Shown piece by piece: positions 1 to 38,277 of a stretch of DNA of 38,277 nucleotides (position 1 is its first letter; the number at the start of each line of letters is the position of its first letter). Source of the DNA: Octopus bimaculoides (lineage: Eukaryota); NCBI RefSeq assembly GCF_001194135.2, contig NC_068994.1, forward strand, positions 44,423,902 to 44,462,178. The letters run 5' to 3'. A program made the translations under genes and the position numbers. The notes below the pieces were generated by a model. It searched no databases, was not told the DNA's origin, and saw only the letters and a program-made list of their open reading frames with translations.

Positions 1-429
1 ATATATATATATATATATGTTTGTATGTATGTATGCATGTGTATGTGTATATATATATATGTATGTGTGTGTATATATATATACATATATATATATACAC
101 ACATACATGAGTGGTATATATGGATTCAGAGAATTGTGTGGCTTTTACAGTAAGCTTTCATATGGACTCAGCTATTAGCCCACATAGTAATTGACTGTGA
201 AGTAAGGTAAAGTAAAGCATCTCTGCAACTGAAAATCCAGAAAATCCAAGTGATAAAATTATTTTGTGAAAAGTATATAAGCATCAAGTTAGTGGGTATA
301 AGAAGTGAATGTATATTTATTTAATCACACTATCTTTCATAGGATTATGAACATTCACAAACTTCTTTACATAGTATTATGAAATTATGCATACATGCTT
401 GCGTTAATATGTATACAATTGTATATATA

Positions 430-790
430 AAAATCAGAATCAAAATCAAAATGGAAATTGTAGTTGTGGCCGATACCAGTGCCACCTGACTGGCACCCAT
501 GATGGTGGCACGTAATAAGCACTATTCAAGCGTGAGTTGATGCCACTGCCACCCGACTGGCTCCCCATGCTGGTGGCATGTAAAAAGCACCATCCAAATA
601 CAGTTAATGCCAGTGCTCTTCAACTGGCTCTCATACCAGTGACTACACTCTCGGAGTGGTTGGCATTAGGAAAGGCATCCAGCTGTAGAAACCTTGCCAG
701 ATTAGATTGGAGCCTAGTGCAGCCTACTGACTTGCCAGTCCTCAGTTAAACCGTCCAACCCATGCCAGCATGGAAAGCGAATGATGATGT
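430..790 (+). mobile_element. 3' end of RTE-type LINE (or derived non-autonomous element) with GAT tail
   Basis: Shares 'ggcattaggaa.ggcatccagctg...ccaacccatgccagcatg.aaag' with copies at 7505 and 9300; ends in gatgatgat; RTE assignment is from recalled family structure. Confidence 0.75.
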
Positions 791-1199
791 GGTGGTGGTG
801 GTTCACAAATCAATGCAAATAAAGAAGATTAGCTCTTCAGATGACCAGAAAATCATGGTTACATCAACAGTTCAACTCTAGATAAACACACAAAATTTAC
901 TTTCATTTAAATAATGAATGGAAGGCTAGAACTGGACAAAATCAATGTAATTTTGCCTACTTCCAACCTTCATCAACAAATGGTAGAAGTTAGCATACTT
1001 CTAGATCAAATGTGTAGTCTAAACATTTCTATCATGTATTAGTCATAAACTCCCCAATGTTGGTTTTTACTAAGAATAATATATATAACTGAATGGCAAA
1101 CAGAATGGATTCTTCTGGTCAAACACTCCCTCAGAAAGAGTTCATACATGGGTTTACATGCTGGTATGGGATGGATATTATTAAATTTAAAGTGTGTCT

Positions 1200-1325
1200 G
1201 TATGCATGTACATATGTATGTGTGTATGTTTGTGTGTGTGTATACACACACACACATACACACATACATACATACATACATACATATATACATACATACA
1301 TACATACATACATGTATGTCTATGT
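1200..1325. repeat. Compound (TG)n/(CA)n/(TACA)n microsatellite
   Basis: Directly visible. Confidence 0.95.
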
Positions 1326-1945
1326 TTATACGTTTACATCAATCATAGTTGTGTAATATAAAAGCATACATCAGTGCCAAGCAACATGCCATCTTAAAGA
1401 TAGCATGTTAGCACCCATATAAAGTAGAAAGATATGTAGTTGTGTGTGTGTTTATGTAAAGTAAACAGAGATTTCATACTTGGACTATGGTTTCATTTGA
1501 TCAACTGATTCACATAACCAGATTTAAAAGTAATAACAATAAGGTTTTAGGTGATGTAACTAGAGCAGGTCATTGTTTGTTATCCGTCACACACCAAAGG
1601 TATGATTCTATAACCCTATAACAGCTCAGAGTCAAATATTAATTTCAAATTCTCTTTTTAATGTTAATATTAGAGATTTGAGCAAGGTTTTATAGGCAGA
1701 AAGATCATAAGTAATTTCACAATGTTTCGACTGTTACTTCTCAATATCTTCCACTTTTAATATCACATGAGTTACAATAAATGTGTGATTATTAAAAGCA
1801 TGAATTTGTTTTCAGACAAAAAGAATATAGGACATACACACACATACACACATATACTTTAATATAAATTACCTGTCCTTATCTTGAAGTGTCTATTTTC
1901 CTTTGCCATTGGCATGTGTGTATATATATATATATATATTATATA

Positions 1946-1997
<52 letters not shown>

Positions 1998-2686
1998 GGT
2001 TCAATTCTGGCTGGGGTCAGCTCATCATTTTTCAGTCAATTGTTTATATATAAATGTCACATTAAATTGGAGTGTATATATATATTATTATTATTATGAT
2101 ATCTCATTACACAGTTATTATTGTACTAATAAACTTCCATAATCACTCTATCTCCATAACTTACAAAGTCTTCTGGTTCGTTTACAAATGTTATATGTAG
2201 TATTGGATAGTTAAAGAATATATTCATAAAATTTGGCTGAAATTGAAGGATGAGCATTTTGCCCAATCAGATGTGCAAGGAGCCATGTAAGCGTTGATTT
2301 GTGGTTTCGATTCTGACTAGGGTTAGCTCATCATTTTTCAGTCAATTGTTTATATATGTATAGAATAAAGCTATAATCATTCCTCAGGTGTGTAAGAGAG
2401 AGTAATGACATACACACACAGGTGTTGTTATGATAACCAGTCTGCTTCCTGTGGGTTTTTTTTCTATTGTTTAATGAACAAAATCTACATGAAACAGACT
2501 GTATTATATATTATAATATATATGCAATACATATATATATACATATATATATACTATATATACACAATCATATATATACATATATAAAATATATACATAC
2601 TACATATACACACAATACACACATGTATTATATAAATATTAGACAAGTGTGCATGTGCCTGTAAATGAATAGATAGATAGATAGCT

Positions 2687-2922
2687 AAAGGCGGTGAACT
2701 GGCAGACTCATTAGCACGCCAGGTGAAATGCTTAGCTGTATTTTGTCTGCCACTATGTTCTGAGTTCAAATTCCGCCAAGGACAACTTTGCCTTTCATCC
2801 TTTTGCCGTCGATTAAATAAGTGCCAGTTATGCACTGGGGTCAATATAATCGACTTAATCCGTTTGTCTGTCCTTGTTTGTCCCCTCTGCATATAGCCCC
2901 TTGTGAGCAGTAAAGAAACAAG
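2687..2922 (+). mobile_element. tRNA-derived SINE, family B
   Basis: Head aaggcggtgaactggcagactc (A-box-like), gagttcaaattcc (B-box), body gcctttcatcc...aagtgccagtt..actggggtc; homologous to 12556, 17808 and 20451. Confidence 0.85.
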
Positions 2923-2946
2923 ATAGATAGATAGATAGACACACAC

Positions 2947-2989
<43 letters not shown>

Positions 2990-3023
2990 CACACACAGAT
3001 AGATAGATAGATAGATAAATAGA
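2922..3023. repeat. (GATA)n microsatellite with two GACACACACA interruptions
   Basis: Directly visible. Confidence 0.95.
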
Positions 3024-3382
3024 TTTGGAAGAACTAACAAGAGAAAGAGCACTCAATAAATATTGTAGAGTTGATATTAGTGTTTTCAGAACTGATGATT
3101 CATATAGGCAGCAAGAGTGTGAATCATCAGCTTTAAATGAATGCGTACATATATGTGTGTGTTTGTATAATATATATCATAACATACATATATATAAAGA
3201 TGGGGCACGATAAAGTGTGACACACAACTAAAATTGGATTCAGTAGTCTCTATTATTATGTAATTATTTCGGCCATTTGATGAAACACGTATATGGCACA
3301 TAGAGCTTTGACTACCACACTTGTTTTCCGTATCTGTGCATGTGTGTGTGTGAGAGTGTATATATTTATATATATACACATG

Positions 3383-3427
<45 letters not shown>

Positions 3428-3857
3428 NNNNNNNNNNNNNNNNNNNNNNNNNNNNNNNNNNNNNNNNNNNNNNNNNNNNNNNNNNNNNNNNNNNNNNNNN
3501 NNNNNNNNNNNNNNNNNNNNNNNNNNNNNNNNNNNNNNNNNNNNNNNNNNNNNNNNNNNNNNNNNNNNNNNNNNNNNNNNNNNNNNNNNNNNNNNNNNNN
3601 NNNNNNNNNNNNNNNNNNNNNNNNNNNNNNNNNNNNNNNNNNNNNNNNNNNNNNNNNNNNNNNNNNNNNNNNNNNNNNNNNNNNNNNNNNNNNNNNNNNN
3701 NNNNNNNNNNNNNNNNNNNNNNNNNNNNNNNNNNNNNNNNNNNNNNNNNNNNNNNNNNNNNNNNNNNNNNNNNNNNNNNNNNNNNNNNNNNNNNNNNNNN
3801 NNNNNNNNNNNNNNNNNNNNNNNNNNNNNNNNNTATACATACATACATACATACGTA

Positions 3858-4017
3858 TACAACAGGTTTCTTTCAGTTTCAATCTACCAAACCCACTTAA
3901 GGCTTTGATTGGTTAGAGGATATAGAAGAAAACACTTGTCCAAGGTGCTATGCGGTTGGACTGAACCCAGAACCATGTGGCTGGAAAGCAAGTTCCTTAC
4001 CACAAAGCCCTCTCTGC
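3858..4017 (-). mobile_element. tRNA-derived SINE family A (CORE-like), 5' half
   Basis: Reverse complement reads gtggtaaggaacttgc...ggttctgggttcagtcc...gcaccttggacaagtgttttc; homologous to 17327-17727. Confidence 0.85.
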
Positions 4018-5404
4018 ATATATATATATATATATATATATACATATGTGTGTCCGTAAATGTGTGCAAATATATGCATTTATGTATGTGCGTGTGTGTG
4101 TGTGCGTATCTGTGTTTGTGTGTCTATGCCTATATATTTGTTCATTCATTTATCTGTATTAACATTTGTTAATTTGGGTGATTTGAGAAAGCATTCTTGA
4201 ATCAGATGCTCCTTTTGTTGTCAACCCTTGCTTCATAATTAAGGGATTGTTTATTCTGCTGGACTGGTCTTCAAAAGTGCAAAGCAACTGGTTGTAATGT
4301 CAGCCAGCAATGTAAATATCATTTCACCATTTTGTTCAGATGGTGACAAGGGAAGCCATGGAATGTCATCGTTTGCAGACACTCATACACTCACAGTTAC
4401 ACAAATATACAAACATTTATAGAAACACATATATACACATATATATTATGTATGCATATATGTATGTATGTACATATGTATGTATCTATGTATGCATATG
4501 TGTATGCATATATATATATATATATGTATTCACATACTGATATATATACACATATATATGTGTGTATATATATATATACACACACACACACACAGTTAAA
4601 TATATATATGCATATTTGTATGTATGTATGGACACTAATATTTTGACTTTGGCTTATTCCTCTCTGTACAACTAGTATACTACTACTACTAATATATATG
4701 AATATATAAATATATATACACGTATATATATATGTGCATATATATATATGTGTGTATGTATATANNNNNNNNNNNNNNNNNNNNNNNNNNNNNNNNNNNN
4801 NNNNNNNNNNNNNNNNNNNNNNNNNNNNNNNNNNNNNNNNNNNNNNNNNNNNNNNNNNNNNNNNNNNNNNNNNNNNNNNNNNNNNNNNNNNNNNNNNNNN
4901 NNNNNNNNNNNNNNNNNNNNNNNNNNNNNNNNNNNNNNNNNNNNNNNNNNNNNNNNNNNNNNNNNNNNNNNNNNNNNNNNNNNNNNNNNNNNNNNNNNNN
5001 NNNNNNNNNNNNNNNNNNNNNNNNNNNNNNNNNNNNNNNNNNNNNNNNNNNNNNNNNNNNNNNNNNNNNNNNNNNNNNNNNNNNNNNNNNNNNNNNNNNN
5101 NNNNNNNNNNNNNNNNNNNNNNNNNNNNNNNNNNNNNNNNNNNNNNNNNNNNNNNNNNNNNNNNNNNNNNNNNNNNNNNNNNNNNNNNNNNNNNNNNNNN
5201 NNNNNNNNNNNNNNNNNNNNNNNNNNNNNNNNNNNNNNNNNNNNNNNNNNNNNNNNNNNNNNNNNNNNNNNNNNNNNNNNNNNNNNNNNNNNNNNNNNNN
5301 NNNNNNNNNNNNNNNNNNNNNNNNNNNNTTTTTTTTTTTTTTTTTTTTTTGCAAAACTCTTTCCTACATGATCAAAATCACTTACCTGATGATACTGTGC
5401 TAGC

Positions 5405-5570
5405 CAGGTCCCAATAACTAACTTCTTAACCATTGCCATCCTCAGTCCCTTTGATTGAAACACACTCTTTCAAATTTCAAATGTTTCCTGAAGTTCTGCA
5501 GTTGATTCTGTAATGAAAGGTCACCTGCATATAGCAGTTCCCTGTGTACCAAGTTTTACATGCTTCCACG
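5405..5570 (-). pseudogene. Degenerate RTE-clade LINE reverse transcriptase fragment (YADD region)
   Basis: Minus strand translates, across a frameshift, as VHRELLYAGDL then FITESTAELQETFEI*KSVFQSKGLRMAMVKKLVIG, matching the RTE motif WELLYADDL.L.AES..ELQ..F..WK..LESKGLRVN. Confidence 0.8.
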
Positions 5571-6452
5571 AGAGATTCACATTTTTACTGCCGTTTTCAG
5601 AATTCCCTCATTCAGTATCAGTTAACCCTTCTGATACTAAACTGTTTGAGGTTGCCTCAAGATCTACGATACAAAGCATAACTTTGTATTTTTGTTTTTG
5701 TATCTTTTAGTATTTAAATATAAACCCTGAACAGTAATTTTCCCTGAGAAGTTATTATTAAGTTATGATCGTCCAAACACCATCTTAAGAAAAGAAGAAT
5801 TAATTATTTTACTATCCACTTTCAAATTCTTGATTATTTCCAAACATTCTTGAAACATATAAGCAGTGCATTTCCCTGGAACCATGGTAATGAAATGATT
5901 AAATAGCCAGGATCTTAACAACTACATCACATAACTTTGACAATCTTCTTGTATAATACTACTACAACTACTACTGCTGCTACCACTATTTTATCTACTT
6001 CAGGAACAGTGAAAGACTGCTATAGTACTGATGGCCAGATTTGCACCTAGAACATCAAACTACCAAACTAAACAATCTTGTATTATCCAGTCTAGTTTCC
6101 CTGCAAACTGTTCAGGTTCATGCATCATAATAAGAAGAAAAGGATTAGAAACAGAACCCCAATGAATATTTACTCACTTTTCAAAATCTGTGTGGTCTGT
6201 ATAATAAACACGCAATCTACTCCAGCAGACAGACAGACAGATAGACAGACAGGCAGCTAAATCTTTACAGTCAGGAAGTATCTTATGGATTAGACAACTA
6301 CAACCTTACCTAAAGAAAGTGAATTGCTTTATCACAGGAATCATTAAAAACTATTAATATTTTCCATTAACATCTGGAATTACAGAATGGAAATGATGAA
6401 GTATATATTTACATGAACAGCATGAACGTTAGTGATGTTGTTCAAAACGCTG

Positions 6453-6550
6453 TGTGTGTGCGTGTGTGTGCACGCGTGTGTGTGCACGCGTGTGTGTGTG
6501 TGTGTGTGTGTGTGCGTGTGTGTGTGCTCTTGTGTGTTCATGTGTGTGTA
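6453..6550. repeat. (TG)n tract with repeated gtgcacgcgtg
   Basis: Directly visible alternating purine-pyrimidine tract. Confidence 0.9.
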
Positions 6551-6620
6551 GGCAATGAATACAGCAATAGGGAAAAGTGGTTTATATTTACCACACATGT
6601 GAATACAGCTGAGGATTGTC

Positions 6621-6736
<116 letters not shown>

Positions 6737-6940
6737 AGGCACAAATACACTGACGTTACTGGGAACATGGTTCACAGTGTGTATTGGCCACAAACTTGTA
6801 CGAAAACAACTGTTAATGAAAATATGGTTTATATTTACCACAACCATAAATACAGCTAGTGTGTTGCAAGACATGATTACAGTTGCCTCTAATGTGTTTA
6901 TAGATAAATAGATAGAGAGAGAGAGAGAGAGAGAGAATAT

Positions 6941-7110
6941 GCATGGCAGTAAGGTTAAGAACTTGGCTTCCCAACCATGCAGTTTTGGGTTCAGTCCTAC
7001 ATGGCAGCACTATAGGCAAGTGCATTCTACTGTAGCTTAAGTTCAATCAAATCCAATCAAAGCATTGTGAGTGGATTTGGCTGATGGAAACTAAAAGAAA
7101 CCTGTTGTAT
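6941..7110 (+). mobile_element. SINE family A, 5' half, diverged
   Basis: gcatggcagtaagg...gggttcagtcc...ggcaagtg...ttgtgagtggatttgg..gatggaaactaaaagaaacc. Confidence 0.8.
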
Positions 7111-7467
7111 ATGTATATATAAACGTGAGTGTGTGTGTGCTCGCATGCACGCATGTGTGTGCACATGTGTGTGTCTGCATGTTTGTTTCCATTTGGGAAT
7201 CAACAAACAAATGTTGCTTGCTGCAAGCTGTTGTTGTCATTTATTCTGTCAACAAATCACCTGTTTACTTCAATACCTTCAAAGATATGTGAAATAAAAG
7301 ATCTCTTACTTGAGAAACAAGTAAAGGTTTGTGACAGGAAGAGCATTGAGATGGAAAACAATGCCTCAGTTATGTATATGCTAATCTATGCTAACATAGA
7401 AAAACCAGATATGAAAATGGATGCAATACACATATACGTGTGTTTATATGTACATGCACACATACAC

Positions 7468-7499
<32 letters not shown>

Positions 7500-7504
7500 A
7501 TAAT

Positions 7505-7697
7505 TACCCATGATGGTGACACTTAAAAGCACCCGTGCTGATGAGTTGTAAAAGGCACCCACTATATTCTCGGATTGGTTGGCATTAGGAAGAGCATCCA
7601 GCTGCTGTAACCTAGCCAATACAGCTCTCCAGCTTACAAGTTCTAGTCAAACCATCCAACCCATGCCAGCATGAAAAGATGACACTAAATGATGATG
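7505..7697 (+). mobile_element. RTE-type LINE 3' end with GAT tail
   Basis: Homologous to 560-790; ends aaatgatgatg. Confidence 0.75.
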
Positions 7698-8404
7698 AAT
7701 TCAGATAGTAGTATGTCTGATGATGTAAGGATTCAAGTACATACAATTATTGTTCAGATTGACTTGTTGCCTAAACTCCAACTTGAACTACAACTCAAAA
7801 AAATCAGACATGTCATAGCTGCCTAATGAAGATTGGCTATAGATAGTGTTTCAATTGAGCAGGTACATGTATAGTAGAATAAAAGCATAAACAACTGGTG
7901 TCAGACCAGATTATGACATTTATATATTTAAACATTGACATAACATGAAGGTAGAATTGAATGTTACAGGAGTTTAGATCACAAGAGGTTAATAAAAGAT
8001 TCGCTGAGGAATGATCATAAGGCTTATGGTACGTGTTGCCATTCTACAGGAACAGTTATACGGTAAGTCCAAATTATTAGTGTAAGGTAAAGGTGAGTCA
8101 TCGTAGGTAGATAAAATCCAAAACCGGATGAGGAGAAAGGAAGAAGGAAAGAAGGTGTTCAGGTAATTTCTCACAGATGTTTCTAGAAATAATGCACATA
8201 TGGTGCATTTCTCTGCATGCAAGCTGCCAATAGGAAAATGGCCATGCACAATCAACAAATTATATTATCGGAGATGTGTGTGTGTGTGTGTGTGTGTACT
8301 ATTCATAGTACTACATGCGTATGATTCAGTAACAGATAGTACTACTATATATTTTGAAATAACGTGATACTATATGCATAGTTTGTGGCTGTGTAAAAGG
8401 TAAT

Positions 8405-8649
8405 GGTTACCTTTTCAAGTCATACAGACTCATAAGGGCCGATTTCTTGGTTTCATGACGTATATATTCTCCACCTGGACAGGATGCCAGTCCATTGCAG
8501 GATTACTCATTTTTGCCAGTTGAATGGACTGGAGTAGCATGAAATGAGGTGCTTTGCTCAAGAACAATGCATCATCCGGTCCAGGAAGCAAAACCACAAG
8601 CTTGCGATCATGAGTCCAGCATCCTAACCACTAAGCCATGCACCTCCAC
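8405..8649 (-). mobile_element. tRNA-derived SINE family C (Meta/V-like central domain)
   Basis: Reverse complement: gtggaggtgcatggcttagtggttagg (A box)...ttcttgagcaaagc...cctgcaatggactggcatcctgtccagg; domain naming is from memory. Confidence 0.8.
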
Positions 8650-8807
8650 TGTGGTTCAGTGGTTAAGATGCTCGCTTCCCAACCATGTGGCCTTGAGTTC
8701 ATTTCTCTTTCACAAGCACCTTAGGCATTTCCTATTGTAGACTTGGGCTGATCAAAGCCTTGTGAGTGGATTTGGTAAGCAGAAAATGAAAGAAACTGAC
8801 TGTTTAT

Positions 8808-8808
<1 letters not shown>
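8650..8808 (+). mobile_element. SINE family A, 5' half
   Basis: gtggttcagtggttaag...caaagccttgtgagtggatttggt..gaaaatgaaagaaac. Confidence 0.8.
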
Positions 8809-8869
<61 letters not shown>

Positions 8870-8878
8870 TATATTGTT

Positions 8879-9182
8879 ATTCTTTTATTTGTTTCAGTGG
8901 TTATGCTGGAGCACCACCTTTAGTTGAACAAATCAACCCCAGGACTTTTTCTTTGTAAGCCTAGTACTTATTCTATCGATCTCTTTGGCTGAACCACTAA
9001 GTTACAGGGACGTAAACACACCAACATCAGTTGTCAAGTGATGGGTGGGGGGGGGACAAACATACACATACATGCACATGCACACAAACACACACACACA
9101 TACATGCACATGCACACAAACACACACACACATACATATATGTATATACAATGGGCTTCTTTCAGTTTCTGTCTTCCACAAT
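8879..9182 (-). mobile_element. SINE family A, 3' part with internal (CA)n
   Basis: Reverse complement of tail: acaactgatgttggtgtgtttacgtccctgtaacttagtggttcagc...aagtactaggcttacaaag...ggtgctccagcat. Confidence 0.85.
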
Positions 9183-9185
9183 ATG

Positions 9186-9230
<45 letters not shown>

Positions 9231-9281
9231 CCTTGTCTAGACTTCACACAATGTTTATAAATAAGCATCATAATCAAACCA

Positions 9282-9466
9282 GCAAGGGTGTTCATTTCCA
9301 GTCTTCCATGAAAAAACACATCTGGCCACGGGGAAATATTATTTCACTTGAAAAACAAATAAGGGTTGGTAACAGGAAGGGCATCCAGCTGTAGAAAAAT
9401 CTACTTCAACAAATTCCATCTGACCCATGCAAGCATAGAAAAGTGAACATCAAATGATGATAATAA
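9282..9466 (+). mobile_element. RTE-type LINE 3' end (related subfamily)
   Basis: aggaagggcatccagctgtagaaa...gacccatgcaagcatagaaaag...aaatgatgataataa. Confidence 0.7.
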
Positions 9467-9877
9467 TTCAATAAGATATATCACCTAATATTTCATAATA
9501 GAACAACAATTGATTAATAACCAATAATATCTTATATTGTAATATACTACCTGCTAATTAACACACTATACAGGTGACTTACTACCTTAACACTTACTGT
9601 GGAAATCAGGTATATCCATTCAAAATTTCATTACCTTTCGCTGAGGAAAGCAGTTTTATATACCAATCTATCTTTTATTGAGGAATGTCATGTTTGATGC
9701 TATTTTCTGTGGAGATGTGTCCAGTTTATTGAGGCAATGGGATTTGCAGAAAATACCAATTCTGTTTTTTTTTTGTTTTTTTTTTTTATAGATATTTAAC
9801 ATCGTTACTGGAATAACCACAAAATTTCTATTTTGCAGTTAAAGGGCTTGATAGTTAGTATAAAGAAAAATACACAA

Positions 9878-10226
9878 TCATCATCATCATCATCACCACC
9901 ACCACTACCACCATCATCATTGTCGTTGTCATCATCATTATTATCGTCGTTGTCGTCATTGTTGTCAACGTCCTCATCGTCGTCGTCATTATCATCATTA
10001 TCATAATCATCATCATCATCATTATCACCATCATCACCACCATCCTCATCACCACCATCATCACCATCATCATCATCACATCACCATCATCATTATCATC
10101 ACCATCATCATAATCATTATCATCNNNNNNNNNNCCACCATCCTCATCACCACCATCATCACCATCATCATCATCACATCACCATCATCATTATCATCAT
10201 AATCATTATCATCATCATCCTCATCC

Positions 10227-10262
<36 letters not shown>

Positions 10263-10460
10263 CCACCATCATTATCATCATTATCATAATCATCATCATC
10301 ATCACCATCATCACCACCATCCTCATCACCACCATCATCACCATCATCATCATCACATCACCATCATCATTATCATCACCATCATCATAATCATTATCAT
10401 CATCATTATCATCATCATCCTCATCATCATCTTCATCATCATCACCACCATCATTATCAT
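9878..10460. repeat. Long imperfect (CAT/CAC/CGT)n trinucleotide array with internal gap
   Basis: Directly visible; source of the poly-Met ORFs. Confidence 0.95.
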
Positions 10461-11107
10461 TTTTACGTGCACTTTACCTTGTCGATGTAGGTGATGTCCA
10501 AGCCTCTTTTTTTAGTTGCCTCTCACGACACACGTAATAGAATACCTTTCCTTCCCCGTAATATATGCTGAACCTGTTCTAACATTCTAGATATACATGG
10601 TTTCATGAGAGAAAACAAACAACAATATTACATGATATTCACACCTTTCTTAAAAGGAGTGACATGGACGAGAGAGCAATCGAAAGACAATTGCGTATAT
10701 AGACCATGTGATAGGCTTAGCTCACTGTGTGGTTATTACTTCCACTTTACAGCACACATGGATAAGTCAGTGACAAAATTTCACTAACATATTATGTTTT
10801 ATAGCTTACCATAATATTTTCTATATATAGTAACTTACTAAAATATAGCATGCTTTATGCTAAGCAATATACAGTACGATCTCATAAATTTAGATGTATG
10901 TATCTGTACAATAACTAACATACATTTATTTCATTGAAAAATATTATGATGTAAGAAATTTCTGAGGAATATCAGCTAGATATTGAAATATTATTTCAAG
11001 GCTTCAATAAAAAGATTTTATTAAATTGCACAGCACGAATATCGAGAATTAAATTTTTATCTGTTACATCTCAGGCAAGCCACAATATACATACATATAT
11101 ATGTCTC

Positions 11108-11108
<1 letters not shown>

Positions 11109-11138
<30 letters not shown>

Positions 11139-11141
11139 GTG

Positions 11142-11186
<45 letters not shown>

Positions 11187-11213
11187 GTGTATATATGTAT
11201 ATTTATATATGTG

Positions 11214-11280
<67 letters not shown>

Positions 11281-11397
11281 ATATATATATATATGTGTGT
11301 ATATATGTATATATATACATATGTGTATATATATTTATCTGTATATATATATATATCTATATATATATGTATATATATATATATCTATATATATATG

Positions 11398-11432
<35 letters not shown>

Positions 11433-11445
11433 ATATATATATATA
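11109..11445. repeat. Compound (TG)n(TA)n microsatellite
   Basis: Directly visible. Confidence 0.95.
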
Positions 11446-12071
11446 CTGCACAGTTCCCAATATGCTGGGAAAACTCTTCTTTTGCATAATAATATAAAAG
11501 AAAATATACAATAAAAAAAAGAACAACTTACATGGATAAATATTGTTGTTGTTTTTTACATATATTTCTTTAATCATATTTATAATTGGTGTAATAAAAT
11601 AGATATTTATCTAGAAAGTCATTAGAGGTTTGTTGGGTGGGGGTTGTCAATAATTTTACAGCTTCTTAAACATATAAAGATAACTGAAAGGCTCTTTGCT
11701 GATGATGTAGTAAATCTCCCATCTCCAGTTGATTGCTGAAACTTTAACAATATTACTACAAATCGAAAAAGATGTGTGTATGTGTGTAATATATTAAGAT
11801 ATAGAATTTATATGAAGGATTTACAGAATGAAAATTGAAATGTATGCATCCTATCACCCTGTTAGTTGGAGATCCTTAAATATTCTCGATCATTTCAACA
11901 CTGGGTCATTCTAGGTCAATGGGTCATTCTACTGAGCTACCTAGCAGGTTAACTAATCCTCTAAGAAGTTTTTAAAGATGAGGACTTAATTACATTTCAT
12001 GAAAATCCATCCCATCCCATCACATCACCAACCAAGCTTAATTTTAGCTTGATGTAACAGAGTCCTATCTC

Positions 12072-12177
<106 letters not shown>

Positions 12178-12350
12178 ACACAATTACTGGAATAAACAGA
12201 AATTACTAGAATGCCATGAAATATGAGCACCAATCAAAATGTAACCTGTTTAGGATTTATTTCAAATAGAGATTCATCAGTCACCCAAAGAAATTTTACA
12301 GAATATAACTGATCAGATAGCTATCATACTGGTAACTTCATACTGCTTAA

Positions 12351-12896
12351 CCCTTTTGAGTTCAATCTGCTTGGGACCACCCAGTTTTTATGATAGAAAA
12401 CTATTCATTTTAAAGTATTTGTATGAAGAACTTCTTGTTAACCTTTTTCTTACCATATTTCTCTTCAAACACATGACCTTCGTGTCAATTTATTTTGAAA
12501 ATTATGAAGAACTTGGTAAAATAACTTTGTCATTAACACACTGGTGTCTGGTATAAAGGCAGTGAGATGGCAGAATCGTTAGCATGCTTGGCAAAATGCT
12601 TGGCAGCATTTCATCCATCTTTACAATTTGAGTTCAAATTCCACTGAAGTCAACATTACCTTTCATCCTTTCAAGGTTAATGAAATAAGTACCAGTTGAA
12701 CACTGGGGTCAGAGTAATTGACTGGTCTCTTCCCACAGAATTTCAGGCCTTGTGCATATAGCTGGAAGGATTAAGCTGGTGTCTAGTACAAATTAACATG
12801 AGATTTTAATGGACAGTTTTAATTTAGGTCACTTCAAAACAGAAAGTTTGTATCATAAAATGAGGGATGGCCTTGGGTGGATTGGTATCAAAAGAG
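12351..12896. mobile_element. piggyBac-like non-autonomous DNA element (MITE), composite, interrupted by a SINE
   Basis: TTAA at 12347-12350 and 12897-12900; ends cccttttgag / tcaaaagag; 12351-12430 is an inverted copy of 12815-12896; internal TTAA-CCTTTT start at 12438; homolog at 15595. Confidence 0.7.
12556..12775 (+). mobile_element. SINE family B, full length, with 15-bp TSD
   Basis: Flanked by ctggtgtctggtata (12541-12555) and ctggtgtctagtaca (12776-12790). Confidence 0.88.
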
Positions 12897-14005
12897 TTAA
12901 GTTATTTTCCAAATACCAACTTAATAATGAGGAAGTTAGTTGCTTGACTAAATCCTTCCAAATTCTTGTTTATTTTCAAAATTTATTGAAATGCATAAGC
13001 AGTGTATTTCATGTTCAATTTACTGTTTATGTGGTTAACCAAGGAATCTGGTTAACTAATTCTTGACTGGTTCAAGCTATTCACTTCAGCAAATCATTTC
13101 TTTAAATCAAATCATTTATTCAAAAATAGCCATTTTGTTTACACATGATACCTCATTTCAACATGGCAAGGCTAAGGTGAATATAATGGCCTCAAAGACA
13201 TAGCTCAATGCCACTGATGGGAAACAAATCAAAAAATCAATACTTTATTCAATCACCTATGTAGATCTAACTTCAGAAAAAAGACTACAGTTTCAATTCA
13301 TACTCTAAATAAAATTGTCTTGATGATATTTTTGTTGCATTTATTTTATTATTATTATTATTATTTTTTAATTGAACCTGGATTGAGTTGATCTGCAATT
13401 GCTGAATGGTGGTGAACTGGTTTACTGGGTTTGAAACTTATCAAGGATCAATTAGATTTTCATTGCTCCAAGGTCAATAAAATATATTCTATTAAAATAC
13501 AAAGAAACATATTTATTACTAAACCATTGTGCATAGGGTTGTAGACGTCTCTAAAACAGTTGATTTGGGATTTTTTATCTAATCAACAAGGATTGATTGG
13601 ACACAATCAATAGAACCTGATGGGAAATTACCGATATTATTATTATTAGTAGTAAAAGTATTAAGAGCGCTATTCCATTGAAAAAAGGGGTTTATTTTTT
13701 AATTTGTTGTATCACCTTGTTAATTCATCTATTACTTTCCATCTAGGACTGCCTTAACTGCAACTAGACCTCATGGGCTAAAAGCACATTCTTTCTACCA
13801 TATTATGAAGAAGATGGTGCAAGAGGGAGGTCACCAGTTTCAACTTACCACTATGGAATTATGGTATTAGTTAAAGAGCAGACATGTAACTTGCTTCATT
13901 TCTGTAACAGAATTAGTGAAGATATCAACACTTTAATAGAAAGCGAAGGAATATCATTTAAAAATGATATCTCCCACTCTTTCTCCCAGCTTTGCCTCTC
14001 CATCT

Positions 14006-14055
<50 letters not shown>

Positions 14056-14416
14056 AAGTACCTATCCCTTTCTATTTTGCTTACCTTCTGGGTATCTATC
14101 ATTGTATATGAGTGGCTTTCTTTTTCCTTTCCCCATGCAAGTATGAAGCTAAATGTTTATGTTGGACAAAAGAGATGGACTTAATGCCGGGACAGTTATT
14201 CTTCCTTTAATCCCAGATTGGTTAAATGCGTCAGTGAAATGGAGAATAAGAAAAAGCTGCAGCATGGAACTGAAACTTGATGATTTGATGCAGTTTGCCA
14301 GTTTACTTATCTTCTACCCTGTAGTGCACATCACTACCAAACATTATGGGATGTTTAAAGATACATATATCATATCTCCAGTTCTATTATTAAGTGCAAC
14401 AGTAATTAATCTTAAT

Positions 14417-14693
14417 GAGGGTGCATGGTCTAATGGATAGGTTGTTGCCTTCACAATTGCAAGATTATGGTTTCAATTCCTGGAACAGGCAGTGCTTTGT
14501 GTTCTTGAGCAAAATATTTTGTCTCATATTGTTTTGCAATGCTTCAACATCTGACATGTGGCACACCATGCATCTGTTTAGGCTATGTTGACTTGATGGT
14601 GGGAGGAAGTGAGCTTATGTACTGCACAAACATTTGACCACTACAAACGAATCACATGTGCAGGTTGTCCAGCAAGAAATTTGCAGAATCATC
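14417..14693 (+). mobile_element. SINE with family C-like head and a different body
   Basis: gagggtgcatggtctaatgg...ggtttcaattcc...gtgttcttgagcaaaa matches the family C head; the body diverges. Confidence 0.65.
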
Positions 14694-15594
14694 TTCTTTG
14701 GACATGAGAGACTACCAAGAAGGAGTTAACCTTACTTCTACATCATAGGTAATACGTGTTTTAGTAATCACCCTATCCATTGATCTCTTATGGAAGACAA
14801 ATTTGTGCTCATCTTATTAACAAAACATTTGCTTACCTTATTTGTCTTCTCTTATGAATTAGAACATTTTGGATTCTTGTTTGTTTTTGTTTTTTTCTCA
14901 TGGCTTTGAAGAAAAAGAGAATTGCTGATGATCCTTTTTCAGAGCTTCCATGACTGGTTGATAGAAGTGATGAAGTTATCTTAAGACCAATTCTGACCTA
15001 TTCTGAAGGCTTGTAACAGAATGCACTCTATTAAACCACACAAGAACCAGGTGTGGTTTTAAACATGGTGACAGATCAAGAACACACTCATTAATGGATG
15101 CCATAATAATTCACCATGCTATTTCCATTTATGCATTCAGAAAATGTGCTAGAGGAGTAGACATTGCTTCTGTTTCAAAATATAAGAAGTGTTACATTTA
15201 TATTCATGTTCCACCATGTTCACTTGTCCTACATACACTGACAACATAAAACTGCAGTATTCAGTGATGCTACAATGACAAAAGTGTTATGGGACATGCA
15301 ACTGCTGTCTATAAAACTACATTTACAACAAAAAATTGAATATTAACTGGCAATTTTTACATAATTTATGCTGATGTCTGCATGATGAGTGCACACATGC
15401 ATGTGTATGTGTGAGTGTGTACATGTGTATGCATCTGTTGGTTCAGGATGATATGTTTCAGTAGTTCAAAGTTTATTAGTAACTTGGCTGAATATAGGTT
15501 AAGAAGACCAAGACACTTGTCTATATTTCTGAAATTCATTATTACTACAGTTGTGTGGAATTATCAAACCCATACAATTCATATTTTTGTTTAA

Positions 15595-15851
15595 CTCCTT
15601 TTGTTAACAGATTTCTCTTGAAATATATTGCCATTGCTTCAATTAATTTTGAAAATAAGGAAGAATTTAGTAAAATAACTTTGTCGTTATTTAGATGGTG
15701 TTTGGAATATAATTAACTCGAAATTTTGATGAAAGGTTTAATACAAATCACTAAAAAACAGTAAGTTTTTATCATACAACCAAATCACTAAAAGCAGGAA
15801 GTTTTTATCATAGAACCAAAATCAGTCTCTGGCAGGTTGGTTCCAAAAGGC
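15595..15851. mobile_element. piggyBac-like MITE, second copy
   Basis: TTAA at 15591-15594 and 15852-15855; internal sequence (attttgaaaat..gaagaa.tt.gtaaaataactttgtc) homologous to 12442-12555 and 12790-12896. Confidence 0.7.
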
Positions 15852-16145
15852 TTAAGGTCTCCAACAAGAGTCTAGTTTTCAGAACAAATAACAAGGTACT
15901 TGCAAAATAGGCACCCAAATTTGCATTTATCAAGGTCACTGTTATTAATTTTTGTGACAATACCTGTTAGTCCTTGATGTTGTATAAATAAATCATTGGT
16001 AGAATCTCTTTTGTTAAATATAGAGTTCTGCAGCTCTGAGGAACAGAATGAGTATTTTAAGATGGTGGTCTTGATTATTTTTGTATTTCTAAATATATAT
16101 TTTTCTTTTTGTTTATACATTTTTGGTTATCTTCAGGAGCAACCA

Positions 16146-16515
16146 TTTATATTTTGTTTGCTCACATCATTGGACTGCAGTCATGCTAGAGCACTACTTT
16201 GAACAAGTTGACCCCATTCTTATTTCTTAAGTCTAGTACTTAGTCAGTCAGTCTCTTTTTTGCTGAATCACTAAGTTACATGAATGTAAACAAACCAACA
16301 CAAGTTGTCAAATGTTTGTAGTAGTAGAGAACACTGATACAAAACGCACACACACACACACATATGTAATATGCTTCCACACTGTTTCCACCAACCAAAC
16401 TCAATCACTGGCCATACTGGGGCTATGCTAGAAAATACCTGCCCAAGGTGCCACACAGTGGGACTGAACCAGAAACCACAATATCAAAGCAAACTTGTTC
16501 ATCACACAGCCATGC
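16146..16515 (-). mobile_element. SINE family A, near full length, diverged
   Basis: Reverse-complement head gcatggctgtgtg...ggttcagtcccactgtgtggcaccttgggcagg; tail ctaagttaca, catgctagagcac. Confidence 0.8.
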
Positions 16516-16627
16516 TTCACAAAAGCTATGCATAACATTCAATTAAGGATGAACTTGAAAATTTTTATTTCTCACCCAAAGTTTCAACACCTTTTATTTT
16601 TATCTGTAGTGCTAGAATCCTATAGAT

Positions 16628-17000
16628 CAGTGTTTCTTAACCAGGGTCCACATGGCCCCTAAGGGTCCATATAATATTTCTTTTGTGGGGAGTGGCAGAG
16701 TCCACATAGCAATATAGTAAATTAGAGATCCACAATAGAATCTGAAGGGCCCCTGACAAAATTCTGCTTCAGATGTATGTATTGATATGTATTGCAAGAA
16801 ACAGCTGGGTTTCTTTCTATAACATTTTACATAGTTCAATCTACACATGTTAATGTGTGAAAAACAAAATAGGAATTTTGAAAGAAGTCTCTATACAACT
16901 AGTTTTTAAACACTGAAAAGCTCTGGGGTCCACCAGAATAAAATAATAACCAAAGGGATCCATAGATAAAAAAAAAAGAAAAAAAGGTTGACAACCCCTA
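16628..17000. mobile_element. hAT (Charlie-like) MITE
   Basis: Imperfect TIRs CAGTGTTTCTTAACC / GGTTGACAACCCCTA; 8-bp TSD ctatagat (16620-16627) / ctgtagat (17001-17008); subterminal ggg(t/a)tcca motifs at both ends. Confidence 0.8.
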
Positions 17001-17326
17001 CTGTAGATGATGATAGCAAAAAATATTTGATAGATCTTTACCTGTTATAGTAATCTTGTGTCTCCATGCTTCCTGAAATTCACCAGCACTACACCTGATA
17101 TTCCCTGCTCCATCTGCATGCACACATGTATATCATGACTCATACACTGTTCACTTTCCTGACTTTTATACATGCACCTTTGATGAGTTGTAGTGCACCT
17201 GAGCACTATACACAATCATTTCATTGTTATCATTATTATTTTTAACATTGTAGATCGTAAAAAAAATGTTGAAACTCTTGGTTAGAAATATAATTTCTGG
17301 TTTCATTCCTAACTGAATGCTATAAT

Positions 17327-17727
17327 AGACATGCTTGTGTGGTAAAATGTTTGTTTCCAATCCCATGGTTCTGGGTTCAGTCACACTGCACAGTGGTACC
17401 TTGGACAAGTGTCTTCTGCTATAGCCACGGGCCGACCAAAGCCTTATGAGTAGATTTAGTAAATGGAAATTGAGAGAAGCCCATCGTGTGTGTGTGTGCA
17501 CGTCTTTGTGTCTGTGTTTGTCCTCCACCACTACTTGACATCTGGTGTTGGTGTGCTTATGTTCCCACAACTCAGTGGTTCGGCAAAAGAAACTGATAGA
17601 ATAAGTACGAGGCTTACAAAGCAAGTGCCAGGGGTCGATTCATTTGACTAAAGATTTTTCAATGTGGTGCCCCAGCATGGCCACAGTTTAATGACTGAAA
17701 CTACTAAAAAAGCGAAAAAAGAGAAGA
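17327..17727 (+). mobile_element. SINE family A, full length (tRNA head, CORE-like segment, microsatellite, 3' tail)
   Basis: gggttcagtc B box; accttggacaagtgtcttc CORE-like segment; tail ccagcatggccacagtttaatgactgaaac. Confidence 0.9.
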
Positions 17728-17807
17728 TATATATGAGGAAGTGTTGTTCCTTAAAATGATCAGAACCATACTAAGTAAAAATAAACATTTTAGAAATACA
17801 AAAATAA

Positions 17808-17938
17808 TTTTCTACTCAAGGCACAAGGTCCAAAATTTTGGGGGAGGGGACCAGTCGATTAGATTGACCCAAGTACACAACTGGTACTTAATTTATCGAC
17901 CCTGAAAAGATGAAAGGCAAAGTTGACCACGGTGGAAT
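17808..17938 (-). mobile_element. SINE family B, 5'-truncated
   Basis: Homologous to 20451-20580 and to the reverse complement of 12640-12760. Confidence 0.85.
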
Positions 17939-18534
17939 AGAAATACAAAAATTAAGATACCCATTGAACAACCTTGCTTAATGAAACATTAGGTGCCCAT
18001 TTAGTAAACCCTAATAATTTGTTGTGATCTGTATATCAAACCTTTCTTGAATACTCAAAACATGTTAATATGATAAAATGCTTCATATTTTCTGACATAC
18101 AAGTTGACATAGTATATAGGTTGAGGTAGGTTTTTTGCAGTCAAAAATAATCAATGTTTAAGTTGATGCTCATCATATAAGTAGACCCCCCCCCCCNNNN
18201 NNNNNNCCCCACTTTCTCCTGAATAACCACTCTACCAGAGATTTTTTCTTTTGCAGGTACGTTCTTTTGACTGTAAATTTCTTGTCTGAAAAATTCAACT
18301 TGCATGCTGAAAAATATGGTAAATCTTCTTGATCTAATTTTCTTGAATGTAAAATGTATGCATCAAGTGAAAGATGTAATGTCCTTGAAATTGTTGTTTT
18401 GTATACCCATAATGGTGATTCCAACACCATTTTCCTGACAGTTCTATAAATAATTCATATTTATTATGGTCTGTACCAATTATCTACCTCTTTCTAACCA
18501 GGATAATATTCGTAAATTTAATTTTTCTGCCACA

Positions 18535-19290
18535 AATACTATAATATATCAGCATATAATATATACTATAGCATATCAGTATAGAGTTTATATTCCTGGA
18601 TGTCAGTATATGATATCTGAGCATATAGCATATACTATATCAACATATACTATAAACTATATCAGTATATGGTATATATTGAAGTACATTAGTATCTATT
18701 ATATACAAATACAGTACACTGTATAGTGTATTACTATTAATATATAGTATATGCTTTGATATATTAATATAGTATATACTATAGAGTATTGTATATACTG
18801 TAGTAAATCAGCATGTAGAACATACCATACTATTTCAGCACATAGTGTATTGAAAAAATAATTGATCAAAGGTTCTTCCCAGTCCATAATCTCATAAGGC
18901 AGCTTTTCAGATTCTGTGGTGAAAATGTCCACTGAATGGGATTCTGGTCTTTTGGCCAATTGAGTGGACTGCAGCAACATGAAATGAAGAGTTTTGCTTA
19001 AGAACTCAATGCATCACCTGTTCCAGAAATCGAAACCACAATCTTATAGTCATGACTACAACACCCTACCCACTAAGCCATGTATCTCCAAGGATACTGT
19101 TTATACTATAGTATGTGTTAGTTTATATTAGTATATAGCATATACTATAGTATATATTTGTGTGATTTATTATAAAGTAAATACTATGATGTATCAGCAT
19201 ACATACATATTATAGTTTATCAGTATATATTATATATATATATATATGCTATTGTATATCAGTATATAGTTTACATACTACTATATCAGT
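18535..19290. repeat. Degenerate TATACTATAG/ATATCAG(C/T)AT low-complexity minisatellite, split by a SINE
   Basis: Recurring atatcag, tatactata and agtatat motifs at 18535-18850 and 19095-19290. Confidence 0.6.
18890..19090 (-). mobile_element. SINE family C, diverged
   Basis: gagtggactgcagcaacatgaaatgaag.gttttgct.aagaac...cactaagccatgtatctcca aligns with 8520-8649. Confidence 0.8.
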
Positions 19291-19991
19291 AAATAAGTAA
19301 TTCCCCTCATGTCTACTTCATTAGTTTGACAATATATTTCTTTCAATGGAATTCTTTTCCTATCTACTACACTATGCTGCAAGGGGTTGGATGGTTTTAG
19401 AAATTCAAAGATTTACTTTTTTTTTCTTTTTTTAAAGAAAAAGGTTCTTTATTGCTGAAATTACACTAAACTGATTGAGGTAAACAGATTGAGAAGACAA
19501 CTTTCTTCTCAACCCAGAAGTTCAAATTCAAACACAAACTAGTTAACTTTGAACTTCGGTCTATTAGGTCAGCCATTACAATTAGCCAACATTTCAGAAA
19601 TCTTGCAATTCAGAACTAAGAGTGAAGATTGCACTATTGAGGGATTAAAAGGATTTAGCTAATCTCAAACAGAATTGAACTTTCCAATGAGTCTAGACCT
19701 TGTCTTTCCAAACTGTATTCTATAAAAAGCCTTTTTTTTTTTTTTATTTATATGTTAAATATAAGTCTGTTTATATTTTATACAAATCATTTGTTTACAT
19801 TTATTTCATCAATGGTGGAAACCATCAGCAACTTAGGGTGAGATGTATGATAACTCATTTCAAAAACTTTCATGGATAATGGATAACTTAAAATATGCCT
19901 ACATCTTTTTAGAGTCAATGCAAATAACGGAGAATCTATTCTCAGTAGAAGCATTAGGTAACAAATTACACACACACACACACACACATAG

Positions 19992-20342
19992 AGGTGCAGG
20001 CATGGCTGTGTGGTAAGAAGGTTGTTTCCCAACCACGAAGTGTGGTACCTTGGGCAAGTGTCTTCTACTATAGCCTCAGATCAACCAAAGCTTTGTGAGG
20101 GAATTTGGCAGATGGAAACTGAAAGAAGCCCATCGTGTCTGTGTTTATTACAAAACCACTTGACAACTGGTATTGGTATGTTTACATCCTTGTAACTTAG
20201 TGGTTTGGCAAAAGTGACCGATAGAGTAAGTACCAGGCTTCAGAAAAAATAAGTGCTGGAGTCGATTCATTCAACTAAAGATTCTTCAGGGTGGTACCTC
20301 AGCATGGCTGCAGTCTAATGACTGAAACAAGTAAGAGATAAA

Positions 20343-20347
<5 letters not shown>
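19992..20347 (+). mobile_element. SINE family A with a deletion across the B box
   Basis: aggtgcaggcatggctgtgtggtaagaag...accacgaagtgtggtaccttgggcaagtgtcttc...gactgaaacaagtaagagataaaaga. Confidence 0.9.
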
Positions 20348-20376
<29 letters not shown>

Positions 20377-20450
20377 TTCAGTGGAGATTTTATTCTTCAA
20401 ATATGTCAATAGAGCTGTTGAGGTTATATTGATGTATAGATAGCACATAC

Positions 20451-20665
20451 TTTTCTACTCTGAACACAAGCCCCAAAATTTGGGGGGGAGGGGGGCAGTC
20501 GATTAGATCGACTCCAGTACGCAACTGGTACTTAATTTATCGACCCCAAAAGGATGAAAGGCAAAGTCGACCTCTGCAGAATTCGAACTCAGAACATCAA
20601 GACAGATGAAATACCGCGAAGTATTTGGCCCGGTGTGCTAATGAATCTGCCAGCTCACAGCCTTT
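20451..20665 (-). mobile_element. SINE family B, full length, CpG-retaining (relatively young)
   Basis: Reverse complement: aaaggctgtgagctggcagattcattagcacaccgggcc...gagttcgaattc...gtcgactttgcctttcatcc. Confidence 0.9.
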
Positions 20666-20973
20666 ATAGATAACACATAGTACTAAAACCTCCTAAATCN
20701 NNNNNNNNNNNNNNNNNNNNNNNNNNNNNNNNNNNNNNNNNNNNNNNNNNNNNNNNNNNNNNNNNNNNNNNNNNNNNNNNNNNNNNNNNNNNNNNNNNNN
20801 NNNNNNNNNNNNNNNNNNNNNNNNNNNNNNNNNNNNNNNNNNNNNNNNNNNNNNNNNNNNNNNNNNNNNNNNNNNNNNNNNNNNNNNNNNNNNNNNNNNN
20901 NNNNNNNNNNNNNNNNNNNNNNNNNNNNNNNNNNNNNNNNNNNNNNNNNNNNNNNNNNNNTATTTATCAGAAT

Positions 20974-21031
20974 ATTGGGCTGATGAGTCGGAATAGATTA
21001 ATATCTTAACCGCGAAACGTTCGTATCCAAT
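20974..21031 (+). ncRNA. Type I hammerhead ribozyme motif
   Basis: Stem I ATTGGG/TCCAAT; core CTGATGA (20980-20986); stem II G-C closed (20987/21013) with CGG/CCG and AGAT/ATCT helices; GAAA (21014-21017); stem III AC-gttc-GT; cleavage triplet GTA (after 21025). Confidence 0.8.
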
Positions 21032-22017
21032 TAACTAAAGGCAGGTTTGTTTTTGCTTTTCACTCTGGTTTTTTGTTCTATGTGTGCCATAAATATCGCC
21101 ATCCATTTAGAGAAAAATTTGTAGTTTAGAATCAGTAGTTCTTTGACTGCTATTTCTAGATTTCCAGTATGTTGGAGAAGCAACTCAATGCTAATCCCTG
21201 TACATTTATGATGATATATATATATATATATGTGTGCATGTATGCACCTTTGTAAATGTACATATATGTACATGTGTGGCGATGGGCACTCACACACACA
21301 CACATGCATACACACATATCTGTACAAGCTTCATCTATAATGTACAATTACTGTACCTTAGTAAAGAATGATTATCTAATGTACATTCCAATAACTTTGG
21401 TAATTATATTAGGCCTAATTAGTTTGATATTTACTTCTTCTAAACTCGCATCCAAGAAAACACAAGTAGCTTACTGGCTACCTGCTGTTAGCTGCAATTA
21501 ATTACATTTTTGAGAGTAGGAATTCTGGAATGCATTGGTAATACACCATAATGCTAGTCCGAACAATTTTTGTGTCATAATGATATCTGTTATTTTCTAT
21601 GTTTCAAGCTATCTTTATTATGATGCAGGATAACTCTACATTCTACAGTATAGAGAAGCAGTTTTCATCAATTAGAAACAGGTGAATCTCTATCTCTAGA
21701 ACAAATAAAAAAAAAGTGCATGGGTACTATTTGATAACTATATCCCCTGGGTTAAATGGTTTATTTGCAGCTTTCTTTAACAAAAATATCAAGGTAAGAA
21801 ATTTGAAGAAAGCTATACAAATTTCGGGTTAGTTTTATGACAGTAATGATAGATTTTGCTAATATTATTATCAATTCATCAAAATCTATAAAATTTTTTT
21901 TTTTTTAAATGGGGCTGTTTGCAGCAAAAATATTTTTTAGCAATGGAAATAAATGCAAGTGAAAGAAATATTTGGTATGTATATATGTGTTTATATATGC
22001 ATACATGCATGTGTGTG

Positions 22018-22051
<34 letters not shown>

Positions 22052-22228
22052 GCTATATATATGTGTATGTGTGCATACATATAAATACATATATATGTTT
22101 GTATGTGTATATATATATATATATATATAATTGTGTGTGTGTGTGTGTGTGTGTGCATGCGTGTGATGTTAACATTTGTTGTATATTGGGGTAGGTCAGC
22201 TTTTTTAGCAACAGGTTGTGACTCTTAC

Positions 22229-22358
22229 CTTGTGTACATTCAATGGAAACCTCTCTGCTTCCTCTTCCCCTCCTGATGAGGGCTACAGTCGATGACACGG
22301 AGAATTTCCATTTTTTATTCCGTCCCTCATCTGACCAGAACTTAATTCCATCATTATC
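22229..22358 (-). CDS. Candidate exon of an unidentified gene (coding or 5' UTR)
   Basis: Acceptor cgtttctcttgcaag|, donor CAAG|gtaaga; 130 nt with one open frame DNDGIKFWSDEGRNKKWKFSVSSTVALIRRGRGSREVSIECTQ; no recognised homology. Confidence 0.3.
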
Positions 22359-23301
22359 CTTGCAAGAGAAACGTGTGTTGAACCATTAAATAATTAGTCC
22401 AGATACACCCGAAAAGCTCGAGGTCAAACGCACTTTGTTGTAACTTATTAGATGCACACAGTGTTACACAAACCTACTTGACAATCCTCTTCAAAGTGAA
22501 GGTCATCAGTTACGACTAAAATCTTACATAGCAACATTAACTACTTCCTGGATTTAAGTGAACGGATTAAGTCAAAAAAAAATTTTTCATTACATACAGA
22601 AATATCATCGTTGTCACGCTTAAATCGGTGGAACATCCTGCATAAACAAAAATGGTGATACTCCCTCAATATTACGTTACTTGCAATTTTTTTTTTCTTT
22701 TTCCCCAGAATGGTTTCATGGGAATTTTTTGCTTTGTTTATTTATTTACTTATTTATTTATTTATATATTTATTACTTGCAATTATTTTTTTTTTTTTTT
22801 TTAAATAAAATTTGTGTACCCTTATAACAATAAGACCCAAGTCACAAGAATATTCTTGCATAACAATATTGATTAAAGCAAGAATTGGCAACCTTTTCTA
22901 ATTATAAGCAATTTTTTTTTTTTTTTTTACATCTAATTAACCACAAGACCATTTATAACATACAATACAATTTACTTGATCTTCCCCTCATAAAATAGAC
23001 ACACCATTTGTATTGAATTCTGAATAGATCTTTAATAAATTCATGTTTTGTGTAAAAGCAATGCATGAGCTAATATATAAATGTGTGTGTGTGTGTGTGT
23101 TGGTCAGAGAGAGAGAGAGAGAGAGAAAGGAAATAGAGTGTGTATGTCAGAGAAAGTGTGTGAGTTTTGGTGTGTGTGTGTGTGAGAGAGAGAAAATGTG
23201 AGATATATACACAAGTATATATATTTATAAATATTATAACTACGTAAACTACAAATACAATATATCTAATTATATGTATGTATATATGTATATATATATC
23301 G

Positions 23302-23334
<33 letters not shown>

Positions 23335-23549
23335 TATATATACATATATATATAGAGAGAGATATATGTATGTATGTGCGTATATGTATCTGCATTCCCA
23401 CTTATACGCACGTAGTTTAATACGCATTTATGTACATACTCTGCAAATGCATATATGTACATATATNNNNNNNNNNNNNNNNNNNNNNNNNNNNNNNNNN
23501 NNNNNNNNNNNNNNNNNNNNNNNNNNNNNNNNNNNNNNNNNNNNNNNNN

Positions 23550-23612
<63 letters not shown>

Positions 23613-23656
23613 CAAACATACATAAATAACACTATGTAATTATATATATGCATATC

Positions 23657-23697
<41 letters not shown>

Positions 23698-24692
23698 CGC
23701 ACCTACATACATGCACACACAAACACACACACTTACACGCAAACATGCTCATATCCCAACATTGATATATGAATCAATTATAAAAATCTATGGAGATTTA
23801 AATACACACACACACACACACACATACATCATCCTCAGCATCATCATCATCATCATAAAAGATTATATATAAGTATATATATATATGCGTATATGCATAT
23901 GTATTGAAATATATTTAGTTCTGCTCACAAGGCTACGTAATTATGACTTGAATAGAAATCAGATATAGAAATTTTAAAAAAATAGGAAGAATTTCTAAAA
24001 ATTTCGCTGAACCCAATCATAAAAATTATCTTGGCTACATGAAGCAAATTTGACACAGATTACAAGAAAACTGCTGCCAGCAAATCTAGCCAGAAGCAGG
24101 AGTTCTCCCTAAGTCACTGCACTTCACATTGAGCAACATATTATTACTAAAGCAAGTATGTGTGAACCTCATTATTCCCTTGTTAAGGGGTAAAGACATT
24201 GACGAAAATCAATTCAGTTGAATACGATAGCTGGAAAAGCATCAGATCTATGAAGCACTGGCACACCAATCCTGCCCAGTCAGCAGGTCGCATCAGAGAA
24301 CAACACATTTTTATTGAAAACATGCCAAGATATTGAAGAGAGAGAGAGAGGATGAGGATATTTGAGGATTTACAATCTACAGCTAGTTGGTTTCTCTATC
24401 CATTTTCATAAACGCAAAAACAAATTAATTCTGATTCTAATTGCAAAGCATCTGATGTCAAGGTTGTGAGTCCAAATTCAGAGAAAGCAGAAAAAAAAAA
24501 ACGTAATAACAGATAAAAATGAAAATAAAAAAAAACATATAATTTCTTATATATTCATATATTTTTTTTTAAATTGTCTTCCCTTTTGTCAATACTATTG
24601 AATTATACAAGAAGAGGGAGAAATCTGCATGTGCATATATGTGTGTGTGTGTGCATGTATGTGTGTATGTGTGTATATATTATATGTATATG

Positions 24693-24728
<36 letters not shown>

Positions 24729-25210
24729 GGGAAAGGAGGTGAGGAAGAAAAGACCTTTAATGTCGTTTGCAAACTGCAATATATGAACATACATAAATAT
24801 ACCAAAAGATATTAAATCAAATGCTAAAAAAAAAAAAAATGAAAGACGCTNNNNNNNNNNNNNNNNNNNNNNNNNNNNNNNNNNNNNNNNNNNNNNNNNN
24901 NNNNNNNNNNNNNNNNNNNNNNNNNNNNNNNNNNNNNNNNNNNNNNNNNNNNNNNNNNNNNNNNNNNNNNNNNNNNNNNNNNNNNNNNNNNNNNNNNNNN
25001 NNNNNNNNNNNNNNNNNNNNNNNNNNNNNNNNNNNNNNNNNNNNNNNNNNNNNNNNNNNNNNNNNNNNNNNNNNNNNNNNNNNNNNNNNNNNNNNNNNNN
25101 NNNNNNNNNNNNNNNNNNNNNNNNNNNNNNNNNNNNNNNNNNNNNNNNNNNNNNNNNNNNNNNNNNNNNNNNNNNNNNNNNNNNNNNNNNNNNNNNNNNN
25201 NNNNNNNNNN

Positions 25211-25256
25211 GTCCTCCTCCTCCTCCTTCTCGTCCTCCTCCTCCTCCTCCTCCTCT
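25211..25256. repeat. (TCC)n repeat at gap edge
   Basis: Directly visible. Confidence 0.9.
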
Positions 25257-25487
25257 TGCAATGTATTCTAATTCATTAGTATCAGAGAAGGATAACTACA
25301 ACTACTCCAACCAGGGATAAAACTGTTGCTTTGATACAACCATACCACTTACAGAGAGAGAAATGCTTTCTCTTGTTAGGTTTTTAAAGCAGCTTGGGTT
25401 GATGAAGAATATAATGATATAATGTAATATATACACATACATAGGTCTAGATATACTTAAACAGATAGATAGATAGATAGATAGATA

Positions 25488-25522
<35 letters not shown>

Positions 25523-26514
25523 GTGCGCGCACGTATGTGTCNNNNNNNNNNNNNNNNNNNNNNNNNNNNNNNNNNNNNNNNNNNNNNNNNNNNNNNNNNN
25601 NNNNNNNNNNNNNNNNNNNNNNNNNNNNNNNNNNNNNNNNNNNNNNNNNNNNNNNNNNNNNNNNNNNNNNNNNNNNNNNNNNNNNNNNNNNNNNNNNNNN
25701 NNNNNNNNNNNNNNNNNNNNNNNNNNNNNNNNNNNNNNNNNNNNNNNNNNNNNNNNNNNNNNNNNNNNNNNNNNNNNNNNNNNNNNNNNNNNNNNNNNNN
25801 NNNNNNNNNNNNNNNNNNNNNNNNNNNNNNNNNNNNNNNNNNNNNNNNNNNNNNNNNNNNNNNNNNNNNNNNNNNNNNNNNNNNNNNNNNNNNNNNNNNN
25901 NNNNNNNNNNNNNNNNNNNNNNNNNNNNNNNNNNNNNNNNNNNNNNNNNNNNNNNNNNNNNNNNNNNNNNNNNNNNNNNNNNNNNNNNNNNNNNNNNNNN
26001 NNNNNNNNNNNNNNNNNNNNNNNNNNNNNNNNNNNNNNNNNNNNNNNNNNNNNNNNNNNNNNNNNNNNNNNNNNNNNNNNNNNNNNNNNNNNNNNNNNNN
26101 NNNNNNNNNNNNNNNNNNNNNNNNNNNNNNNNNNNNNNNNNNNNNNNNNNNNNNNNNNNNNNNNNNNNNNNNNNNNNNNNNNNNNNNNNNNNNNNNNNNN
26201 NNNNNNNNNNNNNNNNNNNNNNNNNNNNNNNNNNNNNNNNNNNNNNNNNNNNNNNNNNNNNNNNNNNNNNNNNNNNNNNNNNNNNNNNNNNNNNNNNNNN
26301 NNNNNNNNNNNNNNNNNNNNNNNNNNNNNNNNNNNNNNNNNNNNNNNNNNNNNNNNNNNNNNNNNNNNNNNNNNNNNNNNNNNNNNNNNNNNNNNNNNNN
26401 NNNNNNNNNNNNNNNNNNNNNNNNNNATATATATGTATATGGGTAGATAGATTGATAGAGAGAGAAAAATATATATATATATGAATACATATACATATAT
26501 ATTCAGTATTATAG

Positions 26515-26554
<40 letters not shown>

Positions 26555-28055
26555 GTGCGCGCACGTATGTGTCTGTGTATCTATATTTATATAATTATAT
26601 ACGCACATATGTATCAACATATACATACATTCATACATTTGATATATGTATATACATATAGTGTCTCCATTAAATGCATATACAAACATATACATATATG
26701 CGTATATACATACATAAATGCACGCAGTTATATATAGATAGATAGATATATAGACATACACAAACACACTTATATTAACAAAGTTACAAACATACTATGC
26801 ATTCATAACCTTTAATATAAATATGCATATACACGCACATGTAAATTTACAGATATATGTATATATGTATGTATATATATGTATATGAGTGTATGTGTTT
26901 TGTGTGTGCCGAACACACATACACCACACATGCATATACATGCGCACACACATATATATACACACACACATACACATATAGAAATATACTCATAGATATA
27001 TATACATATAGATATATGTATGTGTATATATATATATATATCATATATATGCTTTATGCATTCATATTTATGTACATAAAGATGTGCATCCATGCATGCT
27101 TGCATGTATACACGCACACATTTGCATATACCCATATACCACGCGCATATTTATATTTACACATATAGAAATATATTTATTGTATATGTCTGTGCATTTG
27201 AGCATATAATTTCTATACACGTTCATGTAGACGTTCATACGTGCGTGTGTATGTATGTGTGCATGTATATAAAGATGTGCACTCACACACACATAGACAC
27301 ACACACAAGTGTGTACATGCATACACACACACATGGATATACATACATGCGCGTATGCATGCATGAAGACACACAGCTACTAAATTTTAGCATGGTTTTT
27401 CTAAAGGTCTTGTTGAATAACATTCGGACATGTTATAGTATAGATTTTCTTCCTCCTTATACCCATAAATATACGTACATAAAAGATATATATACATATA
27501 TATAGAGAGAGAGATAGATGGATAGATAGATAGATAGATATACATTCACACATACATACATACATACATACATAAATGAATACATTTATACATATGTATA
27601 TACATATGTACATTATCACAGATATATATATATACACATATAGAAGGGGTGAAAAAAAATTTCTACAGCGAAGATGCAACCAGGCTTCTCTCTCTTTCTA
27701 TGCATTTCTCTTTGTACGTCTCCCCTTCTCCTTTCATTTACTGCTAGCCCACCCCACTGCTACTAAGCACCCATGACCTACCTACCTATCAACCAACCAT
27801 CTACCCAACAATCAACCACTGCAGCCATTACATTCATTCTTTTTTCTTCCTTTTTTTCTTTCTTTCTTCCTTTTTTTCTTTCTTTCTTTCTTTTTTTTTT
27901 TTTCTTTTCTCTTTCCTCACTAGTAACAATTTTTTTCTTTTCACACAGCTGATCATCGGGAAGAAAGAGATTCTGAAGGAAAATAAATACAGGGTGGATG
28001 GAGGGAGGAAAACAATCACACACACACACACAAAGATTACACATAAAAAAAAATT

Positions 28056-28066
<11 letters not shown>

Positions 28067-28086
<20 letters not shown>

Positions 28087-28108
28087 TAATAATAATAATA
28101 ATAATGAT
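28067..28108. repeat. (AAT)n microsatellite
   Basis: Directly visible. Confidence 0.95.
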
Positions 28109-28709
28109 AATGAAAGAAAGCAATGAGAAGAAGGAAAATATGAGGGGAGGGGGAGACGAAGCGAGTTTAAATTCCCAGATAAACAGTTCTACACATCCAT
28201 CTTCAGCCTCCTCACTGNNNNNNNNNNNNNNNNNNNNNNNNNNNNNNNNNNNNNNNNNNNNNNNNNNNNNNNNNNNNNNNNNNNNNNNNNNNNNNNNNNN
28301 NNNNNNNNNNNNNNNNNNNNNNNNNNNNNNNNNNNNNNNNNNNNNNNNNNNNNNNNNNNNNNNNNNNNNNNNNNNNNNNNNNNNNNNNNNNNNNNNNNNN
28401 NNNNNNNNNNNNNNNNNNNNNNNNNNNNNNNNNNNNNNNNNNNNNNNNNNNNNNNNNNNNNNNNNNNNNNNNNNNNNNNNNNNNNNNNNNNNNNNNNNNN
28501 NNNNNNNNNNNNNNNNNNNNNNNNNNNNNNNNNNNNNNNNNNNNNNNNNNNNNNNNNNNNNNNNNNNNNNNNNNNNNNNNNNNNNNNNNNNNNNNNNNNN
28601 NNNNNNNNNNNNNNNNNNNNNNNNNNNNNNNNNNNNNNNNNNNNNNNNNNNNNNNNNNNNNNNNNNNNNNNNNNNNNNNNNNNNNNNNNNNNNNNNNNNN
28701 NNNNNNNNN

Positions 28710-28751
<42 letters not shown>

Positions 28752-29400
28752 CATACACACACATATATATATATATAAATATATACCCACATATATATAT
28801 ATTATGCAAATATTGTTTTCATGGAAGAGAAACAGAAATTCCATGTTGTAACAGATTCAACCAAATCTCTGTCGATATCCACTTCCCATCTTGTTCAAGC
28901 TCACCACCAACACTAGCACCACTACTACCATCATCATCTCCACAACTCTCTCTTTCTCTTTCTCTCTCTCTCTCTCTCTCTCCCTCTCTTTCTGTAACTC
29001 TCTTTGTATCTTTTCTTTCACTACCATCTCTCTCCATTTTGGCCACACCATCTTTTAGTTGATTTCATTTTCTCTCTCACGTTTCAACACTTGCTGCATC
29101 TTCTTTCCATCCATCCGTCCATCCATCCATCCATCCATCCATTCCTAGCAGCATCTTAACGTTATCTTGTCATTGATGTAGATCTATCCATTGTATTTAT
29201 TTACTTGTCCATCAATCTATCCGTGTATGAACGTGAATGTGTGTATGAGTGCATGCTTGTGTGCATGTATATGCATGATGCGTGCATGTATGCGTATGTG
29301 CATATGTGTGTGTGTGTGTACGTGTATGTGCATCCCCTTCTTCACATCCATAGAAACACGTGTGTGTGTATGTGTGTGTATACATATTTATATATGTATA

Positions 29401-29465
<65 letters not shown>

Positions 29466-29586
29466 TTATATTGGTAGGTATTGGTATAGATAAATCTAAA
29501 GGTGTGTATAGAAATATGTATAAAGGTATATATTCACAGCTATAGACCTCCCCAACGCAGGCAATACACAACGCACACAGACACAA

Positions 29587-29624
<38 letters not shown>

Positions 29625-29823
29625 TCATACAGATAATACAGTAGTGTAGAATAGAATAGAGTAGAGTAGAGTACAGTACAGTACGATGTGGAAAGAGAAG
29701 CCTTGGATTTTTCATATTAGTATTTTAAATTCCGTAGAAGAGAAAAATGGCAACATCAACAACAACAACAACAGGAAAAAAACACACAAAAAAATACTTA
29801 CAAAAAAAAAAAATCCTACTTAC

Positions 29824-29985
29824 TTCTACTGTTTCATCCATTGCTATCTGCTGTGACTGAGGATAAATATCCTGTGCTAGAATCCTATAGTAGCTACTGC
29901 CGTATTGTGACAACTGCATTATGTAGATGGGTTTCTGCCGCTTGTGAATAAATGTTAACCTGCTACTCCAGCAACTATTCTCTGC
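29824..29985 (-). CDS. Candidate exon of an unidentified gene
   Basis: Donor GAA|gtaagt at 29823; 54 open codons ending ...MQLSQYGSSYYRILAQDIYPQSQQIAMDETVE; 5' boundary uncertain; no recognised homology. Confidence 0.25.
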
Positions 29986-30100
29986 CTATACATCTGGTTG
30001 TCTGTGCCTAGGTCCGAGTGGTAGTTAGCTTTGGTCTGTGTTCTTGTGGAGCTTGTATCATTGTGTCTGTGTGTTGGAGGAAGCTCATGTGACTGTGTCA

Positions 30101-30141
<41 letters not shown>

Positions 30142-30275
30142 TTTGTATATGTGTTTGTATATATGTGTGTGGTTGTATGTATGTGTGTCCATGAGCGAGA
30201 GAGCATAAGTGCATATGTGTATGAGTGTGTATATATACATACATATATATGTATATGTGTGTGTGTGTGCACGCG

Positions 30276-30312
<37 letters not shown>

Positions 30313-30809
30313 ATATGTATAAATGTAGGAAAGAATCTATATGTCTTTGGTTATTTGTGTGTGTATGCGTGTGTGTTTGGCTATATGTATATGGTGCAAA
30401 TATTAGAGAGTAAACTTATGTGATTATATTTTTTTAATATGTGTGTATATGTGTGTGTATGTGTACATATGCGTGTATGTGTGTATGTCTGTGTATTAAT
30501 GAGCTCATGTGACTGTGTGTTCTAGAAAAAAAAAGCCTATATGATTCTGTCTGCACAGTAGAGAGCCTGAGTGCATCTATTGGTGCACTAGTGAAGCCCA
30601 TGTGTAGATGTAAATATGTTTATATGAGTGTGTATGTATATGTGTGTGTGTGTGTCTTTTTGTGTATCTGTATGTATGTGTTCATGTGTACATGGATGAG
30701 CATCTGTTTATGTGTATGTGCGTGTGTGTGTGTGTTAATGAAAAAGCTTTTGTGCTTGTATGATGTTAAGCTTGCAGTGCTGTCAATCTGCACTAGCAAG
30801 CTTACATTG

Positions 30810-30862
<53 letters not shown>

Positions 30863-31633
30863 GCTCTTTCTCCTTCTTTCCCCCCTCTCTCTATCCCTTA
30901 CTCTCTCTCACACACTCTTTCTGTCACATCATCATCATCTATCTCTCTTTCTCTCTCTCTCTCTCTCACACACACACACNNNNNNNNNNNNNNNNNNNNN
31001 NNNNNNNNNNNNNNNNNNNNNNNNNNNNNNNNNNNNNNNNNNNNNNNNNNNNNNNNNNNNNNNNNNNNNNNNNNNNNNNNNNNNNNNNNNNNNNNNNNNN
31101 NNNNNNNNNNNNNNNNNNNNNNNNNNNNNNNNNNNNNNNNNNNNNNNNNNNNNNNNNNNNNNNNNNNNNNNNNNNNNNNNNNNNNNNNNNNNNNNNNNNN
31201 NNNNNNNNNNNNNNNNNNNNNNNNNNNNNNNNNNNNNNNNNNNNNNNNNNNNNNNNNNNNNNNNNNNNNNNNNNNNNNNNNNNNNNNNNNNNNNNNNNNN
31301 NNNNNNNNNNNNNNNNNNNNNNNNNNNNNNNNNNNNNNNNNNNNNNNNNNNNNNNNNNNNNNNNNNNNNNNNNNNNNNNNNNNNNNNNNNNNNNNNNNNN
31401 NNNNNNNNNNNNNNNNNNNNNNNNNNNNNNNNNNNNNNNNNNNNNNNNNNNNNNNNNNNNNNNNNNNNNNNNNNNNNNNNNNNNNNNNNNNNNNNNNNNN
31501 NNNNNNNNNNNNNNNNNNNNNNNNNNNNNNNNNNNNNNNNNNNNNNNNNNNNNNNNNNNNNNNNNNNNNNNNNNNNNNNNNNNNNNNNNNNNNNNNNNNN
31601 NNNNNNNNNNNNNNTGTGTGTATGTGTATATAC

Positions 31634-31670
<37 letters not shown>

Positions 31671-31886
31671 AAAACATATGTGTGTGTGTATGTATGAATT
31701 AGTTGGAAAATCTATTCTATTATCGGGGTGTATATTTGAAAATATGAACTCCTCACTAGATATGATTTACATGTGCAACTGTTGTATTGTATGTTAGGGA
31801 GATCTATACATGTTTGCATACAAGTACCGCAGTCACAAATTGATAGATAGGGTTTTATACATGGCAAGAGAGAGAGAGAAAGAGAT

Positions 31887-31941
<55 letters not shown>

Positions 31942-32048
31942 AATGTTATAGTCTTAAACCATATATATAAGGCATTACTAATTCCCATTGAACTATTATG
32001 CTACTAATGCATACACATACGCCCTACACATATTTTAACTATGCTGGT

Positions 32049-32282
32049 GTTGTTGCCATTGCCTAGCCCCAGAACAACCTTGATTGTGCAGACACATGAT
32101 CAAAGACATTCCAACCATGACCAGCCTGTCTTTTTTTGCTTTCTCCTGTATGCAACAAACCTAGAATCACATTATACAAGGTGTCCCTTTTTTTTTTGTA
32201 TCTAAGAAGCTTGGATGTGATATGAGATATATGCAGCTGTTATTTCTAGCAGTAAACAGCCAGGTACAGGCTTCTTCAATGG
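32049..32282 (-). mobile_element. Interspersed repeat family D (retroposon-like 3' end with CAA tail)
   Basis: Reverse complement (gctagaaataacagc...ggtcatggttggaatgtctttgatcat...ggggctaggcaatggcaacaac) aligns with 35890-36237. Confidence 0.6.
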
Positions 32283-32665
32283 CTTGAGCTTAACTATGTC
32301 AAATACATAGGCACCCATTTATTAAACATATAGGCCGACATTTATTTCAATACATCCAACATATCATACAATACAATACAATACAATAAAGGATATCATC
32401 AGTCAAAATGGTGTCAAACAAACAGACAGTCGTTCATCAAACATACCAGTACACAGTTGCCCAGTATATAGGTACACATATTAAAAATCTATCAAACACA
32501 ACACATATTTTTAAAATGTGAAATGCTTGAATTACACATTTATCAAACATATATTCACACGTGCCATTTCTGGTATAACCCATACAGGTTATGAGTTATA
32601 TCAGACTCAACACCATATATGCACAATCATATCTATCTACATATCTGTCTATCTATTAATCTATA

Positions 32666-32728
<63 letters not shown>

Positions 32729-33636
32729 NNNNNNNNNNNNNNNNNNNNNNNNNNNNNNNNNNNNNNNNNNNNNNNNNNNNNNNNNNNNNNNNNNNNNNNN
32801 NNNNNNNNNNNNNNNNNNNNNNNNNNNNNNNNNNNNNNNNNNNNNNNNNNNNNNNNNNNNNNNNNNNNNNNNNNNNNNNNNNNNNNNNNNNNNNNNNNNN
32901 NNNNNNNNNNNNNNNNNNNNNNNNNNNNNNNNNNNNNNNNNNNNNNNNNNNNNNNNNNNNNNNNNNNNNNNNNNNNNNNNNNNNNNNNNNNNNNNNNNNN
33001 NNNNNNNNNNNNNNNNNNNNNNNNNNNNNNNNNNNNNNNNNNNNNNNNNNNNNNNNNNNNNNNNNNNNNNNNNNNNNNNNNNNNNNNNNNNNNNNNNNNN
33101 NNNNNNNNNNNNNNNNNNNNNNNNNNNNNNNNNNNNNNNNNNNNNNNNNNNNNNNNNNNNNNNNNNNNNNNNNNNNNNNNNNNNNNNNNNNNNNNNNNNN
33201 NNNNNNNNNNNNNNNNNNNNNNNNNNNNNNNNNNNNNNNNNNNNNNNNNNNNNNNNNNNNNNNNNNNNNNNNNNNNNNNNNNNNNNNNNNNNNNNNNNNN
33301 NNNNNNNNNNNNNNNNNNNNNNNNNNNNNNNNNNNNNNNNNNNNNNNNNNNNNNNNNNNNNNNNNNNNNNNNNNNNNNNNNNNNNNNNNNNNNNNNNNNN
33401 NNNNNNNNNNNNNNNNNNNNNNNNNNNNNNNNNNNNNNNNNNNNNNNNNNNNNNNNNNNNNNNNNNNNNNNNNNNNNNNNNNNNNNNNNNNNNNNNNNNN
33501 NNNNNNNNNNNNNNNNNNNNNNNNNNNNNNNNNNNNNNNNNNNNNNNNNNNNNNNNNNNNNNNNNNNNNNNNNNNNNNNNNNNNNNNNNNNNNNNNNNNN
33601 NNNNNNNNNNNNNNNNNNNNNNNNNNNNNNNNNNNN

Positions 33637-33668
<32 letters not shown>

Positions 33669-33739
33669 TACACATATATAGGCATAAAATATGTATATGC
33701 ATATATATATACATATACATACATATATACATAGGTATA

Positions 33740-34420
33740 CAGGGTGCGATGGGTAAATTGTTGCCATTTTATATTTTTAATTTCACGCATGCACATTGTG
33801 TCGTTTTGACTTTTTTGGACAACACAGTATAGTAGGGTCACTTGGGCACCATCTGAGAGAAAGACTGCAACATGATGCAATTCACACTGCCAGAAATTTA
33901 GAAACGACATACTGTACTACTTGGCATTCATGCCAGAAGCTCCAATATGAGCAGATGGGGAACACACAGAACACCTGTCAGTTTGCCATGTCCCCAAAAC
34001 ATGTACCATGAGTGATTAAAATCAAACATCCAGTCAACATCATGGTGTTTTGAGTGATTACTAGTGATGTCAATGTTATGCCTCTATTCATCTTCCCACG
34101 TGGCCTTAGACTTAACACGGAGGCTTGAATCAAGTGCAAGGAGGAGGTAGTGCTGCCCTGAGTCAAGAGGGTGGCCGCTAAAAGACCCTACGTCTGGCAA
34201 CAGGACTCTGCACCAGGCCACACAAGCAGGAGAACCCAGTCATGGTTGTTAGACAATTTCTGCAACCACATAACCCCTAACATCTGGCCACCTAACTCCA
34301 GACTGCAACCTCCTTGATTATTATGTGTGGGGCGCAGTTGAGCAAGAGACCAACAAAACTCCTTGTAACACCAAAGATGAACTGAAGGCAAGGATTATGG
34401 CAGCATTCACCAGCTTAGAC
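33740..34420 (+). mobile_element. Tc1/mariner DD37D (maT-type) transposon, internally deleted, with decayed transposase
   Basis: TA then CAGGGTGCGATGGG left end; translation KHPVNIMVF*VITSD..VMPLFIFP...YVWQQDSAPGHTSRRTQSWLLDNFCNHITPNIWPPNS(fs)DCNLLDYYVWGAVEQETNKTPCNTKDELKARIMAAF; 37 residues between 2nd and 3rd D after repairing a 1-nt frameshift. Confidence 0.88.

Positions 34421-38277: not shown

What the first reader, a model, noticed from the sequence alone, without database searches (positions are those of the whole stretch)
20961..21040. Complete type I hammerhead ribozyme with a dimer-type palindromic stem III at a gap edge
Seen: every conserved core base is present in order (C3-U4-G5-A6-U7-G8-A9, G10.1-C11.1, G12-A13-A14, A15.1-U16.1, A17). 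Stem I has 6 bp, stem II is long and bulged with a UAAU loop, and stem III ACG-TT-CGT is an inverted repeat that folds poorly as a monomer but pairs 3+3 bp between two copies. Established: minimal type I hammerheads with short palindromic stem III occur in Penelope-like element terminal repeats, retrozymes and newt satellite 2, and can act as double hammerheads. Inference: this is the end of a Penelope/retrozyme-like unit, and the 261-nt gap immediately upstream may hide the rest of it or a tandem partner. The motif holds 5 CpGs in a CpG-poor background, suggesting youth or constraint. It could also cleave a host pre-mRNA transcribed on the + strand.
Basis: partly seen in the sequence, partly recalled or inferred. 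Interest (0 to 1): 0.88.

Follow-up and report, generated by a model that had tools for sequence, protein, structure and literature searches.

The report
Retroelement-borne minimal hammerhead ribozyme copy
The motif is a real hammerhead self-cleaving RNA motif, but it is one copy of a repeat present about a thousand times in this animal genome, of the kind already known from Penelope-like retroelements and retrozymes, so it is a sound but ordinary find.

Summary
At 20974-21031 (+) there is a complete type I hammerhead: a 6-bp stem I, CUGAUGA, a long helix II, GAAA, a short helix III (ACG-UU-CGU), and a GUA cleavage triplet (cut expected between 21025 and 21026). It lies 13 nt from a 261-N gap. 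My descriptor finds it once in the window and in 0 of 1000 strict shuffles (7 of 1000 relaxed). Rfam Hammerhead_1 scores only 17.2 bits, below its cut-off of 34.

The motif is not a single-copy element. Reads show that 20961-21215 belongs to a dispersed repeat. About 100 copies carry this exact ribozyme version, roughly 500-900 carry a variant, and about 4000 carry the 3' part.

Across the family the catalytic core and helix III show no variant at 3% or more. The free position N7 and helix II vary heavily, yet helix II keeps its fold.

As a monomer, helix III cannot close and the ribozyme fold loses to a competing fold. This fits the dimer-dependent "minimal" hammerheads of Penelope-like elements and retrozymes.

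The window holds no RT/GIY-YIG ORF, no second copy and no tandem partner. Reads show no excess of RNA ends at the cut site, and the unique flank is almost untranscribed. Verdict: a new member of a known kind; low interest.

The parts
20700..20960 (.). Assembly gap (261 N) immediately upstream of the repeat copy. It sits between two high-copy repeats, which probably caused the assembly break.
   Evidence: read depths
20961..21215 (+). This copy of the dispersed repeat that carries the hammerhead. It is cut at its 5' side by the gap, and it leaves the family consensus at 21216.
   Evidence: Depth at >=90% identity in run X22, where single-copy DNA is about 1x: about 105 at 20970-21005, about 910 at 21024-32, and about 3900 at 21141-49. 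The family consensus continues AATGGTTTTACCGATAAAGG after 21215 and TACCGTGAATTTTTTTAGAGACACTTTCAA before 20962.
20974..20979 (+). Stem I, 5' strand (AUUGGG, positions 2.6-2.1)
20980..20986 (+). Core box C3-U4-G5-A6-U7-G8-A9
   Evidence: In the family only N7 (20984) varies, T>A in about 75%.
20987..21013 (+). Helix II: G10.1-C11.1, bulged U20988, CGG/CCG, internal loop AAU/UAA, AGAU/AUCU, loop UAAU
   Evidence: folds on its own, -5.0 kcal/mol. Family variants keep the same architecture with other sequences.
21014..21017 (+). Core G12-A13-A14 and A15.1
   Evidence: no family variant at 3% or more
21017..21024 (+). Helix III, ACG-UU-CGU (15.1-15.3, two U, 16.3-16.1). It cannot close as a 3-bp hairpin. 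It pairs 3+3 bp between two copies.
   Evidence: hairpin forbidden; duplex -6.6 kcal/mol; the stems are invariant in the family although they hold two CpGs
21025..21026 (+). A17 and U1.1. The predicted scissile bond lies between 21025 and 21026 (triplet G16.2-U16.1-A17).
   Evidence: Position follows from standard hammerhead numbering applied. No RNA-end pile-up was seen there.
21026..21031 (+). Stem I, 3' strand (UCCAAU, positions 1.1-1.6)
   Evidence: 21026 T>C in about 30-50% of copies turns G-U into G-C.
21216..21320 (.). (TA)n/(TG)n microsatellite that replaces the rest of the repeat in this copy. Single-copy DNA starts at about 21325.

Best explanation
The motif is a minimal type I hammerhead ribozyme carried in the sense orientation by a dispersed retroelement-type repeat. 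The repeat has about 10^3 hammerhead-bearing copies and several thousand 5'-shortened or related copies sharing its 3' part.

The element most likely belongs to the Penelope-like element / non-LTR retrozyme lineage. It is either a pseudo-LTR-derived fragment or a non-autonomous derivative.

In transcripts of master copies, the ribozyme would cut after A17 (21025 in this copy). Helix III is too short to close in a monomer, so two ribozyme copies would have to pair their ACG..CGU segments, or a host factor would have to help. That cut would process longer-than-unit element RNA.

Shown here: the motif, its statistical support, its repeat nature, the invariance of the core and helix III, and the variable but structure-preserving helix II across the family.

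Inferred: self-cleavage itself, the dimer mechanism, and the Penelope/retrozyme affiliation.

The copy in this window is a solitary fragment, cut off at its 3' side and nearly silent. It probably does nothing for the host.
For: Motif and statistics.

Repeat family and the copy-number gradient rising 5'->3' on the + strand. A 5'-truncation-like gradient puts the element's sense strand on +, the same strand as the ribozyme.

Family constraint (depth 370-890, reads >=80% alike):
- No substitution at 3% or more at C3, U4, G5, A6, G8, A9, G12, A13, A14, A15.1, 15.2, 15.3, 16.3, 16.2, 16.1 or A17.
- 20 of the 58 motif positions do vary, including N7 (75%).
- The chance that none of the 11 strict core positions varies is 0.005.
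- The two helix III CpGs stay invariant, whereas helix II CpGs are changed in 35-80% of copies.

Helix II keeps the plan '3 bp + 3x3 loop + 4-6 bp' in three sequence versions: AGAU/AUCU, AGAGUA/UACUCU and AGGGAA/UUCUCU. These differ by changes on both sides of a pair.

Stem I changes keep pairing: G2.1>A opposite U1.1, and U1.1>C opposite G2.1.

The monomer cannot form helix III, while the duplex gives -6.6 kcal/mol.

The architecture matches published PLE min-HHR traits: a long helix II, an unpaired base at its 5' base, palindromic 15.2-16.2, and dimer dependence (PMC4209133). Published work also places HHRs in pLTRs, reports a (TA)n insertion bias and describes inverted partial copies (PMC8557442). 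This copy abuts a (TA)n tract. A few reads in both DNA and RNA show inverted junctions, for example 21020/21106.

Family members are present in RNA runs.
Against: - The Rfam Hammerhead_1 score of 17.2 is below its gathering score of 34. At whole-window scale the hit is not significant.
- No RT/GIY-YIG ORF, no second hammerhead and no second copy are in 38 kb.
- No tandem joints were seen.
- Most family members have U, not C, at 11.1, and U or a deletion at 10.1. Many copies therefore lack the canonical G10.1-C11.1 pair.
- The helix II variants at 20989, 21011, 21012 and 21013 are all CpG transitions. Their linkage in single copies was not seen, so the C-G to U-A 'covariation' could be decay.
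- RNA reads show no excess of ends at 21025/21026, and the same up/downstream depth ratio as DNA.
- The hammerhead fold is 4.3 kcal/mol worse than the MFE.
- Most copies that contain 21026 onward also keep TCGTA upstream. Copies therefore do not start at the cleavage site, as they would if cleaved RNA were the usual template.
Confidence: 0.62

Rival explanations
1. Non-LTR retrozyme unit. The repeat would be a small (about 300 bp) non-autonomous element arranged in tandem. Its hammerheads would cut multimeric transcripts into monomers that are ligated into circular RNAs. The gap would hide the neighbouring unit.
For: Type I hammerhead with a weak helix III in AT-rich DNA, as described for metazoan retrozymes (PMC7229834). 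The family is transcribed. The sequence after 21215 in the family (TACCGATAAAGGTTTTTTT...) faintly resembles the sequence before 20962 (TACCGTGAATTTTTTT...). A U-U pair at the base of helix II, as in most family members here, is reported for an axolotl retrozyme hammerhead (PMC7229834).
Against: Only one hammerhead is in the window. No 'go back' joints appear in DNA or RNA reads. The steep 5'->3' copy-number gradient (100 to 3900) fits dispersed truncated copies better than arrays of whole units. The long helix II without loop-loop contacts is the PLE 'minimal' type rather than the canonical retrozyme type. The resemblance between the two ends rests mostly on a T run.
Confidence: 0.2
2. SINE-like hammerhead carrier (like Schistosoma Sm-alpha). 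This would be a short non-autonomous element with its own head containing the ribozyme. A LINE or PLE partner, whose 3' tail it shares, would mobilise it.
For: The 3' part (from about 21115) is shared with thousands of copies that have a different upstream sequence. For example, 470-870 reads per run read TCAATCTGGAGTAAT... before 21130. That is the pattern of several elements sharing one 3' module. There is no ORF. The surrounding genome is SINE-rich.
Against: No tRNA-like or other pol III head was recognised, although the true 5' end was not reached. The ribozyme architecture is that of PLE min-HHRs.
Confidence: 0.13
3. A chance or decayed look-alike. The repeat would merely contain hammerhead-like boxes with no ribozyme role, and the invariance would reflect recent common descent.
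For: The Rfam score is below threshold. At a relaxed-descriptor rate of 0.007 per 38 kb, a genome of gigabase size would hold hundreds of chance hits. There is no cleavage signature in RNA-seq. Many copies lack G10.1-C11.1.
Against: Family members differ by up to 20% and by many indels in helix II, yet the core and helix III show no variant at 3% or more (P about 0.005). The only variable core position is the free N7. Helix III CpGs survive in a genome with CpG o/e 0.29. Helix II keeps its fold in three sequence versions.
Confidence: 0.05

Closest known systems
Minimal hammerheads (min-HHR) in the pseudo-LTRs of Penelope-like elements (Cervera & de la Pena 2014, PMC4209133)
   Same: Type I topology. 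The full core is present. Helix II is longer than the canonical 4 bp, with an unpaired base at its 5' base. Stem I is open, with no defined loop 1. Helix III is very short, with self-complementary 15.2-16.2 (CG..CG), so a dimer is needed. There are hundreds to thousands of heterogeneous copies per genome falling into consensus families. Most copies are solitary.
   Different: The unpaired base follows G10.1 rather than lying between A9 and G10.1. Helix II is interrupted by a 3x3 internal loop. Most family members have U at 11.1. No RT/GIY-YIG ORF or second flanking repeat was found next to this copy, so the PLE link is not shown.
Metazoan non-LTR retrozymes and newt/axolotl satellite 2 hammerheads (PMC7229834; bioRxiv 10.64898/2026.07.22.740005)
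   Same: Type I hammerhead in AT-rich repeated DNA. Helix III is weak and favours double-hammerhead cleavage. The family is transcribed. A U-U at the base of helix II is known in one axolotl family. Retrozymes are proposed to derive from PLE pseudo-LTRs.
   Different: No tandem array was seen here. Helix II is long rather than 4 bp. No loop 1-loop 2 contacts are evident. No circular junctions were detected.
Rfam RF00163 Hammerhead_1
   Same: Aligns over the whole model (1-45) with every core position matching.
   Different: Scores 17.2 bits against a gathering score of 34. Helix II has 23 nt between its closing pairs where the model has 10, and stem I has a different sequence.
Schistosoma Sm-alpha SINE-like hammerhead elements
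   Same: A high-copy, short, non-coding dispersed repeat carrying a type I hammerhead.
   Different: Sm-alpha carries a canonical hammerhead active as a monomer and a pol III-type head. Neither is shown here.

Membership tests
Hammerhead ribozyme, type I | Conserved core C3 U4 G5 A6 N7 G8 A9 / G12 A13 A14 / A15.1-U16.1 / H17, in order | tested here: met
Hammerhead ribozyme, type I | Three helices around the core, with helix I open-ended | tested here: met
   Stem I is 6 bp. Helix II is 1+3+4 bp. Helix III forms only as 2 bp with a GUUC loop, or as a 3+3 bp duplex between two copies.
Hammerhead ribozyme, type I | Rfam RF00163 gathering score (34 bits) | tested here: not met
   17.2 bits, E=0.12 on 201 nt; no hit at gathering level
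Hammerhead ribozyme, type I | Mg-dependent self-cleavage 3' of position 17 | not testable with these tools
   The only indirect test was RNA-seq. It shows no pile-up of read ends at 21025/21026 and no RNA/DNA depth asymmetry. Standard RNA-seq has little power here.
Hammerhead ribozyme, type I | Hammerhead fold is the preferred fold of the monomer | tested here: not met
   HHR fold -6.0 against MFE -10.3 kcal/mol; z-score of the 80-nt region is -0.77
PLE minimal hammerhead (PMC4209133) | Helix II longer than canonical, with an unpaired nucleotide at its 5' base | tested here: met
   8 bp in all, with bulged U20988 directly after G10.1. The position differs by one from the published 9/10.1 insert.
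PLE minimal hammerhead (PMC4209133) | Conserved G10.1-C11.1 | tested here: inconclusive
   Present in this copy and in its >=90% sub-family. At >=80% identity, 72-82% of copies have T at 21013 and about 75% lack G at 20987.
PLE minimal hammerhead (PMC4209133) | Self-complementary 15.2-16.2 / loop 3, allowing a dimeric helix III | tested here: met
   ACG..CGU; duplex -6.6 kcal/mol, and -6.7 for the commoner ACGUCGU variant
PLE minimal hammerhead (PMC4209133) | Large heterogeneous consensus families with compensatory changes | tested here: inconclusive
   Several hundred copies and at least 3 helix II versions that keep the fold. Only pile-ups and a few contig ends were available, not copy-by-copy alignments.
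PLE minimal hammerhead (PMC4209133) | Located in direct repeats (pLTRs) flanking an RT + GIY-YIG ORF | tested here: not met
   There is no ORF of that kind and no second repeat copy in the window. The flanks are a SINE-like repeat and single-copy DNA. Solitary copies are the rule for PLE hammerheads, and the gap is unread, so this does not exclude descent from a PLE.
Non-LTR retrozyme (PMC7229834) | Head-to-tail tandem repeats of 150-450 bp, each with a hammerhead | tested here: not met
   One hammerhead in 38 kb; no 'go back' joints. The 261-N gap leaves room for one more unit.
Non-LTR retrozyme (PMC7229834) | Expression as circular RNA | not tested
   The unit ends are unknown, so a back-splice-type junction could not be searched for.

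The most novel reading that the evidence does not exclude
The family may be a previously undescribed hammerhead-bearing SINE-like or retrozyme element of this (probably cephalopod) genome. In this reading the ribozyme head is grafted onto a 3' module shared with thousands of other repeats, and most members work with a non-canonical U-U (or A-U) 10.1-11.1 base of helix II. That would make it a natural test case for how much of the 'invariant' G10.1-C11.1 pair a dimeric hammerhead needs.
Probability: 0.15. Interest if true: 0.4.

Novelty: new member of a known kind. Interest (0 to 1): 0.22.

Why it matters
It adds one more lineage to the long list of animal genomes whose repeats carry minimal, dimer-dependent hammerheads. 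The family-level read pile-ups also give a clean picture of constraint on the catalytic core and helix III. It does not open a new question. Its practical value is for annotation. The repeat explains the assembly gap, and the family could be used to look for Penelope-like elements or retrozymes and their RNAs in this species.

Tried and rejected
- Rfam at gathering level over the window gave nothing. The whole-window E-value scan gave only microsatellite-driven miRNA hits.
- Search for a second copy or partner in the window found none, by blastn with word size 7 and by my own descriptor.
- ORF listing for RT/GIY-YIG returned only microsatellite or N-filled ORFs.
- I tried to fetch other genomic copies through the only sizeable ORF on the repeat (21031-21327, minus strand). 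It is not on record and has no homologue.
- A metagenome scan with a helix II/III pattern returned 4 loci from an unrelated repeat without a CUGANGA box.
- No long-read runs (PacBio, Nanopore) were available to read the arrangement of copies.
- Idea rejected: that genomic copies start at the cleavage site because cleaved RNA is the template. The depth step lies at 21021, and the clipped parts carry hammerhead variants.
- Idea rejected: that the locus sits in a well-transcribed host gene.
- ARAGORN found no tRNA-like head anywhere in the window.

Full report
**What is there.** The + strand at 20974-31031... reads, from 20974 to 21031: ATTGGG CTGATGA G-T-CGG AAT AGAT TAAT ATCT TAA CCG-C GAAA CG TT CG T A TCCAAT. 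In hammerhead numbering:
- Stem I is 6 bp: AUUGGG/UCCAAU, with G2.1-U1.1.
- The box C3-A9 is present.
- Helix II is made of G10.1-C11.1, a bulged U, three pairs, a 3x3 internal loop, and a 4-bp distal stem closed by UAAU.
- G12-A13-A14 follows.
- Helix III is A15.1-C-G / C-G-U16.1 around two U.
- A17 is at 21025.

The predicted cut lies between 21025 and 21026, in a GUA triplet.

**Is it more than chance?**
- Rfam's Hammerhead_1 model aligns from end to end with all core positions matching. It scores only 17.2 bits against a gathering score of 34, mainly because helix II is long and stem I is unlike the seed sequences.
- The hit does not appear at gathering level or in a whole-window E-value scan.
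- A simple core pattern occurs once, against 0 of 100 shuffles.
- My structural descriptor finds this site and no other on either strand. It hits 7 of 1000 dinucleotide shuffles in relaxed form and 0 of 1000 at the observed stem lengths.

This is significant for a 38-kb window. It would not be significant for a gigabase genome, so the argument has to rest on the family evidence below.

**It is a repeat.** I laid public reads and contigs of the same (coded) organism on the region. The stretch 20961-21215 is multi-copy, and single-copy depth resumes at about 21325.

In run X22 single-copy DNA is at about 1x. At >=90% identity, depth there is:

| Region | Depth |
|---|---|
| Ribozyme 5' half | about 105 |
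| 21024-21032 | about 910 |
| 21141-21149 | about 3900 |

.

- At >=80% identity the ribozyme itself is covered 370-890-fold in three runs.
- The step at 21021 is not a truncation point. The clipped parts of those reads carry other versions of the same ribozyme (...CATACTCTTAACCGTGAAACG|TCGTATCC).
- The family consensus continues upstream of 20962 (TACCGTGAATTTTTTTAGAGACACTTTCAA) and downstream of 21215 (AATGGTTTTACCGATAAAGGTTTTTTTCATACTG). This copy runs instead into a (TA)n/(TG)n microsatellite.
- The steady 5'->3' rise in copy number on the + strand is what 5'-truncated retro-copies give. It puts the ribozyme in the sense orientation of the element.
- From about 21115 the sequence is shared with a still larger set of repeats that have another upstream part.

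**Constraint in the family.** Among reads >=80% alike, 20 of the 58 motif positions show a substitution in at least 3% of reads.
- None of C3, U4, G5, A6, G8, A9, G12, A13, A14, A15.1, 15.2, 15.3, 16.3, 16.2, 16.1 or A17 does.
- The one variable core position is N7 (A in about 75%), the position a hammerhead leaves free.
- The chance that none of the 11 strictly conserved positions falls among 20 variable ones is 0.005.
- The window has a CpG o/e of 0.29. The ribozyme holds 5 CpGs in 58 nt (0.47 expected), while the other 184 nt of the same copy hold one.
- In the family the helix II CpGs are changed in 35-80% of copies, but the two helix III CpGs are untouched.
- Helix II is full of substitutions and indels, yet three versions fold alone to the same plan of 3 bp, a 3x3 loop and 4-6 bp. 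These are the window copy, one read from an RNA contig, and one read from DNA contigs and reads. Their distal stems are AGAU/AUCU, AGAGUA/UACUCU and AGGGAA/UUCUCU, which differ by changes on both sides of a pair.
- Stem I changes keep pairing: G2.1 to A opposite U1.1, and U1.1 to C opposite G2.1.

Caveats:
- I saw pile-ups and contig ends, not individual full copies, so linkage of paired changes is not proven.
- The matched 20989 C>T (37-45%) and 21012 G>A (36-40%) are both CpG transitions.
- Most members have U at 11.1 and lack G at 10.1. This copy belongs to a minority (about 100 copies) with the canonical G10.1-C11.1.

**How it would work.**
- A 3-bp helix III with a 2-nt loop cannot form.
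- The best monomeric hammerhead fold (2 bp plus a GUUC loop) is -6.0 kcal/mol, against -10.3 for a competing fold that ties up the core.
- The 80-nt region is not unusually stable (z = -0.77).
- Two copies can pair ACGUUCGU with ACGUUCGU (3+3 bp, -6.6 kcal/mol). The commoner ACGUCGU version does the same (-6.7).

This is the double-hammerhead arrangement described for newt satellite 2, retrozymes and PLE minimal hammerheads. Those are reported to cleave poorly in vitro and only as dimers or with an extended helix III (PMC4209133, PMC7229834). I therefore take the ribozyme to act, if at all, on longer-than-unit or closely paired element transcripts.

**Tests in RNA.**
- Family members are present in RNA runs.
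- Three raw RNA-seq runs show no pile-up of ends at 21025/21026.
- The depth ratio across the site is 4.9-7.5 in RNA, against 7.1-9.7 in DNA under identical settings. There is no sign of cleavage, though ordinary RNA-seq is a weak test.
- The unique flank 21325-21930 drew two laid reads in each of two of the three runs (about 6% of each run was read). This locus is close to silent, and the idea of a host pre-mRNA being cut has no support.

**What kind of element.**
- Nothing in the window codes for RT or GIY-YIG.
- There is no second copy or second hammerhead.
- No tandem joints appear in reads.
- A few reads in both DNA and RNA show the same inverted junctions (for example 21020/21106). They amount to well under 1% of depth.

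The ribozyme architecture is that of PLE minimal hammerheads: a long helix II with an unpaired base at its foot, an open stem I, and a self-complementary minimal helix III. Solitary copies are the rule for those (PMC4209133). Published work also places HHRs in pLTRs and reports (TA)n target bias and inverted partial copies (PMC8557442). Retrozymes are now argued to be non-autonomous PLE derivatives (bioRxiv 10.64898/2026.07.22.740005).

I could not reach other full copies. The protein-based look-ups found nothing. The metagenome scan hit an unrelated repeat. No long-read runs were served. Affiliation to PLEs is therefore an inference from architecture. The retrozyme and SINE-like readings remain open.

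**Organism.** It is coded in the tools. The AT-rich, microsatellite- and SINE-laden, CpG-depleted sequence, a 2015 first data set, and an excess of A>G differences in RNA made me think of a coleoid cephalopod. That is a guess, and nothing in the verdict depends on it.

**Verdict.** This is a real, family-conserved minimal type I hammerhead on a dispersed retroelement-type repeat. The copy at hand is a solitary, truncated, nearly silent fragment beside an assembly gap that the repeats themselves probably caused. It is a new member of a well-known kind. Interest is low.

Noticed in passing
window 21060-21215 (family-wide): Under identical settings, RNA runs show A>G at 10-11 places and T>C at 6-9. 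DNA runs show A>G at 4-5 and T>C at 4. RNA-only A>G sites include 21109, 21137, 21166, 21169, 21179, 21188, 21193 and 21194. This looks like A-to-I editing of repeat transcripts from both strands.
   Followed up: partly
window 20477-20668; also 12552-12743 and 2686-2855 (inverted): A very high-copy SINE-like repeat lies directly upstream of the gap (depth in the thousands where single copy is about 1). ARAGORN sees no tRNA in it. Together with the hammerhead repeat it probably caused the assembly break.
   Followed up: partly
family variants of 21016-21045: A sub-family reads TCTCTAAAAAACG-ATTAACTAAAGACTTGT (19 contigs in X2). In it the 3' half of the ribozyme (TCGTATCCA, with the cleavage site and stem I 3' strand) is deleted, so part of the family has lost the ribozyme.
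   Followed up: no
window 21020/21106, 21028/21109, 21030/21113, 20991/21125: Reads switch strand at recurrent coordinates. The 21020/21106 joint appears in both DNA and RNA runs, which points to a few genomic head-to-head copies. They make up well under 1% of depth.
   Followed up: no
runs X22-X24 (not the window): Many clipped read parts and joints carry the palindrome GGTTCGTCCATCGATCGATGGACGAACC. This is evidently a bridge linker of a proximity-ligation library. Joints containing it are artefacts.
   Followed up: yes
whole window: There are eleven N gaps (10-908 nt) and dense (TA)n/(TG)n/(CT)n microsatellites. CpG o/e is 0.29, with TpG and CpA at about 1.4. The microsatellites produce hundreds of sub-threshold Rfam hits to mir-297, mir-466 and mir-3149, which are spurious.
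   Followed up: yes
L001:3952-3971, L002:119-138, L003:621-640, L004:100-119: Four metagenome contigs share CTTAACCGTGAAACGTCGTA inside a conserved repeat of about 150 nt from some other organism. No CUGANGA box lies upstream, so they are unrelated to the hammerhead family here.
   Followed up: partly
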